NCBI GenBank assembly: GCA_044354135.1
Contig: JBILAN010000006.1
Coordinates: forward strand, 1,887 to 65,886
Length of the DNA stretch: 64,000 bases
Direction: 5' to 3'
From: Luteolibacter sp.
GTDB taxonomy: Bacteria > Verrucomicrobiota > Verrucomicrobiia > Verrucomicrobiales > Akkermansiaceae
The notes beneath the pieces are model-generated. The model saw only the letters and a program-made list of their open reading frames with translations. It did not search any database and was not told the origin of the DNA. Made by a program: the position numbers and the translations under genes. Below, one piece after another: positions 1 to 64,000 of this stretch; position 1 is the stretch's first letter; the number at the start of each line of letters is the position of its first letter.

Positions 1-2130
1 GACGTGATCCGTCGCGAGATCGATATGGGCTTGGACGATCCCGATAACGCATCCACCCGATTACTGCTATCTACTGCATTTACCGTAGATGCGCGACGCC
101 ATCCGGTCATCGGCCACCGCCATTTGTTCGACGAAATTTTCTACGCAGATCTGAAAAACTACCATCGCGACCGCTACACCCCGGATCGAATCCACATCGT
201 GATCTCAGGCGATTTCGATCCCGCTCTCGCCACGGAGCTGGTCACTTCTCTAACAGCTGACTGCCGCATCGTTTCCGGTCCAGAGCCGCACATCCAGCGC
301 GATCCCCAACAACTCGGACCACGGGAAGATTTCGAAAGCTTTGAAATCCCCACCAGCCGCCTATGTTTGTCATGGAAAACTCCCGCCCTCGGTCATCCCG
401 ATGTTCCCGCCTACGATCTTCTCGCCGCAATTCTCGGGCGAGGTCGATCCTCCAGGCTCCATCGCCGTTTACGTAATGAAAAGGAGCTCGCGCTAGAGAT
501 TTCCGCTTGGACATGGACCGGCCCGAATGAAGAAGGCTTATTCGCCATTTCAGCGGAAGCCCAACCCGAACATCGCGATCAACTTAAAACCGAAATTCTA
601 ACCGAACTTCACGCCGTTCAAGCATCGGCTTTGGATGATGAAATTGAAAAAGCCAAACGCCAGATCGCGACCTCACAATTCCGCAATCTCACCAGCGCAT
701 CAGGACGTGCCTCGGATCTCGCATCAAACTGGCACGAGGCACGCGATCTCAATTTCACTCGCACCCACCTGGCGGAAATCCAATCCGTTACCGCAGCAGA
801 TATCCGCCGCGTCTGCAAAAACCTAACAGAAAATTTACTCACTTTTACCTCACTCGATCCGAAAGATTTCCGCGCGAAGTCTACGAGCCAGAAAACCGCA
901 CATACCGAGTATGGGATCACCACGCACACCATAGCGAATGGCGTTCGCATCGCCCTCCTGCAAGATCGCCGCGTGCCGCTCATCCATTTCCAAGCCGCCA
1001 TCGGTGCGGGTTTGGCATCGGAAATCCTTGAAAACAACGGGCTCAATCAACTTTTTTCAACCACGCTCATCAAAGGAACCACCTCGCGCTCAGCTGATGA
1101 CATCGCACTTAGTTTGGAGAGCCTCGGCGCATCCATTTCATCCTCCGCTGGCAACAACGCCCTGCTGCTCCAAGCCGGTGGCTTGGCGGTGGATTCACCC
1201 ATTATCGTGGAGATATTCTCAGATGTTCTCTTAAATCCCACATTTCCGGAAGATGCCATCGCTCCCGAAAAAGCCTCCCAGCTCGCCGCCATCGAAGAAG
1301 CACAGACGGATCCCCTCCATGCCTGTTTCGCACAACTCCGCCGCATCCACTTCTCTGGAAAAGGCTACGGCTTGGACTCACTGGGTAGTGTTGTTTCTCT
1401 AACAAAAATTGATAGGCAAACCCTCGTCGCTCATCATGCAGCTCATTTCCACGCCGCCAACCTCACACTCGCCATCGCGGGCGATTTTGATCCACAGGAA
1501 ATGATCGATTTGTTAGAAAAACATCTCGGCAGGCTTCCGACCGGCTCGCCATGGAAAGCGCCCGCCTCGGAAGTTGTAGCTGGAAAAATTTCCGAGATGA
1601 CCCTGCCGAAAAAACAAGCCGTGCTTTCCATCGCCTATCCGGGCAGTGATATTAGCGGTCCGCATCGCCATGCGTTGGGTTTTCTCCAAGAATACGCCTC
1701 CGACATGGCAGGCCCCTTGTTTGGACGCATCCGCGAGGAACTCGGCCTCGCCTACCGCGTCGGTGCCAGCCAATTCCTCGGCTATGACACCGGCCTGTTC
1801 TTCTTCTACCTCGCCACATCACCCGAGCAAATCGATCTCGCGCGCAACGAACTCGAAAAGGAAATCCAAAAGATCGCAGAAAACGGCATCCCCGACGAAG
1901 CCTTCGAACGGGTCCGCTCCACCGTCCTCTCCGGTGCCGCCATCCAACAACAATCCCCATCCTCCAACGCCCGCCACGCGGCCCTTAACCTCCTCTTTGG
2001 CCACCCCGCAGATACCCACCGCACTCTTCCTCAAATCTATTCAAGTATGAGTGCGGAGCAGGTGAGGGAAACGGCGAAGGCCCTTTTCAGCGTCAAGCCA
2101 ACGACCTCACTTGTGCTAGGGATACCGTAG
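1..2130 (+). CDS. M16 (pitrilysin/insulinase) family zinc protease, 5'-truncated by window start
   Basis: Frame open from base 1. Repeated M16 domain motifs (YHRDRYTPDRIHIVISGDFD, LGRGRSSRLHRRLR, LAIAGDFD, LFGRIREELGLAY). Confidence 0.85.
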   Translation, partial: DVIRREIDMGLDDPDNASTRLLLSTAFTVDARRHPVIGHRHLFDEIFYADLKNYHRDRYTPDRIHIVISGDFDPALATELVTSLTADCRIVSGPEPHIQRDPQQLGPREDFESFEIPTSRLCLSWKTPALGHPDVPAYDLLAAILGRGRSSRLHRRLRNEKELALEISAWTWTGPNEEGLFAISAEAQPEHRDQLKTEILTELHAVQASALDDEIEKAKRQIATSQFRNLTSASGRASDLASNWHEARDLNFTRTHLAEIQSVTAADIRRVCKNLTENLLTFTSLDPKDFRAKSTSQKTAHTEYGITTHTIANGVRIALLQDRRVPLIHFQAAIGAGLASEILENNGLNQLFSTTLIKGTTSRSADDIALSLESLGASISSSAGNNALLLQAGGLAVDSPIIVEIFSDVLLNPTFPEDAIAPEKASQLAAIEEAQTDPLHACFAQLRRIHFSGKGYGLDSLGSVVSLTKIDRQTLVAHHAAHFHAANLTLAIAGDFDPQEMIDLLEKHLGRLPTGSPWKAPASEVVAGKISEMTLPKKQAVLSIAYPGSDISGPHRHALGFLQEYASDMAGPLFGRIREELGLAYRVGASQFLGYDTGLFFFYLATSPEQIDLARNELEKEIQKIAENGIPDEAFERVRSTVLSGAAIQQQSPSSNARHAALNLLFGHPADTHRTLPQIYSSMSAEQVRETAKALFSVKPTTSLVLGIP

Positions 2131-2147
2131 CTGCGGTGTCCCGCAGC
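2127..2147 (+). repeat. REP-like unit: GTAG followed by hairpin GCTGCGG-TGTC-CCGCAGC
   Basis: GTAG foot plus a short GC hairpin overlapping the stop codon of the M16 gene. Confidence 0.4.
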
Positions 2148-2153
2148 ACCATC

Positions 2154-2203
2154 AAAAAGGTAGCAACTATATTCCGCATGCGGAATATAGTTGCTACCTT
2201 TTT
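2154..2203. repeat. Perfect 50-bp palindrome between convergent genes (REPIN-like; probable bidirectional terminator)
   Basis: AAAAAGGTAGCAACTATATTCCGCA|TGCGGAATATAGTTGCTACCTTTTT is its own reverse complement, with A/T runs at both ends. Confidence 0.85.
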
Positions 2204-2236
2204 TGAAAAAGCGCTTCATGCATATTCTCTTGTGTC

Positions 2237-2863
2237 TTATGTCTCCGAGTCTTCTGTCTTGATGCACCGAATCCGATACATCGATTTTCCTTCCGCTTCC
2301 CATTGGATTTGGAAATCGGTTTTTGGATAGAAGAATGAATCATCATCCCAAGGGAGGATTTCGAACAAGCTGCTGCTATGGATTTGTTCGCAGGCGTATT
2401 CGAAATATTCCTCGTGATCGGTCATGAAAAGAAATTCGCCACCCGGCAATAACGCGGTTTTTACGGCTCCTAAAAAAGGCACCTGCACGAGGCGCCGCCG
2501 ATGATGTTTGAACTTCGGCCACGGATCAGGACAGAGTAGGTGGATGCGTGAAACGGATGATTCGGGTAACAACCACTCGACCACATACTTCGAGTCTAAT
2601 CGAAGAATTTTCGCGTTATCCAAATCCGCACGTTTGATTTTTTTTGCGACTTTTTTGCATCGACCTAACAGGCGCTCGACCCCGATGAAGTCGCGTTCGG
2701 GATAGTGTTTGGCAAGGTTGATAAGAAACGATCCATCCCCGCAGCCGAGGTCGATTTCGAGATGCCGGTCAGCGCGTAGAAGTTCATTCCGTTCCAATCG
2801 CTTGAAATAGTGAGGAGGAACAAATTCCTTCTCAGAAATCGGAGTGCGGGTGAGGGTGTTCAT
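2237..2863 (-). CDS. trmB: tRNA (guanine-N7)-methyltransferase
   Basis: LEIDLGCGDGSF, FIGVE, PDPWPKFKHHRRR, TDHEEY, T.F..W motifs. Confidence 0.93.
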   Translation of the reverse strand: MNTLTRTPISEKEFVPPHYFKRLERNELLRADRHLEIDLGCGDGSFLINLAKHYPERDFIGVERLLGRCKKVAKKIKRADLDNAKILRLDSKYVVEWLLPESSVSRIHLLCPDPWPKFKHHRRRLVQVPFLGAVKTALLPGGEFLFMTDHEEYFEYACEQIHSSSLFEILPWDDDSFFYPKTDFQIQWEAEGKSMYRIRCIKTEDSET

Positions 2864-2868
2864 GCAAG

Positions 2869-2899
2869 AAGTTTCAAGTTTAAAAATTCAAATTTCAAG
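2869..2899. repeat. Degenerate heptamer tandem array (AAGTTTC/AAGTTTA/AAAATTC/AAATTTC)
   Basis: Period-7 repeat directly upstream of the trmB start. Confidence 0.6.
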
Positions 2900-2908
2900 G
2901 AAGGAGTC

Positions 2909-3186
2909 TTAGACTGGTTGCCAAAAATCTTTGCCGAAACGGGAAGATTATTAGGTTAGGAAAAATGCCGCCTTGCGGAAAATAGGTTTGGAGTTCCGGC
3001 CTGTAAACCGTGCTTCCGTCGTTACTCCTCAGTTGCGGATGTTCATTTGTCTACGCTACGCTCCGACCAAGCGGAATGCGTCCCTTGAGGGGACGAGGAA
3101 GGATTAGCTTTGCGCCTTCGTCGCGCCTAGGAATCACGGCTTACAGACTCGGCCGTTTCGGCAAATATTTTTGGCAAACAGTCTAA
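2909..3186. mobile_element. MITE-like non-autonomous element, 278 bp, 34-bp terminal inverted repeats
   Basis: 2909-2942 TTAGACTGGTTGCCAAAAATCTTTGCCGAAACGG versus the reverse complement of 3153-3186, TTAGACTGTTTGCCAAAAATATTTGCCGAAACGG (32/34). No ORF inside. Internal 17-bp IR at 3001-3017/3130-3146. Confidence 0.8.
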
Positions 3187-3262
3187 AGTCGAAGGTCTTA
3201 GGTTCATTTGCAATCGCACCAGCGATTCTGATTGCGACTTTCAGACTTTAAGACTTTCGACT
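3181..3262. repeat. Inverted 7/8-mer arrays (AAGTC.../GACTT...) around a short spacer, copy A
   Basis: GTCTAAA GTCGAAG GTCTTAG ... GCGACTTTCAGACTTTAAGACTTTCGAC. The right arm encodes the last codons and stop of tag. Confidence 0.65.
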
Positions 3263-3793
3263 CTTCCAACACCCTGCCGCATGATCATCGACCATGCCGG
3301 TGGCTTGCATGAAGGCGTAGGCAATGGTTGAACCGACGAAGTTGAAACCAGCTATTTTGAGAGCTTTGCTGAGGGCGTCCGACTCCCGGGTTTTTACGGC
3401 GTAATCCGCCATGGTGCGCGCACGCTTTTTCTTTTTATTAGGAGCGAAACTCCACAGCCACTCGACTGGATTCTCCAGCGCGAGCCAGGCACGGGCATTG
3501 TCGCGGACGGAAAAGATTTTTCCGCGATGGCGAATAATACCGGCATCTGTGACGATCTTTTCCAGTTGTTTATCCGTCATCTTTACGACCTTTTTTGGAA
3601 CGAAGTTGTGAAAAACTTCGCGATACCGCTCGCGCTTCTGCAACACCGTCCACCATGACAAGCCTGCTTGCGCGCCCTCGAGGCAAATCATCTCAAAGAG
3701 GTAACGCGGATCATGTGAAGCAACACCCCACTCTTCGTCGTGATATTTGACGTAGAGCGGTTTATCGGGCGGAAGCCAAGGGCAGCGGGTCAT
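3248..3793 (-). CDS. tag: DNA-3-methyladenine glycosylase I
   Basis: RCPW...YHDEEWG, LEGAQAGLSW.T.L.KR, IIRHRGKI, GFNFVGST..YAFMQATG.VDDH...C. Confidence 0.95.
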   Translation of the reverse strand: MTRCPWLPPDKPLYVKYHDEEWGVASHDPRYLFEMICLEGAQAGLSWWTVLQKRERYREVFHNFVPKKVVKMTDKQLEKIVTDAGIIRHRGKIFSVRDNARAWLALENPVEWLWSFAPNKKKKRARTMADYAVKTRESDALSKALKIAGFNFVGSTIAYAFMQATGMVDDHAAGCWKSRKS

Positions 3794-3804
3794 GGGTAAA
3801 CTTT

Positions 3805-3914
3805 AAGTTGAGAAGTCAAAAGTCGGAAAGTCGAAAGTCTGAAGGTCATCATGACCCCTACCGCACCAGCGGTTCTAGCTGAGACTTGCGACTTTTAGAC
3901 CTTAGACTGGTTGC
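3805..3914. repeat. Inverted 7/8-mer arrays (AAGTC/GACTT) around a short spacer, copy B
   Basis: AAGTC at 3813, 3820, 3828, 3835; GACTT/GACCT at 3883, 3890, 3898. The spacer shares CGCACCAGCG(A/G)TTCT with copy A. Confidence 0.7.
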
Positions 3915-3937
3915 TTCATATAAAACGAATCATCATT

Positions 3938-6181
3938 TTACTCACGCTTCAACGTGAATAAGCTCTGATCCAGAAAGCCTCGAATCATTAGTCGCTCTTT
4001 TTCGACGGTAAGCGTCAGTCCGCCGGCTTGTTGGCGGTCGATGATTTTTATAGAGGAGTTGCGTAAACGTCTAATTTGTTCGAGGCGTGGGGCGTCCATT
4101 TTGCTGCCAGCGAGACGCGGGATGATGATGGCTTGGGGGCTGACGGCATCAATGAATGGTTTTGTCAGGCTGAAATCGCTTTGATGCAGGCCAGCTATGA
4201 TGAGATCGGCTTTGAGATTCATCCTGCTCTGCAGCAATGCTTGTTCGCTCAAGCGCCCAGCATCGCCTAGCCAAAGAATTTTCCAACCTTGCCAATGAAG
4301 CATGAAAATGAGGCATTGATCATCGGCTATTGAGCCTATCACTCGATCATGTGGTGAAAGTAGAACTTCGGCATTCACACCTTTACTTAACTCTATGATA
4401 CTTCCGCGATGAGGTTTGATTAGGCAGATGTTCGCTTCGATTTTTTCCCAATCCTTGGCGACGGATTTATGAGCGTGTGGCATCCCGAGCACGACCTGAC
4501 GGATGGGAAACATTTCTCGCATCAGTTCCGGTGGCGCGATGTGTGAGGCATCCGCGTGAGTGAAAATAATCGAATCTGGACGCATTCCGAGTCGGTTGAG
4601 CGAGCTACCGACAGTTCTTTCCAGACCAAATTTTCCGCCGGCATCGATTATGACGGAATTGCCCTGCGTTGAGGTGAAGCAAGCAGCTTCAGCGCCGTAA
4701 TCGAGATCGTAGATGGTTAGTGTGTCTTGTCTTGGCGTGTTGGTTGTAGCCCATGCACCGGGGATAGCAGCGAATGTCTCCGCACTCCATACGCAAGAGT
4801 CTGCAACTATGGCGTTGTTGCGGTTGAGAAATTCCGCTCCTCCGCGCCAAACCGGATAAATCAAGGCGGATGCCAGTGAAACGGATAAAAGAACGAAAAC
4901 CTGAAATACTAGAAATACCGTAGCAATCAAGGAAACCGGAGTAATGATTCCAAAGTGAAACATCGCCAAAGGAGTGGATCCCACGGAGGCAGCAAGTGAA
5001 ACCGCAAGGCTGTTTGCCAAGTATTCGCGAAATACCAGCAACTTGGATTGCAGCCAGGTCAACTCACTGTGCGGTAAAAGTTCTTCTTTCTCCGCGATCC
5101 AATCAAAACAGCGGCGTGCGAGGGCCGTTCCAATACCTATCGCAGCGACCACGCCATAGGAAAGTTGCACGCCGGGAAATCGAATAATCCCAGGATTCCA
5201 CAGCATGGCAAATAGCAGGACGGCACCGAGCGAGTTAAGGAGATCGGGACGCCGGCGAAAAATGAACGCCCCAAGAAAAACGGCGCTCATCCAAGCCGCA
5301 CGCAAGGCCGCGGGTCCGTTTCCGGTTAGCCATACATAACCGAACATCGCGAAAATGATGACAGGAATTGCCCAACGACGCGGGCATCTGAGAAGGCTGA
5401 GGAATCCCCAAAGAATTCCCCCAACCATGGTGACGTGGAGACCGCTTACAGAAAAAATATGCAGAGTTCCGCTTTCAAAAAAGGCTCGGATTAGACCAAG
5501 TGAATCTGGTGATTTTTCACCAATCACGACTGCGCGTATGACTTTGGCGGCGGTGCTGTTCGGATCGATCCCAGCTACGATACTCTCTCGGAATAAGGTT
5601 TTAAAGTCGGCTTTCATCCTAGAAATCCGGCTTATCCAGCGTTGATCGCGCATTTCGCTGGCGAGAAAGGAGCCGATGATTCCCTCGTTACGCATCATCG
5701 CCATCCGATCCTGCGTGCCTGGATTGCGCGAGGGCTCGAGTGGTTTAAAAACTCCATGTGAAATTAGTTCGGTCCCGGCTGGTGGAGGTTCGCCAGCGCC
5801 TAGCCATTGAACTTTCACATCTGATAAATTCACCCGACGCACCAACGCGGTTGCGCGCCAACGATGATTTTCTCCTTTGGCATCTTCTAATAATCGCGCT
5901 TCGATGCGCTGGGGTTTTTGGTCAGCAAGCCATGCTTCGCCGGACTTTTGATGTGCATCTCGTACATGAGCGTTGGTGAGAATGCACGCGGATATAGCGA
6001 AGCTCACAAGCGCAATCCGCCAATGGATTAACCAAGCGTAAAGCAATGTAAATCCAACTGCCGCAGACCATGCAAAACCGAAGTGAATATTTTCTAACAA
6101 AATAATCACGACGCATCCAGCAGCGATGACAAACAACGACCGCTTAGTCCAGAAGTGGAAAAATTTTCCTGCGGGATTCAA
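3938..6181 (-). CDS. comEC: ComEC/Rec2 family competence protein with C-terminal metallo-beta-lactamase-like domain
   Basis: GTLHIFSVSGLHV, ALRAAWM, QLSY, IDAGG, FTHADASH, LWLGDAG motifs. Confidence 0.9.
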   Translation of the reverse strand: MNPAGKFFHFWTKRSLFVIAAGCVVIILLENIHFGFAWSAAVGFTLLYAWLIHWRIALVSFAISACILTNAHVRDAHQKSGEAWLADQKPQRIEARLLEDAKGENHRWRATALVRRVNLSDVKVQWLGAGEPPPAGTELISHGVFKPLEPSRNPGTQDRMAMMRNEGIIGSFLASEMRDQRWISRISRMKADFKTLFRESIVAGIDPNSTAAKVIRAVVIGEKSPDSLGLIRAFFESGTLHIFSVSGLHVTMVGGILWGFLSLLRCPRRWAIPVIIFAMFGYVWLTGNGPAALRAAWMSAVFLGAFIFRRRPDLLNSLGAVLLFAMLWNPGIIRFPGVQLSYGVVAAIGIGTALARRCFDWIAEKEELLPHSELTWLQSKLLVFREYLANSLAVSLAASVGSTPLAMFHFGIITPVSLIATVFLVFQVFVLLSVSLASALIYPVWRGGAEFLNRNNAIVADSCVWSAETFAAIPGAWATTNTPRQDTLTIYDLDYGAEAACFTSTQGNSVIIDAGGKFGLERTVGSSLNRLGMRPDSIIFTHADASHIAPPELMREMFPIRQVVLGMPHAHKSVAKDWEKIEANICLIKPHRGSIIELSKGVNAEVLLSPHDRVIGSIADDQCLIFMLHWQGWKILWLGDAGRLSEQALLQSRMNLKADLIIAGLHQSDFSLTKPFIDAVSPQAIIIPRLAGSKMDAPRLEQIRRLRNSSIKIIDRQQAGGLTLTVEKERLMIRGFLDQSLFTLKRE

Positions 6182-6184
6182 TTG

Positions 6185-6312
6185 GGGGAGTGGGGGTAGG
6201 GGAGTGGTTAATTCAAATCAGGAATTGGAAATCATCAATCCTCAATCAAAACGAGGAACTAGGTGTGCCTCTTACAGAATGGATTTAGGATTGATAATTC
6301 GGATGAGAAGAT
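6185..6312. repeat. Heptamer arrays: G-rich GGGGAGT array, then an inverted pair (nnnAATC) / (nnnnATT)
   Basis: GGGGAGT GGGGGTA GGGGAGT (6185-6205); TCAAATC AGGAATT GGAAATC ATCAATC CTCAATC (6213-6247); ATGGATT TAGGATT GATAATT CGGATGA GAAGATT (6278-6312). Confidence 0.65.
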
Positions 6313-6321
6313 TCTAACGAA

Positions 6322-7020
6322 TCAGGTATCATGTATTTGCTCATCCAATTCGAGGATCTTGGTTCGAGCGTTTGCGGAGTGGCGGGTTTCCGGGAAGAGC
6401 TCGATGACTTGATCTAGGATTGTCCTTGCGTTTGCGTGGTCATGGAAATCCTCTTGGTAAATCTCTGCCAAGCGGAACATGAGAAAGGCGACGTCGTCGA
6501 TTTCCCAATTTTGACTTTCGATAGCCTCACGCAATGTTGCGATTGCGGCTGGTGGGTTTTCTTGGTGATGCCTCTGGATCTTGGCGATCTCTGTCCATGT
6601 CATGCGGTTGCTCGGATCTTTTGTCGCCACGATTTTGAATGATTCTATCGCACTGTCCCAATCGCCTTGTGCCATCAGAACGCGTGCATCGTGTAATGGA
6701 TCTACCTCGGCTTTTTCGTTATTTTCATATACCGCAGACGAGACTTTATTTGCCAGCAGCGGTAGGATCTGTGTGGCAAAGACGATGCCGGCTAAGCCTG
6801 CGCTCAGAAAGGTGAGCAGAATCCCCGAGAAAATCCGCTCTCCCTCCATTCCATTGAGTTTGTTTTGTAACTTACGCGCCTCTTCCTCGGTCTCAGTATC
6901 ATAGCGTAGTCTCTCAATATCTGCTCTCATTTTTTCAGCATCATTTCCAGATTGGTCAAATTTATACCAGCTCACTGCAACCAGCAGAGTTAATACAGCG
7001 ATGGCAATGTATTTTAACAT
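6322..7020 (-). CDS. Membrane-anchored tetratricopeptide repeat protein
   Basis: Two N-terminal TM segments followed by TPR-like helices. ATG at 7020 preferred over the TTG at 7041. Confidence 0.65.
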   Translation of the reverse strand: MLKYIAIAVLTLLVAVSWYKFDQSGNDAEKMRADIERLRYDTETEEEARKLQNKLNGMEGERIFSGILLTFLSAGLAGIVFATQILPLLANKVSSAVYENNEKAEVDPLHDARVLMAQGDWDSAIESFKIVATKDPSNRMTWTEIAKIQRHHQENPPAAIATLREAIESQNWEIDDVAFLMFRLAEIYQEDFHDHANARTILDQVIELFPETRHSANARTKILELDEQIHDT

Positions 7021-7063
7021 AGGTAAAATTTTGAATAACAAAAATTTAAATTAAAGCCGTAAG

Positions 7064-7849
7064 TTAGTCTTTTAAATGCTCAGTGCAATATTCTTTTCCA
7101 TCTGAGGCCATGCGGAACTCCAATTCGGGATTGCTCTGTTCAGTGCGGTCGCATTCGGCGCAGCGGTGAAACGCATTTCCATTTATGCTGGTGTCATTTT
7201 GAAATTTTCTGCGTCGTTGTCCAGCGGCGACAACTCGTGCCTGGCCGCGCAGCGCGGGGATGCCGGCCCAGAGGAAGTAATTGGCTAGGGCCAAGAGCAC
7301 GTAACCCAAGAATGAGAAATCATTGATCACTTGGATCAAGATGAACACTCCAGATAACATAGCGAGCCAGCGAATCTGGACGGGGATGATGAAAAACAAC
7401 AAAAACTCCAATTTTGGAAATAAGGTCGCGAAAGCGAAGAATGCGGAAATGTAGATGTATATGCCATTTCCTGTTAGGTTTCCGGGATAGAGAAAATTTG
7501 CAATCACGAGCCCGATGTAGCCGACGTAATAAAATAAGCTGGCGCGGAATACACCCCAGGCATCTTCGAGAGCATCGTTTATCATGAAGGAAATCATCAC
7601 CATGAAAAACATAAAAAGCGCACCAAAGGCATCCAGCCCGCCGATACCGCTGCTTGCGAATAAAAACGTCACCAAACGCCAGACCTCGCCGGTGAGAATT
7701 TTATCACGATCAAAATCCAAAACCTGACCAATGGTTGGGCTGACAATTTGCAGCAGATAAACCATCACGTGAAAAATCGCATAATACCGCAGGAATCCCG
7801 GAAAGGAGATCCAGCCAAATTTTCTTTCCCATTTACCAAGAAATTGCAT
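7064..7849 (-). CDS. Rhomboid-like integral membrane protein with C-terminal Cys/His zinc-binding tail
   Basis: GEVWRLVTFLF, multiple TM helices, FFIIPVQIRWLA, HRCAEC...YCTEH. Confidence 0.6.
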   Translation of the reverse strand: MQFLGKWERKFGWISFPGFLRYYAIFHVMVYLLQIVSPTIGQVLDFDRDKILTGEVWRLVTFLFASSGIGGLDAFGALFMFFMVMISFMINDALEDAWGVFRASLFYYVGYIGLVIANFLYPGNLTGNGIYIYISAFFAFATLFPKLEFLLFFIIPVQIRWLAMLSGVFILIQVINDFSFLGYVLLALANYFLWAGIPALRGQARVVAAGQRRRKFQNDTSINGNAFHRCAECDRTEQSNPELEFRMASDGKEYCTEHLKD

Positions 7850-7913
7850 CGCCGAGACAGTTGCCCAGCTTCGCCTGATTGACAAGCCCCTCTCTCAAGG
7901 ACATTTTCCCTGT

Positions 7914-9014
7914 GTGTCCGAAAAAGTCCTGCATTCACCGCTAGAATCCGCCCACCTCGCGCTTGGCGCAAAACTCATCCCCTTCGGCGGTTGGGCGATG
8001 CCGGTGCAATACACTTCAATTCTTAACGAACACGCCGCTGTTCGCGAAAAAGTTGGAGTGTTTGATATTTCCCATATGGGCCAGGTTTTCGTGACCGGAG
8101 AAAATCACCTCGCGTGGTTAGACCGTATGTTGACGAACAATCTCTCCAAACTCCAGCCCGGTGAAGGTCAATACACGATCATGCTCAATGAAAAAGGTGG
8201 GGTGATCGATGACCTCATCGCCTATCGAATTTCCGCAGATGAGACCTTCTTAGTCATCAACGCATCGATGATACCCGAGGATGTCGCATGGATGGAGCAA
8301 CATCTCGAAGGGGGCGTGAGCTTGCGCAACGAATCGGATGCATGGGCGGGGCTCGCCATCCAAGGGCCGGATTCTTCAGCAACGTTTGAAAAACTTTTCC
8401 CCAACGAAACCCTGCCGCCGCGCAATGGGATTTCGAAAACCGCTAGTGGAGAAATTGTCTGTCGCACAGGATATACTGGAGAAGACGGCTATGAGTTCTT
8501 CTGTCCCGCGGCTCAAGGCATTCATTTCTTCAACGCCTTTATCGATGCCGGCGCCACGCCATGCGGTCTCGGCGCGCGCGATACGCTGCGTTTGGAAATG
8601 TGCTATCCGCTCAACGGCAACGACCTTTCTCCCGAACGCACACCCATCGAGGCCGGGCTGGGTTACTTCTGTGATCTGGAGAAGCCGGACTTCATCGGCA
8701 GGGAGGTTGTCATCGCTCAAAAACAAAACGGCCCATCAACCAAACTCACCGCCATCGAGCTCACGGAAAAAGGCCCGCCACCACGCGCGCACTACGCCGT
8801 CCTTAACAGCGCAGGTGAAACCATCGCCGAGCTTTCCAGCGGTGTGCTTTCCCCGTCTCTAGGCATTGGAATTGCCATGGCTTACCTGCCTGCCGCCAAC
8901 GCAAAAATCGGCACGCCTCTCAAGATCGATGTAAGGGGTCGACAATTTGCTGCCATTACCGTGAAAAAACCCTTTCTTAAATTCACTCAATCATCCAAAA
9001 AACCATCCGCATGA
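7914..9014 (+). CDS. gcvT: Glycine cleavage system aminomethyltransferase T
   Basis: FGGWAMPVQY, GVFDISHMG, RTGYTGEDGYE, GLGARDTLRLE. Confidence 0.96.
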   Translation: MSEKVLHSPLESAHLALGAKLIPFGGWAMPVQYTSILNEHAAVREKVGVFDISHMGQVFVTGENHLAWLDRMLTNNLSKLQPGEGQYTIMLNEKGGVIDDLIAYRISADETFLVINASMIPEDVAWMEQHLEGGVSLRNESDAWAGLAIQGPDSSATFEKLFPNETLPPRNGISKTASGEIVCRTGYTGEDGYEFFCPAAQGIHFFNAFIDAGATPCGLGARDTLRLEMCYPLNGNDLSPERTPIEAGLGYFCDLEKPDFIGREVVIAQKQNGPSTKLTAIELTEKGPPPRAHYAVLNSAGETIAELSSGVLSPSLGIGIAMAYLPAANAKIGTPLKIDVRGRQFAAITVKKPFLKFTQSSKKPSA

Positions 9015-9397
9015 GCGCTTCCGAAATCCCAGCCGACCTTCTTTTCCAAACCTCCCACGAATGGGCACGCATCGATGGTGACATCGCCACGATAGGAATT
9101 TCCGATCACGCCCAAGCCGAGCTGACCGATGTGGTGTTTGTTGAACTCCCACCAGTTGGCAAGAAAGTCGATGCGGGGGATCCAACCGCCGTGGTTGAAT
9201 CCGTGAAAGCTGCCTCAGATATCTACTCACCCCTCTCTGGTGAAGTTGTCGAAGTCAACCCTGCCGTTGAAGGCGATCCATCCTTGGCCAACACCGCGCC
9301 TTATGGCGATGGTTGGATTTTCAAAATCAAAATTTCCAAGCCAGATCAAATCGCCGGATTGCTCACTCCAAGCGCTTACGGTGCGTTGATTTCTTAA
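9011..9397 (+). CDS. gcvH: Glycine cleavage system H protein
   Basis: SHEW, GISDHAQ..L.DVVFVE, lipoyl-Lys motif VESVKAAS, PYGDGWIF. Confidence 0.97.
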   Translation: MSASEIPADLLFQTSHEWARIDGDIATIGISDHAQAELTDVVFVELPPVGKKVDAGDPTAVVESVKAASDIYSPLSGEVVEVNPAVEGDPSLANTAPYGDGWIFKIKISKPDQIAGLLTPSAYGALIS

Positions 9398-9493
9398 GCG
9401 TATTACCTTGGGTTGACTTCCTCGGAGTCTTAGCTGCGCAAATTTCCGTGACCCCTGCCTGCATCTTTGTGCATCATACTCTCATTTTGGAGA

Positions 9494-9574
9494 AGGCGTG
9501 TCTCACGCCTTGAGGCATGAGGGTGTCTCACCCTCCATTCAGGCTAACGGTGAGACACCGTTTGGCCTCATGCC
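9494..9574. repeat. Cluster of three REP-like hairpins with GTG-TCT-CAC core (two direct, one inverted)
   Basis: AGGCGTG-TCT-CACGCCT (9494-9510), AGGGTG-TCT-CACCCT (9520-9534), AACGGTG-AGA-CACCGTT (9546-9562). GGCATGAGG (9514-9522) pairs with CCTCATGCC (9566-9574). Confidence 0.65.
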
Positions 9575-9721
9575 GTGGTGACACGGTAGCTACTTTTCTA
9601 AAAACTAACATCACGGAAAAGCTTACTTTTTATCATCGACTACTAAATATGCCGTAGTTTTTGAATTGACGATACCATATCGTGATTTAGTGTGGCGGCT
9701 GTTGCTTCTAAAAATTCCCTC

Positions 9722-10213
9722 ATGCGTTGCGTCCAATGCGGTTCTCAAAAAGACAAAGTTCTCGATTCCCGTTCGTCGAAAGACGGGACGACGATTCGTC
9801 GTCGTCGCGAATGTTTGAAATGCGGTTATCGCTACACGACCTACGAGCAGATCGAGCGCACGGAGTTGCGGGTGGTGAAACGCGATGGTGCGCGCGAATC
9901 GTTGAATCGCGAGAAAATCATGAGCGGTCTGATCAAGGCATGCGAGAAGCGGCCTGTCTCGATGGAACGTCTCGACCGCGCTGTGGAGGAAATTCTAACA
10001 GATCTTCACAAGGATCACCTCAGCGAAGTCCCGTCAGCATCGATCGGGGCCAAAGTGATGGACAAGCTTCACGAGATCGATCCCGTGGCCTATGTCCGTT
10101 ACGTTTCGGTTTATCGTCAGTTCGAAAACGTGAACGAGTTTATCGCCGAGATTCAATCGCTCTCACGCCGAGCAGCGAGAGATACTTTCCAACGGCGTTT
10201 GTTCAAAGAATGA
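9722..10213 (+). CDS. nrdR: Transcriptional repressor NrdR
   Basis: MRC..C...KDKVLDSR...IRRRREC..C..RYTTYE, ATP-cone, DPVAYVRY.SVYR.F. Start placed at ATG 9722. Confidence 0.96.
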   Translation: MRCVQCGSQKDKVLDSRSSKDGTTIRRRRECLKCGYRYTTYEQIERTELRVVKRDGARESLNREKIMSGLIKACEKRPVSMERLDRAVEEILTDLHKDHLSEVPSASIGAKVMDKLHEIDPVAYVRYVSVYRQFENVNEFIAEIQSLSRRAARDTFQRRLFKE

Positions 10214-10253
10214 GGAACCGCCTCTCAGATATTAACCCATCCAATTAAACCCC

Positions 10254-10820
10254 GTGATTTCCTTTATTAACCAACGCCCCGCGATTCAGATCGGTCCCTA
10301 CCAGGTGCTCGATTATGATACCGATTGGTTGGAAGATGCGATCCTGCGCGCGGCCAAGGAAGCCGATCATGAAGATTTTTCCATGGCTCCGGAGATTCGC
10401 CAAGGAGTTGAGATGTATCTGGAAAGCAAATGTTCGCTGCGTTTGTTACATCTCGAAGATTTGTTCGATCGTGTGCGGAAAATGTTGGTGAAAATAGGCT
10501 GTGCGCCGATAGCCGATAAACTCCAACCTCTCGCTCCTCCTGTTACAGTATCATTAGTTCATACCGCCAATGCTGCGGGCAACGGCTTTGAACTCGCGTT
10601 TTTTGAAACTCTTCGCAACGAACTCAGTGAGCTCCGTGAAGCCGGTGCAGAAAAAGTTCATTTCACTGGCCTGCGTGAAAGTGCTCAAATTCTTCGCGGT
10701 AAATCGAAATGGAACAAACATTGCGACGAGCTGTTAGAAGAAATTCGGATTTTCCTTGCGGCATGCGATCGCGAGCCAGAGGAATTTTCGCGCGCGTTGT
10801 CGCTGAGTGTTGAGGCGTAG
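10254..10820 (+). CDS. Conserved hypothetical protein downstream of nrdR
   Basis: 188-aa ORF with host-like codon use in operon position. No family recognised. Confidence 0.6.
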   Translation: MISFINQRPAIQIGPYQVLDYDTDWLEDAILRAAKEADHEDFSMAPEIRQGVEMYLESKCSLRLLHLEDLFDRVRKMLVKIGCAPIADKLQPLAPPVTVSLVHTANAAGNGFELAFFETLRNELSELREAGAEKVHFTGLRESAQILRGKSKWNKHCDELLEEIRIFLAACDREPEEFSRALSLSVEA

Positions 10821-10859
10821 TTTTCAAACGGTAGGGTCGACTCGCCGAGTCGACCGTGA

Positions 10860-11662
10860 TTTCCTTCGTTGGGAAATCGAAAAAAGAGCTCAAGCAGGTT
10901 GACGAGTGTGGGTAGAACATCGATGTGTGCGGAAAGTTCCGTCACATCGCATCCGCTTGTTAGATTTCCTTTTGGCCAGTGCCAAAAGCAAGGCATGCGA
11001 TGTCCACCATCCCAAGCAGAGCCTTTCCAACCACGCATTTCGGCATTGAATTAGGGATACTTTGCCTTTTCATCAAAGGCAGCCAGCACTTGTAACGTTG
11101 TCGGTCATAAAGATCAACAAGGTGTTTTCCACTCGCCGTTCGTTAAATAAGTATCATCGAAGTAATCGTTTTCCCAGTAATCCGCACCGTTTCCAATGCC
11201 GCCGCCTAGGTGTTGAATGGTATGCTCGAAACCCTGATCCTGAGGGCGAAACGGGTAGTTATCGCCGAGATGCCATTTGCCTATCATCGCTGTGGCGTAG
11301 CCGTTCGACTTGAAAACTTCCGCCATGGTCAGCTCTTTGGGGCTCATCAATGACCGACCATTGATCGTGTGCCACACGCCTGTGCGGGTGGAGTAGCGAC
11401 CAGTCATCAAGGCAGAACGCGTCGGTGAGCAGGTGGGATCGACATGAAAGTTGATGAGCCGTATGCTCTCACTGTGAAGCTTGTCGAGGCTCGGAGTTTT
11501 GATCACGAGATTTCCGTTCGCTGCGATTTCGCCGTAACCTTGATCATACGTGATGATGATGATGACGTTGGGTTTGGTTGCGGCTTGGGTAAATGCAGGA
11601 GCGATCGCGTAGAACGCGAGGGACAGGCAGCACAGTACAAATGAATGGCTTTTAGGCTTCAT
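10860..11662 (-). pseudogene. Arylsulfatase pseudogene (internal deletion plus frameshifts)
   Basis: Signal peptide, KPNVIIIITYDQGYG, CSPTRSALMTGRY, GKWHLG, then a jump to NTLLIFMTDN in another frame, then MRGWKGSAWDGGHRMPCF...HIDVLPTL. C-terminus missing. Confidence 0.85.
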
Positions 11663-11694
11663 AATGTAAAAATTAAACCGAGGTGGGTGAGGGC

Positions 11695-12243
11695 TCAATG
11701 ATGAAACCGCCTATCCAGAAATTCCAGGAGTTCGCGTCTTGTTGGAAAGCCGTGTCTTGGCGAGTGTGCAGGCTGGGGTATGAGAGTCCAGTTAGCGGAT
11801 AAATTGATGGAATGTAGTTTCCGCGTGGGGATACCAAGTGCGAGTGCGTCCATGAGCATTTCATCTTCGTGATCGCCGCAAGTGCATAATAATGCGTCCG
11901 CCCATTCGAGGATGGAGTTGGCTGGGGTAGATGAGGGGAGGAGATATGTCGCAAGTGAAACGCTGAGTAAGCTATGACGTAGCTTTGAGTTTTCTTCATC
12001 TAGCAATGGATCAATATTTTTCAAAAGCACAATGGTTGGAACACGGAACTCGATGCAGGTACGTAAAAAAATGAGTTCAAGTTTTGTATTGGCGCCAGAA
12101 ATGACGATCATATTTGAACCGAGTAAATTTCTCACGGTCTCCAGTTCGGCACGGATCACCATCGCAAACCTTTCATGGTCCATTATCTCCGCAACTGCGG
12201 CGAAGCCGAGTAGTTTCGCCGACATCTTAATCTTCCACGACAA
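11695..12243 (-). CDS. Hypothetical protein, possibly a degenerate SLOG/YspA-like fold
   Basis: Pattern IVISGA...IFLRTCIEFRVPTIVLL ... EWADALLC ... ALALGIP weakly recalls SLOG proteins. Confidence 0.4.
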   Translation of the reverse strand: MSWKIKMSAKLLGFAAVAEIMDHERFAMVIRAELETVRNLLGSNMIVISGANTKLELIFLRTCIEFRVPTIVLLKNIDPLLDEENSKLRHSLLSVSLATYLLPSSTPANSILEWADALLCTCGDHEDEMLMDALALGIPTRKLHSINLSANWTLIPQPAHSPRHGFPTRRELLEFLDRRFHH

Positions 12244-13054
12244 TTTTCTTGGGATCCCAATCGACGGTTGGAAGCTTCATGTTCAGGCGCTTCATCGTAT
12301 CGACCATGATGCGCGCGACGCATAAGTTGCGATACCACTTGCGGTTCGCAGGCACGACATACCAAGGTGCGTGTTCGGTGGATGTCTTGGAAAGGAGATC
12401 CTCGTAGGTTTTCATGAAATCATTCCAGAGCGCGCGGTCTTTGAGATCGTCGGGGTGAAATTTCCAATGCTTATCCGGGTTTTCCAGTCGGGAAACGATA
12501 CGGCGTTTCTGCTCATCTTTGGAAATGTGCAGGTAGATTTTCACCACCGTAGTGCCTTCTTCGGCGAGCATGCGCTCGAAATCGACGATGTGCTGGTAGC
12601 GCTGTTTCCAAACTTTATCCGGAAACAACTTTTTTACCTTCACCGCGATAACGTCCTCGTAGTGGCTGCGGTTGAAAATAACCATCTCGCCATTGCGCGG
12701 AACTTTTTCATGTACCCTCCATAGAAAATCCCGGGCCAGCTCTTCTTCGGTCGGCTTTTTAAATGAACGAACGTGGATTCCTTGTGGGTCAATTCTTGAA
12801 AACACGTGCTTCACGCAGCCGTCCTTGCCGCCCGTATCCATCGCTTGCAAAACGAGTAAAATCCGATGCTTGTTCTGTGCGTAGAGGACCTTTTGCAGGT
12901 ATTGGAGTTCGTCCTGAAGGTTGTCAAAAGCCTTTGCGCTGTCGTCTTTTCCTCCTTCTTGGAACAAGGCACGTTCATCCGAATCGATTTTTGCGAGATC
13001 GACTTTTGAACCTGGTTTCACCAAGTATCTTTCTAAAGCTCCGCTGACTGGCAT
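12227..13054 (-). CDS. ppk2: Polyphosphate kinase 2 family protein (class III-like)
   Basis: LQAMDTGGKDG Walker A, FKKPT.EE..RDFLWR, FNRSHYEDV, APWYVVPANRKWYRN. Confidence 0.93.
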   Translation of the reverse strand: MPVSGALERYLVKPGSKVDLAKIDSDERALFQEGGKDDSAKAFDNLQDELQYLQKVLYAQNKHRILLVLQAMDTGGKDGCVKHVFSRIDPQGIHVRSFKKPTEEELARDFLWRVHEKVPRNGEMVIFNRSHYEDVIAVKVKKLFPDKVWKQRYQHIVDFERMLAEEGTTVVKIYLHISKDEQKRRIVSRLENPDKHWKFHPDDLKDRALWNDFMKTYEDLLSKTSTEHAPWYVVPANRKWYRNLCVARIMVDTMKRLNMKLPTVDWDPKKIVVED

Positions 13055-13160
13055 AATTGTTTATCTCCCCCTGATATCGATGTGACAAGCCTTGTCTTGA
13101 TATTAGTCTTTCTTGTCACACATTCAGGATTGTAAAATGTCTTAATCATATCTAATATAA

Positions 13161-14726
13161 GTGATGGCGCTAGCAGGGAAAAAATGTTCACTACCTACCG
13201 AGGACAAGACAACTTTGTTCACAGCGCTGCATATTGGTGCAAGTTCGGTTTCAATGATGATCGCAGAACGAACCAAGGATGGAAATTTTTTGCCTATCGA
13301 TTTTCTCGAGCAGCCAGCGCCACTCGCTCACGATGTATTTGGTGGAAATGTAATCTCAAATGCCACCACCGAGCGCATCGTTTCCATCATCCGTGGTTAT
13401 CAGCAAAATTTGGCTGAACTCGGGTTGGATCCCTACAGTTTCACCCGCGCTGTTGCGACCAATGTGCTCCACGAAGCGACCAATCATGAGGCTGTGCTCA
13501 ACCGCATCCGCGTCGCCTGTCGCGTGCCCGTTTCCATGATTGATGATGGTGAAATGACCCGTCTGATTTATCTCAAGACTCGGCGACGCATCCAGCACTT
13601 GCCAGCCATGACGCAGCGCACGGCGTTGGTTGTGCACGTCGGTCCAGGCAACACCCGCGCCCTGCTTTTCCAAGAAGGCCTGATCACCCGCTACACGAGT
13701 TATCGCATGGGCACTCACCGCACCCGCGAGGCAGTAGAAGCTTCCCATGCCGAAGGCCCGTCTCTATTGCGAGTTATACGCGAACATGCTGCGGGAAATT
13801 TAGCGCAACTTAGTCATGACTATTCGGATGTTTCCATCGATGGAATCGTTCTTATCGGTTATGAAATTCAATCAGTTGCGAGCTTTGTGACGAAAACTAA
13901 TGAGGCATGTTCGCTGAAAAAACTGCGCAACTTTACCACAGATGCAGCTGCCCTAACAGATCTCGAGGCCGTCAAACGTTTCCAACTCGATTATCAAACC
14001 GCCGAGGCTTTGATTCCCGCTCTCGAAATCAACCTTGCCATCGCTGAAACGCTTTCACTGAAAGAAGTTCATATTCCTGTTAGCGAATACGAACAAGGCC
14101 TACTCCATGATCTTTTAGCATCCAGAGAATTAGGTGATACGTTCGCGGCCGAAGTGCTGCGCTCTGCCCGCATCCTTGCAGACCGCTACCAGTCAGATCC
14201 AGGTCATGGCGAATATGTTGGAAAACTTTGCGAACATTTTGTCGCAAACCTCCATGATATTCATCAACTCGATGAACATGATATCCTGTTATTGAAAGTC
14301 GCGGCGATCCTGCATGAGGTCGGCACCTACGTCAGCCCCCGCGCTCATCACAAACATTCCGAATACATCATCCTGAACTCGGAAATTTTCGGATTGGATC
14401 GTATGGATGTCACCATCGTGGCATTGGTTTCACGTTATCATCGCCATTCAGTGCCGCGCATGGATCACCCTGCCTACGCAGCCCTCACCGCAGAAGAGCG
14501 TATCCGTGTTTGCAAACTCGCCGCCATCCTGCGTGTGGCCGATGCGCTTGAACGCACTCACGCCCAACGCGTTTCAAAAATCGAAATCACACGTTCCTCT
14601 GGCAAGCTCCACATTCGCTTGGTCGGGCTGGAAGATGCCGCCATCGAACGCCTCGCCATGGACGCAAAAGCCGATCTCTTCGAACAGGTCTTCGGTCTCA
14701 AAGTCATTGTCGACGAAGATAACTAA
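13161..14726 (+). CDS. ppx: Exopolyphosphatase Ppx/GppA family with C-terminal HD domain
   Basis: HIGASSV, AVATN..EATN, DGEMTRL, VHVGPGNT, ILHEVG...HHKHS, LRVADALER. Confidence 0.88.
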   Translation: MMALAGKKCSLPTEDKTTLFTALHIGASSVSMMIAERTKDGNFLPIDFLEQPAPLAHDVFGGNVISNATTERIVSIIRGYQQNLAELGLDPYSFTRAVATNVLHEATNHEAVLNRIRVACRVPVSMIDDGEMTRLIYLKTRRRIQHLPAMTQRTALVVHVGPGNTRALLFQEGLITRYTSYRMGTHRTREAVEASHAEGPSLLRVIREHAAGNLAQLSHDYSDVSIDGIVLIGYEIQSVASFVTKTNEACSLKKLRNFTTDAAALTDLEAVKRFQLDYQTAEALIPALEINLAIAETLSLKEVHIPVSEYEQGLLHDLLASRELGDTFAAEVLRSARILADRYQSDPGHGEYVGKLCEHFVANLHDIHQLDEHDILLLKVAAILHEVGTYVSPRAHHKHSEYIILNSEIFGLDRMDVTIVALVSRYHRHSVPRMDHPAYAALTAEERIRVCKLAAILRVADALERTHAQRVSKIEITRSSGKLHIRLVGLEDAAIERLAMDAKADLFEQVFGLKVIVDEDN

Positions 14727-14732
14727 TCTCAG

Positions 14733-14760
14733 AGTTTTAAGTTTAATATTTAAAGTTTCC
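14733..14760. repeat. Degenerate heptamer array (AGTTTTA AGTTTAA TATTTAA AGTTTCC)
   Basis: Period-7 repeat in the ppx-ppk1 gap, same unit type as 2869-2899. Confidence 0.5.
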
Positions 14761-14768
14761 AAAAAATC

Positions 14769-16859
14769 ATGCCCGAATATCACAACCGCGAACTCTCCTG
14801 GCTCGAATTCAATCAGCGTGTACTCGATCAAGCGTTGAAAGCTAATATGCCGCTTTTGGAGCGAGTGAAATTTCTCGCTATCACCGCATCTAACCTCGAC
14901 GAGTTTTTCCAGGTCCGGGTTGGTTCGCTGATGCTACAAAAACGCAGCGGTAGAAAAACTCGCGATAACTCCGGCTACACCCCAATCCGTAATCTCGCGG
15001 CAATTCGTGAGCGGGTTTTGAAAATGAATGAGGATCAATACCGACTTCTCAATCAGGTGCTTATTCCCGCTCTTGCGGAAAAAGGAATTCATTTGCTCTC
15101 CGCAGAACAACTCACTGATACGCAACGCGCTCAAACCGCTGCTATTTTTGAGGACAACATATCGCCTCTCCTCACGCCCTTGGCGGTCGATCAAAATTCT
15201 CCCCCTCCAATTGTTCCTGCATTGCATAACATCATCGCTTGTAGATTGTTAGATCCGATCAATCAAACCAACCGCCATGTCTTAATTCCGATTCATGATA
15301 ATTTGCCTCGTCGAATTTCCGTTCATACTGATGATGAAAAGCATGCGTTTATCCTCATTGAGGATCTTATCGCCGCAAACGCGGATCGCTTGTTTCCTGG
15401 GGAAAAAATCACCGCTAGCACGGTATTTCGTCTGACCCGCAACGGAGATATAGCTGTCGAGGAAGAAGATGCCACGGATCTCGCGGATGAAATGGAAGAT
15501 GTACTGACAGCACGTCGTTTCGCTGATACGGTTCGCTTGGAAATTCACGCCGATGCGTCGCGCGATCTGTTTCAGATGATCCGCACCGCAACAGGAACCA
15601 CTTCACAGGAAATCTTCCATCACAATGGTCCGCTCGGTTTGGCCTCGTTTATGGAGCTCGCGTTTCTTCCGGGCTTTGATCATTTGCGCGACGAAGAATG
15701 GCCCGCACAAAACAGTCCGGCAATTGCGCCCGGCGCATCGATGTTTGAAACCATCGCCGCTAGCGACGTGCTGCTATTCCATCCTTACGAATCGTTCGAT
15801 CCCGTCATCCGCTTGATCGAGGAGGCCGCTACTGATCCGGATGTTATCGCGATCAAACAAATCCTTTATCGTACGGCTCGTCAGTCACGCATCATCGATG
15901 CGTTGATCAAAGCCGCTGAGAACGGCAAACACGTTACCGCATTGGTTGAGCTGAAAGCTCGCTTCGATGAGGCTCGCAACCTAACTCGTGCCGATGAACT
16001 ACAACGCGCCGGCGCGCAAATTGTTTACGGAGTGAAAAACCTCAAAACTCACGCGAAAATCTGTCTTATCGTTCGCCGTGAGTCCGGCAGCCTGCGTCGT
16101 TACGTCCATCTCGGAACAGGAAATTACAACGAGACCACTTCGCGACTTTACACTGATCTATCCTACCTCACCTGTAAATCGGAATACGGCAACGACGCAT
16201 CGCTTTTGTTTAATGCCGTGACAGGTCGATCCAAACTTCTTCGCTTCCAACGCCTCATTCCTGCTCCTTCGGCAATGAAGCCTCGTTTGTTAGATTTAAT
16301 TGCGGGAGAATCCGAACGCGCCAAACAAGGTTTACCCGCAAAAATCATTGCCAAAACCAACTCGCTCCAAGACCCTGATATCATCGCCGCACTCTACTCC
16401 GCATCCCAAGCTGGGGTTGAAGTTCAACTCAATGTCCGGGGCATCTGCTGCCTCATTCCTGGTGAAAAATTCTCCAAAAATATTGAAGTCGTTTCCGTGA
16501 TCGATCGCTTTCTCGAACATGCTCGCCTCTTCTATTTCCACCAAGGCGGTGAACCTGAAGTCTTCATTGCTTCGGCTGATTGGATGACCCGCAACCTTGA
16601 AAAACGTGTCGAGCTAATGATCCCAATCGAGGAAAAGGCCATCAATCGTCGCTTGGTGAAAATTTTGGAAACCTATTTCAAAGACAACCAAAATGCTTAC
16701 CGCATCCAAGCCGATGGTAGTTCAAAACCTATCACCGCAAAGAAAGGCGATAAGCCGTTCCGCGCCCAAGAGCATTTCCATACCCAAGCCAAACGCGCCG
16801 CTAAAGCTCGTGAGCACGAACGTTCTATGACATTCGAGCCTCACGTTCCTCAGGATTAA
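14769..16859 (+). CDS. ppk1: Polyphosphate kinase 1
   Basis: NRELSWLEFNQRVL, SNLDEFF.VRV, LFHPYESF, ELKARFDE..N, KTHAK, HLGTGNYN, RFLEHAR, SADWMTRNL. Confidence 0.97.
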   Translation: MPEYHNRELSWLEFNQRVLDQALKANMPLLERVKFLAITASNLDEFFQVRVGSLMLQKRSGRKTRDNSGYTPIRNLAAIRERVLKMNEDQYRLLNQVLIPALAEKGIHLLSAEQLTDTQRAQTAAIFEDNISPLLTPLAVDQNSPPPIVPALHNIIACRLLDPINQTNRHVLIPIHDNLPRRISVHTDDEKHAFILIEDLIAANADRLFPGEKITASTVFRLTRNGDIAVEEEDATDLADEMEDVLTARRFADTVRLEIHADASRDLFQMIRTATGTTSQEIFHHNGPLGLASFMELAFLPGFDHLRDEEWPAQNSPAIAPGASMFETIAASDVLLFHPYESFDPVIRLIEEAATDPDVIAIKQILYRTARQSRIIDALIKAAENGKHVTALVELKARFDEARNLTRADELQRAGAQIVYGVKNLKTHAKICLIVRRESGSLRRYVHLGTGNYNETTSRLYTDLSYLTCKSEYGNDASLLFNAVTGRSKLLRFQRLIPAPSAMKPRLLDLIAGESERAKQGLPAKIIAKTNSLQDPDIIAALYSASQAGVEVQLNVRGICCLIPGEKFSKNIEVVSVIDRFLEHARLFYFHQGGEPEVFIASADWMTRNLEKRVELMIPIEEKAINRRLVKILETYFKDNQNAYRIQADGSSKPITAKKGDKPFRAQEHFHTQAKRAAKAREHERSMTFEPHVPQD

Positions 16860-17003
16860 CGTGGCGGAGGATTAATAAAACAACCAGTTATAAATAGCGG
16901 TCGTTTCTAAATCCATCAAAATATCCATCATGTATGCGCTCGTCACACGACTTGTCATTGCTGCCATTTTGATGCCTTAATGCCTAAAAATCATCTCTTA
17001 ACT

Positions 17004-17912
17004 ATGAACCGAATTTTCTCTATCCTAAGCATTTTCCTTCTCTCATTTTCATCGATGGCAAGCGCCTCCGAGAAGTTGTTAGAGGGTAAAAAAACCATTC
17101 TCATCCTTGGTGATAGCATCACTCAAATGGGAGATTATGTGACATATTTCGATGCATGGCTGGTGAAAAAATATCCCGATCGGCGCTTTACCGTCATCAA
17201 CGCAGGAGTTGCTAGTGAAACGATCTCTGGACTCAGCGAGGATAACCATGCCGGCGGCCGTTTTCCAAGACCTGACCTGCATGAGAGATTGGAACGCGTC
17301 TTAGAGAAAACGAAACCCGATCTGATTATCGCCTGCTACGGAATGAACTGCGGCATCTATAAAGAACTAGATGATCAGAGAGCTGCGCGCTTTCAGGAAG
17401 GCAATGTGAAATTGCGAGCCGCTGCGAAAAAATACAACGCCGAAATCGTTCACATGACACCACCGATTTTTGATAATCATGGCAAGCTCGGCTTCGATTA
17501 TGACACGGTGCTTAGTGCCTATTCAGCTTGGATGGTGAAACAACGAGACAATGGTTGGCACGTTGTGGATCTTCACTCGGACATGCGGAAAAAGGTCGAT
17601 CTGGCGAAAGCAAGCGATCCGAAATTCACCGTGCAAAAAGATACGATTCATCCCGACGCCGCGGGTCATTGGATGATGGCACAACCGTTGATCGCGTTTT
17701 TTGGTGACACGACATCGACTCAATTGGCTTCTACGAATGACTTGCTTGATGCAGCTAGACTCGCTGCGGTTAAACAAAGAATGCAACTTTTTCAGAAGGC
17801 GATTCATGCAGAAACCAAACCGCTACGCCCAGGCGTTCCACAGGGAGGAACTCTTGAGTCTGCCGCTGCGGATGCGAAGAAACTCGAGGATATCATCTAT
17901 ACCATTAAGTAG
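17004..17912 (+). CDS. Secreted SGNH/GDSL hydrolase
   Basis: Signal peptide; GDSIT, NAGVASE, YGMNCG, DTIHP blocks. Confidence 0.85.
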   Translation: MNRIFSILSIFLLSFSSMASASEKLLEGKKTILILGDSITQMGDYVTYFDAWLVKKYPDRRFTVINAGVASETISGLSEDNHAGGRFPRPDLHERLERVLEKTKPDLIIACYGMNCGIYKELDDQRAARFQEGNVKLRAAAKKYNAEIVHMTPPIFDNHGKLGFDYDTVLSAYSAWMVKQRDNGWHVVDLHSDMRKKVDLAKASDPKFTVQKDTIHPDAAGHWMMAQPLIAFFGDTTSTQLASTNDLLDAARLAAVKQRMQLFQKAIHAETKPLRPGVPQGGTLESAAADAKKLEDIIYTIK

Positions 17913-18083
17913 TAAAACTGATAGTCAGGCTAAGGGACAGCTTCGGAATGATAAGTAATGTCCCCTTGCGGGACATTTGACGTTGCCGTTTTGTTGTTCC
18001 TTAGAAAGATTTTGTGCTTCATACCTTACACTGGGTTTCATACATTGCAAAATCGCAACGTAGAACCAGATTTACTAATATAT

Positions 18084-19178
18084 ATGGCTTCCCCACTCAG
18101 AACTATTGCGCTTTCTGCCGTCTTTTGTGCCCATGCCTTTGCGGCAGAGACCGTGATTAAAGATAAACAAGGCATGGATTGCTATGTTTACACTCCAGAT
18201 CCCATCGATCCAGCCAAGACCTATCAACTCGTTGTCGGGGTCCATGGTGCCGGTGGTAAAGGCAACGGTGCGGCTGGCATGAAAAGTTGGGCGAATCGTG
18301 GAGATGTAATCGTCATCGGCCCGTCTTTTGAAACAAAAGGTGAACGTCCTTATCAAAACGGCGATGGAATTCATGCCGAAAAACTCATCGACCTATTTGA
18401 GACATTAAAAAAGACCTACAAACTTTACGATCAAATGTTCCTCTACGGCTTCTCAGGCGGTAGTCAGTTCACACATCGTTTTACGATGTTGAATTCCAAA
18501 TGGGTTTGCGGAGTTTCCGCGCATTCCGGCGGCTCATGGGCGACAGATGGCTATGGTGAAATCAAAGCCGAGGCGAAAAAAATCCCGTTTGCGATTTCTT
18601 GTGGCGAGAAAGACACCGCTTTTTCGTTCGGCGGCGCTCCATATAACCGGCTCGAATGGTATGGGCGTTTCCGTGATGAAATCGATAAAAAGAATTTTTG
18701 TTATATCGGCGGAACATGGCCCGATGTCGGACATTCAGCATCAGCAGGTGTATGGGAGTTAACCAAACAATGTTTCCAACTTGCGACCGGATTGCCTGGT
18801 GAATCAGCGACACAGGAGGTTGAGATTAGTCCAAATTGGAAAAACCTCGATAAGATCAAAAAAGCAGCCACAACGATCACAGCAAAGCCTGCTTCAGTAA
18901 AACCTGCGGTCAACGAGGCCGAACTCGATAAAATGGCGCAGGCCGCTTTCACCAGAGCCGATTCCGAGAGAGTTCCAGATGAATTATTAGTGGGATTCAT
19001 GAAAAAGTATCCACCATCTCTATGGAAAAATAAGGCAGGGTCCACCAAATTGTTAGAACAATGTAAGGCTGCCGCAATCGCATGGCAGTCCGCAGCGAAA
19101 GATAAAAACATTTGGAACGATTCGCTGAAACAGCAGTTCTCCGTATTCACCCAAGGTTTGGATATTAAGGCAGAGTAA
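18084..19178 (+). CDS. Secreted alpha/beta-hydrolase (esterase-like)
   Basis: Signal peptide, VGVHGAGG, nucleophile GFSGG, CGEKD, DVGH. Start placed at ATG 18084. Confidence 0.7.
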   Translation: MASPLRTIALSAVFCAHAFAAETVIKDKQGMDCYVYTPDPIDPAKTYQLVVGVHGAGGKGNGAAGMKSWANRGDVIVIGPSFETKGERPYQNGDGIHAEKLIDLFETLKKTYKLYDQMFLYGFSGGSQFTHRFTMLNSKWVCGVSAHSGGSWATDGYGEIKAEAKKIPFAISCGEKDTAFSFGGAPYNRLEWYGRFRDEIDKKNFCYIGGTWPDVGHSASAGVWELTKQCFQLATGLPGESATQEVEISPNWKNLDKIKKAATTITAKPASVKPAVNEAELDKMAQAAFTRADSERVPDELLVGFMKKYPPSLWKNKAGSTKLLEQCKAAAIAWQSAAKDKNIWNDSLKQQFSVFTQGLDIKAE

Positions 19179-19234
19179 AATTTACAACGCCTTTACACAA
19201 TTCCGACCCTTCATGGTGCTACTCTCGCAGCGTC

Positions 19235-19747
19235 ATGAAAACATCCATTCATTTAAAGCTGCTTTGTGTTTTATCCATCGGTCTAGGCTCAGCTTTTGCC
19301 GATGCACCAAAAAACCCTCACGTCGATATTCGAACTTTCCTCAACGATGCACATGCCGTTGAAATCCAACGCGTCAACCGTGTGATCGATCAGGAGGCAT
19401 TTCTCAAAATGGCTTCAGAAAATCGCACGATCATTCTCGACGCCCGTAGCGCCGATAAATTTGCCATGCTGCATGTCAAAGATGCGGTGAACCTGCCGTT
19501 CACCGATTTCACAGCAGAATCCCTCGCGAAAGTTTTTCCCGATAAAGACTCGCGCATTCTGATCTACTGCAATAATAATTTCGACAACGCACCACGCGCC
19601 ATGCCTTTGAAATCAGCCGGAGCCTCACTCAATATCTCCACGCTCATCGCCCTCCAAACCTACGGCTACAAGAACGTCTATGAACTCGGTGGCTACATCG
19701 ATGCCAATAAATCAAAGCTGCCACTCGAAGGCAGCTTTTTGAAATAA
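19235..19747 (+). CDS. Secreted rhodanese-like domain protein
   Basis: ILDARS..KF..LH.K.AVNLPF, ILIYCNNNF, YGYKNVYELGG. Confidence 0.85.
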   Translation: MKTSIHLKLLCVLSIGLGSAFADAPKNPHVDIRTFLNDAHAVEIQRVNRVIDQEAFLKMASENRTIILDARSADKFAMLHVKDAVNLPFTDFTAESLAKVFPDKDSRILIYCNNNFDNAPRAMPLKSAGASLNISTLIALQTYGYKNVYELGGYIDANKSKLPLEGSFLK

Positions 19748-19820
19748 TTATTAACCGAGAGAACTCAATTCTCCCATCCCTCCATCATATCGAACTTACA
19801 ATCCGGATTGTAAAATTGAG

Positions 19821-20253
19821 ATGATGCTAAGCGATGCCTTGCTAGAGAGCGATAAGAAAAGGAGCGCCATCATACCCGGAAATCCCAAGGATAGTGCTGT
19901 CTGGCAGCGCATCATGACGACAGATGATGAAGACGTCATGCCACCGCCTACTCGCATCCCCATCTTACGGCGAGCGTATGGCTGTCACTTGGCTGGATGC
20001 CGTTCAATACGATGATACCTTTGGTTACCACGGTGATCAGAACGCCCGCATCGTTTCTCGCTGGGATTATTTGATTAAAGTTTTTAATTCTAACAAAAAA
20101 TTTGATCAATTCACCCGTGAGCAACTCGCTGGCGACCTAATGCCAGATGCCACCGATGAGCAAAAAATCGCCACTGGATTTTTGCGTCTTAACTTTATCA
20201 CCAGCGAAGGTGTTGCACAGGAAAAGGAATACCTCGAGAAATATGCCGGATAA
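19821..20253 (+). pseudogene. Remnant of a PVC-type cytochrome c / DUF1549 (PSCyt) protein
   Basis: AIIPGNPKDSAVWQRI...MPP joined out of frame to RLLASPSYGERMA..WLD..QY.DT.GY...DQF.REQLAGDL. Ends prematurely. Confidence 0.8.
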
Positions 20254-20374
20254 ACTGTTAGAGCGATTCAGTATCGACCACTCGAGGTTCACAAAAAAAT
20301 TCCAAGGACTCGATTGTAAACTCACCGGCGTCGAACCCAGGATAGTGATTAAAGGAATTTTTTCTTGAGGCTAA

Positions 20375-21418
20375 TTATTTCGCCGAAGCCCGTCTCAATC
20401 GATCCATGATCGCGATGCCGAGGCCGACCTCACTGACTGGCTCGGCGATGATTTCATCGAGGCCCATTTCGTCCATTTCACGCATCGCGTAAAACAAGCG
20501 CACCGCTGCTTCGGCGAGTTTGCCGCTGCCGGGGCTGAGCGCGACGACGTTTTCCCAGCGGTGCATCCTCACAAATTCCCCACCTTCTTCGCCGGTGTAG
20601 CTGAGCAGGCCGTATTTTTTCCCAAGTTCAGGTGTGAAATCGCTGGGCTTCTCGATCAGGCGAAAGGGCGTGAGCGGCGCGTAGTGGCTTTCCAACTGAC
20701 CCGGTGACTGGAGTTTGTCGCCGGGTTTCACCGCTTGAACTTTTCCGAATTTTTGCAACTGCTCCTTGGTAATCGGACCTGCGCGGTGGACATGAAAAAT
20801 CGGCTTCTTGCCCTCGCGGGGTTCGATCCGGATGATGGTGCTTTCCAGGCCCTCGTTGCACGCACCGGCATCGACGATCAAGGGAATGCGTCCGCCGAGT
20901 TCTTTCATGACCGCAGAGGCGGAAGTGGGAGAAATGCGCCCGAACCGATTCGCACTTGGCGCGGCGATGGGATTTCCGAGGGCTTTGTTGATCGCCCGGA
21001 AAATCGGATGACCGCTCTGGCGAACGCCCACCGTTGGCAAGCCGCTGGTGACGAGATCTGGGACCTCGGGTGTTTTGGGTAAAATCAAGGTCAGCGGACC
21101 CGGCCAGAATTCGTTGGTGAGTTGATTCACAATGTGGCGAATTTCCTCCGGCGCGATCGCCACTCTATCTAAATCCCGAACTGTGGCAATGTGGACGATC
21201 AACGGATCAAAATCCGGACGCTCTTTGGCCGCAAAAATTTTCGCCACCGCCGCGGGATTGAACGCATCCGCCGCCAAGCCATAGACTGTCTCGGTCGGCA
21301 ACGCCACCACCTCGCCCCGCTGAAGCAGCTCGACCGCCGCATTCTGCGCTTCCTTCATCCCGTCGTCGGTTGCTTCTATGATCTTGGTCTCAAACACGAG
21401 CGTATCTTTAAGCTTCAT
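20375..21418 (-). CDS. sua5: L-threonylcarbamoyladenylate synthase (SUA5/TsaC)
   Basis: VALPTETVYGLAA, K.RP.FDPLIVH, FWPGPLT, APSANRFG..SPT, GLESTI, SPGQLESHYAP. Start placed at ATG 21418. Confidence 0.95.
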   Translation of the reverse strand: MKLKDTLVFETKIIEATDDGMKEAQNAAVELLQRGEVVALPTETVYGLAADAFNPAAVAKIFAAKERPDFDPLIVHIATVRDLDRVAIAPEEIRHIVNQLTNEFWPGPLTLILPKTPEVPDLVTSGLPTVGVRQSGHPIFRAINKALGNPIAAPSANRFGRISPTSASAVMKELGGRIPLIVDAGACNEGLESTIIRIEPREGKKPIFHVHRAGPITKEQLQKFGKVQAVKPGDKLQSPGQLESHYAPLTPFRLIEKPSDFTPELGKKYGLLSYTGEEGGEFVRMHRWENVVALSPGSGKLAEAAVRLFYAMREMDEMGLDEIIAEPVSEVGLGIAIMDRLRRASAK

Positions 21419-21456
21419 GAGGATAATTGCAAGCCGCGGGGGATGCGGGCGTTTTT

Positions 21457-21552
21457 TACCACGGAGGCACGGAGGAAGACTGAGAAAACAGGAGAAGGAG
21501 CTGAATTTCAATATTTCCGTGTCCTCCATCTTCCTCCGTGCTTCTCTGGCAG
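21457..21552. repeat. Low-complexity inverted repeat (CACGGAGG.../...CCTCCGTG) in a divergent intergenic region
   Basis: GCACGGAGGAAGA (21467-21479) is perfectly inverted at 21529-21541, with additional partial units on both sides. Confidence 0.65.
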
Positions 21553-21619
21553 AATTACGTTGAATCACGAATCATCACAGCTTGGCAAGACATCGCTTTC
21601 GCTCCAAAGTCTTCCAAAC

Positions 21620-22588
21620 ATGAACCTCAAACTGATCTCCGCCGAGCAAGTCCATGCCTCACTGCATTACCCTGAATTCGTCGAATCCTTAAGCCAAACC
21701 TTCGCCGCCCCACATACCATGCCGCCGCGTCAGGTGTTGTTGCTGGATCCCGCCTCGGGTTCGCACGATGCGTTTGCGATGTTGCCGAGCTGGAACGATG
21801 AAGTAATCGCGCAAAAAGCGTTCACCTATTTCCCGCAGAGCCAAGCGCCCGCCCAAACACTGTACTCGCAGATCCTCTTGTTCGATCGCAAGCAGGGCAC
21901 GCCGCTCGCGTTGATCGATGGGGTCAGCGTGACTTGTTGGCGGACGGCGGGGGTTTCAGCGCTCGCCTCGCGGCTGCTCTCGCGTGAAGATTCGGAAACC
22001 TTGCTTTTGTTGGGAACCGGAAAACTCGCGCCGTTCCTCATTCGTGCGCACCTCAGCGTGCGACCTCTGAAGCGGATCATCCTTTGGGGCCGTTCTTCTG
22101 AAAAAGCCGAATCGCTCCGCCAAAAAATGTCGGTGGAATTTTCCAATATCATGTTTGAGATCGCCAGTGATCTGCCAGCCTCGTGCGCCCGGGCAGACAT
22201 CGTCGTCTCCGCGACAGGCAGCACGGAGGTCCTCGTCAAAGGAGCGTGGATCAGGCCCGGTACCCACACCGATTTCATCGGCAACCACCACAAAGACAAA
22301 CGCGAATGTGATACCGAACTTGTTACGAAATCGAGTGTGTATGTCGATAGCAGGGAAAACTGTTTCCGCGAAGCAGGTGAAATTCTCATCCCCGTTGCCG
22401 AAGGCGTGTTTTCGTTAGACCAAGTCAAAGGCCAACTCGCCGATCTCTGCCGCGCCACCCAACCCGCCCGCCGGAGCGCTGAAGAAATTACCTTGTTCAA
22501 ATCCGTCGGCTGCGCGCTGGGAGATTTGTGCGGGGCGCTGGTGGCTTGGAGGGCTGAGAATGAAATTTCTAGCAATATAAAATCTTAG
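21620..22588 (+). CDS. Ornithine cyclodeaminase / mu-crystallin family protein
   Basis: CWRTAGVSALA, LLLGTGKLA, ADIVVSAT, PGTH.DFIG, TLFKSVGCALGDL. Start placed at ATG 21620. Confidence 0.9.
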   Translation: MNLKLISAEQVHASLHYPEFVESLSQTFAAPHTMPPRQVLLLDPASGSHDAFAMLPSWNDEVIAQKAFTYFPQSQAPAQTLYSQILLFDRKQGTPLALIDGVSVTCWRTAGVSALASRLLSREDSETLLLLGTGKLAPFLIRAHLSVRPLKRIILWGRSSEKAESLRQKMSVEFSNIMFEIASDLPASCARADIVVSATGSTEVLVKGAWIRPGTHTDFIGNHHKDKRECDTELVTKSSVYVDSRENCFREAGEILIPVAEGVFSLDQVKGQLADLCRATQPARRSAEEITLFKSVGCALGDLCGALVAWRAENEISSNIKS

Positions 22589-22607
22589 GCGATACCAAGT
22601 CATTATT

Positions 22608-23747
22608 ATGATCTACACATTGGAAAATACCGACGGACAGCGTTATTCCGCTACTTCTCTCGATGAAGTGGCGAATGCTATTCGCTCAGGAACAATAGGC
22701 AGTGATGCGTGGGCATGGCACGAAGGGTTAACCGAGTGGATTCCAGTCACATCTCTGTTTCCCGATGTTGCCGGCAAACCTGATTTTGAAAATACCGTTA
22801 AAAACGCTGTCGGAACAGCCTCAGGCTTATTGGTAAAAGCTGGAGCTGCTATGGCAGGTTTTGCGGCAAAAAGTTATCGTAAGGCCACACTCAAAAATAG
22901 ATTTTCCAAAGCGCTAGCGGCGATGATTGCAGATGGCAATTTAGATGATCAAGAGGTCGCGGCGCTGGAGCAAATGGTTGCAGAAACAGGGGCTGATTGG
23001 GAAGAGGTGATTAAGGAATGCCAACCGCTTGCGGAACAGGTTATCCGACATCTGCTAGCTGACGTATCTGCGGATAACCATATCGATCAGATTGAGGAGG
23101 ATAAAATACTCAAGTATCTCAAATTATTCAGAATGGGAAATGAGATCAAACGCGAGGTCAAACATACCATTCGCCGCATACGGTTGCTCCATAGCTTAGG
23201 TTATAATCAATTGCCTCCCATTTTGTCACTCAACCCAGTATGGATACAAAGCGGCGAAGCCATTTATCTGTGTCAGGACACGAGGCTATATCGAGATGGC
23301 GCTCTGGTTTCTGAAGGGAAACTTTGGATAACGAACCTGCGTGTTGAATACGTTTCTGACAAAGCAGGTTTCAGCATATCGCTTGGACGTGTTCGTGAAA
23401 TGATCGGCTTCGGCACTCATTTGATCATCACATCCGTTAAGGGTAAGATCGATCTGGAGATTGTTGATGCGGAAGTTCCTGCCGCATTGGCTCTCTGTTT
23501 AATCAGGCTTAACAATCGAACCGTTTCCGCTTCCACTGATGACACAACTCAGGATCGCCGGCGGATTTCCAAACAAGTCAGTAACGCGGTTTGGATAAGA
23601 GATGGCGGAACTTGTGTCGAATGTGGCGCAAAAGACTATCTTGAGTTCGATCACGTTATTCCTGTATCTAAAGGAGGTAGTAACACCGTCCAAAATGTTC
23701 AACTCCTGTGCCGCAGATGTAACAGTAAGAAAAGCGACAAGATCTGA
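22608..23747 (+). CDS. Multidomain protein: GYF_2 (DUF4339)-like, TerB-like helical repeats, PH-like region, C-terminal HNH endonuclease
   Basis: AWAWHEGLTEW; ADGNLDDQE / ADNHIDQIE; GKLWITNLRV; CVECG...EFDHVIPVSKGGSN...NVQLLCRRCN..K. Confidence 0.75.
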   Translation: MIYTLENTDGQRYSATSLDEVANAIRSGTIGSDAWAWHEGLTEWIPVTSLFPDVAGKPDFENTVKNAVGTASGLLVKAGAAMAGFAAKSYRKATLKNRFSKALAAMIADGNLDDQEVAALEQMVAETGADWEEVIKECQPLAEQVIRHLLADVSADNHIDQIEEDKILKYLKLFRMGNEIKREVKHTIRRIRLLHSLGYNQLPPILSLNPVWIQSGEAIYLCQDTRLYRDGALVSEGKLWITNLRVEYVSDKAGFSISLGRVREMIGFGTHLIITSVKGKIDLEIVDAEVPAALALCLIRLNNRTVSASTDDTTQDRRRISKQVSNAVWIRDGGTCVECGAKDYLEFDHVIPVSKGGSNTVQNVQLLCRRCNSKKSDKI

Positions 23748-24037
23748 GTTGAATAGGGAAGAAGGTTGAAGAGGCGGAATTTCAAATATCCTACCGAATT
23801 TCAGCGCAGATGTTTCGCCTATCTGAATATCAAACCTTCATCCACGAGAATTCTCATGCTTCCCGAGTAAATTTCCTGCCTAAAATCTACAAGCAACAAC
23901 TAACAAAACTAACCATTTGATAGATGGGTTGGAATATATGGTTTTCAAACCTTACTCTTTCATCGCTGTCACGGCAAATCATTTCATCTCATTCCTTGAT
24001 CTCAATTAGCTGCAATCCATGATTGGAGATCCCCTCC

Positions 24038-25267
24038 TCAAATACTCCTGCCAATCGCATCGATCGCAAACTCAATTTCATCCAGAGAGATGCACAAAGG
24101 CGGCATGAAGACAAGGGTGTCGAGGATGTTGCGAGTGAGAAGGCCGTGGTGGCGTGCGGCTAGCGTGGTTTGTATGCCGAGACCGGGGCTGAGTTGGATA
24201 CCAGCAATCAGGCCGCATTGGCGGATTTCAACGATATGTTTAGATTTTGCTTTTAATTCAGCCAATTGTTTTTCCAAGAAGTTAATTTTGATTGGCAATA
24301 GATCTAACGTCTTTTGATCTTCAAAGATTTGTAACGAAGCGATCGCAGCGGCGCAGCCAATCGGATTTGCGGTATAACTATGTCCATAGTAGAACGTGTT
24401 TTCTTTGGGGCCGAGAAAGGTTTCATACACCGCATTTGTGGTCAGGGTTGCGGCAAGCGGGACGGTGCCGCCGGTCAGGCCTTTGGCGAGGCAGAGGAAA
24501 TCGGGAATGACACTTTCCTGTTGGCAGGCAAACATGGAGCCTGTGCGACCGAAGCCGGTCATGACTTCATCGAGGATGAGGTGAATACCTTGCGCGCTCG
24601 TCCACGCACGCAACTCCGTCAACATACCCCGCGGCCATGGTCGCATTTCGTTCACACCTTGAATCAAGGGTTCGATGATGACGGCCGTTACCGTGGTTGG
24701 ATCGATTGATTTGAGATCGTCCATCGAAGAAACGAATTGGGTTTCGAATCCAAGGTTTCTGAAACGGGAGAAAAATCGATTCACTCCACCCAGCGATGCG
24801 GCGCCTAGAGTATCGCCGTGGTAGGCGTTATCGAATGCAATGAAACGGGTGCGTATTTCCTGCTTTGTTTGCATTCTCGATTGTAGCGACATTTTAAGTG
24901 CGACCTCGACAGCGGTTGAGCCGTTGTCGGAAAAGAAAACACGTTCAAGCGTATTCTTGGGGAAATAAGAAACCAGTTTTTCGGCAAGCTCCGAGGCAAG
25001 TGGATGTCCGAGGCCGAGATAGGAGGAATGATCGAGCGTGGCCGCTTGTTTCGCGATCGCCTCCGCGATTTCCGGACGGCAATGACCGTGAATGTTGGTC
25101 CAGATCGATGAATTGCCATCGAGGTATTTTTTGCCGTTCGAGTCAAACAACCAAACACCCTCGCCGCACACGATCATAAGCGGCTCATGCGTAAGATCGC
25201 ACCACTCAGATTGGCGAGTGAATGGATGCCAACAATGGGCTTTGTCTGCGGTGACTGGCGAGAGCAT
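24038..25267 (-). CDS. bioA: Adenosylmethionine-8-amino-7-oxononanoate aminotransferase
   Basis: WHPFT, YLDG.SS.W.N.HGH, GSTAVEVALKM, YHGDT.GA, DEVMTGFGRTG, LAKGLTGG, HSYTANP. Confidence 0.92.
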   Translation of the reverse strand: MLSPVTADKAHCWHPFTRQSEWCDLTHEPLMIVCGEGVWLFDSNGKKYLDGNSSIWTNIHGHCRPEIAEAIAKQAATLDHSSYLGLGHPLASELAEKLVSYFPKNTLERVFFSDNGSTAVEVALKMSLQSRMQTKQEIRTRFIAFDNAYHGDTLGAASLGGVNRFFSRFRNLGFETQFVSSMDDLKSIDPTTVTAVIIEPLIQGVNEMRPWPRGMLTELRAWTSAQGIHLILDEVMTGFGRTGSMFACQQESVIPDFLCLAKGLTGGTVPLAATLTTNAVYETFLGPKENTFYYGHSYTANPIGCAAAIASLQIFEDQKTLDLLPIKINFLEKQLAELKAKSKHIVEIRQCGLIAGIQLSPGLGIQTTLAARHHGLLTRNILDTLVFMPPLCISLDEIEFAIDAIGRSI

Positions 25268-25337
25268 GGCGACATTTAGACAGCATGTGCCAAAATTCAA
25301 ACTTCATTATTCAAATCAGGCTCACTAGAGTTTCTTC

Positions 25338-27184
25338 ATGCGAGAAAAAATCATCCAACTCCTTTCCGATGTAGAACGCGAAAGAAATGTTCGTATTTTG
25401 TATGCTTGCGAATCTGGAAGTAGAGCGTGGGGTTTTCACTCAGAAGACAGCGATTATGATATCCGCTTTATCTATGCATCGCCGTCTGAGAGTTACTTGA
25501 GCGTTTTCGATCCGAAAGATACGATTGAAATCGCGATCAAGGATGATCTAGATCCCGGAGGCTGGGATGTGAAGAAGGCGCTCGGTCTGCTCGGTAAATC
25601 GAACGGACCTCTTATTGAGTGGCTGCACTCACCTATCGTCTATGTGGATCGTGATGGTTTCCGTGAGAGATGGCAAAAGCTGTCTGACGAGGTTTTTCAG
25701 GCATCGAAGCTGCGGCACCACTACAGGGATTGGCTGTGCAGATTAGCAGAAAGAAACTGACGGAGGGCTCTCCCTCAGCGAAATCCTATCTTTATGTGAT
25801 GCGCGCACTGCTGGCCGCTCAATGGATCGAAAATCATGGAACTGCACCACCAGTCCCGTTCGCGGATCTTGTCGCAGTCACGGAGGAGCCGTTAAGAAGT
25901 GCCCTCAACGACATCATTGCCTCCAAGTTACGGATACACGAGACCGAAAGCGTAGGTAGGAACGTGGTTCTAGATAAATTCATCGAGCGTGCGCTCGAGC
26001 AGGAAAAGCCCTCTGAGGATGACAACGATCTGTCACAGGAAACGATTACTGGCGCGCTGAACAGGGAGTTTCGGAAGATTATTCTACCGAAGTCCACGTC
26101 ATCGATTCGAAAGTCGGATTTCACACTCAGTAGGATCAGTGAAAGAGATCTGCTTCTATTAGATGTTGTCAGCGGTAGCCATGCTTATGGGACTCAGACA
26201 TCGCAATCGGACATCGACTGCCGGGGTGTATTTGTTGCGCCTGATTCATTCCACGCTGGTATGGATTCGGTGGAGCAAGTGGCGGATGAGAGGAACGACG
26301 AGGTCTATTTCGAGTTGACCCGATTTTTTCAGCTTCTGGAGAAGAACAATCCGGGTGCGCTGGAGATTCTTTATTCGCCGCAAGATTGCATTCGTTACAA
26401 GCATCCCGCCTTCGATCTGATCGATCCCCGTTTGTTTCTCTCAAAGCTTTGTGAGAAAAGTTTTTCGGGATATGCTGAGATGCAGATCAAGAAAGCACGG
26501 GGATTGAATAAGAAGATGGTAAATCCTCAGCCGGAGCTGAGAAAGCATCTCAGGGAGTTTTGTCATGTGCTTGAGGCGCAGGGATCGGTTCCTCTTGGGG
26601 TATGGCTTGAGCGGATGAGGATGGATGAGAGAAACTGCGGACTTGTTGCAGTAAATCATGCGCCATCGACTTACGCGCTTTTCCATGATGAACGGCAAAA
26701 TTATCGGGGGATTTTTTCACCTAAGGACGATGCGGCGGTTGTGTGCAGCAGTGTACCGATCGAAGCTCACCCCGTTGCCTGGTTGAATTGCAACATTGAT
26801 GCTTTTAAAGCACATTGCCGCGCTCACCGCGAATACTGGCAGTGGGTGGAAGAGCGCAATGAGGAGCGATACCGCACAAACAAAGAACACGGTATGGAGT
26901 ATGATACAAAAAACATCATGCACACTTTCCGCTTGCTTGATATGGCACTCGAGATCGCCAGAGAGGGCGTCGTCCGTGTTCGTCGTCCAAACGCTCCATG
27001 GTTGCTTGAGATACGCGAAGGGAAGTTATCTTATGAAGAAATCCTGACTCAGGCTGAAGAGCGGCTGGATGAGATTCGGATTGCCTTTGAAAAGTCGCCT
27101 CTGCCTGCAGAGCCGGATCGCGATAAAATTTCCGATCTGCTTCGGGAGGTTCAGGAGGAGTTCGTTTCATCCATTCCAGTCTGA
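25338..27184 (+). pseudogene. Fused tandem RlaP/YcgL-type (pol-beta) nucleotidyltransferase, interrupted by a one-base frameshift at about 25726-25729
   Basis: ORF 25338-25760 has ESGSRAWGF.S.DSDYD.RF. ORF 25730-27184 carries the rest of domain 1 (KSYLYVMRALLAAQWI) and a second domain (SGSHAYG...SDID.RGVF ... YDTKNIMHTFRLL). One extra G restores HY-R-G-LA. Confidence 0.8.
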
Positions 27185-27238
27185 AAATCCAAATGTTATG
27201 CCGGTTCTTACCGAACTGGTTCTGGATTTCCGCCACGG

Positions 27239-27799
27239 TCAGGCGCCCGCCTCGGCGCGTGCTTTTGCGAGGATTTCGAGCGTTCCGTGTTGGCTGCACC
27301 ATTGCGTGATGTAATCAAAGTCCAAGCGCTCGCCTTTTCTTTTTATGACATTGATGATATCATCATAATCCTTGGAGCGGGCGGCAGTCTTGAGCCAGCG
27401 GAGTTTTTGGACGATGACATCCTCCGCCGTGGCAACCCATGTAATCATGCCATTGAATAGCTCCGCTTTAATTTTTCGGGAAAAACGCATCCGGTCAAAT
27501 TCATCATTACTCAGGTGAAATATTTCGATTTCAAAAATTGTTCCAGCGACCTTGATGATTTCTTTGCGAGTGGCCGTTACCATTTCAAATCCACCCTGAG
27601 GATCCAGAGTCAATCCATCGGGTAATTTTTCTGAAAGTAGTTTCCATGCTGTTGCGTCGAACTGAAGGACAATATCTGCGTCTTTTGTAGATCTTGGGAT
27701 GCCATGATAATTTGATGAAAAAGAACCCACGATCATATAGGCAACGTTCGCTTCGTTTAGTAAGCGCGTAAAAGATTTGAGAGCTTCGGTCGCATTCAT
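27239..27799 (-). CDS. MenT1/DUF6036-like nucleotidyltransferase, probable toxin
   Basis: YMIVGSFSSNYHGIPRSTKDADIVL, VATAEDVIVQKL, RSKDYDD. The motif layout matches MenT-type NTases. Confidence 0.7.
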   Translation of the reverse strand: MNATEALKSFTRLLNEANVAYMIVGSFSSNYHGIPRSTKDADIVLQFDATAWKLLSEKLPDGLTLDPQGGFEMVTATRKEIIKVAGTIFEIEIFHLSNDEFDRMRFSRKIKAELFNGMITWVATAEDVIVQKLRWLKTAARSKDYDDIINVIKRKGERLDFDYITQWCSQHGTLEILAKARAEAGA

Positions 27800-27802
27800 A
27801 GA

Positions 27803-28045
27803 CTAGGCAGCGTTACCAAGAAATCCACGAAGCTTTTCGAGAAGCTCCGATTCGGAAAGCTCAGGATAATCATTCTTTAGGCCAGCAAGACTGATGGCGC
27901 AGGCATAATCAAAAAGTTCGGCTCCAGCGAAAAAAAGCTCGTGGTCGCTCATTTGGTCTGCCTGCCTGATTTTTCGGGCGTAACATTCGGCAGCCTCTTG
28001 TCGAATCTGTTCTTCGGTGAGTTCCATGCTTTGGATGATACCCAA
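27803..28045 (-). CDS. Small helical protein, probable MenA1-like antitoxin (start may be 28027)
   Basis: ELF..A.ELFDYA..I.LAGLK..YPELSESEL..KLR, 3 bp upstream of the NTase. Confidence 0.6.
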   Translation of the reverse strand: MGIIQSMELTEEQIRQEAAECYARKIRQADQMSDHELFFAGAELFDYACAISLAGLKNDYPELSESELLEKLRGFLGNAA

Positions 28046-28093
28046 GAATGAGAAAACGGGAAGTTGGTTTTTTGGGGTGAATGGCCAAGAAAA

Positions 28094-28121
28094 AGGGATC
28101 GATCCCGGAAAGGACCGATCC
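28094..28121 (-). terminator. Probable intrinsic terminator of the bcsS-like gene
   Basis: GGGATCG...CGATCCC stem with an adjacent A-run (U-run on the minus strand). Confidence 0.45.
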
Positions 28122-28147
28122 CAAATAAGTGTTACTATTGAAACGAA

Positions 28148-28900
28148 TTAGAACGAGAAGCTCATGTGGATGCTGCTGTAAATGCCTTCTTGATCAGTGA
28201 TACCTTGTTTAGGATCAGCCCAAGAGTAGCCGACGCTGGCTCCTACATCAAACATGCCGAGCTTTAAGCCAAGGAGAGCGAGACCTGCACGAGTTTCTTC
28301 ATATTCTTCGTTGCCTTGAACGATCAGCTCTGGTCCGAGGAAGACCGGGCCAAGGTTTTTGGTGAATACTACACGATTCCAGTAGGAATCATAGGCAGTA
28401 GAGTAGGTGAAAGTGCCACCATATAGAAAGCTGGAGGCGTCTGTGTTCCAAATATCCAACTTGGGTTTGAAGCCAGTTTCACTACCATTGACCGAGTTAT
28501 TAGCAAGGTCGATAAGGTTTCCTGTGAGGTCATGATCGACGAGGTTGAGTGCACCGATAAGGGACACGCGGTGGCCAGAGATGAACCACTGATAACCAAT
28601 ACCGAGATCCAGTTCAGAGATTTCGCCCTCAACTCCACCTAACAAGGTGTCGTATTCGTATTCACCATAGCCAAGAAGGCCGTGCAAAATGAAGCCGTTG
28701 GTTGATTTATCGCCGTTAAGGCTGAAGTTTGCGCCACCGTAGGTATACCAAGCATCTTCGCGAGCATTCGCTCCTAAGAAAATATCACCTGCGGAACAGC
28801 CGGTGGAACAGGTAGGTTTAGGGGCGGGGGTAGTTGCTTCTCCAGCATGTAAGCCAAGAGTGAGAGCAGCTAAACAACTTGTCGTTACTGTTTTAATCAT
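28148..28900 (-). CDS. BcsS-family outer-membrane beta-barrel protein
   Basis: Signal peptide, GF.L..LLGYGEYEY, GPE..VQGNEEY, C-terminal Phe; lies downstream of a cellulose synthase-like gene. Confidence 0.6.
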   Translation of the reverse strand: MIKTVTTSCLAALTLGLHAGEATTPAPKPTCSTGCSAGDIFLGANAREDAWYTYGGANFSLNGDKSTNGFILHGLLGYGEYEYDTLLGGVEGEISELDLGIGYQWFISGHRVSLIGALNLVDHDLTGNLIDLANNSVNGSETGFKPKLDIWNTDASSFLYGGTFTYSTAYDSYWNRVVFTKNLGPVFLGPELIVQGNEEYEETRAGLALLGLKLGMFDVGASVGYSWADPKQGITDQEGIYSSIHMSFSF

Positions 28901-28981
28901 AGTGCCTATATATGAGAGAGTTTAAGGCGCAGCGTCAAATGAATATTCAACTTGGATCAACCCAAAATGATGCCCGCGCTA

Positions 28982-31231
28982 TCAAAGTGGGGCGCATGAT
29001 TCAGATATGACAGATACAGAAGATTTCCATCGAGTGCATCCGTCCAGTCCAAGCTTAGACCATCCTTGCTGCTCCAAGGGCTTCTCGACCAAAAAACGAG
29101 TCGTTTTACCATCATGTGAAATCAGTGATACCATTTCATGGATCGGATTTTCACCAAATCCAAGGAGTTGAGATGGCGGCTCATTTTTGCGAGCGCCGAC
29201 CAAGGCCAGTGACAAATGATTGTCATTTTGGTGTCGCATTAAAACTGGCGACCACTTCCATGGTTTTGGTCGAGATTTAAGGCGAAAGAATCTAGCGAAT
29301 TGTTCAATTAAGGTGGGGAAATAACCTTCACGCTCATGGATTTCGGCATGCCAATCTACAGAAAGCAAGGCGTCGCAGAGCTTATCGCGTTCAGCATTTC
29401 CGTCCCATTGGAAGTCAGCCGTATAGTTGGTCTTATTCACATGTGTGACAATGGCTTTCGACTTCAGAGGGCCTGCGGGAAGCCATAAAGAAAATGAAAT
29501 TTCCTCGCCAATAGAGGGAGGCTTTACGGGTTGATTGACCTTAAATTCCGTTTCAGAAATCCATTCTAATTTTGAAAGTTGCCCTTCGTCATCCTGAATG
29601 AGCAGTGGAATTTCAAAACGGTAATGCGGATGAGTATTTTTTGTGCGTTGGTAGGTATCGAACAGCCAGTAGGCGGATCTGGAGGCGTTGTAGATTAGCC
29701 AAAACGCAGAAATCAGGAGTAGATCCCATGAGTATCCTGGGGGTAAAATTTCCTGCCATGAGCTGATATGAAAGAACAACGGGTAATCGGCGTTGTTCAG
29801 CGTATTATGCCATGCTGCGACTAAGATGCCGCTGATTGGGCCGGTGGCATAGATCTCTGGTATTTTCATAAGCCCGAAAATCAACGCAGCAAGACTGATC
29901 AGCGTAAGCGCTAATTGAGGAGAAACTAGACGCCAGTCAAAAACACCATCGAGATTTTTTCTGGAGACCTTCCAAGAAAGTTTTCTGCCGAAGCACGCGC
30001 TCCAGGACACCATTTGCACGGGCATTCTCGCGATGGCAAAGAGTTGAGACGTCCAGTTGCGGCTCATTCCACAGCCTTGCTCGTCCTGAATAAAGATCAT
30101 GAGGATAGGCAGACCTAACACAATCATGGCATTGAGCGGAGTGACCTCGAAGGGTTGCCAGGCAAAAAACAACGATAGCACAGGCACCATGAAAATGAGC
30201 AATTGCTGCCAGCATTCCAAGTAGATGACGCCCAATTCCGTGTAGGAAAGCCGTTGTTTCAGGGTGAGGTTTTTGGATTTCCATGGTTTTTCTATCGCCA
30301 GAACCGAAAGGTTGCCATGAGCCCAGCGCTCCCGGGTGCGATAATAATCGGCCAGATCCGCTGGGGCGACCCCATACGCGATGGGCTCGTTGAAGTAGAC
30401 CGAGCGATAGCCTCTTTCGTGCATGAGTAGGGTGATATGCATATCTTCGGTAATTGTCTGCTCCGGAACTCCGCCAATTTCATCGATCGCGCTGCGGCGA
30501 TACATGACTCCCGTCCCGCAGCTTGTTGCGCAGTTGTTGGAGTCCTTGCAGCTCTGCACGACATTATAAAAGCGACTTTGATCATGCCAAAGCCTGCCTT
30601 TTCCATGGTGCATGTACTGAAGCCCATTGAGGTTATAATATTCCTGCGGAGTAATCACCAAGCCGACTTTTTCATCCTCGAAAAATCCAAGCAAGGCATC
30701 GATCGATTCTGCCTGCGCGATATGGTCCGCATCGAACACGAAGATGAAATCACCTTTGGCATATTTGAGAGCGTAATTCATGTTGCCGGCTTTCGCTCCT
30801 TTGTTATCCGGCCGACGGATGTAGGTGACTCCTAATTCCTTAGCGAGTGCTTCCAGCTCATCGCGCTTTCCATCGTCTAATACGTAGGTTGTGTGCGGAT
30901 AGCGGATTTTTTGTGCGGCCCGTATAGTCTGGCGAATCATCTCCACTGGTTCCTTGTAAACAGGGAGAAAAACATCCACTTTTTGATCGGGAAGTGGCGG
31001 CTTGGATTCCCGATGTCGATAATTCCAAGAGCTGCAAATCAGGGCAATGAGAAGTAAGAATGAGAGGACTTCACTTAAGTAGAAGAGCAGAGAGAAAATC
31101 CAATTATCTGAGAAAATAGTGACTCGCCAGCCGAGATAGACGGACATGATCAGGATGATGAAAACCGCAGATGTCTTGCGGAAAACTGCGCGCGATTTTA
31201 GTCTTTCATCGATTACTTTAGAGCGAGACAT
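28982..31231 (-). CDS. bcsA: Cellulose synthase-like GT2 catalytic subunit with degenerate PilZ-like region
   Basis: VDVFLPVYKE, LDDG, KAGNMN, DADH, TPQEYYN, ITED, RTRERW; TM helices. Start placed at ATG 31231. Confidence 0.8.
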   Translation of the reverse strand: MSRSKVIDERLKSRAVFRKTSAVFIILIMSVYLGWRVTIFSDNWIFSLLFYLSEVLSFLLLIALICSSWNYRHRESKPPLPDQKVDVFLPVYKEPVEMIRQTIRAAQKIRYPHTTYVLDDGKRDELEALAKELGVTYIRRPDNKGAKAGNMNYALKYAKGDFIFVFDADHIAQAESIDALLGFFEDEKVGLVITPQEYYNLNGLQYMHHGKGRLWHDQSRFYNVVQSCKDSNNCATSCGTGVMYRRSAIDEIGGVPEQTITEDMHITLLMHERGYRSVYFNEPIAYGVAPADLADYYRTRERWAHGNLSVLAIEKPWKSKNLTLKQRLSYTELGVIYLECWQQLLIFMVPVLSLFFAWQPFEVTPLNAMIVLGLPILMIFIQDEQGCGMSRNWTSQLFAIARMPVQMVSWSACFGRKLSWKVSRKNLDGVFDWRLVSPQLALTLISLAALIFGLMKIPEIYATGPISGILVAAWHNTLNNADYPLFFHISSWQEILPPGYSWDLLLISAFWLIYNASRSAYWLFDTYQRTKNTHPHYRFEIPLLIQDDEGQLSKLEWISETEFKVNQPVKPPSIGEEISFSLWLPAGPLKSKAIVTHVNKTNYTADFQWDGNAERDKLCDALLSVDWHAEIHEREGYFPTLIEQFARFFRLKSRPKPWKWSPVLMRHQNDNHLSLALVGARKNEPPSQLLGFGENPIHEMVSLISHDGKTTRFLVEKPLEQQGWSKLGLDGCTRWKSSVSVISESCAPL

Positions 31232-31497
31232 AGATGCGATTCTGAAACATGAGGATACCAGCGAGAAAATCACACCAGCGGCCGGCGCGAATGTGATCGT
31301 CCGTGAGCAAATGCTCAACCTCATTTCTTGGGGCCCTCTCGCCAAGCTCAAGTTCTTGAGGTCAGATCGCGAAAAAAGGGCGGGCGAAATGAATCGAGCC
31401 GCCCTTTTGAGTCAGAGCGCTTTCAATTCAACAGGCCTTTGAAGGAATTTCTCGATGTCCAAAGCAAGAACAGTGGCAGGATGGATTGGAGTTGGAG

Positions 31498-32214
31498 TTA
31501 CGCGAGATCGAAAAGAAGCGCCTCGGCATCTTCTGTGGCGGTGAAAACGATAGTGCCGGGTGTTTCGGAGCTGGCGGCATCGCCAGGGAGAAGCGTTGCG
31601 TCATCGGCAGTGAGTTTGCCTTTGATGAGTTGCAGCCACAGGCCGCGGTCGTTCGCGAGATCGTGGGAAACGCTTTCTCCCGGTTTCAGGCGAACTCGAT
31701 ACACATTCACATCCTGATGAATGGTTGCGGAATCTTCGCGTCCATCAGGTGAGATCACCAAAACTTTAGATTCGCTCTCCGAATCGGCAGATGGATGCCA
31801 TTCGGTATAGGATGGTTGCAAGCGATTCACGTTCGGCTGGATCCAAATTTGCAAGAGGTGCAGCGGCTCGGTGCGTGATGGATTGAATTCCGAGTGGGTG
31901 ACTCCGGTGCCGGCGCTCATGAGTTGGATCTGTCCGGGTTGCAACTCGCGACCATTTCCCATGCTGTCTTTGTGGGCGATGGTTCCGGAAGCAACGTAGC
32001 TAAAAATTTCCATTTCCCGATGCGGGTGGGTGGGGAAACCCGCGCCCGGGGCGACGATGTCCTGATTAATGACCCGCAGGCAGCGGAAGCCCATGTGGGC
32101 GGGATCGTAGTAATCAGCGAAGCTGAAGGTGTGATAGCTATCCAGCCAACCGTGATTGGCGTGGCCGCGTTCGGAAGATCGTCGGATGGTGAGTTCGAAT
32201 GATTTCTGCATCAT
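31498..32214 (-). CDS. Pirin family protein
   Basis: RG..NHGWLDSYHTFSFADY, GFPTHPHREMEI, HKDSMGN, AGTGVTHSE, LLQIWI. Confidence 0.93.
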   Translation of the reverse strand: MMQKSFELTIRRSSERGHANHGWLDSYHTFSFADYYDPAHMGFRCLRVINQDIVAPGAGFPTHPHREMEIFSYVASGTIAHKDSMGNGRELQPGQIQLMSAGTGVTHSEFNPSRTEPLHLLQIWIQPNVNRLQPSYTEWHPSADSESESKVLVISPDGREDSATIHQDVNVYRVRLKPGESVSHDLANDRGLWLQLIKGKLTADDATLLPGDAASSETPGTIVFTATEDAEALLFDLA

Positions 32215-32270
32215 AACATTATAACCATGCCATGTTATACCGTTTCTCGAATCGAAAATTCTTAATAAAA

Positions 32271-33563
32271 TCAATGACCGTCCCACTGTGCATTTTGAAT
32301 CGTCATCAGGCGCTTCACTTCATCGGGTTTCTGGCCGGCGAGGTTGGTTTTTTCCAAGGGATCGGCTTTGAGATCGTAGAGTTCGATTTCTTTGGGGATG
32401 GTATGGAAGGGTCTTGTCGGTTTGGCGGGGCCTGGGATGATGAGTTTTGAGAAACCATTGATCACCACACGAGCATACAAGCTTTTCCCGGGTTGTTTGA
32501 GATCCGCGATGTCGTGGCAATATGACTCTACGAAAATGGATTTGCGTTTTGTCATTGCATCTCGATCTAACAGGTCAGTTCCTGTGATGTCGGCAGGAGC
32601 TTTAATGTTGGCGATTTTAAGAATGGACGCTGGAAAATCGGTGACGTGGGCGAGGGTTTCTTCATCGCGGTGGGGTTTCACTTTTCCCGGCCAGCGGACA
32701 AACATGGGAGTGCGGATTCCTATTTCATAGGGGGTCATTTTTGCGCGTCCTCCGTTGTAGCCTTCTGAGGCATTCCATCCGTTATCAGCGAGGTAGAGAA
32801 TGACGGTGTTTTTCTTTAGGTCATTTTTAGTGAGATAGTCATCAAGTTCGCCGCAGGTGTTGTCGAACCATTCGACCATGGCGTAGTATTTCTCTGCTGC
32901 GGGAGTCAGGCCTTTGTCTTTGTATTTCTGCAAAATTTCCTGCGGTGGGGTGTGCGGATCATGTGGCATGAGCGGCGCGTGCCAGATGAAGAAAGGTTTC
33001 TTTTCTTTGTTAGATGTTTCTATGAAATCGTAGATCGGCTGCATGCCTTTTCGGCCAATGGTTAAGCCGTCGCCGCCATGTCGGCCTTGTTTGCCAGTCA
33101 TGCCATGGGTGAAGCCGACGTCTTTGAAAGTAGCGTTCCAGAGTTTGCCGGTTTGAAAGGTGAGATAGCCGGAGTCGGTCAGGGCTTTCGGGAGCATAAG
33201 CGAGTTGCTTAGCAACTGATCCATGAGGGGTTTTCGGTTTTGTTTTCCTCCAGTAAATTGCGGAGCATCCGGTGCTAGATCATTCCCTGTGATGCCGTGT
33301 TTGCGCGGTATCTTTCCTGTTAGCAAACACGCAAGTGATGGTGAACAAACCGGCATCACGTAACCCCGAGTATAAACTAGGCTCTCTGAGGCAATTTTAT
33401 CGAGATGCGGAGTTTTTGCAGTTTCGCTTCCCATGAAGCTGTAGTCGTTGTATGCCTGATCATCGGAAATGATCAGAATGATGTTTGGTCTATCAGCGGT
33501 GGATTCAGCAAGACCGATGGTGCAGGTGAAAATGAGTGTAAGGATAGTGCAAAAAGTTTTCAT
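32271..33563 (-). CDS. Sulfatase (S1 family), CSPSL active-site variant
   Basis: Signal peptide, RPNIILIISDDQ, VCSPSLACLLTG, GKLW, ADNGW, ELYDLKADP.E. Confidence 0.88.
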   Translation of the reverse strand: MKTFCTILTLIFTCTIGLAESTADRPNIILIISDDQAYNDYSFMGSETAKTPHLDKIASESLVYTRGYVMPVCSPSLACLLTGKIPRKHGITGNDLAPDAPQFTGGKQNRKPLMDQLLSNSLMLPKALTDSGYLTFQTGKLWNATFKDVGFTHGMTGKQGRHGGDGLTIGRKGMQPIYDFIETSNKEKKPFFIWHAPLMPHDPHTPPQEILQKYKDKGLTPAAEKYYAMVEWFDNTCGELDDYLTKNDLKKNTVILYLADNGWNASEGYNGGRAKMTPYEIGIRTPMFVRWPGKVKPHRDEETLAHVTDFPASILKIANIKAPADITGTDLLDRDAMTKRKSIFVESYCHDIADLKQPGKSLYARVVINGFSKLIIPGPAKPTRPFHTIPKEIELYDLKADPLEKTNLAGQKPDEVKRLMTIQNAQWDGH

Positions 33564-33591
33564 AGATTGATAACTGCTTGAATTGAAATGC

Positions 33592-33780
33592 TTAGGTTTC
33601 AATTAATTCCGCACCTTTGATGAGGCGGCAGAATTCTTTCTTGGTGACATCGTGGAAGGTGCCTTCTTCGGCATCTTGGCTCTGGGTCAGTTTGTAACGG
33701 ATCGCGAGGCGTTCCCAGACGACGATGCGGAGATATTGGTCACCTTTTTTCCAGAGTTGGTTTTGCGCGAGTTGGATCAT
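33592..33780 (-). CDS. Small hypothetical protein, translationally coupled to ispD
   Basis: ATGA overlap with the ispD stop; globular-looking sequence NQLWK.GD.YLRIV...TKKEFCRLIKGA. Confidence 0.6.
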   Translation of the reverse strand: MIQLAQNQLWKKGDQYLRIVVWERLAIRYKLTQSQDAEEGTFHDVTKKEFCRLIKGAELIET

Positions 33781-34478
33781 GTTGAGATGGTTGCTAGATC
33801 TGCAGGGGTGGTGATTTTTGGATTAGGTGAGGTGGAGGCGACGAGCTGGGTTTTTACGGAGATAGCCTCAAGTGCGGACGTTTCATCGGTGACGGAGAGG
33901 TTTTCTTTGAGCACGTGCTCGTAGGCCGAGCGGATGAGATCCGTGCGGAAGATTTGGGGAGTTTCGATGAACCAGAGATTTTCACGAGACACGGGGGATA
34001 GTGTGAAACCATCGTTATCGGAACGTTTTAATGTCTCGGTCACACGGCGGGCGAGTGATGCAGCGCCATGAGTTTTTGCCGCTGCGATGGTGGCGAGGAT
34101 ATCAGCTTGAGAAACGAGCGGACGTGCGGCGTCGTGCACGGCGATAAGTTTTGCGGTTGGAGAAACGGCAGCGAGGCCGTTGGCGACGGAGAGGTAACGC
34201 TCGGCGCCGCCGTCGATGCGGCGGACAGGTTTGGTGAAGGTTGCTTGATCTAACAGCTCAAATCGCTCTAGTGGGCAGATGACTAGTATTTCGGTAATTT
34301 CATCACACGCTAAAAGCACATCGAGCGTATGTTGGATGACAGGTTTGCCATTGAGTAAAGCAGCGAGCTTGTCGAATCCCATGCGCTTGCTGCTGCCGGC
34401 GGCGACGATGATGGCTGTAATTTCTTGTTTCAAGATGAGAATGCTTTGATTGAAGCGGAAAGAAGCACTTAGCGCCAA
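33777..34478 (-). CDS. ispD: 2-C-methyl-D-erythritol 4-phosphate cytidylyltransferase (true start probably ~34432-34440)
   Basis: AIIVAAGSSKRMG.DK, GGAERYLSVANGL, VHDAARP, ETPQIF, TDE, NPKITTPADL. Confidence 0.93.
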   Translation of the reverse strand: MALSASFRFNQSILILKQEITAIIVAAGSSKRMGFDKLAALLNGKPVIQHTLDVLLACDEITEILVICPLERFELLDQATFTKPVRRIDGGAERYLSVANGLAAVSPTAKLIAVHDAARPLVSQADILATIAAAKTHGAASLARRVTETLKRSDNDGFTLSPVSRENLWFIETPQIFRTDLIRSAYEHVLKENLSVTDETSALEAISVKTQLVASTSPNPKITTPADLATIST

Positions 34479-34482
34479 AGAA

Positions 34483-34515
34483 AAAAGCCTCGCCCGTTTG
34501 CAGAGAGAGGCTTTT
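34483..34515 (-). terminator. Possible intrinsic terminator downstream of trxA
   Basis: AAAAGCCTC...GAGGCTTTT stem with an A-run on the left side. Confidence 0.45.
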
Positions 34516-34535
34516 GGTTTGTTTAGAAATTAGGA

Positions 34536-34856
34536 TTAAGCGAGAGCTAGCAATTTGGCTTTGAGCATGTCTTTGGTGACGTTCGCACCAACGATTTGGT
34601 CCTTTACTTCGCCGTTTTTGAAGAACAACAGGAGTGGAATGGATTTTACGTTGTATTTCACCGCAAGGTTACGTGCTACGTCGACATTGACTTTAGTGAT
34701 CTTTGCTTGACCTTCGATTTCACCTGAGAGTTGGTCGAGGACAGGGCCGATCATTTTGCAGGGACCGCACCATTCGGCCCAGAAGTCGACAAGTACAGGG
34801 AGATCGGAATCGATCACTTCGGATTGGAAATTATCTTCGGTAAGGTTGAGTGCCAT
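34536..34856 (-). CDS. trxA: Thioredoxin
   Basis: VLVDFWAEWCGPCK, KVNVD, SIPLLLFFKNG. Start placed at ATG 34856. Confidence 0.96.
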   Translation of the reverse strand: MALNLTEDNFQSEVIDSDLPVLVDFWAEWCGPCKMIGPVLDQLSGEIEGQAKITKVNVDVARNLAVKYNVKSIPLLLFFKNGEVKDQIVGANVTKDMLKAKLLALA

Positions 34857-35009
34857 GCGAAGAACATGGAACCCGATAAACCTTTCGTCAAGGTCACGGA
34901 GCAAAAACTGGAGCGGGATCAGGAATATTCGCGCCAATCCAAATGAGATAAGCCAAGCCGGAAGCGGCCAAGGTGTTGAGAATTCCAAGAATCATATCGT
35001 GTGTAGGGT

Positions 35010-36086
35010 TTAATTAACTTCTTCTAAAATGGACATCCATTCGCCTTTCATTTCGAAATCTTCATCGTTAATCCAGATACCAGCCATGGAGAGTTGCAGA
35101 TAAAGAAGGACACATGCTGCTAAAAATCCGACACCGGCGAGGATCTTGGCAAATGTTGATGCACCTGTCTCATCTATCTCTTGCTCAGCTGCAGTTAAGG
35201 TTGGGCTACGGACGGTTTTTGCTGCTGCACTGGATGGAGTCAAAGGCGTGGTGGGTTTGCCTATGCCGCCACCGAGCGGTTTGGTGGCAGCGCTCAAGGG
35301 TGATAGCGGCTGAGTTGGAGGATTGAGTGAAACCGTTGCTTTTGGTAGGGCTCCTGTTTTAAGGGGCGATCCAGCAGGTGCTGTTGGAGTGAGAGATCCA
35401 AGCGGTGTGTTGGCGGTTTTGAGAGGGATGGTTGGAGCTCCGATTGGGGAATTTGTTGTCGCCAACTTCATAGTGGGTGTTCCAGTCGGAGTTGGAACAA
35501 GTGGCTTCGTTGTTGTGCCTGAGAGAGGGATGGTTGGAGCTCCAGCAGCTGTGACTGGCTTGTGGATTGCGGCGGCGGTTGGCGTTAGCGGGATGGTTGG
35601 GGTACCGGTTGGAGCAAGCGATTTGATTGGAACTCCTGGAGGCGCTCCGCCTGGACCTGCGGTTTTAATGGGTATGGTCGGTGCTGGAACAGGAGCTTTT
35701 GGTGCTGGTGGAGCGCCGGGCGCAGTGACTGGCGCTTTTGGCGGGCCAGCAATAGGTGCTGTTGTAGCGGCTGTAATAGGGGGACGCGGAGGGCTAGCCA
35801 GGGGCGTTGCTACTGGGATTGGGGTAGTGGGGGGCGGAGTTACGGATTGAGCCAACTGAGCGGTAGGAAGGGGTGTGAGTGGGGCTACAACTGGTTGAAG
35901 GGGAACGGTGGGTCTTTGCGCCGGTGCAGGAGTTAAGCGGATGGGGGTCATATCCGTTGGAGGCAAGGAAGCAGCTGGTACGGCTGGCGGTGCGTCAGCA
36001 GCTTTGAGCGTAACGCGAACGGTTTCTTTTTTCAAAGGAACGCTCGAGGTAATTTTGGAAATAGGATTATTTTCGTTTTCGCTCAT
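35010..36086 (-). CDS. Pro/Thr/Ala-rich disordered protein with a single C-terminal TM helix
   Basis: KKETVRVTL N-terminal motif, repeated PTIP(L/I) elements, TM LAGVGFLAACVLLYLQL. Confidence 0.7.
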   Translation of the reverse strand: MSENENNPISKITSSVPLKKETVRVTLKAADAPPAVPAASLPPTDMTPIRLTPAPAQRPTVPLQPVVAPLTPLPTAQLAQSVTPPPTTPIPVATPLASPPRPPITAATTAPIAGPPKAPVTAPGAPPAPKAPVPAPTIPIKTAGPGGAPPGVPIKSLAPTGTPTIPLTPTAAAIHKPVTAAGAPTIPLSGTTTKPLVPTPTGTPTMKLATTNSPIGAPTIPLKTANTPLGSLTPTAPAGSPLKTGALPKATVSLNPPTQPLSPLSAATKPLGGGIGKPTTPLTPSSAAAKTVRSPTLTAAEQEIDETGASTFAKILAGVGFLAACVLLYLQLSMAGIWINDEDFEMKGEWMSILEEVN

Positions 36087-36187
36087 GCGGAGTGGTTTTG
36101 TATTAAGAAAAAAAGCAATTTGAGGCGGCAGTGTCAAACACGCATCTTTAAAAAATTCGGGGCGATTTCGGCTCTATCCTGTGCTTT

Positions 36188-37324
36188 TTAAAGAAACGTG
36201 CGTTGATAGATCCAAAAGAGCCCGGCGAGAGCAATGCAGATTGAGCCGATTTTTTGGATTTGTGGAGTCCAAGACTTTAAGGGGATGAGGATGAGAAAAG
36301 CGCAAATTAACAGCAATATCTGTGCGATTTCGACTCCGATGTTGAATGAAGCCAAGGGGAGAGTGAGATCTTTTCCCTTTATACCATGGAGCTTTTCTTC
36401 GAGAACCTTGGCAAATCCCATGCCATGGACCAGACCGAAGCCAAACACTAGGTAGAGTCGTGATGGATTGAGTTTTTTGACGAAGAGATTTTCGATTCCT
36501 ATCCATGCGATGCTGACAGCGATGAGGATTTCGATCCATTGGGTTGGCAGGCTGATTAGTCCAAGGATGACCAAGCTGAGGGTTATTGAGTGAGCGAGGG
36601 TGAAGAGGAGGGATTGGCCGAGCAGGGGTTTCCAGCGCGGAGCCAGCAAGAAGAGGCCAAGTATGAAAAGGATATGATCGAATCCGAAGGGTATGACATG
36701 CAGGAAACCAGAAACTAGCCAACTTTCCGCCTGAGTTTTTTTGGAAGGTAAAGTGGAGGCGGTTTTTTTGAATGGTTCGGCAGCATCTATTTTGAGAAGT
36801 GTGTTAGACATCCCTGAAAAAACGCTGAGGGTTCCAAATGTATCACCCACGGTTGTGTCGAGAATGAGTTCGGAATTCAGATTGTCTTGCCAGAAAACTT
36901 CGAGTTTCCCTGGGCCAGGTTGGACATCGACTTCAATGACGGCGTTCATGAGTGCCCAGCCACCAGTTTCTTCGGGAAGCACGAGAGGTTGCTTTTCGAA
37001 ATCAGGAAATGTAATTTTCCAATTTAATGGTTTGCCATTGAATTTGAGAACGAGGAGTTGCCGCATGGTGCTCTCGGTCGTTGCTGTGTAGCGATCCTGA
37101 GTTGCCTTGGATGCGGCCATGACATCTTTCCGAAAAAGTGGCGGTGCATCGGCTACGCCACGTGACTCGGGTAACATGTAAGCGATGTCAAGTAAGCCCT
37201 TTAATATCCATTTCTCTTCGCTTTGTTTGAATTTGAATTCAACCGAATCTACCTGATGAGCGAATGCTTGAGAAAAGGATGCGAGGCACGTTAAGGCATA
37301 AAAAACGTTACGTAGAAATTTCAT
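36188..37324 (-). CDS. HupE/UreJ family protein
   Basis: GFLHVIPFGFDHILFI, FTLAHSITL, EILIAVSI, FGLVHGMGFA, FNIGVE..Q. Confidence 0.88.
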   Translation of the reverse strand: MKFLRNVFYALTCLASFSQAFAHQVDSVEFKFKQSEEKWILKGLLDIAYMLPESRGVADAPPLFRKDVMAASKATQDRYTATTESTMRQLLVLKFNGKPLNWKITFPDFEKQPLVLPEETGGWALMNAVIEVDVQPGPGKLEVFWQDNLNSELILDTTVGDTFGTLSVFSGMSNTLLKIDAAEPFKKTASTLPSKKTQAESWLVSGFLHVIPFGFDHILFILGLFLLAPRWKPLLGQSLLFTLAHSITLSLVILGLISLPTQWIEILIAVSIAWIGIENLFVKKLNPSRLYLVFGFGLVHGMGFAKVLEEKLHGIKGKDLTLPLASFNIGVEIAQILLLICAFLILIPLKSWTPQIQKIGSICIALAGLFWIYQRTFL

Positions 37325-37368
37325 GTAATGGAGGCGAGACGGATAGCCATAGGCTGTATGTTGGGAGC

Positions 37369-37668
37369 TCAGAGCGGAAACTCGCCATCGTCATCCATGC
37401 CGTGCCAGCCAAGTTTTCCGAATGCGCGGAAGATGGAATGCACAAGTTCACCGTCTTCTTCGCCTTCAGCGTGCTCAATTGTTGCCGAAGCTGAGAGTCC
37501 GCGGTTCGACTCAATACTGATGACGGAGTTGTATCCTTCTAAGTAAATCCAATCGCCCCAGGCCTTTGATTCCAGGCGCGGCTCGAGGTGTTGTTTCTTT
37601 AGCGCATCTAACACTTCTTTAAGTGTTGATGGTGCCGAGGAATCTGAAAGTTGGAGTAGCGTTTCCAT
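37369..37668 (-). CDS. Hypothetical protein
   Basis: 99-aa ORF from ATG 37668 with globular composition; no family recognised. Confidence 0.6.
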   Translation of the reverse strand: METLLQLSDSSAPSTLKEVLDALKKQHLEPRLESKAWGDWIYLEGYNSVISIESNRGLSASATIEHAEGEEDGELVHSIFRAFGKLGWHGMDDDGEFPL

Positions 37669-37847
37669 ATAAAAAGGAGTCGTTTGGCTAAAAAATAAAG
37701 GAATCCTCTCTGTAGGTCTAGAAGTAAGTGGGGCTTGACAGTTTAATTTCAATCATATCTCGGAATTTTGAAAATGGGTTTTGATTTGTGTCTAACAGTT
37801 GGGTTATTTAAATAAATGACTTCTAAGTTCGCAGTGAAGCGGTCACA

Positions 37848-38648
37848 TTGTCGCCGATGCTGAATGATCCCACGCTACTGGCTATTGCACTGGTTGCAGC
37901 GGTATGTATTGGTTTATCAAAAGCTGGCTTCAGTGGGATTTCAATGGTTTCTGTCGTTTTGTTTGCGGATATTTATGGGGCTAAAGTCTCGGTGGGCTTG
38001 GCATTGCCATTGTTAATCGCAGCGGATTTGATGGCTTATCCAGCATTTATCAAGCATGGCTCATGGAGGCTGGTTTGGAAATTATTGCCTGCAACATTGG
38101 TGGGGCTGCTGTTGGGTTGGTGGTTGCTAGGTCAGATTGATGACATGGTGGCGCGGCGAGTGATTGGTGCATGTGTGCTCTGCATGGTTGCGGTGCAGGC
38201 GTTACGAAAATGGCGCCCTGTGCTTTTCGACGCGTTGGCTGAATCGCGCGGGTTTGGCTGTTCCGCTGGAGTGATGGGTGGTTTTTCGACCATGCTGGCC
38301 AACGCTGCCGGGCCGGTGATTCAGCTATATCTGCTTGCACAGCGGATACCGAAGATGGAGTTGATTGGAATCGGCACAAGGTTTTTTCTGCTTATCAACA
38401 TCATCAAAATTCCTCTCAATGCCAAACTTGCGTTGATAACTGAGGAGAGTCTTTGGGAAAATGCGAAACTTTTGCCGGGGGTTTTTGCGGGGATCGTGAT
38501 CGGCCGCTGGTTGATCGGCCGAGTGCCGCAATCGGCGTTTGAATGGATGATTGTGGTTTTTTCATTTATTGCCGCCGCGAGATTGCTGGATATCTGGAGT
38601 TTTTTGCATATGAAGTTTTTTGAAATATTACAAATTATAGCGAGCTAA
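37848..38648 (+). CDS. Sulfite exporter TauE/SafE family protein
   Basis: GLSKAGFSG, LPLLIAAD, GGFSTMLANAAGP, INIIKIP; multiple TM helices. Confidence 0.88.
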   Translation: MSPMLNDPTLLAIALVAAVCIGLSKAGFSGISMVSVVLFADIYGAKVSVGLALPLLIAADLMAYPAFIKHGSWRLVWKLLPATLVGLLLGWWLLGQIDDMVARRVIGACVLCMVAVQALRKWRPVLFDALAESRGFGCSAGVMGGFSTMLANAAGPVIQLYLLAQRIPKMELIGIGTRFFLLINIIKIPLNAKLALITEESLWENAKLLPGVFAGIVIGRWLIGRVPQSAFEWMIVVFSFIAAARLLDIWSFLHMKFFEILQIIAS

Positions 38649-39169
38649 TGATAAATTCCATCGCATCAGAAATTTCTGCATATTGGCAGACACTATGGGT
38701 GTTGCTTGAGACGCCGTTTAACCATAGCTCTTTGGTGTGGGGAATTGTCCCGCTGTATTTCGGTTGGATCATGAACGAGTTTGCGAGTGATAAGCGCTCT
38801 TTCAATACCGCCATGCAAAGCGGCTTCACATTTCTTTGGGCGGGCCTTCATTGGAGTCAGATTTATTTCAAAAAAGGCGGTGGTCTTTCGCTGGTTTTTA
38901 GAGACGGATTGCCGACGATCAATGTGATGGTGACCCTGTTGGTTTTGATCATGGGTATTACGGGTTTAATCAGTGGTATCCGCAAACGTTATCCGAAATA
39001 TTGCTCCTTTCTCGGTCACGCGCGGTTCGCAAATTACGTCATGATTTGTATTTTCGCGATGCAGTCTAACTATCTCCCATGGACTTGGGATCGCTTGATT
39101 GCGATCGTTGTTTTTGCAGTTCCGGTTTGGGTTGTGGTGTATTTTATCTTTAAGCCGATTCGCGGATGA
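38648..39169 (+). CDS. Hypothetical integral membrane protein
   Basis: About five hydrophobic segments; start overlaps the upstream stop. Confidence 0.65.
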   Translation: MINSIASEISAYWQTLWVLLETPFNHSSLVWGIVPLYFGWIMNEFASDKRSFNTAMQSGFTFLWAGLHWSQIYFKKGGGLSLVFRDGLPTINVMVTLLVLIMGITGLISGIRKRYPKYCSFLGHARFANYVMICIFAMQSNYLPWTWDRLIAIVVFAVPVWVVVYFIFKPIRG

Positions 39170-39212
39170 TGATTTTAGCCTCAGAGCGAGAACGTAAGCA
39201 TTGCCATTCAAA

Positions 39213-40646
39213 ATGAAACCTAGACTATTAATCCTCGTTTTCTTCCCGTTCTTATCGATTTGCTTTGCGGGTGAGCGGCCAAACTTCATTTTCTTTCTGA
39301 CGGATGATATTTCCTTCGATGACATCGGACCTTACGGAAATACTCTCGTCAAAACTCCAAACCTCGATCGCATGGCGGCGGAGGGAATGGTTTTTGATCG
39401 TGCTTATCTAACAACGAGCAGTTGCAGTCCGAGTCGCTGCAGCATGATTACAGGGCGATATCCTCATAATACCGGTGCGCCGGAGTTGCACATGCCTCTG
39501 CCGCTGGAACAGGTGACGTTCATCCAGCAACTTAAAGAGGCGGGCTATCACACGATACTCTCAGGTAAAAACCATATGGGCGACGCCGAGGCGCTGGGCT
39601 TTACGAAAGTATCGGGTGGAAAAGGTTCTTCGGCCAGTGAGGACTGGGTGGAAATTTTGAAGAACCGTCCGAAAGATCGACCGTTCTTCGCGTGGTTTGC
39701 ATCGAATGACGCGCATCGCGGTTGGGATTCGGATAATGATTTACTGAGGTATGATCCAGCGACGATTCAGGTTCCTCCTTATATGGTTGATGGGCCTGAG
39801 ACGCGCAAAGATCTTGCTGCTTATTATGGTGAAGTGAGTCGCACGGATGCATTCATTGGGAAACTCATGACCGAGCTTGAGAGTCAGGGAATAGCTAAAA
39901 ATACCTATCTCGTTTATTGCACGGATAATGGTAGGCCTTTTCCTCGGTGTAAAACCCGCCTGTATGACAGTGGATCGAAAGCCCCTCTCCTGATTTGGCA
40001 GCCGGGTGCTATCAAACCCGCCCGCACAAGTTCTCTAACAAGTGTGATCGATTTAGCTCCGACCTTTTTGGATCTTGCAGGACTTAAGCCAAGCTCCACC
40101 ATTCAAGGAGTCAGCATTGTGCCGGTTCTAAAAGATCCGAAAGCGATTGTGCGGGACTTCGCTTTTTCTGAGCGCAACTGGCATGTCTATTCCGCTCATG
40201 AGCGAGCCGTGCGGCATGGAAATTGGTTGTATATTCGAAATGCATTTTCTCAGCAAGCTGCGCTCAGTGTGGAGAGCGATGCCAGTAGGTATCCTGCTGC
40301 GATCGAATATTGGGAGCATCAGCGAACAGGTAAACTTTCACCCCTACAAAAAGATGTGCAATTAGCTCCCCGCCCAAGCATTGAGCTCTACCGCACCGAT
40401 ATGGATCCTCACCAATTTACCAATCTCGCAGGACAACCCGAACATCAAGAAATCCAATCGTTGCTCTCAAAGACCTTGGATCAATGGATAGATCAAACAG
40501 GTGATACGGTTCCTGAAAATCCTACACCCACACGCCGAAAGGGAGATCCTCAAAGAGGCAATCGTGGGGAAATTCCCGGCGCCGCAAAACAAGCACAACG
40601 CATCAATCATGCAGGTCCTGTCTTGTTTAATCTAACAGAAAAATAA
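39213..40646 (+). CDS. Sulfatase, N-sulfoglucosamine sulfohydrolase-like
   Basis: RPNFIFFLTDD, CSPSRCSMITGRYP, GKNH, DAHRGW, TDNGRPFPRCK, ELY.T..DP..F.NLA. Confidence 0.9.
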   Translation: MKPRLLILVFFPFLSICFAGERPNFIFFLTDDISFDDIGPYGNTLVKTPNLDRMAAEGMVFDRAYLTTSSCSPSRCSMITGRYPHNTGAPELHMPLPLEQVTFIQQLKEAGYHTILSGKNHMGDAEALGFTKVSGGKGSSASEDWVEILKNRPKDRPFFAWFASNDAHRGWDSDNDLLRYDPATIQVPPYMVDGPETRKDLAAYYGEVSRTDAFIGKLMTELESQGIAKNTYLVYCTDNGRPFPRCKTRLYDSGSKAPLLIWQPGAIKPARTSSLTSVIDLAPTFLDLAGLKPSSTIQGVSIVPVLKDPKAIVRDFAFSERNWHVYSAHERAVRHGNWLYIRNAFSQQAALSVESDASRYPAAIEYWEHQRTGKLSPLQKDVQLAPRPSIELYRTDMDPHQFTNLAGQPEHQEIQSLLSKTLDQWIDQTGDTVPENPTPTRRKGDPQRGNRGEIPGAAKQAQRINHAGPVLFNLTEK

Positions 40647-40724
40647 TTTGTTGTGGTGAAATACTGTGAGATGAATACCAGATAACTGGCAAGCAAGCCT
40701 CAGAAATCCACTTGGATTTTTTCG

Positions 40725-41792
40725 TTAGATTTTCGGCACGGGACCTATCGTTCCCTCTTCGATAAATTCTGATTTGGTGGAATATTGTTGTTTATCGATT
40801 TTGCCATTCTGAACTTCAGTAACCCAGCGCACCGCCCGCCTGATGATGGGTTTTGCATCCCAGTTGATGTGTGCAACCTTTGGCAGAATCCATGAGAAGG
40901 TTGGATTTGGTTCGGAGCATATGAGTGAGATGTGTTGCGAGGCAAAAATTCCACGGCGTGCCAGATGTTGTTGGGTGATCATGAAAAACGATGCCTCATC
41001 CAGTATGATCGCGGTAGGAGGGGTGACCTTGAATAAACCATCTAAAGTACGTTCGAATCCCTTGGGCGTTTCCTCCCAATCAGGTAAATTATAGCTGCCA
41101 ACTTTGATACCGTGTGAGGCAAGTTCATTCAGAAATGCTTGCTCGCCCGCTCCCGGTTTTGGCTTTCTCCTTTCCTCTCGCGCAAGCATCACGATTTTTC
41201 TGTGACCCAGCTCAATGAGGCGTTTGGTCGCTTTGTGAATCGAAGTTTGCCTGTCTACTCCGGCTCCAGCAATTTCAACTTCCTGTCTCCGTCCAAAGCA
41301 GGCGAAAGCTGGTATGTTTTGTGATGCGAACCAATGAAGCACCTCGTAGGAACCGGAGAGAATGATCCACACATCCGCTTGGCTTTTATCTATGCAGGCA
41401 GCGATCTTTTTAGTATTCCGACCAATATCTATGATGGTTTGCGAGGCAAAACTCGTGATGTGTCCCGCGGCTTCGAGTTGATGCCGCAGCTCAATCGTAA
41501 AAGGTAATGCACGATCATTTAGATCGTAGAGAAGAATCGATATCCGCAAGGAGCTGACTTTTTCCCCAGTGGGTTTTACAATCAGGCTCTTTTTTCTAGC
41601 TCCCTGATCTTTCAAGAAACCTTCGTGTTTCAATTTGGCGACCGCAGCGACGACCGTTTTCGGGCTGACTCCCAGCTCTTTGCCCAACTTATGCACACCA
41701 GGTAGAGTCTGGCTCAGGGTTCCGGATATAATTCCCTCCCTTAAATACGCGACAAGCTGATCAACGGCGCTTAGTGGGTGAAATGGCTTCAT
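40725..41792 (-). CDS. GntR-type HTH plus LacI-like sensor domain transcriptional regulator
   Basis: LPGVHKLGKELGVSPKTV..AV..L..EG; LIELGHRKI; PPTAII. Confidence 0.8.
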   Translation of the reverse strand: MKPFHPLSAVDQLVAYLREGIISGTLSQTLPGVHKLGKELGVSPKTVVAAVAKLKHEGFLKDQGARKKSLIVKPTGEKVSSLRISILLYDLNDRALPFTIELRHQLEAAGHITSFASQTIIDIGRNTKKIAACIDKSQADVWIILSGSYEVLHWFASQNIPAFACFGRRQEVEIAGAGVDRQTSIHKATKRLIELGHRKIVMLAREERRKPKPGAGEQAFLNELASHGIKVGSYNLPDWEETPKGFERTLDGLFKVTPPTAIILDEASFFMITQQHLARRGIFASQHISLICSEPNPTFSWILPKVAHINWDAKPIIRRAVRWVTEVQNGKIDKQQYSTKSEFIEEGTIGPVPKI

Positions 41793-42247
41793 GGCTGCAG
41801 GATTCTATAATCTTTTGGAGTATAGAAAATCATTCTGAAATGCCAGATCTATTATTTCGGGCAGAAAAATGCTTACAGATCATGTAAAATAGGGTGAAAA
41901 TATTTTTTAAGAAAAAATAGAAAAAATTCTGAAGCGGCTTCGCTCTTTATATGTAGGCGGTAAGTATTCGGGCAAGGTCCGTTGATTCACCGTTAAGTTT
42001 TTTGCCTGTTGTTGATGTGCTGCGAAATGCGGTTCATGAATTGGCGGGAGTTTTCAGCAGTTTTGGAAATCACTTTCTGATCAAATTTTACAGCCGCTGA
42101 AGCTTCCCGACAGTTTATGAGCCGCTTTCCCATCGCATGTTGCTTTTGAAAAGTGGACCATTGGTCCGCTTTTTTTATTTGGGTATCGGCTACAAACATG
42201 CATCAATTTCTTTTCGCGACCAGGCGATCCAACATTAGGAGTGTTCA

Positions 42248-43066
42248 ATGATTAAGAAGAAAGACTGTCCGGATTGTCCGGAAATTACGGATGAGCATCA
42301 GATTACCGAGGAGGAAATACGTCAGCAAAAGATCTTTGAGTTGGAGGCGGAAGAGCGCTCATGGTTAGCAGGTCCGCGTTCTCGATTTCATGATTTATGT
42401 TCGCTGTTTCGAGTGGGTTTGGATTTGATTCGAGCATATCGGATTTTGCATTTCGTGGGGCCTTGTGTGACGATTTTTGGTTCTGCTCGGACCAAGCCTG
42501 GGACTCGATGGTATGAACTGGCGAGAGAAATGGGCGCAGCAAGTGCAGAGCTGGGTTTTACGGTGATCACAGGTGGAGGGCCTGGCATCATGCAGGCGGG
42601 AAATCAAGGTGCTTATGAAGCAGGCGGCCGCTCTTTAGGAGTGAATATCATTTTGCCTTTCGAGCAAGAGGTGAATCCTTACGTCCACCGCTCGGTGAAC
42701 ATGCGCTACTTTTTCACGCGCAAAACCATGTTGGTGAAATATTCGTATGCCTTCATTGTTATGCCCGGTGGTGCTGGAACCATGGATGAAATGTTCGAGA
42801 CCATGACCCTGATCCAAACTGGCAAACTTAAAAACTTTCCTATCATTCTGATGGGCAAAGATTTCTGGCAGCCATTGATGGATTTTTTATATAAAATGGC
42901 AGACGAAGGCATGATTAACCCTGAAGATCCTGAGCTGATCTTTTTCACCGACAGTGTTGAGGAAGCTAAGGCTCATTTGCAGCGTCACGCGGTCAGGCAG
43001 TTTGGCTTGCGTAGAAAAAATACACCGAAACCGATCTCCGCACTCGGGGAAAAGGGGATGGCTTAA
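42248..43066 (+). CDS. LOG family (TIGR00730-type) Rossmann-fold protein
   Basis: VTIFGSAR, TGGGPGIM.AGN.GA, FFTRKTML, PGGAGTMDE.FE. Confidence 0.9.
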   Translation: MIKKKDCPDCPEITDEHQITEEEIRQQKIFELEAEERSWLAGPRSRFHDLCSLFRVGLDLIRAYRILHFVGPCVTIFGSARTKPGTRWYELAREMGAASAELGFTVITGGGPGIMQAGNQGAYEAGGRSLGVNIILPFEQEVNPYVHRSVNMRYFFTRKTMLVKYSYAFIVMPGGAGTMDEMFETMTLIQTGKLKNFPIILMGKDFWQPLMDFLYKMADEGMINPEDPELIFFTDSVEEAKAHLQRHAVRQFGLRRKNTPKPISALGEKGMA

Positions 43067-43102
43067 ACCTAAAATCCACAGTGGTCACTGCGGATTTTAG
43101 GT
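43067..43102. terminator. 17-bp stem hairpin between convergent genes
   Basis: ACCTAAAATCCACAGTG-GT-CACTGCGGATTTTAGGT (one mismatch), followed by heptamers GGTTATT TGTTATA GGTTATT. Confidence 0.55.
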
Positions 43103-43165
43103 GGTTATTTGTTATAGGTTATTAGGAAATACCAACCTCTTGGCTCCGAGCTCTATGCTCTATGC

Positions 43166-44005
43166 TTACGCCTTCGGCAGGAAAAACCCGCGCTGTTTCT
43201 CAGAAATTGTCATCCCGAGTTTTTCCATCACCGCGAGCATGTCTTCCCACAGTAAGCGTTTGACTTGATTTGAGCTGCTCTGGAGTAGGTAGCTAGGATG
43301 ATAGGTGACGCGTACGGGGATATTCGAGATTTGATGCCATGTCCCCCGCATGCTCTCTAGGCTTCCTGATAAATTGAGTAGTCCCACCGCTGCTATGTCG
43401 CCAAGAGCGATGATGAGTTCGGGTTGAACGATATCGATCTCTGCCAGCATCAGAGGTAGGCAACTTGCTATTTCCTCTGGATTTGGTTTGCGGTTGTTTG
43501 TAGTTTGCTTGGGGATGGCTGGGCGAAATTTCACCAAGCTGGAAATATAAATCTCATCACGCGAGATCCCCATCGCCTTGAGAATATCATTGAGCTTTTG
43601 TCCAGCTGGTCCAACGAAGGGCTGAATATCCTTTTCTTCGTGGTAACCCGGCGCATCGCCTATCATCATGATCTTCGCATCCACATTGCCCGACGCAAAG
43701 ACCAGTGTTTCACGTAAACTCCCCAGCGCATGAGCCGGTGCCCAACTTGCGGCTTGGCGTCTTACGCTTTCGAGCTTTGCGGCTTTGTCTGAGCCGTCGA
43801 TGACCAATTTTGCGGTTTGAGTAATAGGACGGGAAGCACTGGCAATTTCAACAGCAGGGCTTGGAGGCTTGGCTATGGGTTTTCTTGCGCGAATATAAAG
43901 CTCCCGCATACCGTCGCGCGCCTCATCGTCCAGAAAAACATGGGTTTTGCCACGTGCCTGCTCGGACTCGAGAAATTCAATAAGGACATCGACAGGGCGG
44001 CTCAC
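43166..44005 (-). CDS. Uracil-DNA glycosylase family 4
   Basis: GDAPG..EE...PFVGPAGQKL..IL, VKFRP...NRKP..EEI..C, VTYHPSYLL. Confidence 0.9.
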   Translation of the reverse strand: MSRPVDVLIEFLESEQARGKTHVFLDDEARDGMRELYIRARKPIAKPPSPAVEIASASRPITQTAKLVIDGSDKAAKLESVRRQAASWAPAHALGSLRETLVFASGNVDAKIMMIGDAPGYHEEKDIQPFVGPAGQKLNDILKAMGISRDEIYISSLVKFRPAIPKQTTNNRKPNPEEIASCLPLMLAEIDIVQPELIIALGDIAAVGLLNLSGSLESMRGTWHQISNIPVRVTYHPSYLLQSSSNQVKRLLWEDMLAVMEKLGMTISEKQRGFFLPKA

Positions 44006-44107
44006 AACCCAGTGTTATGATTTCCTTGAAACCGAATCAACACCCACCTCGAGTTTTTTTTATTTTTCAATCTTGCGGCTATGATTTGGAACCCATAGAC
44101 CCTAGCC

Positions 44108-45415
<1,308 letters not shown>

Positions 45416-45426
45416 TAAAAAACATC

Positions 45427-45460
45427 AAAAGGGCGCGGATTCACATCCGCGTCCTTTTTT
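45427..45460 (+). terminator. Intrinsic terminator after xylA
   Basis: AAAAGGGCGCGGAT-TCAC-ATCCGCGTCCTTTTTT. Confidence 0.8.
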
Positions 45461-45555
45461 GTGCATAATTATCAAGCTTGGTTGATGGTGGATAACTCAC
45501 CAGTTCGAATTCGAACTTTTATTTTCTCCATGGATGAACTAGACGTTACTAGAAA

Positions 45556-46071
45556 ATGAAATCTTCCACCTATGTGCATAAATATTCGAAAGGTATGTTC
45601 CTTGATTGGAATCCAATTATGCGCTTTATTTTTCTTGGGCCCTTAACAGGTGCTTTTCTCGGCCTTACGCAAGTGGCGGTAGCAGTTGTAATTTGGGTGC
45701 TTCATCATACGCCTGATTTTTATTTTCGTGGCGCACAAGGAGTCGTGTTATCATTCTTTATCTTTACTGTAGGTGGCGGAATGGCTGGATGCGTCTATGG
45801 TGGAGTGCTATTATTATTCGAGCGCTTCAGTCGTAGGCGAATTCGTCCGCTTATGACAATGGGACTCACACTAGGTTTGGCTGTCATGAGCGCAGCGCTC
45901 ATTGTGACAGTGGAATTCCGGCAGGAAAAAATTGGATGGATCTTAGCACCTCAGATCAGCGCGTTTCTCTGTGGCTTATTGGCTTCTCTACTGTCGTCTG
46001 TGCATTATGAAATTGAAGATGACGTGGAAGACTCTGGCCTGAGTCCGAATAACAGGACACTCGATAAGTAG
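45556..46071 (+). CDS. Hypothetical membrane protein (start uncertain)
   Basis: About four TM segments. Confidence 0.55.
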   Translation: MKSSTYVHKYSKGMFLDWNPIMRFIFLGPLTGAFLGLTQVAVAVVIWVLHHTPDFYFRGAQGVVLSFFIFTVGGGMAGCVYGGVLLLFERFSRRRIRPLMTMGLTLGLAVMSAALIVTVEFRQEKIGWILAPQISAFLCGLLASLLSSVHYEIEDDVEDSGLSPNNRTLDK

Positions 46072-46147
46072 AGTTTTTGGATAAGGTAGGAATTTTTGCG
46101 CGCATTTGAGGATTGGCTGGTAAGGACTGTAATTGGTGGCTGCGAGA

Positions 46148-47077
46148 CTATCCTCTATTGGCGAGTTGAGCTTGGATCCTGGTGAGTAGTTTTTGCAGTG
46201 CTGGCATTTTTACGCCTGCTGCGATTCCGCGGCGGAGAGGTTCTTGCCAGATGGGGCCGAGTTCAAGTTCACGACCTTCGATGAAATCAATCATCGTGGA
46301 CGGTTGGTAAGGACCCATGGGGCGTGTGCGTTCGATATTGGATTCGATAAGGCTTTGATCTAACAAGACTCCCTGTGCGGCAGAAGCAGTGATGACTTCC
46401 TGCATCAAAGTGCGGATTTCGGTTTCGATGATGGGGTTCGTTAACAACATATCGGTGGTGATTCCACCCTCTGCGACAGCGAGTCCGTTGAACGGGATGT
46501 TCCAGATCAATTTCTCCCATTGGGCTTTGGCGAGATCATTAACAGCAGTGGCAGGTATATTAGCAGCTTTAAAACGCTGGGTGATCCTTTCCGCATTGTC
46601 TAAATTGCCATTCGAAAACTTTCCTATTGTCATTCGTCCGCCGGCAGAGTGGCGAATCGTTGCATGCGCGATGCGATTGATACAGACAAAACAAAGGCCT
46701 CCGTAGACGCGATCTGCGTCGACGATTTTTGCGATCTGCTCGCAGTTTCCTAAGCCGTTTTGCAACGTGAGCACTTGGGTGTTGGCGTGCATGAGTGGAG
46801 GTAAGACGAAGGCAAGCGCATCATTTGCCGTGGCTTTCCATGCGACGATAACAAGATCTACGGGCCCGATGTCCTCAGGCTTATTGAAAGCGGAAATATT
46901 GGGGAGATGGAAATTTCCAGCGATGCTTTCAACCTCCAATCCACATTTTGAGAGATGATCGTAATCTGATCTCGCGAGAAATCTCACATCGATCCCAGCT
47001 TCCGCGAGGCGTCCGCCATAATACAAACCGATTGCGCCAGAGCCTATGATGGCGACGCTGTTGAAATCCCATTTCAT
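46148..47077 (-). CDS. panE: 2-dehydropantoate 2-reductase
   Basis: IIGSGAIGLYYG, VAWKAT, LTLQNGLG, WEKLIWN.PFN, STM.DF..GR.LE. Confidence 0.9.
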   Translation of the reverse strand: MKWDFNSVAIIGSGAIGLYYGGRLAEAGIDVRFLARSDYDHLSKCGLEVESIAGNFHLPNISAFNKPEDIGPVDLVIVAWKATANDALAFVLPPLMHANTQVLTLQNGLGNCEQIAKIVDADRVYGGLCFVCINRIAHATIRHSAGGRMTIGKFSNGNLDNAERITQRFKAANIPATAVNDLAKAQWEKLIWNIPFNGLAVAEGGITTDMLLTNPIIETEIRTLMQEVITASAAQGVLLDQSLIESNIERTRPMGPYQPSTMIDFIEGRELELGPIWQEPLRRGIAAGVKMPALQKLLTRIQAQLANRG

Positions 47078-47102
47078 TTTAGAGAAATTCTAACAACTTA
47101 AA

Positions 47103-49091
47103 TCAAGTCGCACTCGGCGCGCCACCGTGTTGAGGTGTTGTGGTGGTAACGGAATTTTTCTTAGGCATGCAAAGCAGGGCTTCGCTGATCAGGAAAAACA
47201 GCATGGCGAGCAGAAACCCGCGCCAGATATGAGTGGAGAGTGAAGGATCTGATGTCTGACCGGCTTGGTCTAGCAGGCGGTAGTCGGTTCCTTCCAGTAT
47301 TAGATCGAGACTATCTTTGGTAGTGGTTTCCAATTCATCTTCAGCAAGTGGGCGGTTCACGGCAGTCAGGCGATTTCCGAGACGGAAGACGCCAGCAACG
47401 TGATCGCTGTTTTCTTTTGAGTAATCATCCACGCGAGTTCGTGTTTCACCGGGTGCAAGCATGGCGGCATCTGAGCCAACTTCCGCTAGGAACGAGGCAT
47501 CAAAGCGCTCCGCGCCGAGAGCGAGGATGCGTTGGACGGCCGGCAGTAGCACATCGGCATCGCCGAGATTGGACCATGTGTAATCGGGAATGCTGCCGAT
47601 GGTCCAGAGCGTGCCTTTGTCGATAATTTTACGGGTGATAAACGGTTCACCATCTTCCCATTTTGCGAGAACAGCGGCATCGCTTTTTGGGATGGCGCGT
47701 TTGATGGCGCGGAGGCGTTCAGCAGGTATGGGTGAACCTTCGACGCCGTCGCGCAATGGGCCATCGGCACGTTCCCAATCTTTCAGGATGAAAAATTTCC
47801 CGGATCCAGATGTGGAGATAGGCTCCCACTGAGTTTCGAGAAACGCCTCGGTGGTTGCTGATTTGGGGCTTGGCAAGAGGACGACCTGGCCACCGCTTGA
47901 GAGGAAATTTTGCAGGGTCTTGGCGCTTTCTCCGGTGGGAAGTGGAGCGGCCCAGAGAACCAACGAGAGTTCGGAAGTTGATGTTGCGGCGAAGGCAGCG
48001 GGCTCAATGCGGGTGACGGTTTGTTTTTCAAAATTAGGCGGTGCGGCAGCGAGGCTCAGATAGTTAGCAGCTTCGTTAGATTCAGAAACGATGATGGATT
48101 TTATCGGACGAGCTGGGCCGTATGCGAAGAAGACGGAGTTATCGCGAGGGTTACCATCGGCCGGGATGGAGAGCCAGCCATGTCCGGATTCATCTTCGAG
48201 TTTGATCGGAATGCGTTTTTGGAAACGAAGTGATTGTCCGGGAAGAGTGATAAGTTCGTTTTGTGAGGCACCGTTGATTTGAGTTGTGACTGGAAGGCTG
48301 ATGCTGCCGCGGTTGTCTTTGGAGCGGTTGAGTTCCAAATTCAGGATCAACCCATCCATGGTTCGGCGGGTGCCGAGCAGGCGTAAAGAGGTGTTGGTTG
48401 CAGCGTCTCCGCTGATCGAAAGGATGCGGATTGCGGGTTTTTCTGGGAGGCTTTGTAGATTCGCGCGCAGAGTGACCCAGCGATCGTCATCGGGACGCCA
48501 GTTAGAGCGTTGGAGATCCGATGCGAGCCAGATTTCCGAGCGGCCCGTGGATTTTGTTAGGACATCTGCAGCGGAGGCTAGCAGGGTGGGCACATTCGCG
48601 GTGGAATCAGTAGCAGCGGTTGCGGAGATTTCACCGAGAACATCAGGCGAAGGTATTTCCTGCGGTTTGCCTGATGCGCTATCGATCACGACAAGACGTG
48701 GGCTTCCGATGTTTGACATCGCATCTCGAATTTTTCGCAGCACAAGCTCGCGCTTGGCATCCTCACCATCACCGGAACGGAGTTCCATGGACGCGCTGCG
48801 ATCCAGAATGAGAACTACGGTATCTATCGTACCTGCGCCCCAGCCGAGGAGTCCGGAAACGATGGGACGGGCGGCGGCAAAGGCGAGTGCTGCGAGTCCG
48901 AGGGTGCGGCATGTTAGGATGAGAATGTGGCGGAGTTTCTTTTTGCCACGTGATTCACGCGTGGCTTTGAGAAGGAACTGCATCGCCGCCCATTGAAGGG
49001 TTTTGTGACGGCGCTTGTTGAGCAAATGGATGATCACTGGGACGCTTGCTGCTGCCAGAAACCAAAGAAGAAGTGGGGAGAGAAAGGTCAT
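47103..49091 (-). CDS. BatA/aerotolerance N-terminal plus VWA-like domain protein
   Basis: MTFLSP...PVIIHLL....WAAMQFL, LAFAAARP, ILDRSASM, ASDLQ; C-terminal TM. Confidence 0.85.
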   Translation of the reverse strand: MTFLSPLLLWFLAAASVPVIIHLLNKRRHKTLQWAAMQFLLKATRESRGKKKLRHILILTCRTLGLAALAFAAARPIVSGLLGWGAGTIDTVVLILDRSASMELRSGDGEDAKRELVLRKIRDAMSNIGSPRLVVIDSASGKPQEIPSPDVLGEISATAATDSTANVPTLLASAADVLTKSTGRSEIWLASDLQRSNWRPDDDRWVTLRANLQSLPEKPAIRILSISGDAATNTSLRLLGTRRTMDGLILNLELNRSKDNRGSISLPVTTQINGASQNELITLPGQSLRFQKRIPIKLEDESGHGWLSIPADGNPRDNSVFFAYGPARPIKSIIVSESNEAANYLSLAAAPPNFEKQTVTRIEPAAFAATSTSELSLVLWAAPLPTGESAKTLQNFLSSGGQVVLLPSPKSATTEAFLETQWEPISTSGSGKFFILKDWERADGPLRDGVEGSPIPAERLRAIKRAIPKSDAAVLAKWEDGEPFITRKIIDKGTLWTIGSIPDYTWSNLGDADVLLPAVQRILALGAERFDASFLAEVGSDAAMLAPGETRTRVDDYSKENSDHVAGVFRLGNRLTAVNRPLAEDELETTTKDSLDLILEGTDYRLLDQAGQTSDPSLSTHIWRGFLLAMLFFLISEALLCMPKKNSVTTTTPQHGGAPSAT

Positions 49092-49093
49092 TT

Positions 49094-49552
49094 CATTAAA
49101 ATTCTAAATCTTAAGTATTAAATTCTAAACTAAGAAAAATGGTTCATTTGCTCACTTGGTTCAGTTGCGTAGGATAGTAGCCATGATTTTCACAAGTTCG
49201 TCGGATTCTTTATAAAGGTCACGGAGCGTTTGTTTTAGTGATTCATCTTTCGATGTCTCTCCTAGTAGGCGAAGCCAAAGACGACACTCGCTCGCTTCCT
49301 TTTTAGGGATACGTATAAGGAAGAAAAAATCAGGCTTAGAAACCGCGTTATTGGCTTCAATATAGTTTGCTGCAACAGATCCGGAAGCTCGAAGGACTTG
49401 ATCGATATCTGTCCATTGCTGTCGAGTCCAGTTGATGTCACCGATGCAGCGACGAACCTTGAGGGCAAATTGGTAGGTTCGTTCATCCAAATCATATAAC
49501 GGTTTTTCATCCTCCATTTCTTCGTTTAGGATTTCGTGCTTAAGATTTAATG
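49094..49552. mobile_element. Four-helix-bundle cassette bounded by inverted heptamer arrays
   Basis: Left arm CATTAAA(A) TTCTAAA TCTTAAG TATTAAA TTCTAAA (49094-49129). Reverse complement of the right arm: CATTAAA TCTTAAG CACGAAA TCCTAAA (49525-49552). Interrupts a MoxR-DUF58-BatA operon. Confidence 0.6.
49161..49517 (-). CDS. Four helix bundle protein (TIGR02436 / 23S rRNA-IVS protein family)
   Basis: L.ERTYQFAL.V, QVLRASGSVAANYIEA, DF...I..KKEA.E...WL.LL, E..EL..I...I. Confidence 0.9.
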   Translation of the reverse strand: MEDEKPLYDLDERTYQFALKVRRCIGDINWTRQQWTDIDQVLRASGSVAANYIEANNAVSKPDFFFLIRIPKKEASECRLWLRLLGETSKDESLKQTLRDLYKESDELVKIMATILRN

Positions 49553-50446
49553 CTTTGCTTTTGGTAGGCGCGCTGTGAGGAACTCGCGGAGAAGCGGTTC
49601 GAGCGGGGTGTCGGTGGTGACGAGTTGGTAATCGGCGTTGGCGTCGTGCGCTTTGTCGCGGACGTTTTTCAGGAATTCGTTAAGCGCGGTGTGGTATTCG
49701 TCGGCGATGAGGTTAGGCTCGACGACGAGCGCGGTATTATCTTCGAGGTCGACGAAGCGGTGAGGGCGATCGAAGTTGAATCCAATTTCCTGAGGATCCA
49801 TGAGATGGAAGAGCGAGATATCGTGTTTGCGATAACGCAAGTGCTGGAACGCGTCGGCGAGTTCCGCGGTATCGGTGAAGAAATCGGAGAGGATCACGAT
49901 GAAAGCGCGTTGGCCGATTTTTTCTGCGATTGTGTGGAGTGCGGGAATTAATCCAGTTTCACCAGACGGCTCAACTTTTTCGATGGTGGTAAAGAAGCGT
50001 TCAAGGTGTGCGGCGCGGCGGGAAGGCGGGACTTCGAGGTGGAGTTTGTCGGTGCAGATCGAAAGACCTGCGGCGTCGCCTTGGTTGACTAACAGATAAG
50101 CGAGCGATGCGGCGATACGGCGGGCGTATTGGATTTTACTTTCCAAACCCGGGCCATGAAAATTCATCGAACCGGAGGCGTCTATCACGAAGTAGGCGCG
50201 CAGGTTGGTATCGGCTTCGAATTCCTTGATGTAGAATCGGTCCGAGCGGGCAAAGGCTTTCCAATCGAGGCGGCGGGTGTCATCGCCAGGAACGTATTTT
50301 CGATATTCTGCAAACTCGACGGATGAACCGCGGTGAGGGGAGCGATGTTTACCCGCGACGTTACCCATCATCGGGACGCGCGACTCGATAGGCAGAGAGC
50401 CGAGGCGGGAGAGGAGGTCGCTGTCGATGAAAGAGTGGGCGGACAT
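49547..50446 (-). CDS. DUF58 domain protein
   Basis: G.HRSP.RG.SVEFAEYR.Y.PGDD.RR.DWKA.AR, IDASGSM, ILSDFF. Confidence 0.92.
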   Translation of the reverse strand: MSAHSFIDSDLLSRLGSLPIESRVPMMGNVAGKHRSPHRGSSVEFAEYRKYVPGDDTRRLDWKAFARSDRFYIKEFEADTNLRAYFVIDASGSMNFHGPGLESKIQYARRIAASLAYLLVNQGDAAGLSICTDKLHLEVPPSRRAAHLERFFTTIEKVEPSGETGLIPALHTIAEKIGQRAFIVILSDFFTDTAELADAFQHLRYRKHDISLFHLMDPQEIGFNFDRPHRFVDLEDNTALVVEPNLIADEYHTALNEFLKNVRDKAHDANADYQLVTTDTPLEPLLREFLTARLPKAKH

Positions 50447-50448
50447 GG

Positions 50449-50610
50449 TTAGAATTCAGAGGCCAGAATCCAGAGGCCAGAAAAGAGTTTTTTAGCGGGG
50501 GATTAAGATGGTTGGGAGAGCTTGTTGATGAGAGAGCCCAGCATTCGGGATAGCTCGCAGGTTTCTTCGATCATTTAGTCTGGTCTCTGGCTTCTGGCCT
50601 CTGATATCTC
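50449..50610. repeat. Inverted heptamer arrays (CCAGAGG/CCAGAAT versus TCTGGnn) around a four-helix-bundle remnant
   Basis: TTAGAAT TCAGAGG CCAGAAT CCAGAGG CCAGAAA (50449-50483); TCTGGTC TCTGGCT TCTGGCC TCTGATA (about 50579-50606). Confidence 0.7.
50503..50574 (-). pseudogene. C-terminal remnant of a four-helix-bundle gene
   Basis: Translates as MIEETCELSRMLGSLINKLSQPS*, which resembles the last helix of the family (E..E..rML..Li.kL). Confidence 0.55.
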
Positions 50611-51667
50611 ATTTATCCTTCATCTCAGAAATGAGTTTCTGGACGATTTTCTTGGAGGTCATGCCTTGGGATTCGGCGGCGAAGTTGGTGATGACGCGGT
50701 GATTGAGGACGGCGGGTGCGACGGCTTCGATGTCTTCGATGGAGGCCATGTAGTTACCGCGGAGGGCGGCGCGGGATTTCGCACCGAGGATGAGGTATTG
50801 GACGGCGCGCGGGCCAGCTCCCCAACCGACGGTGTCTTTGATCCATTGTGGAGACTCGGGTTGGCCGGGGCGGGTTTTGCGAACGATCTCGACTGCGTAA
50901 TCGTAGAGGTGATCTGGCACAGGCACACGGCGAACGAGTTGTTGGAACGCGATGATTTTTTCACCGTCGATAAGTTTCGCGAGCGCTTGTTTGGCGGCCC
51001 CAGTGGTTTCACGAGCGATGCGTTTTTCTTCCTCTGCGGATGGGTATTCAACTTCGATGAGGAACATGAAACGGTCCAACTGGGCTTCAGGAAGGGGGTA
51101 GGTTCCCTCTTGTTCGATCGGGTTTTGGGTTGCTAGCACGAAGAATGGAGGTTTGAGAGTATAGGTCTTACCGAGCACTGTGACTTTGTTTTCCTGCATC
51201 GCCTCAAGCATGGCGGACTGGGTTTTGGCGGGGGCGCGGTTGATTTCGTCTGCGAGCAGAAGGTTGGCGAACACAGGACCTTGGACAAATTCAAATTCAC
51301 GTTTGCCGCCGGTAGTTTCCTGGATGATGTCAGTGCCGGTGATATCGGCGGGCATGAGGTCCGGAGTGAACTGAATGCGGTTAAAAGAGAGGTTGAAGGT
51401 CTGAGCAACCGAGGAGACCAATAGGGTTTTGGCGAGACCGGGGACACCCATAAGGAGGGCATGTCCGCGGGCAAAAAGGGCGATGGCTAGTTTTTCAATG
51501 ACATCATCTTGACCGACGATGATTTTGGAGAGTTCCGCGCGGAAAGCTTGGTAAGTTTTACCCAAATCATCAATAGCGGCGACATCGTCTGGTGGGAGCT
51601 GGGTGAGCGATGCTGCAGAAACGGTTTCTGAAACGGATTGGGCGGGGATTTCTTCTAGGGTATCCAT
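50609..51667 (-). CDS. moxR: MoxR family AAA+ ATPase
   Basis: GVPGLAKT, RIQFTPDLMPADITG, LADEINRAPAKTQSAMLEAMQE, ATQNPIEQEGTYPLPEAQLDRF. Confidence 0.95.
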   Translation of the reverse strand: MDTLEEIPAQSVSETVSAASLTQLPPDDVAAIDDLGKTYQAFRAELSKIIVGQDDVIEKLAIALFARGHALLMGVPGLAKTLLVSSVAQTFNLSFNRIQFTPDLMPADITGTDIIQETTGGKREFEFVQGPVFANLLLADEINRAPAKTQSAMLEAMQENKVTVLGKTYTLKPPFFVLATQNPIEQEGTYPLPEAQLDRFMFLIEVEYPSAEEEKRIARETTGAAKQALAKLIDGEKIIAFQQLVRRVPVPDHLYDYAVEIVRKTRPGQPESPQWIKDTVGWGAGPRAVQYLILGAKSRAALRGNYMASIEDIEAVAPAVLNHRVITNFAAESQGMTSKKIVQKLISEMKDK

Positions 51668-51899
51668 GGATAATTTGTGCTTTGGCGAAGCTAGGTAGGA
51701 GTTCTATTTTGTCGAGTAGGGATACAGGAGAAATAAAATTTTCCTTACAATCTCGGGGAAATTATAAAAATTCCTCAGGAATCACGGAATTTTTCTATTT
51801 CCGGCTTGCCAGAGGTTGGAACTCTGGTAAACCACGCGCCCCGCGGGGCTTCCGGTAAGGATCGGTGCTCCACAATAATCACGCGAAAATCTTCACAAC

Positions 51900-52268
51900 A
51901 TGGCACGCATCCTAGGTATCGAAATCCCCAACGAGAAGCGCATCGAGGCTTCTTTAACTTACATGTTCGGAATCGGACGCCCATTGGCTAGCCGCATCCT
52001 GGACCACGCCGGTATTGATCCGGACATCCGCACTGGTCAACTTAGCGAAGATCAGTTGGTGAAAATTGCTCAAGTGATTCAAGCTGAGCAAATCATGGTT
52101 GAGGGTGACCTCCGTCGTGAGCGCCAAGTTCAACTCAAGCGTTTAACTTCCATCAACTGCTATCGTGGGATTCGTCACAAGCGTGGTTTGCCAGTTCGCG
52201 GTCAGCGCACTCGCACCAATGCTCGCACCCGTAAAGGCAAGAAGAAGACCGTGGGCGTTAAGAAGTAA
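51900..52268 (+). CDS. rpsM: 30S ribosomal protein S13
   Basis: [46 protein letters not shown]. Confidence 0.98.
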
Positions 52269-52327
52269 TCCGCTGAGATTACGAAACACTCTCCGGAAGT
52301 GAAAACTTCCATTTTAGAACAAGACAT

Positions 52328-52897
52328 ATGTCAGAAGAAACCAACAACCAAGAAGCTGAAGAAGTAGCGGTTCCCGCTGCCGAGGCTAAACCAGAAACCC
52401 CGTCTGCCGCTGTTGCGAAGTCGGACCAAAGCGTAGAGGCTACAGCCGCGAAGGCAGAGGCGTCTAAGAAAGAGCAAAAGAAAGATATCTTTGCTGAAAT
52501 CGGTGGAGGAGAAGAAGAAATCAAGATCCACAAAGCAAAAGGCTCGAAGAACGTTTCGCGCGGTATTGTCCACGTGACCGCAACGTTCAACAACACGCTT
52601 GTCAGCGTGACAGACCAGAGCGGCAACGCGATTGGTTGGTCAACTGCTGGTAAAATGGGTTTCAAAGGTTCGCGTAAAAGCACCGCTTACGCTGCGCAAG
52701 TGGTTTCGCAAGATGCTTGCCGCCAAGCTATGGGTCACGGTCTCAAGGAAGTTGATGTTCGCGTCAAAGGTCCTGGTTCGGGTCGTGAGTCCGCTGTCCG
52801 TGCCGTACAAGGGTTGGGTCTCGAAATTCTTTCGATTCGTGACGTTACTCCAATTCCTCATAACGGTTGCCGCCCAAAGAAAGCGCGTCGCGTTTAA
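52328..52897 (+). CDS. rpsK: 30S ribosomal protein S11 with ~60-aa acidic N-terminal extension
   Basis: [51 protein letters not shown]. Confidence 0.97.
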
Positions 52898-52931
52898 TCC
52901 CTAACTTTTAAACACTCAACTTTCTAAGATC

Positions 52932-53543
52932 ATGGCACGTTACACCGGTCCCCGCACCAAAATCTCCCGCCGTTTCGGCGTTTCACTTTTCGGTCCATCC
53001 AAGTCTTTGGAGCGCCGCAATTTTCCACCAGGTCAGCACGGTGTCCGTGCAGGCCGTAAGAAAAAATCTGAGTATGCAGTCGCACTTGGAGAGAAGCAGA
53101 AGCTTCGTTTCCAATACGGCGTTCTCGAGAAACAATTCCGTTCTTACTATCAAGAGGCAGCTCGTCGCCGTGGTATCACAGGTACTGTGATGCTTCAGTT
53201 GCTTGAAAGCCGTCTGGATAACATTTGCTTCCGTGCAGGTTTCGGTAATTCCCGCCAAGCCGCCCGTCAGATGGTCAACCACGGTCACGTTCTTGTGAAC
53301 GGCCATTGCGTGGACATTCCAAGCTATCAAGTGAAGCCGGGTGATGTGGTCAAAGTTGGCGCCAAGCCATCTTCACAGCAACTCGCACTCCGCATGCTAG
53401 ATCTCACACAAGCCGTTCCTGCTGTGGATTGGCTCGAAGTAGATCGCGAAAACATGGTTGCTACTATGTCCCGCGTTCCTGAGCGTTCGGAAATCGATCC
53501 GCTCGTTAACGAGCAGCTCATCGTCGAGCTTTACTCTCGTTAA
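52932..53543 (+). CDS. rpsD: 30S ribosomal protein S4
   Basis: MARYTGP..K.SRRFG, PPGQHG, EKQKLR..YG, LESRLDN, ARQMV.HGH, NEQLIVELYSR. Confidence 0.98.
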   Translation: MARYTGPRTKISRRFGVSLFGPSKSLERRNFPPGQHGVRAGRKKKSEYAVALGEKQKLRFQYGVLEKQFRSYYQEAARRRGITGTVMLQLLESRLDNICFRAGFGNSRQAARQMVNHGHVLVNGHCVDIPSYQVKPGDVVKVGAKPSSQQLALRMLDLTQAVPAVDWLEVDRENMVATMSRVPERSEIDPLVNEQLIVELYSR

Positions 53544-53559
53544 TAAGTTCAAAATTCAC

Positions 53560-53592
53560 AAAACGCTCGGAGGAAACTCCGAGCGTTTTTTT
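53560..53592 (+). terminator. Intrinsic terminator of rpsM-rpsK-rpsD
   Basis: AAAACGCTCGGAG-GAAA-CTCCGAGCGTTTTTTT. Confidence 0.85.
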
Positions 53593-53600
53593 GTTGGCTG

Positions 53601-53710
53601 CTGGAGAGCCGAGCCTCTGGCCGGCTTGTTGCTATTGGAGAGCCGTGTCTTTGACCGGCTGAGAAATCGAATAAGCCGGTCAGAGACACGGCTCTCCAGT
53701 AGGCTCTCCG
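53601..53710. repeat. REP/REPIN-like nested inverted repeat, 25-bp stem
   Basis: TGGAGAGCCGTGTCTTTGACCGGCT (53636-53660) versus AGCCGGTCAGAGACACGGCTCTCCA (53674-53698), 24/25. Outer GGAGAGCC/GGCTCTCC copies at about 53603 and 53702. Confidence 0.7.
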
Positions 53711-53714
53711 GTAG

Positions 53715-55445
53715 TCAACCCTGCTCCGCCAAAAACGATCTACGGCACAGTTCAGCGTATTTTCCTTCTCGTGCGAGAAGTTGATCATGAGTTCCTTGTT
53801 CAATCACTTTGCCTTTTTCTAACACATAAATGCGGTCGGCGTTTTGGATGGTGGAAAGCCGATGAGCGATGACAAATGCGGTGCGGTTTTCCATCAGATG
53901 ATCCAGCGCGGATTGGATCTGGCGTTCGGTTTCAGAATCGACTGATGCCGTGGCTTCATCTAACAGGAGAATGGGTGCGTCTTTGAGAAGTGCGCGGGCG
54001 ATGGAGAGGCGTTGTTTTTCGCCGCCGGAGAGTTTGACTCCGCGTTCGCCGACATTGGTTTCTAGTTGGTTGGGGAGTTCGCGAACGAAGGTGTCACCGT
54101 TTGCGGCAGTTAGCGCTTTCCAGATTTCTTCCTCGCTAGCGCCGCGTTTGGCGAGTTCGAGGTTTTCTCTAACCGTTCCATTGAAGAGAAATGGCTCTTG
54201 GGTGACGTAGGCTAGCTGATTACGGAGGGAGTTTTTATTGAGCGTGCTGATATCCGTTCCGTCTAACAAAATTTTGCCTGAGTCTTTCTCATAGAAGCGC
54301 GCTAGTAGTGATAATACCGTGGTTTTCCCGGCTCCAGTGGTCCCAACGAGAGCGATGGTTTGCCCGGGTTCCGCGGCGATAGATATGCCATCCAAAGTGG
54401 ATTGATCTTGATAGGCGAAAGAGACGTTTTTGAACTCTACGCTACCTTGTGAGCGTCCTTGGAATATTTCACCATCGGTTGCATGGAGTTCTTCTTCGGC
54501 ATCGAGAATTTCGAATACTCGATCTGCGGCAGATCTCCCTGATAGAATCATTTGATTTAGGGAATTGAGTCGGTCAATCGGCTCATAAAACAGTGAGAGG
54601 AAGAGCATGAAGGTGATAAATTCACCCAGTTCGAGATTTCCGCACATCACTTCATAGCCTCCGAAAGCGAGAACGAGTACGGATCCGGTCATTTTCACAA
54701 ATGTCATGCCAGGCGAATAATAAGCCCACCAGCGCATCATTCTCAGTGTGGCTTGGCGAAGATGTTCCGAGGCTTGGTTGAAACGGGCGTGTTCGACGGC
54801 TTCCGCGGCGTAACTTTTGATTTGGCGTATACCAGCGATGTTGTCATGCAGCAACGAGTTCATGTCTGAGGTCGCTTCGCGTTGATTGCGGTATCGATCT
54901 CTGCCTTTCGTCGAATAGATCCATGCGCCAATGGCGAGCAGGGGGATGGGTAGAGTCGCCCAGCCAGCGACGACTGGATTGAGAATGTATAGGTAAATCC
55001 CTATGCCTACGACCTGCAATACAGCGATGATGCCCTGCTCGATCCCGTCGATTAGGACGCGCTCCATATTGGTGACGTCCTCGACCACGCGGGTCATGAT
55101 GTCGCCGGTGCGGCGGGTATCGAACCAATTGAGCGGGAGTAGTTGGATTTTGCCATAGAGATCTGAGCGGATGTCGTAGATCACCTTTTGTTCGAAGTGG
55201 TTGTTGATGAAAATCCTAGAGCCATTGAGCCCCTCGCGGATGCCAAAAGCGACCAGAGTTAGGGCGATCCAATAGGCAAATTCGTGGTGTCGAGAGGCAT
55301 TTGGTAGGATTTCATCGACGGCATACCCGGTAATTGTTGGAAAAACGAAAAGGGCGGCGGTCATGCCGAAGGCGCAAAACAGCTGTAGGCTGGCGAGCAT
55401 AGGGTAACGCCTGAGGTAGGAAAAGACTCGGAGAATGGATTTCAT
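53715..55445 (-). CDS. ABC transporter ATP-binding/permease (type IV exporter)
   Basis: TM domain, GTTGAGKT, VTQEPFLF, LSGGEKQR, LLLDEATA, IAHRLST. Confidence 0.93.
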   Translation of the reverse strand: MKSILRVFSYLRRYPMLASLQLFCAFGMTAALFVFPTITGYAVDEILPNASRHHEFAYWIALTLVAFGIREGLNGSRIFINNHFEQKVIYDIRSDLYGKIQLLPLNWFDTRRTGDIMTRVVEDVTNMERVLIDGIEQGIIAVLQVVGIGIYLYILNPVVAGWATLPIPLLAIGAWIYSTKGRDRYRNQREATSDMNSLLHDNIAGIRQIKSYAAEAVEHARFNQASEHLRQATLRMMRWWAYYSPGMTFVKMTGSVLVLAFGGYEVMCGNLELGEFITFMLFLSLFYEPIDRLNSLNQMILSGRSAADRVFEILDAEEELHATDGEIFQGRSQGSVEFKNVSFAYQDQSTLDGISIAAEPGQTIALVGTTGAGKTTVLSLLARFYEKDSGKILLDGTDISTLNKNSLRNQLAYVTQEPFLFNGTVRENLELAKRGASEEEIWKALTAANGDTFVRELPNQLETNVGERGVKLSGGEKQRLSIARALLKDAPILLLDEATASVDSETERQIQSALDHLMENRTAFVIAHRLSTIQNADRIYVLEKGKVIEQGTHDQLLAREGKYAELCRRSFLAEQG

Positions 55446-55605
55446 GGGTCGCGGCGCACGCTTGGCGCACGGGGCTGATTTGTAAAGCCAAGCTTTGAAA
55501 ATCTCCCTGTAAAATCATAAATTACCTAACTTTTGAGATTGCCGTCCCGAGATTTCTTATTAGTCTCAACACACTTCCGAATTTCATCGTTTTTAAAAAA
55601 AGCTT

Positions 55606-56388
55606 ATGGCCACAACCTTTGGTATACTTACATTTCTAATTTTAGGCCTGTCTGCGTTTGTTTCTTACAGAAACAATCAGCGGCTTGATCTGGAAATTAA
55701 GAATAAAAATATTTCTCTTACCAATAAAGACATCAATCAGAAAGAGCTTGCTCTGCGGGAAGGTATTCTGGCTGGCTTACTCGAAGAAATTCCCAGGATC
55801 CAAGAGGAAACAAGGATTGCGTTGGAGGAAGAGGCTAAATTGAAAGAGCAAAATCTCAATCTCAAAGCGGCTGTTGACACGAAGACTAAGAAAATTGCCT
55901 CGAATGACCGTGAGCATGAGGAAACCAAGAACAAGTTGTTGCTGGTCGGTGAGCCTACAGGGTTGGTTCCCAAGTCAAAAGACATGCGCGTCCAATCCCA
56001 AGAATTGGATGAAATCATAAAGAACAAAGAGTCTAAGCTTGCCAATTTGAATGCGGAGAACGTAAGTGCTGCCGATTTCGCGAGTCGCTTGAAATTCAAT
56101 TTGGACACGATCGGTCGTGGAGAGTCCCTACCCAGCCTGAAGACTAAGATCCGCCATATTTATCCAAACTGGGGGTTTGTCACCTTAGCAGGCGGCTATC
56201 AGTCAGGAGTGACTGGCGGTTCCTCATTGGACATTGTTCGAGATGGAGCGGTTATCGGAAAACTGATGGTCACCACGGTCGAGAGAAGCAGTGCATCTGC
56301 TAGCATTGTTCCGGATTCACTAGCTCCTGACATCACCTTAAGAGTTGGCGATGAAATCGTCGCGTCTCCATCCAAGGCAGGCAACTAA
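55606..56388 (+). CDS. N-terminally anchored coiled-coil protein with C-terminal beta domain
   Basis: TM helix, long heptad region, then WGFV.L..G...GV....L.IVRDG..IGKL.V...GDEI. Confidence 0.7.
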   Translation: MATTFGILTFLILGLSAFVSYRNNQRLDLEIKNKNISLTNKDINQKELALREGILAGLLEEIPRIQEETRIALEEEAKLKEQNLNLKAAVDTKTKKIASNDREHEETKNKLLLVGEPTGLVPKSKDMRVQSQELDEIIKNKESKLANLNAENVSAADFASRLKFNLDTIGRGESLPSLKTKIRHIYPNWGFVTLAGGYQSGVTGGSSLDIVRDGAVIGKLMVTTVERSSASASIVPDSLAPDITLRVGDEIVASPSKAGN

Positions 56389-56439
56389 GGTTTATCGATA
56401 TCCAAGCGCATCATCATTTTCTTTTAAAACCCCACTAAC

Positions 56440-57249
56440 ATGAAATTTGTTTTTCTATCTCTAGCGATTATAGCCACTGCGGTGGCGTCGTATTTCACCG
56501 TCACGCAGACCGAGAAGTTTCAAGAAGTTAAAGATTTAAGAATTAAAACTAATGAGGAAATTGTTGTTCTAAGTGCAAACATTGATGATCGCTTGGCGAA
56601 AATTGCAGTTGAAGAAGAAAACAAAAAAGTTGCTGAAGGTGAGCGTTCAGTGGCCGAAGCAAGCGTAGCTAACTTTAAGGCAGAGAACAATTCGATTGAG
56701 AATCAAGTGGCGAGCTTGGATGTCAAGTTGACTGCACAAGAGACGCAGTTAGCGGAGTTGAAGCAAGTGGTAGCCGGGGTTAAGGCGGAATTCGAGCAAG
56801 TGGGTATCGATACAACCCTAGGCTCTTTCGACGAAGATTTCAAAGCCTTGACCACTTCGATTGAGACCAAGCAAGGCACCGACAAAGGATTGGATGAGTC
56901 GATTGCTGGAGATGAGAAGAAACTCGCTGACAAGCGTGCTGAAATCGATCGTTACAACAGCCGCATCCAAGCGCGTGACTTACGCATCGCTCAAAATGAG
57001 ATTGAAGCACGCATCACAGCCGTGAATCACGATTGGGGATTTGTCATGGTCGGTGCAGGTTCGAATTCCGGTTTCAATCCCGATACTGTATTGCTTGTTA
57101 AGCGTGATGGGCGATTGATTGGTAGGGTTAAACCTTCATCGATCGAGCCGACCCAGACGGTTGCTGATATTGAATTTAGTTCCCTAGCCCCAGGCGTTCG
57201 TTTCCAGTTAGGTGATCAAGTTATGTTGGAAAAGCCTGCCAATAATTAA
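56440..57249 (+). CDS. Paralog of 55606-56388: anchored coiled-coil protein with C-terminal beta domain
   Basis: Same layout; WGFVMVGAG..SG....VLLVKRDGRLIGRV...LAPG...GDQV. Confidence 0.7.
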   Translation: MKFVFLSLAIIATAVASYFTVTQTEKFQEVKDLRIKTNEEIVVLSANIDDRLAKIAVEEENKKVAEGERSVAEASVANFKAENNSIENQVASLDVKLTAQETQLAELKQVVAGVKAEFEQVGIDTTLGSFDEDFKALTTSIETKQGTDKGLDESIAGDEKKLADKRAEIDRYNSRIQARDLRIAQNEIEARITAVNHDWGFVMVGAGSNSGFNPDTVLLVKRDGRLIGRVKPSSIEPTQTVADIEFSSLAPGVRFQLGDQVMLEKPANN

Positions 57250-57267
57250 TTCAGTTTCGAGCATATC

Positions 57268-57447
57268 ATGATCCGTTTCACTATTCTTGCTATTGTTGCT
57301 GTTTGCTTTGTCTCTTGCATTAAAGAGGAGCCGAAGAAACCAGTTGGTCCAACTTCAAACTCAAGTCAACTACCGTGGAATATGCCTCAAAAAGGTCAAG
57401 GTGGTGGTGCGCTTGGCGCAATGCCGCAGAATCAGTATCGCCGCTAA
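57268..57447 (+). CDS. Small lipoprotein (59 aa), missing from the ORF track
   Basis: MIRFTILAIVAVCFVSC (lipobox-like) followed by KEEPKKPVGPT...LPWNMPQKGQGGGALGAMPQNQYRR*. Confidence 0.6.
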   Translation: MIRFTILAIVAVCFVSCIKEEPKKPVGPTSNSSQLPWNMPQKGQGGGALGAMPQNQYRR

Positions 57448-57467
57448 TTGCAGAGGATGTCAGGATT

Positions 57468-57911
57468 TTACTCCCTATGGTAGGGGCTGCCCGCATGGAT
57501 GGTTTCGATGCGGTAAAGTTGTTCTAGCAGGACGATCAATGCGATTTCGTGTTGCAGGGTCATACTTGATAGAGAAAGCGTGAGTTGGCATTGACTGCGT
57601 AATTCTGGAGTGTGCCCGTCTGCAGCTCCTATGAGAAATGCAACGGTTTTAACTTCTCCAGCCATTTTCATTGATTCCAATGTGTTTGCTAACTCGCGGG
57701 TGGATGGAGTTTTGCCGCGCTCATCCAGAGCGATGCGATAACATCCGCTAGATGCCTGAAGCAAACGCTCTGAAACTGCTTCTTTCTCACCAGCTTTGAC
57801 GATCACGAGTTCGTAGCTACCATGACGGATTAGGCGTTTGAGATAATCGTCTACCGCCAGTTTTGCATAGTTGAGAGCTGGCTTTCCTGCGACAATAATT
57901 CGGATTTGCAT
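57468..57911 (-). CDS. rlmH: 23S rRNA (pseudouridine1915-N3)-methyltransferase
   Basis: I.LDERGK, FLIGAADG, LSLSSMTLQHE.A..VLLEQLYR...I..G.PYHR. Confidence 0.94.
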   Translation of the reverse strand: MQIRIIVAGKPALNYAKLAVDDYLKRLIRHGSYELVIVKAGEKEAVSERLLQASSGCYRIALDERGKTPSTRELANTLESMKMAGEVKTVAFLIGAADGHTPELRSQCQLTLSLSSMTLQHEIALIVLLEQLYRIETIHAGSPYHRE

Positions 57912-57985
57912 GGCAAGAATCCTTGCCTGAAATCCGTCAGCTCTCCAGCTTGTTTTAAGTAAGAAATATTTTAGCTTAAAAAAAG

Positions 57986-58720
57986 ATGAGTGAAATTTAC
58001 GAGAATCTGAAAATTATGGATGAATATCTGCTGTTTCATTACGGCAGAAAGAGTGATGTTTTGGACTCAAAAGTGCAGTGGCCAGAAGTGATGAGCCAAG
58101 CTTTGGACTTTGCGGTGCGAACGCCGGGGTATTTCTCAAAGAACTTAGTGGCCAGAGGATTGGATCTGGGATGTGCAGTTGGGCGCTCCAGTTTTGAAAT
58201 GTCTCGCACCTGTGAAGAAGTGATAGGATTGGATTTTTCGCATCAGTTTATCGCTGCGGCTAATCGTTTAAAAAATGAGGGGAAAATGGATTATACGCGA
58301 TTGGATGAAGGCGTGATCACGACTTCATTGACAGCCGAGTTGCCACAAGGAATTGATTCTTCACGTGTGGAGTTCATACAGGGAGATGCAATGCAATTGC
58401 ACGATCATCTCGGGCGGTTTGATCGAGTTCATGCAGCTAATTTATTGTGCCGACTTACTGATCCAGTTTTGTTGCTGAATCGATTCAGTGATCTACTTGA
58501 AAAAAATGGGGAGCTTGTATTAGCTACACCTTGCACTTGGTTGGAGGATTTCACGCCTCGTGGTAATTGGCCGAAATCAGATACCTTGGGATGGCTTAAG
58601 GATAATTTGTTAGAAAATTTCGAACTTCGTTCAGAATGCGACGAGCCTTTTTTGATTCGTGAGACGGCACGTAAATTCCAATGGACTCGATCCATGGTAA
58701 CCATCTGGAAGAAACGATAG
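57986..58720 (+). CDS. SAM-dependent methyltransferase resembling the OvoA C-terminal 4-mercaptohistidine N1-methyltransferase domain
   Basis: EYLLFHYG, GLDLGCAVGRSSFE, GLDFS..FI.AA, F.QGDA, NLLCRL.DP, TP.TWLE.FT, F.IRET.RKFQ. Confidence 0.7.
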   Translation: MSEIYENLKIMDEYLLFHYGRKSDVLDSKVQWPEVMSQALDFAVRTPGYFSKNLVARGLDLGCAVGRSSFEMSRTCEEVIGLDFSHQFIAAANRLKNEGKMDYTRLDEGVITTSLTAELPQGIDSSRVEFIQGDAMQLHDHLGRFDRVHAANLLCRLTDPVLLLNRFSDLLEKNGELVLATPCTWLEDFTPRGNWPKSDTLGWLKDNLLENFELRSECDEPFLIRETARKFQWTRSMVTIWKKR

Positions 58721-58728
58721 TCTCCAGA

Positions 58729-60444
58729 TTATTTTTTCTTTCTCAGGAAAGGGGGGAGATCCAGATCCTCGCCATCGAGCACGTTTGGATTTTCACCCTC
58801 AAAGCGACCGCGCGGTGTTTTCTTAAATGATAACTCGTCTTGGTCGTTGGATGGCTTGGAATCCATTTTAAGCTGCAATGCGCTCGCAAGATCAATTTTT
58901 GGTTCCTTTGGAGACAACACAGGAATCTCAGACTTGGGTTGCATTGCTTCTGGTGGGACAGCAGGAATCTCAGGTCGAGTTGGGCTGGGATTTATCTCGG
59001 ATTTAACAGACGGGATCTGGGCCACGGGCTTGGGATCTGGGGACGCCGATGGAATGAGCTCGGGTTCTGCAAAAGGACGTTGATAAGATTCTTGCTTGGC
59101 GACATCAGGTAGCGGTGCATTGTTGGATTTTGGTGCTTCACTGGAAACTTTTGTTTGCGATGTGCTTGTCTCAGAAACCTTTGGAGATTCAGTTCCTATA
59201 TTTTCAAAAAACTCATCGATCAATTTAGGTTGCCGAGATTCTGATATGACTTTTTCCGGAAGTTTGATAGAAGGTCGTTTCGGCTGCGATGCATCAACTG
59301 CAGCAGCTGCGGGTGTAGTTGCGGGTGCAGGTGCAGGTGCAGGTGCAGGTGCGGGTTCGGGTTCGGGTGCGGGTTCGGGTGCAGGCGCAGGCGCAGGCGC
59401 AGGCGCGGGTGCAGGTGCGGGTGCGGGTGCGGGTGCGGGTGCGGCCTGAGCGTTTTGGTTAGAAACAGCCAGCGCTTCTTCAGGAAGAGAGCTGATTAAA
59501 GTAATGGATAAGTGATCTCCCATCGAGGTATCAATGGCCGCGCCAAAAAGGATTTGGGTATTTTCCGGAACATACTTTTGCAGGCTTTGCATGAGCAATT
59601 CGATTTCGAACAAGGTTAGTGATTCACCGCCTGATAGATGAACGAGTACGCTTTGTGCATCTCTAAGAAGCGCACCTTGATCAAGCAATGGACTGGAAAG
59701 TGCATTGCGAAGCGCTTTTGAAGCGCGGTCTTTACCATCTGCAATACCTGAACCAAATAAGCAGCGTGAACGAGTGGTGCGTAAAGCGGTGATGAGTTCA
59801 TCGAGCCCGACATGGATCAATCCGGGTTTAACTACCAAGCGAATCACGGCTTTAATCGATTCCGAGATCATTTTATCTGCGGCGCCGAAAGCTTCATGGA
59901 TGCCTTGTTTAGCGAGAACGAGTTCGCCCATTCGGTTGTTATCAAAAGTAACAAGTGCATTGGAAAGTACCGCGAGTTGGTTGAGAGCGGTTTCTGCTTG
60001 TTCGCGTCGTCGAGATCCTTCGAAAAGGAAAGGCATCGTAGCGAAGACGATGACGAATGCGCCTTCCTCGCGTGCGATGCGAGCAATAATGGGAGCTGCG
60101 CCAGAGCCGGTTCCTCCGCCAAGACCCACGCATAGAAAAACAATTTTCTGACCTTTTATTGAATTACGAACTTCAGTTTCTGCTTCCAAGAAGGCTTGTT
60201 GCCCAAGTTCTGGGTCGCCACCCGTTCCAAGGCCTTTCGTTAAATTGGCACCGAGTTGAATTTTTTCTTTGGCAAGAGATGCTCCGAGTGTGCGGATATC
60301 AGTATTTAAGGAAACGAGCTGTGCGCCTTCTTGGCTGTCGAGCGCGATGCGCTCTAACATGTTTGCACCTGCTCCGCCCAAGCCGATAATTTTTACAGCT
60401 GAGGTGGGAATCTCTTGGTTAGGATCTCGTGAATAGGAAATCAT
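58729..60444 (-). CDS. ftsZ: Cell division protein FtsZ with long Pro-rich linker
   Basis: GLGGAG.N, NTD, GLGTGGDP..G, GGGTGSG, PF.FEG..R, C-terminal DLDLPPFLRK. Confidence 0.92.
   Translation of the reverse strand: MISYSRDPNQEIPTSAVKIIGLGGAGANMLERIALDSQEGAQLVSLNTDIRTLGASLAKEKIQLGANLTKGLGTGGDPELGQQAFLEAETEVRNSIKGQKIVFLCVGLGGGTGSGAAPIIARIAREEGAFVIVFATMPFLFEGSRRREQAETALNQLAVLSNALVTFDNNRMGELVLAKQGIHEAFGAADKMISESIKAVIRLVVKPGLIHVGLDELITALRTTRSRCLFGSGIADGKDRASKALRNALSSPLLDQGALLRDAQSVLVHLSGGESLTLFEIELLMQSLQKYVPENTQILFGAAIDTSMGDHLSITLISSLPEEALAVSNQNAQAAPAPAPAPAPAPAPAPAPAPAPEPAPEPEPAPAPAPAPAPATTPAAAAVDASQPKRPSIKLPEKVISESRQPKLIDEFFENIGTESPKVSETSTSQTKVSSEAPKSNNAPLPDVAKQESYQRPFAEPELIPSASPDPKPVAQIPSVKSEINPSPTRPEIPAVPPEAMQPKSEIPVLSPKEPKIDLASALQLKMDSKPSNDQDELSFKKTPRGRFEGENPNVLDGEDLDLPPFLRKKK
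59321..59443. repeat. Hexamer tandem repeat (GGTGCA/GGTGCG/GGCGCA/GGTTCG) encoding a Pro-Ala/Pro-Glu tract in FtsZ
   Basis: About 20 contiguous 6-bp units. Confidence 0.9.
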
Positions 60445-60480
60445 GATTCTATTTTTTTGGGTTGGATGGAGGGCTGGTAT

Positions 60481-61698
60481 CTAACGACCGAAAGGCCAGA
60501 ATAGACGGAAGATTTTTCCGAAAAAGCCAGGGGGTTTTTGTGTTTCGGTCTCGATGATTTGTGCATATCGAATCAAGCCAATAGCGGTGGCGAACTGGGG
60601 GTCTTTGAATGAAGGATGGGAATGATCGCTGTTTTCTGGGGCTTCCGGGCGGTAAATATCTCGCCCGAAGACTTCAAAGGCCAGTTCTGAAAATCCACGC
60701 ATCAATGATGTGCCTCCTGTTAGATATATGCCCGCGCCAATGGATTCGACAGATCCTAGTGGCAAGCGCTCTTTCACAAGAAGCAGGGTTTCCTCCAGCC
60801 TTTGACGAATGACTTCGTTGAGAATCGCACGTTTGACTTCTACATCGGCGAAGCCGTTTTCATCCGTGAGCCTGGCAATACCCACCGAAAGTGCGGGATC
60901 GCTGGATGCGTTGCCTTCAAGAATTTTTAGTTTTTCTGCTTTGGAAAACGGAAGGCCGGTGACGAGATGTATGTCATTGGTGACGTGATCACCGCCTACG
61001 GGAATGCAGCCAGAAGCTGCGATAGAACCATCTAAATATAGAGCGTAGTCGGTCGTTCCGCCGCCAATATCGATTAGCAGGGCACCGCGCAAACGTTGTT
61101 CGCGATCCAGTGCCATTTGAGCGGTAGCAATGGGAGCAAAGACAATATCATCTACCTCAAGCGGACACTCTCGAACGAGTTTGATGGAATTTTGAATACG
61201 ATTGCTGATGCCATGAACGATATGAAAATCAACTTCAACGGTCTTGGCAAAAAGGCCAATAGGTGATGCGGTTTGTTCAAGTCCGTCTATAAGGTATCTG
61301 CGGACAATCGTGTGTAGAGATGCGTGATCTGGCGGATAATGGACATCACGTGCCATTTCTCGGGCTTCTTCGAGATGTTCAAACTCGATAGCTTCTTGAT
61401 TGTTAGGTAGGCGAAAAACACCCCGATTGTTCACTCCTTGCATATGAGCGCCAGTTACTGCGAGAAATACGGATCCGATTTCAACATCGCTTGAATCTTC
61501 AGCGCGAGCCAGCGCGTCTTTTAAGCACGCTCTAGCTTGCACAAAATCTGAAATCTCACCTTTTCTAACACCGACTGATTTGGTGACCCCGATACCAAGA
61601 ATTTTTACAGCGCCGTCGGGCTTGACTTCGCCAACCACGATGCAGGTTTTGCTGGTGCCGATTTCGAGTCCGACATGAATTTTTGTGCGGCGTGCCAT
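60481..61698 (-). CDS. ftsA: Cell division protein FtsA
   Basis: GLEIGTSK, GVRKG, LIDIGGGTT, GGDHVTNDI, AE.LK, LTGG.S, FATAIGL. Confidence 0.93.
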   Translation of the reverse strand: MARRTKIHVGLEIGTSKTCIVVGEVKPDGAVKILGIGVTKSVGVRKGEISDFVQARACLKDALARAEDSSDVEIGSVFLAVTGAHMQGVNNRGVFRLPNNQEAIEFEHLEEAREMARDVHYPPDHASLHTIVRRYLIDGLEQTASPIGLFAKTVEVDFHIVHGISNRIQNSIKLVRECPLEVDDIVFAPIATAQMALDREQRLRGALLIDIGGGTTDYALYLDGSIAASGCIPVGGDHVTNDIHLVTGLPFSKAEKLKILEGNASSDPALSVGIARLTDENGFADVEVKRAILNEVIRQRLEETLLLVKERLPLGSVESIGAGIYLTGGTSLMRGFSELAFEVFGRDIYRPEAPENSDHSHPSFKDPQFATAIGLIRYAQIIETETQKPPGFFGKIFRLFWPFGR

Positions 61699-61703
61699 GA
61701 GGT

Positions 61704-62687
61704 TCAGTTGCGATTTAAAAGAGATTGAAGATCGTTTTTGCGGCGAGAATCCTCGTTATTGGTGGAGGGACTATCGTCAACTGGAATAGCGCGTGGAGGT
61801 GCTTCTTCGCCGCGGATGGTGATGGGAATATTTTGCCTGGGAATCAAGTTGATCGTTTCAATTTCGTAACCTTTTTTCTGAGCATGATGAAGGGCTTGGC
61901 TGAAATACTCGAGCTGTCGGTTGTGGTCGTCTAGGCCGAAGGTTGCGGTTGTCTTTGAACGTGTTGTAAGGTTGATGGACCAAGGGTTTATTTGATAAAC
62001 CGTTTCAATAATTTGCAGATCATTGGGGAAAATATCGCGAAAGGAATTAAGTAGATATGTGCAGCGACGGTATTCGGGATGTTTCAAGGTGATTCCAGCT
62101 TGAATTGGGTGTTTCGAATCGGCTTTGACGTGAATTAGGGGCAAATGGACTGCTTGCTCGAGTTGTCGTTGTGGGCAGGGGTAAGTGAAACCGCTTTGAT
62201 CAACGAGGAGTTGATCTTGGTTGCGAGTGGTCATCAAACCTTCCTCAGGACAGGCAATCCATGCTTGAGGCTGTCTCGTTGAGAGATGAAAAACCATGGT
62301 TCCAGGTAGTTCACGTTCGATTTTTACCGCAAAAATCGCAGGAATTTCCAATAACTTCCTCTCCATCGCGGATGTGTCGAAGTCGAAAATATTCCCGCTG
62401 AGATCGATGCCAAGATGTTCGACCAGACCTGACTCATCCAACACGTCATTATTATTTAGCCGGATGGATTGGAGATTGAAATCAGGGTTTTGGTGAAAAG
62501 TGTAGCGAATCGCCTCACGCACGCCGTAGCCAATCGCGAGCAAAATACCGATGATTATTGCAAATTTTGTGAGTGCTTTGATAAAATCGAGAAAATTGAA
62601 CCATGCAATCCGAGGCGACATGACCTCGGATTTGAGCACCTTCACATGGTGCCTATGGTATCGATTTTTCGAGCTGTGTTTACGCAT
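61704..62687 (-). CDS. ftsQ: Cell division protein FtsQ/DivIB (TM plus POTRA)
   Basis: Basic N-terminus, single TM, POTRA motif P.I..V.I.R.LP.T; upstream of ftsA-ftsZ. Confidence 0.8.
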   Translation of the reverse strand: MRKHSSKNRYHRHHVKVLKSEVMSPRIAWFNFLDFIKALTKFAIIIGILLAIGYGVREAIRYTFHQNPDFNLQSIRLNNNDVLDESGLVEHLGIDLSGNIFDFDTSAMERKLLEIPAIFAVKIERELPGTMVFHLSTRQPQAWIACPEEGLMTTRNQDQLLVDQSGFTYPCPQRQLEQAVHLPLIHVKADSKHPIQAGITLKHPEYRRCTYLLNSFRDIFPNDLQIIETVYQINPWSINLTTRSKTTATFGLDDHNRQLEYFSQALHHAQKKGYEIETINLIPRQNIPITIRGEEAPPRAIPVDDSPSTNNEDSRRKNDLQSLLNRN

Positions 62688-62975
62688 GTGGCTTATTGCC
62701 GAAGCAGGTTCCGGACGGAGATCGTTCGATATCCTTCAGGCTATATAAAAACGGTATTTCACGCAGCAGCGCCACGTTCGCGGTAGGTTAGTAAACTCAT
62801 CTTTAATGTCAATGCACTTAAAGGATGCGAATGGGGCCGAATTGAAGGTTTTTTGGAAATTTTATTTCTCCATGGTGCGATTATAAAAATTCTTGCAATT
62901 AGGGCTTTTACCCGCTTCATTCCGCGCACCTAGGACGGCTTGGCGATGAACGCTGAGCTCATCCCTTATACCAAA

Positions 62976-63245
62976 ATGAGCGTTAACATAGAAAAAGCAC
63001 CTATCGACCTTAAGTCGTACCAAGCCCACGAAGGAGACACCGGAAGTTCACCTTACCAAGTCGCCCTTCTTACCCAGAGAATCCTTGATCTCACGGAACA
63101 TCTCAATGCCCACAAGAAGGATTTTTCCTCACGTCGTGGACTTTTGAAACTCGTTTCCTCACGTCGCAAGCTGCTTGACTACATCAAGCGCAAGGACGAG
63201 GCAAAATACCAAGAGCTCATCAACAATCTCGGCCTACGCCGTTAA
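62976..63245 (+). CDS. rpsO: 30S ribosomal protein S15
   Basis: [40 protein letters not shown]. Start placed at ATG 62976 (89 aa). Confidence 0.97.
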
Positions 63246-63262
63246 TTTGAACCATTTCGCAA

Positions 63263-63291
63263 CAGCAGCCACGGGAGTCTCTCTCGTGGCT
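63263..63291 (+). terminator. Strong hairpin after rpsO (terminator or processing stem)
   Basis: GCAGCCACGGGAG-TCT-CTCTCGTGGCTGC; no clear U-tract. Confidence 0.5.
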
Positions 63292-63413
63292 GCCTAGCAA
63301 AAAGGGTGCGCGTGATTTTCACCGCATCCTCGGGATAGTCCCGGAAACCTTGATAGCTAGGGCGGCACAGGGCGGCCCTGCTTAGACGTAAGTAAAAAGA
63401 AGAAATAAGAAAA

Positions 63414-64000
63414 ATGAATATCCATTCCACCACGATCGAAGTCGGAACCAATCCGATGACCATCGAAACCGGCAAACTTGCCAAACTCGCCGATGGCGCA
63501 GTCACCGTCCGTTGCGGCGAAACCATCATTTTGGTTACCGCAGTTTCACAAACCAAAGTAAAGCCAGGCCAAACTTGGTTCCCACTCTCCGTAGAATATA
63601 AGGAGAAAGCAACCGCCGCAGGCGTGTTCCCAGGTGGTTACTTCAAACGCGAAGGCCGCCCTACCGAAAAGGAAATCCTCACCTGCCGCATGACCGACCG
63701 TCCTCTGCGACCGCTGTTCCCTAAAGGTTACCTTTACGAAACCCAAATCGTCGCCATTTTGCTCAGTGCAGACGGCATCAACGATTCCGACATCCTCTCG
63801 ATGAACGGCGCTTCCGCCGCTCTTGCGATTTCCGACATCCCGTTCGCTGGCCCAATCGGTGCTGTCCGCGTCGGCCGCATTGATGGCAATTTCGTCATCA
63901 ACCCGACTCACGAAGAGCGCGAAAACAGCGATCTCGACCTCATCTACGTGGGTAACAAAACCGACGTCATCATGATCGAAGGTCAAGCCGACGAGATCCC
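63414..64000 (+). CDS. pnp: Polyribonucleotide nucleotidyltransferase (PNPase), 3'-truncated by window end; not in the ORF track
   Basis: [37 protein letters not shown]...EIL..R..DRP.RPLFP, NGAS.AL.ISDIPF.GP.GAVRVG. Confidence 0.97.

Follow-up and report, generated by a model that had tools for sequence, protein, structure and literature searches.

What does a 118-residue protein gene flanked by inverted heptamer arrays do between two genes of a MoxR operon, and are the arrays sites in DNA, a stem in RNA, or neither? The features of the locus are as follows, with positions in the window, the whole 64-kb stretch of DNA that was analyzed.

50609-51667, minus strand: MoxR gene, at the upstream end of the host operon order.
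50447-50608, minus strand: second, decayed cassette between moxR and DUF58, with inverted arms and a 23-codon ORF.
49547-50446, minus strand: DUF58 (vWA-type) gene, the upstream host, its stop codon supplied by the cassette arm.
49092-49552, minus strand: four-helix-bundle (4HB) cassette, ~460 bp, between the DUF58 stop and the batA start.
49517-49552, minus strand: upstream (5') arm, CATTAAATCTTAAGCACGAAATCCTAAACGAAGAAATG, made up of the 7/14-nt units AAGCATT AAATCTT AAGCACG AAATCCT AAACGAA.
49161-49517 including the stop, minus strand: 4HB gene, 118 aa, PF05635/TIGR02436 ('23S rRNA intervening-sequence protein' family).
49138-49160, minus strand: unique spacer from the 4HB stop to the downstream arm, with a direct repeat TGAACCA...TGAACCA overlapping the stop codon.
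49092-49137, minus strand: downstream (3') arm, TTTCTTAGTTTAGAATTTAATACTTAAGATTTAGAATTTTAATG + AA, an inverted copy of the upstream arm with one heptamer more.
47103-49091, minus strand: BatA-N-domain protein gene (batA), 662 aa, the downstream host, ATG at 49089-49091.

Profile scores (TIGR02436, 60.6 bits with a cut-off of 24; PF05635, 39.4 bits with a cut-off of 33.8) and gene order agree with the preliminary description, which had placed a TIGR02436-type gene between DUF58 and batA in the MoxR operon; the neighbours of the gene are MoxR, DUF58, BatA and PanE. The conserved family motif GxxRxxxSxxxNxxE (Lin 2006; PMC3936711) is kept as Q40-R43-S47-N51-E54, residues invariant or nearly so in two alignments. 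The AF2 monomer model (pLDDT 94.1; helices 10-26, 32-56, 61-88, 92-117) is an up-down four-helix bundle like 2rld and 2gsc, which are also the best Foldseek matches (2rld_E, TM 0.78; 2gsc_E, TM 0.76), Avd coming next; phmmer against 2rld gives E = 5e-8. A pN/pS of ~0.23 among orthologues, calculated where synonymous sites are saturated, indicates that the 4HB protein is under purifying selection. The gene is the sole ORF of the cassette and lacks a match to any catalytic family. No transposase is found at the locus, no reverse transcriptase adjoins the 4HB gene, the locus holds no long direct repeat such as a DGR would have, and the interval 48900-50800 has no rRNA or other Rfam match.

The arms form an inverted repeat of 33 nt (49105-49137 / 49517-49549), 85% complementary. 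As had been described, the two arrays are inverted, both end in CATTAAA, which is the outer end of either arm, and both contain TCTTAAG. The 7-bp tandem periodicity claimed for them is real but degenerate: identity is 0.55 at lag 7 in 49094-49140 (z +2.5) and 0.59 at lag 14 in 49515-49555 (z +3.6), and TRF calls a single period-14 array at the locus (49526-49555). Such periodic heptamers, placed 5' of the ORF, are the arrangement of Coxiella-type intervening sequences (IVSs). The upstream arm includes the last DUF58 codon, CAT, and the DUF58 stop, TAA (49547-49549), which the right array was correctly said to provide, and its inner end is the first base of the 4HB ATG. The downstream arm runs right up to the batA ATG; the left array, previously located 3 bp from this codon, is 2 nt away, as its CATTAAA starts at 49094. 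The DUF58 C-terminus (...LPKAKH followed by the stop) is kept in both filled and empty alleles.

Among 2457 crude genes of the own genome, the flank-to-flank inverted-repeat score of the 4HB gene is 41 and ranks 11 (median 13, 99th percentile 25), and 8 of the 12 4HB genes lie within the top 20 scores. TRF arrays of period 7/14 on both sides were found for 5/12 4HB genes and 28/2425 other genes (Fisher p = 2.5e-7), a count to be read knowing that TRF under-calls degenerate arrays and that aligning the two flanks is the better detector. In this genome-wide comparison, of the kind proposed earlier, period-7/14 arrays are enriched beside 4HB genes. The arms of this cassette have no other occurrence in the own genome. 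Periods 7 and 14 dominate the TRF output genome-wide, with at least 51 inverted pairs.

Twelve 4HB paralogues reside in the 2.9-Mb genome. At least 10 have the arm-gene-arm layout, in sense orientation within co-directional gene strings, and of the 11 whose two neighbours were both called, 9 share the orientation of the two; binomial values for orientation refer to hand-entered tallies (9/9, 13/14) and a 50% null. The paralogues occupy unrelated operons (metK-ahcY, pheS-pheT, fcl-gmd), and their copy number varies from 0 to 12 per genome within the genus. Arm sequences differ among paralogues and track protein similarity: cognate arms score 31-72 vs. a non-cognate median of 14, and arm similarity correlates with protein identity (Spearman 0.47 and 0.46, Mantel 0/500). 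One paralogue family has been copied to two loci, and the homology among C98a, C98b and C129 is bounded by the outer arm ends, as expected of elements with terminal inverted repeats (TIRs). These comparisons indicate that the gene and its two arms form a single unit: they are passed on together, copied together to new loci, and also undergo internal deletion and loss together. No recent movement is visible, because the cassette has no catalytic domain, the genome no near-identical cassette copies, and target-site duplications are found neither against the empty alleles at DUF58|batA nor at the C98/C129 copies.

Within the subfamily, conservation of the arm unit AAGCAC(T/G)AAAT reaches from Verrucomicrobiota as far as Planctomycetota and CPR bacteria. 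The pattern AAGCA[CT][TG]AAAT lies upstream of 26/43 homologues from five phyla, in a single-protein scan biased toward the ANYIEANN subfamily, and occurs twice in the whole own genome. Non-cognate arms within the subfamily pair as well as cognate ones. These data indicate an arm sequence specific to the protein subfamily and conserved across phyla.

The DUF58|batA junction is empty and compact in G003 and G009 (cacTGATGac), the batA ATG overlapping the DUF58 stop (TGATG). In G007, L072-L083, L089 and L090 the site holds the same cassette, which is widespread at this junction within the genus. G010 carries here a 63%-identical 4HB gene with different arms, which are perfectly self-complementary (33/33), and other relatives have ORF-less arms or toxin-antitoxin genes. 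The 4HB gene is missing at the junction in all six sampled genomes of other families (L035, L036, L038, L039, L041, L042; 2-38-nt gaps), as in L040, where a 133-nt gap holds a TTTTCAG heptamer array. Empty TGATG alleles next to filled relatives support the earlier claim of an insertion, and the alignments indicate that the cassette is inserted in sense orientation exactly in the DUF58 stop/batA start junction. A junction of the form AAGCACTGATGCTT would be a candidate target for the cassette.

The polymorphism at orthologous sites may reflect gain or loss. The empty allele of the sister genome G003 is probably not the pre-insertion state, as this genome is nested inside a clade (L073, G000, L072) sharing the cassette with derived end features; since internal support is only 91/51, both gain and near-precise loss are possible. 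Even sister taxa are already saturated at synonymous sites, so that the insertion is not datable by dS and vertical descent with many losses is inseparable from repeated site-specific insertion. Arms are ~85% identical in G000 and G007, at this degree of saturation. The empty site of G009, AAGCA-CTGA-TGCTT, is a 5-bp mini-palindrome containing AAGCAC, the canonical outer arm unit. Insertion of the cassette in the loop of a pre-existing hairpin was considered and dropped, as the palindrome may be target microhomology, an excision footprint or a coincidence.

Filled, empty and decayed states were found at three junctions (moxR|DUF58, DUF58|batA, pheS|pheT), along with internally deleted remnants and ORF-less or chimeric arms. 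The moxR|DUF58 remnant has inverted arms of CCAGAGG/CCAGAAG heptamers (~50578-50608 and 50451-50484), and its 23-codon ORF (50503-50574) matches the C-terminal helix of the intact 4HB protein in G016 and G020. The cassette at 49092-49552 had been regarded as the intact reference state of this remnant; the remnant comes from a different 4HB subfamily whose arms differ too, and its intact state is that of G016 and G020. Many ORF-less heptamer hairpins populate the genome. Some are gene-deleted cassettes (the moxR|DUF58 remnant, C75, C131, the C140-type family), an origin that does not hold for all of them: most ORF-less pairs of the GATTGAC family, which is also found beside ordinary genes, are arranged as rc(arm)-loop-arm, opposite to the cassette and like the joint between two tandem cassettes. 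Unrelated PDDEXK_3 (PD-(D/E)XK nuclease) genes feature the same arm design at the same junctions. Phd/ParE pairs, DUF6036 and KilA-N genes also reside at these junctions in relatives, and no such arms were seen with them.

The reading favoured here, to which a probability of roughly 0.55 is assigned, is that the segment is a promoterless cassette of the same kind as the ORF-bearing 23S rRNA IVSs, its arms being TIR-like cis sites. The cassette would lack a promoter of its own and be transcribed by read-through from the host operon. Each arm would be an array of putative binding units for the probably pentameric 4HB protein that the cassette encodes, a protein conjectured to bind them, and the two arms would define the limits of the unit when it is inserted, copied or maintained, the chemistry coming from host functions or another element. 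As one arm is the inverted copy of the other, pairing between them can also fold the transcript into a long stem, which would bury the 4HB start codon and bring the DUF58 stop beside the batA start; resembling the RNase III substrate of rRNA IVSs, this stem could explain how the insert is tolerated within a translationally coupled operon. In its behaviour the cassette resembles a selfish gene cassette reduced to a minimum, for which no enzyme of its own is known. Of the suggestions in the preliminary description, the best-fitting one is that the arrays delimit, as cis ends, a mobile unit lacking a transposase: the primary sequence of the arms is conserved with the subfamily across phyla, and no transposase is present. 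Several observations sit uneasily with TIR-like sites all the same. Movement has left neither target-site duplications nor near-identical copies, the arms are unique in the genome, and a catalytic domain is missing. The 4HB protein is not basic (19 K+R vs. 20 D+E), unlike Avd. The complementarity over the 4HB start codon is not needed for pure protein binding, the layout shared by PDDEXK_3 genes implies that arm function may not depend on the 4HB protein, and the mostly opposite topology of the GATTGAC pairs is unaccounted for.

The mismatches between arms help to tell DNA sites from an RNA stem. On the sense strand of 55 cassettes, 57 G.U and 79 A.C mismatches were counted, hence no G.U excess in a set of 136 informative mismatches, which gives the test limited power and leaves out rRNA-resident IVSs as calibration; transversion mismatches are as frequent as transitions. 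Lack of a G.U excess favours TIR-like, protein-specific cis sites, with the RNA stem as a by-product. The converse model, in which the arms exist to pair within the polycistronic mRNA, the cassette RNA is cut out or insulated by RNase III, the insertion is thereby non-polar and the DNA ends are functionless, is unlikely, although it would account well for the MFE fold of the transcript, which closes on the arms (z = -2.79) as in IVSs, for a complementarity extending beyond the repeats across the 4HB start codon, and for the strong sense-orientation bias within operons. It would also suit the G010 arms, self-complementary throughout though unlike those of G000 and G007, and the experiments showing that RNase III cuts the homologous stem of the Coxiella IVS inside its heptamer repeats (PMC4990558). 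Against it, pairing alone would not require nearly as much cross-phylum conservation of arm primary sequence as is seen, non-cognate arms pair equally well, and the variant units GTATT and GCACT are mirrored in just 4/6 aligned cassettes (7 align in register for covariation); the stem of the cassette itself has 5 non-wobble mismatches and a 7-nt bulge. As for the proposal that the arms pair within the mRNA so that the gene is looped out in the manner of an IVS, the predicted fold agrees with it, and the mismatches show no wobble signature.

Conservation of the arms also bears on a passive origin, in which permissive junctions gather small genes by horizontal transfer and homologous recombination, and functionless arms arise, and keep their complementarity, by replication slippage in arrays and quasi-palindrome (template-switch) correction. 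The array abundance noted above, the Phd/ParE, DUF6036 and KilA-N genes at the same junctions, the absence of a G.U bias and the perfect G010 arms, which suggest homogenisation, would all agree with such an origin, yet it is quite improbable: arms stay ~85% identical where synonymous sites are saturated, the same 11-nt arm unit goes along with this protein subfamily in five phyla, duplicated copies stop exactly at arm ends, and arms accompany 4HB and PDDEXK_3 genes but were not seen with the other genes at these sites. Hardly credible is that the arms belong to the host, as REP-like intergenic hairpins or terminators independent of the 4HB gene that happens to lie between them, or that this gene is a genuine MoxR/Bat operon member. 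The many ORF-less hairpins, the GATTGAC elements flanking ordinary genes and the wide occurrence of the cassette at the junction point this way; but its arms are found nowhere else in the genome, they accompany the gene in other genomic contexts and phyla, the gene is missing at the junction in G003, G009 and the six genomes of other families, its paralogues lie in unrelated operons, and copy number within the genus ranges from nil to 12.

The closest known relative of the cassette is the S23p IVS of Coxiella burnetii, in which a PF05635-family gene lies inside a 28-bp stem cut by RNase III, with heptamers just 5' of the ORF (PMC4990558); the same source names ORF-bearing 23S rRNA IVSs in Leptospira, Xanthomonas and Brucella. 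The two are alike in gene family, size (428 nt vs. ~460 nt here), terminal inverted repeats forming a ~30-bp stem, tandem heptamers directly 5' of the ORF, and a start region included in the stem; a mobile element without a recognised enzyme was proposed for the IVS decades ago. They differ because IVSs reside in helix 25 or 45 of the 23S rRNA, and the cassette between two coding genes of an operon, DUF58 and BatA. The Coxiella ORF is decaying and probably untranslated, the one described here under apparent purifying selection; RNase III excision was shown for Coxiella and is conceivable for the cassette, which offers filled, empty and decayed alleles and intragenomic copies for comparison. 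Avd (4dwl, 8ub7) shares the four-helix-bundle fold (TM 0.61-0.65) and is a pentameric barrel, related to 'S23 ribosomal proteins', which binds the structured RNA of its own retroelement, the pentamer having a dedicated RNA-binding element in the DGR RNP (bioRxiv 10.1101/2023.10.23.563531). In contrast, neither a reverse transcriptase nor a template/variable repeat adjoins the 4HB gene, whose non-basic product matches best the non-DGR members 2rld and 2gsc.

TIR transposons with MITE-like derivatives and REP/RAYT systems also combine inverted ends specific to the subfamily of the encoded protein, many-copy ORF-less derivatives, presence/absence polymorphism and copies ending at inverted repeats. 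The cassette differs in having no transposase, other catalytic domain or target-site duplication, in being limited to stop/start junctions in sense orientation, and in arms made of arrays of 7/14-nt units rather than one terminal site. Integron cassettes (attC) are likewise promoterless small ORFs of obscure cargo function, transcribed by read-through, with an imperfect palindromic site, and can be tandem, as are the cassettes in L078, L080, L090 and C98; the cassettes analyzed here have full-length arms on both sides and are dispersed in housekeeping operons, not collected in a single array, and no integrase or attI platform was noted with them. Heptanucleotide arrays are known as cyanobacterial STRR, as GGGNATC repeats of Xanthomonas and Nostoc (PMC4692102), and as four- or five-unit elements in Geobacter (PMC2700814). 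Like the arms, they number ~4-6 heptamers each, lie near stop/start codons where co-oriented genes are separated by transcribed intergenic DNA, and at times form hairpins. Unlike the arms, which are inverted pairs around a specific gene, they are treated as free-standing (G-quadruplex or regulator sites), with no gene-family link reported. A full-text literature search returned no paper linking the 4HB gene family to inverted heptamer arrays outside rRNA or to this operon layout. It is tentatively proposed that 4HB cassettes and the parallel PDDEXK_3 cassettes may form a widespread, undescribed class of minimal mobile elements, in which each protein would recognise the subfamily-specific 7/14-nt units of its own arms. 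The elements would colonise stop/start junctions of conserved operons in sense orientation and decay to the ORF-less heptamer hairpins strewn over many bacterial genomes, the 23S rRNA IVSs being members that landed in rRNA helices.

Since the early 1990s the 23S rRNA IVSs with their conserved ORF have lacked an explanation, as has the excess of heptanucleotide repeats between bacterial genes. A gene-plus-heptamer-stem unit in ordinary operons makes both puzzles testable by comparison, as empty, filled, deleted and chimeric alleles at three junctions in one genus, and copies ending at arms, are open to it. The locus poses the questions of whether a 4HB pentamer binds the arms, whether the stem is processed, and how a 460-bp insert in a coupled gene pair avoids polarity. 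As for annotation, such small genes would not be members of the operons in which they reside, and many 'intergenic heptamer hairpins' may be remains of cassettes.

The minus strand carries four consecutive genes from moxR to batA, with a decayed cassette after the first:

50609-51667, minus strand: MoxR AAA+ ATPase, first gene of the four
50447-50608, minus strand: decayed cassette at the moxR-DUF58 junction, a 23-codon ORF enclosed by inverted CCAGAGG/CCAGAAG arms
49547-50446, minus strand: DUF58/vWA protein, second gene
49161-49517, minus strand: 118-aa four-helix-bundle (4HB) protein (TIGR02436 60.6 bits, PF05635 39.4 bits, both above curated cut-offs)
47103-49091, minus strand: 662-aa protein with a BatA N-terminal domain, fourth gene

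An inverted repeat (49517-49549 vs 49105-49137, 33 nt, 85% complementary) brackets the 4HB gene. The upstream arm reads, in gene orientation, CATTAAATCTTAAGCACGAAATCCTAAACGAAGAAATG; the downstream arm, when reverse-complemented (CATTAAAATTCTAAATCTTAAGTATTAAATTCTAAACTAAGAAAAATG), repeats this sequence and has an additional heptamer. The DUF58 stop TAA falls within the upstream arm, at the inner end of which lies the 4HB start codon, and the batA ATG lies 2 nt beyond the end of the downstream arm. The periodicity of the arms is degenerate (lag 7, z = +2.5 in one arm; lag 14, z = +3.6 in the other), and a period-14 array is detected by the tandem-repeat finder (TRF). Given these measurements, the details listed in the preliminary description are all in the sequence. 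The outer arm unit corresponds to the final two codons of DUF58 and its stop (AAG CAY TAA AT; 49547-49552), the canonical unit AAGCAC-TAAAT overlapping the Lys-His codons and the stop. AAGCAC is the end of DUF58 in empty alleles too (L014 and L029), and the empty junction of the relative G009, AAGCACTGATGCTT (AAGCA-CTGA-TGCTT), is a 5-bp palindrome; these features may reflect microhomology at the target, be the footprint of an excision or arise by coincidence. The protein is predicted as a confident four-helix bundle (pLDDT 94), its nearest structures being the pentameric 2rld and 2gsc, followed by Avd, the accessory protein of diversity-generating retroelements (DGRs).

Genes were crudely called over the whole assembly (2.88 Mb, 157 contigs), and the best inverted alignment between 70-nt flanks was scored for each of 2457 genes. 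The cassette scores 41, against a median of 13 and a 99th percentile of 25, and 8 of the 12 TIGR02436 genes of the genome rank within the top twenty. Judged by eye, inverted arrays of short tandem units flank at least 10 of the 12, the units varying by paralogue (AGACAGA, GATTGAT, GGGATAT, TTAGTTA, GCGGAGAG, AAACTTT, GCTGAAA). Crossing period-7 arrays with TIGR02436 genes, as had been proposed, revealed enrichment: TRF arrays of period 7/14 occur on both sides of 5/12 4HB genes vs 28/2425 others (p = 2.5e-7). The arm-gene-arm layout is not due to chance. When all upstream arms are compared with all downstream arms, cognate pairs score 31-72 and the remainder have a median of 14, the exceptions being paralogues with related proteins, whose arms are related too. 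Periods 7 and 14 dominate the TRF output of the genome at score >= 46 (53 and 63 arrays; period 6, 3 arrays; period 8, 23). For at least 51 arrays an inverted partner lies no more than 1.5 kb away, and the loops cluster at 20-100 and 350-470 nt. Across the genus the 4HB family ranges from 0 to 12 copies per genome.

The DUF58 locus was retrieved for 24 congeneric genomes and 16 genomes of the same order, and the comparison of the DUF58-batA junction advocated in the preliminary description uncovered filled, empty, ORF-less and replaced states. In G003 and G009 stop and start overlap (cacTGATGac) and there is no insert; six of seven genomes of other families have ATGA-type overlaps or gaps of 2-38 nt, the seventh (L040) a 133-nt gap with a TTTTCAG heptamer array. 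G007 carries the same cassette (73% aa identity, homologous arms), G010 a 63%-identical 4HB gene with arms unlike those of the genome under study, yet matched to each other at 33/33 positions. Heptamer arms without an ORF are found in G012, G024 and G019, and a Phd/ParE toxin-antitoxin pair instead in G021, G001, G018, G023 and G008. Fourteen further Luteolibacter/Akkermansiaceae MAGs with the cassette at this junction, some with a second in tandem, came from scanning species-representative genomes. Tandem cassettes are present in L078, L080 and L090 (about 1555-1800), where another left-type arm, GAAGCACTAAATCT..., and another short ORF stand between the 4HB cassette and batA. Other small accessory modules, Phd/YefM-ParE pairs, DUF6036 nucleotidyltransferase-like genes and KilA-N genes, occupy the two junctions in relatives (DUF58-batA in L015, L026, L027, L031, L034; moxR-DUF58 in L022, L023, L025, L031, L034). 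Within the genome, homology among three 4HB copies 85-90% identical (C98a, C98b, C129) stops exactly at the outer arm ends; no target-site duplication is visible at any site compared. By sequence comparison the cassette is an insertion, the unit being arm-gene-arm.

Similar variation is seen elsewhere. The ORF of the decayed cassette (MIEETCELSRMLGSLINKLSQPS) matches the C-terminal helix of the 4HB protein in intact cassettes of another subfamily found at moxR-DUF58 in G016 and G020; G001 has a similar internally deleted remnant there, other genomes have DUF6036 or KilA-N genes, and six have no insert. Between pheS and pheT (L117-L138) a 4HB cassette resides in the genome under study (C23:9380-9880) and three relatives. 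Six relatives have a PDDEXK_3 cassette there, bounded by heptamer arms of its own, another six have arm pairs that lack an ORF or are chimeric, and G001 has only 10 nt. The chimeric remnants of G007 and G010, in which the left arm is of the AAGCAC family and the right arm of a different one, suggest former tandem cassettes that later underwent deletion.

Synonymous sites are saturated between all genomes compared, which precludes dating the cassette. Purifying selection on the 4HB gene is indicated by its pN/pS of about 0.23. Relative to L072, the closest relative found, identity is 91.5% (nt) in DUF58, 95.5% in the 4HB CDS and 94-97% in the arms. The arms are also constrained, since they are about 85% identical to those of G007 although pS of the 4HB gene is 0.77. 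In the DUF58 tree, empty-site G003 lies inside a cassette-bearing clade, (L073,(G003,(G000,L072))), G000 being the genome under study (support 100/99 for the clade, 91/51 for the inner node). Because every clade mate has the cassette, and with the same derived ends, the empty allele of G003 is probably a near-precise loss. The cassette is widespread enough to be old in the genus, where it was later lost or replaced many times.

The same architecture, inverted heptamer arrays on both sides, is shown by genes of the nuclease-fold family PDDEXK_3 (PF13366), which are unrelated to 4HB and lie in sense inside gene strings (C135:7647-7997, C95:1309-1626, C144:258-599, C117:84404-84743, C52:7360-7698, C129:53291-53632). 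Their arms begin TTTAACCAC/TTGAACCGC, the outer ends in this genome reading TTTAACCAC(GGAxxxx)n. The two types of cassette compete for the same junctions. A GATTGAC-type arm is found at about 70 loci, mostly as reverse complement-loop-arm, the opposite topology to the cassette (C118:3565-3669, C26:49682-49790, C32:3269-3384, C69:10274-10370). These dispersed palindromes have a 30-nt loop and the GATTGAC/GATTGAT arm of the C98 and C129 4HB copies, and the 3' base of the hairpin carries the first 4HB codons, GAATGAAGA. IS200-like Y1 transposase genes of the REP-associated type, with inverted repeats of their own (C23:12388-12996, C26:35276-35974, C24:4015-4554), are a separate repeat system. At C57:11926-12117, a 232-aa open frame contains a weak match to TIGR02436 (30 bits, covering profile positions 11-69 of 109); the GATCTGT-type arrays around it are themselves near-palindromic, and several relatives have similar partial-profile hits in frames of 200-290 aa.

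Pairing of the arms in RNA may be the selected property. In the predicted fold of the 486-nt transcript the arms form the closing stem (-115.7 kcal/mol, z = -2.79), with the 4HB start codon inside the pairing, and the stem of the homologous Coxiella 23S rRNA intervening sequence (IVS) is cleaved by RNase III (PMC4990558). Sense orientation in co-directional gene strings (9/11 4HB genes with both neighbours called, 4/5 PDDEXK_3 genes) goes in the same direction, the printed binomial p of 0.004 and 0.002 referring to hand-entered tallies of 9/9 and 13/14 and a 50% null; host gene pairs include metK-ahcY, pheS-pheT and fcl-gmd. However, mismatches between arms, counted on the sense strand of 55 cassettes, show no tolerance bias toward wobble pairs (57 G.U, 79 A.C, 141 transversion-type), and variant arm units are mirrored in only 4/6 aligned cassettes. 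In the ANYIEANN subfamily cognate arms pair no better than non-cognate arms, and the arm is kept as a sequence, AAGCACTAAATCTTAAG(C/T)A(C/T)TAAATTCTAAAC, across Verrucomicrobiota, Planctomycetota, CPR phyla, Bacteroidota and Firestonebacteria. The 11-mer AAGCA[CT][TG]AAAT is found upstream of 26/43 genes, yet only twice in the whole genome under study. Over 76 cassettes arm similarity follows protein identity (rho 0.47 and 0.46, Mantel 0/500).

On the wobble, conservation and arm-protein correlation tests, we rank above pairing alone the reading that the arms would be subfamily-specific cis sites, probably bound by the 4HB protein of the cassette itself. RNA stems would then be a by-product of inverted arms that makes the insert tolerable. 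The arm pattern is that of transposon-like terminal inverted repeats (TIRs), which are inverted because both ends need the same protein-specific site, not because the ends pair. In a DGR ribonucleoprotein, the Avd pentamer binds a dedicated RNA element (bioRxiv 10.1101/2023.10.23.563531). The preliminary description had combined a mobile unit with looping-out of the gene in RNA: the former, an arm-gene-arm unit with TIR-like arms, is favoured, and the latter is a hypothesis that the wobble test does not favour, so that the interpretation is partly supported.

Among described objects the nearest is the ORF-bearing 23S rRNA IVS, which carries the same gene family, is of similar size and has both a terminal inverted-repeat stem and tandem heptamers ahead of its ORF, but is defined by an rRNA location that the cassette does not share. 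For want of a reverse transcriptase the cassette does not count as a DGR module; it is no canonical transposon either, because enzyme and target-site duplication are missing, and is not an integron cassette in the strict sense. Heptanucleotide arrays are known free-standing, with no gene link, in Xanthomonas/Nostoc (PMC4692102) and Geobacter (PMC2700814), and PF05635 genes have been noted in cas loci (PMC3936711). A full-text literature search did not find the PF05635/TIGR02436 family with inverted heptamer arms in operons. The system is of high interest because it ties two orphan gene families to rRNA IVSs and heptamer repeats, and because filled, empty and decayed alleles occur naturally.

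Follow-up and report, generated by a model that had tools for sequence, protein, structure and literature searches.

A 23-codon stub between moxR and DUF58 in Luteolibacter sp.: a probable in situ deletion derivative of an intervening-sequence-type heptamer cassette

Introduction

The closest described counterparts of the element considered here are the intervening sequences (IVSs) found in the 23S rRNA genes of bacteria such as Coxiella burnetii and Leptospira. The Coxiella IVS is 428 nt long and has a terminal stem of 28 bp, which is cut by RNase III, with an S23p ORF in its loop (PMC4990558). Tandem GACAGAT heptamers, the number of which varies between strains, lie upstream of the S23p ORF, and the ORF has itself undergone reductive evolution (PMC4990558). 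Heptamer repeats are also on record as the cyanobacterial STRR and Beggiatoaceae TAACTGA repeats (PMC4679880) and as heptamer SSRs (PMC4692102); these are direct arrays, and the portions of those accounts available to us make no mention of an enclosed gene. Our literature search found no work linking heptamer repeats to four-helix-bundle genes in operons, and a search for 'TIGR02436' found no paper.

The spacer between a moxR gene and a DUF58 gene of Luteolibacter sp. invites direct comparison with these IVSs. As in the 23S rRNA IVSs of C. burnetii (S23p) and Leptospira, the protein concerned is of the PF05635/TIGR02436 type (intact orthologues from related genomes pass the NF008912 cut-off) and terminal inverted repeats form a stem of approximately 28–31 bp with the gene in its loop. 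As in the Coxiella IVS, where the units are GACAGAT/GACAGAA, heptamers precede the ORF (here CCAGAAG/CCAGAGG, with GACAGAA at a paralogue on contig C19), the repeat number varies between strains or genomes, and the ORF shrinks. Unlike the 23S rRNA IVSs, however, the moxR–DUF58 copy is located at a stop/start junction within an operon and not in helix 25 or 45 of 23S rRNA, and, in contrast to the Coxiella IVS, its excision by RNase III is only putative and its ORF comprises the last 23 codons of the gene. The assembly contains no 23S rRNA gene. The classical IVS sits in rRNA, whereas the host transcript here is an mRNA. Our reading, to which we assign a probability of roughly 0.88, is that the spacer is an in situ deletion derivative of an IVS-type cassette that was already resident before Haloferula-like and Luteolibacter-like lineages diverged.

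Methods

The window analysed is a stretch of 64,000 nt from contig JBILAN010000006.1 of assembly GCA_044354135.1 (2.88 Mb, 157 contigs, 50% GC). DNA of the moxR–DUF58 junction was searched for in 40 related genomes, and the spacer between the two genes was taken from each. The present genome is designated G000; loci L007, L008 and L011 are those of genomes G016, G020 and G001, and the loci with other small cargo, L004, L005, L012, L014, L018 and L010, are the junctions of G021, G008, G007, G012, G023 and G002, respectively. A further set of five metagenome-assembled genomes (MAGs) came from a scan with one genome per species. A family HMM (model length 128) was built from the genome's own 11 paralogues.

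Results

The moxR–DUF58 spacer

The operon is read from the minus strand, and its moxR and DUF58 genes are separated by 162 nt. The features of the region, all on the minus strand, are listed below.

50609–51667, minus: moxR, encoding an AAA_3 ATPase of 352 aa (PF07726, E 3.9e-63; sequence read)
50609–50611, minus: TGA stop codon of moxR, the final base of which is the first base of the 5' arm
50579–50609, minus: 5' arm, in operon sense GATATC AGAGGCC AGAAGCC AGAGACC AGA, about four purine-rich heptamers (inverted-repeat search; TRF period 7; base-paired with the 3' arm in the predicted RNA)
50575–50577, minus: in-frame TAA adjoining the remnant ATG on its 5' side, with the deletion junction within or beside these three bases (sequence; alignment with the full G016 and G020 cassettes)
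50503–50574, minus: remnant ORF of 23 codons, MIEETCELSRMLGSLINKLSQPS followed by a stop (BLASTP against the G016 and G020 genes; DNA alignment)
50482–50502, minus: retained 3' untranslated stretch of 21 nt, TCCCCCGCTAAAAAACTCTTT, opposite CACTCTGCCCAAAAATCTTA in the alignment with the cassette of G016
50451–50481, minus: 3' arm, in operon sense TCTGGCC TCTGGAT TCTGGCC TCTGAATTCT, pyrimidine-rich heptamers (inverted-repeat search; TRF; RNA fold)
49547–50446, minus: DUF58/VWA-like gene of 299 aa, the next gene after moxR (PF01882, E 1.6e-45)
49105–49549, minus: neighbouring intact cassette at the DUF58–BatA junction, with a 118-aa TIGR02436 gene at 49161–49517 and inverted arms of 33 nt (other subfamily, other unit)

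The two arms of the spacer are 31 nt long, complementary at 27 of 31 positions (87%) and 97 nt apart, and the 3' arm ends 4 nt before the DUF58 ATG. TRF reported tandem arrays of period 7/14 at 50451–50482 and of period 7 at 50579–50603, with CCAGAAT/CCAGAGG as the plus-strand units of the left array and TCTGGnn as those of the right one. Both the inverted-repeat search and TRF agree with the preliminary description of this DNA, made from the letters alone, which had reported an inverted heptamer pair with these units between moxR and DUF58 and a 23-codon ORF between its arms on the operon strand; that ORF is present as listed. It had also taken the spacer to be an insertion independent of the neighbouring cassette, and this is borne out by the different protein subfamily and the different heptamer unit of the latter.

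In the predicted RNA fold, in which the arms pair, the minimum free energy is -64.3 kcal/mol, as against -43 ± 3.9 kcal/mol in shuffled sequences (z -5.5), and none of 200 dinucleotide shuffles matched the value of the spacer. An Rfam scan of positions 49000–50800 gave only a chance lncRNA match (E 0.17), and no terminator-like site was found. The notion that the heptamers provide stops in all frames, with one stop triplet per unit and three units, was discarded on inspection because CCAGAGG and CCAGAAG contain no stop triplet.

Complete cassettes at the same junction

Complete TIGR02436/NF008912 genes of 121–127 aa, between heptamer arms of the CCAGA/CAAGA type, occupy the moxR–DUF58 junction in at least seven genomes of related Verrucomicrobiota. 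Genomes G016 and G020 both carry a 121-aa gene inside CCAGA-type arms; the products score 95.7 and 94.5 bits, respectively, against TIGR02436; with NF008912 the scores are 140 and 135 bits, so that both pass the cut-off of 124 bits. Five further full-length copies were found in MAGs labelled Haloferula (two), Luteolibacter (one) and Akkermansiaceae (two). Intact orthologues match the sequence of XCC0516 (PDB 2GSC; E 3.8e-14). Identity among the intact cassette genes is 0.80 at codon positions 1 and 2 and 0.37 at position 3 and, to judge from this pattern, purifying selection acts on them. In G020, a CTT/CTC-rich run of approximately 110 nt (TTCTTC...CCTCTTCC) separates the stop codon of the cassette gene from its 3' arm.

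The intact genes end in ...MIEETREISKMLGALIGKLTQKP (G016) and ...MIQTTRELSKMLGSLINKLAPSS (G020), each followed by the stop codon, and BLASTP aligned the 23-aa peptide with these C-termini at 15 of 21 (E 5e-9) and 16 of 23 (E 2e-8) identical residues, respectively, an identity of 70–71%. In alignments with the full cassettes the DNA homology runs on into the 3' untranslated region and both arms. Global alignment of the remnant gave z values of 14.7 against G016, 5.4 against G020 and 8.8 against the shortened cassette of G001, compared with 1.1–2.5 against unrelated fillers of the same junction. The DNA alignment places the remnant ATG on the internal Met100 codon of the intact orthologues and the whole ORF at approximately codons 100–122, the last helix, of the ancestral four-helix-bundle gene.

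It might be argued that the spacer is an ordinary gene-less heptamer palindrome, the peptide of which resembles a four-helix-bundle C-terminus by chance. The peptide has no Pfam or NCBIfam match at E<=10, and its score of 0.7 bits on the HMM built from the paralogues within the genome was equalled or beaten by 94 of 6461 genomic decoy ORFs (1.5%) and by 1049 of 20000 shuffles. Nor did BLASTP return any alignment with ELVKIMATILRN of the neighbouring 118-aa protein (49161), so that the likeness to this segment cited in the preliminary description has to be given up. Comparison with the family model, suggested at the same time, upheld only the placement of the peptide on the C-terminal helix (positions 104–119 of 128) and gave no significant score, because a peptide of 23 aa is too short. 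Against chance likeness stand the identity to the ends of the complete proteins encoded at this junction in relatives, the extension of the homology through the 3' untranslated region and arms, and an E value of 0.009 with the same-subfamily paralogue on contig C19. On these sequence comparisons we regard chance likeness as effectively refuted, the probability left to it being minute. Decisive in this respect are the complete genes between heptamer arms at the same junction, for which the preliminary description had proposed to look; with their matching C-termini, 3' untranslated regions and arms, they also bear out its view that a gene was mostly deleted while its arms were kept.

The deletion and the remnant ORF

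Approximately 300 nt are missing from the remnant, from the last heptamer or 5' untranslated region to the Met100 codon, with endpoints that are ambiguous within about 10 nt, and the arms comprise about four units, compared with about seven in G016. The cassette of G001 has suffered a separate in-frame internal deletion, in which MDHNFENLEV is joined to CRELEIEPF..., and encodes 53 aa with a weak match to the C-terminal part of TIGR02436. Folding of the four cassettes of G000, G016, G020 and G001 gave in each case a predicted stem whose base lies at the stop codon of moxR and the start codon of DUF58. The interior of the remnant has no second copy in this genome, and the word spanning the deletion junction had no exact match in the metagenome and genome collections searched, which argues that the deletion occurred in place and not through the spread of a short element. 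In the sister genome G003 the junction is occupied by a 126-nt filler without detectable homology to the remnant (z 1.1), so that this genome provides no date for the deletion.

An alternative is that the 23 codons are themselves under selection, for instance by encoding a small protein or by acting as a short relay that hands ribosomes on from moxR to DUF58. The G001 deletion is in frame, the remnant begins at the Met100-aligned codon in the original reading frame, and both shortened ORFs end at the native stop codon, about 21 nt before the 3' arm; moreover, identity between the remnant and intact genes is 0.38–0.54 at third codon positions and 0.75–0.79 at positions 1 and 2, and the terminal branch of the remnant is not longer than those of intact genes. 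Two in-frame events would, however, be expected by chance about once in nine, and the codon-position pattern is equally explained by divergence that predates a recent deletion. The allele has been seen in one genome only, the lone helix of a four-helix bundle is unlikely to fold, and no Shine–Dalgarno-like motif was seen by eye before the ATG. Selection on the ORF appears to us very unlikely, and in all likelihood the 23-aa peptide has no function and was simply left behind by the in situ deletion.

History of the junction

The junction is found in several other states among the relatives. It is empty in G022 and G011, which have a spacer of 5–6 nt, and in G017 and G018, in which the stop and start codons overlap as TGATG or ATGA. 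Short unrelated fillers are present in G003, G005 and G006. Elsewhere other small genes occupy the site: G012 encodes a KilA-N domain protein there (E 1.1e-22), of which G023 has a truncated version; G008 and G007 have a pair of genes with weak similarity to nucleotidyltransferases (E 0.0019); and the products in G021 and G002 are both small, the first secreted and the second hydrophobic and possibly located in the membrane. At some of these small-cargo junctions a heptamer array of TTTAAAG type is present, but only towards DUF58. In filled junctions of the L023 (Luteolibacter) subtype, the start codon of DUF58 is a GTG that follows ...AAATC, and cutting from the moxR TGA to the TG of such a GTG yields exactly the TGATG overlap of the empty G017 junction (L020). 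Such a match would be expected whether a cassette was lost exactly or was inserted where the stop and start codons overlapped.

Several of these observations would suit independent arrival of the cassette in several lineages, whether through insertion specific to a site or structure or through transposition of a MITE-like copy that was short from the outset. The carriers do not form a clade on the tree of flanking coding sequences (AU p 4e-76 for the first four carriers), at least seven presence/absence changes are required on 22 taxa, and the closest flank relatives of filled sites are empty or otherwise filled (G016/G022 and G000/G003). The junction is also a hot spot, at which many unrelated small genes are found. 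Identity at synonymous sites is lower in the cassette (0.37) than in the flanks (0.58), and long residence would account for this higher divergence only given a faster rate of evolution in the cassette than in its flanks. On the other hand, the three outgroup-side genomes are all filled, and the cassette subtypes (MLGxLIxKL, MLSGFIGHLKPP and MLSSLHxxxSPK) largely track the host clades of the flank tree, although taxon L024, which counts against a single old insertion, is placed differently in the cassette and flank trees. By inspection there is no target-site duplication, that is, no direct repeat at the insert ends (TGA/GATATC ... GAATTCT/AACCATG), and no period-7 array lies within 1.5 kb of the 11 PF01797 (Y1_Tnp-like) matches in the genome, as a link of the REP/BIME–RAYT kind would have it. 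The single-copy interior and unmatched junction word of the remnant count against a shortened mobile copy as well. Given that the outgroup-side genomes are all filled, that the subtypes follow host clades and that intact genes are under purifying selection, one old insertion followed by repeated loss, decay or replacement is the favoured history at the level of sequence comparison, and repeated insertion is distinctly unlikely.

Heptamer arrays elsewhere in the genome

The genome contains 154 period-7 arrays, compared with one in a shuffled genome, and about 48 inverted period-7 pairs, most of which are gene-less. There are 12 TIGR02436 matches, and nearly all of the genes are flanked by inverted heptamer arrays. 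The unit differs from copy to copy (GATTGnn, AAACTnT, GCnnAGA, CAGAAGA and others), and the best autocorrelation lag is 7 in nine of the ten cassettes measured. Across phyla, arms of at least 16 nt were present at 46 of 80 loci of the same subfamily, and 39 of these 46 had 7 as the best lag, with very diverse units. The earlier proposal that the unit varies while the 7-nt period is kept is thus well founded in both sets. CCAGA/CAAGA units are common only to close Verrucomicrobiota relatives, and an association of NF008912 with a CAGA-core heptamer in every case, as in Coxiella, was rejected in view of the diversity of units at the 80 loci.

The preliminary description had further held that the spacer ties gene-less array pairs to this protein family. 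A coding remnant was recognizable in one of the 48 loops, that of the moxR–DUF58 spacer (tblastn E 6e-7; next best 0.04). The gene-less AAACTnT pairs have the arm order of cassettes and keep the bases nearest the untranslated regions of a full copy on contig C140, which is consistent with their having collapsed by internal deletion. Among pairs of the ATCAACA type, which is the commonest, the majority have their arms the other way round (A'-loop-A) and outward TTTTTGA-ATGAAGA ends, and are for that reason not simple internal deletions. The link between gene-less pairs and the family is therefore demonstrated at moxR–DUF58 and plausible for some families of pairs, but it is not general.

A number of other repeats were recorded in the course of this work. 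Hairpins of ATCAACA/GATTGnn type occur at approximately 30 loci (for example C17:13749–13867, C26:49679–49793 and C85:10577–10690) in the order A'-loop-A, compared with the A-gene-A' order of the cassettes. A module consisting of an arm and an ATG has 42 copies, three of which lead into a full four-helix-bundle gene. At C26:34480–34600, a frame of 1092 aa, Mfd-like by eye, reads through two adjacent heptamer arrays (CCAGAGT CCAGAAG CCAGAGA CCAGAAA, followed by four to five ATCAACA units; translated ...RIQSPEARDQKEKNPSSKSTINNQQSSIVNQTSD...), so that heptamer arrays are found in frame within a coding gene too. A second dispersed repeat, GACTCCGCTTCGCTCCGTCCAAGCGG..AGGACTTCG, lies inside or beside the loops of heptamer hairpins, for example at C117:74960–75060, C125:7990–8040, C157:5190–5250 and C24:40250–40300 and in the flanks of two C98 cassettes. 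Inverted arrays of GGATCGT/GGATAGT type at C40:13950–14473 enclose 474 nt that appear by eye to be part of a host gene on the opposite strand, the best tblastn match of which to the four-helix-bundle family has an E value of 0.04. Within the window, TRF reported a tandem hexamer, TGCGGG, of 22.8 copies with 86% matches at 59308–59444. Short period-7 arrays at 2869–2899, 3813–3848, 6230–6248 and 43150–43166, with units AAGTTTC, AAGTCGA, AATCATC and GCTCTAT, are probably arms of other heptamer elements.

Discussion

The events that we propose for the moxR–DUF58 spacer begin with a gene of approximately 120 aa for a four-helix-bundle protein (TIGR02436, subfamily NF008912; PF05635, '23S rRNA intervening-sequence protein') inside inverted CCAGAnn arrays, a unit that would have sat exactly between the moxR stop and DUF58 start codons. 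This cassette would have been at the junction before the Haloferula-like and Luteolibacter-like lineages split, and purifying selection would have maintained its gene meanwhile. In the lineage of the present genome, a single deletion of about 300 nt, with the endpoints given above, probably then removed most of the gene, and the arms probably shortened from about seven units to about four, leaving two arms, 23 codons and the 3' untranslated region.

In the polycistronic transcript the arms would be expected to pair into a stem of about 30 bp, the base of which brings the moxR stop beside the DUF58 start. By analogy with the IVSs of Coxiella and Leptospira, such a stem could be a substrate for RNase III, or could at least neutralize the insert, and the RNase III gene rnc is present in the genome (TIGR02191, 252.7 bits). 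Either processing or the proximity of stop and start might make an insert tolerable at a coupled junction. This proposed action of the stem would account for the tolerance of a cassette at a tightly coupled stop/start junction and for the retention of the arms while deletions of the loop survive; loop deletions would be harmless, loss of a single arm would not.

A derivative that keeps its terminal inverted repeats while the interior is deleted, and for which a parent–derivative relation can be demonstrated, calls MITEs to mind. It differs from MITEs, however, in that the parent lacks a transposase and in that the short form is single-copy, having arisen in place and not been amplified. With STRR, TAACTGA repeats and heptamer SSRs, as far as the available portions of those accounts go, the spacer shares tandem intergenic 7-nt units that differ between genomes, but its arrays form an inverted pair around the remnant of a known gene. 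Avd, an accessory protein of diversity-generating retroelements (DGRs), has the same fold as XCC0516 (2GSC). The reverse transcriptase family PF00078 has no match anywhere in the present genome, and the cassette is accordingly not a DGR component of the Avd type. With no period-7 array near the Y1_Tnp-like matches either, the genome offers no obvious mobilizing enzyme.

A further-reaching proposal, which we put forward although we think it rather doubtful, is that it is the arms and not the gene that keep such cassettes viable, the heptamer stem rejoining an overlapping stop/start pair across the insert. Rejoining could proceed through RNase III processing, or the stem might be melted by the terminating ribosome. 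If this were so, cassettes could colonize tightly coupled junctions and last there for a long time, and the overlapping empty junctions of G017 and G018 within filled clades would imply precise excision guided by the arms. The moxR–DUF58 series, with its full, 53-aa, 23-aa, empty and replaced states, would then be a natural experimental system for studying a transposase-free mobile element.

In itself the remnant is unremarkable, a leftover much like any pseudogene, and its value lies in the decay series to which it belongs at one orthologous site. A single operon junction presents all stages: the intact gene, an in-frame internal deletion, a 23-codon stub, an empty junction and a replaced one. 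Three poorly explained features, namely the PF05635 family, rRNA intervening sequences and the excess of 7-nt repeats, are thereby joined, and the comparison points to cultivable relatives in Luteolibacter and Haloferula. The evidence from this orthologous site indicates that at least some of the gene-less heptamer hairpins in bacterial spacers are decayed IVS-type four-helix-bundle cassettes.
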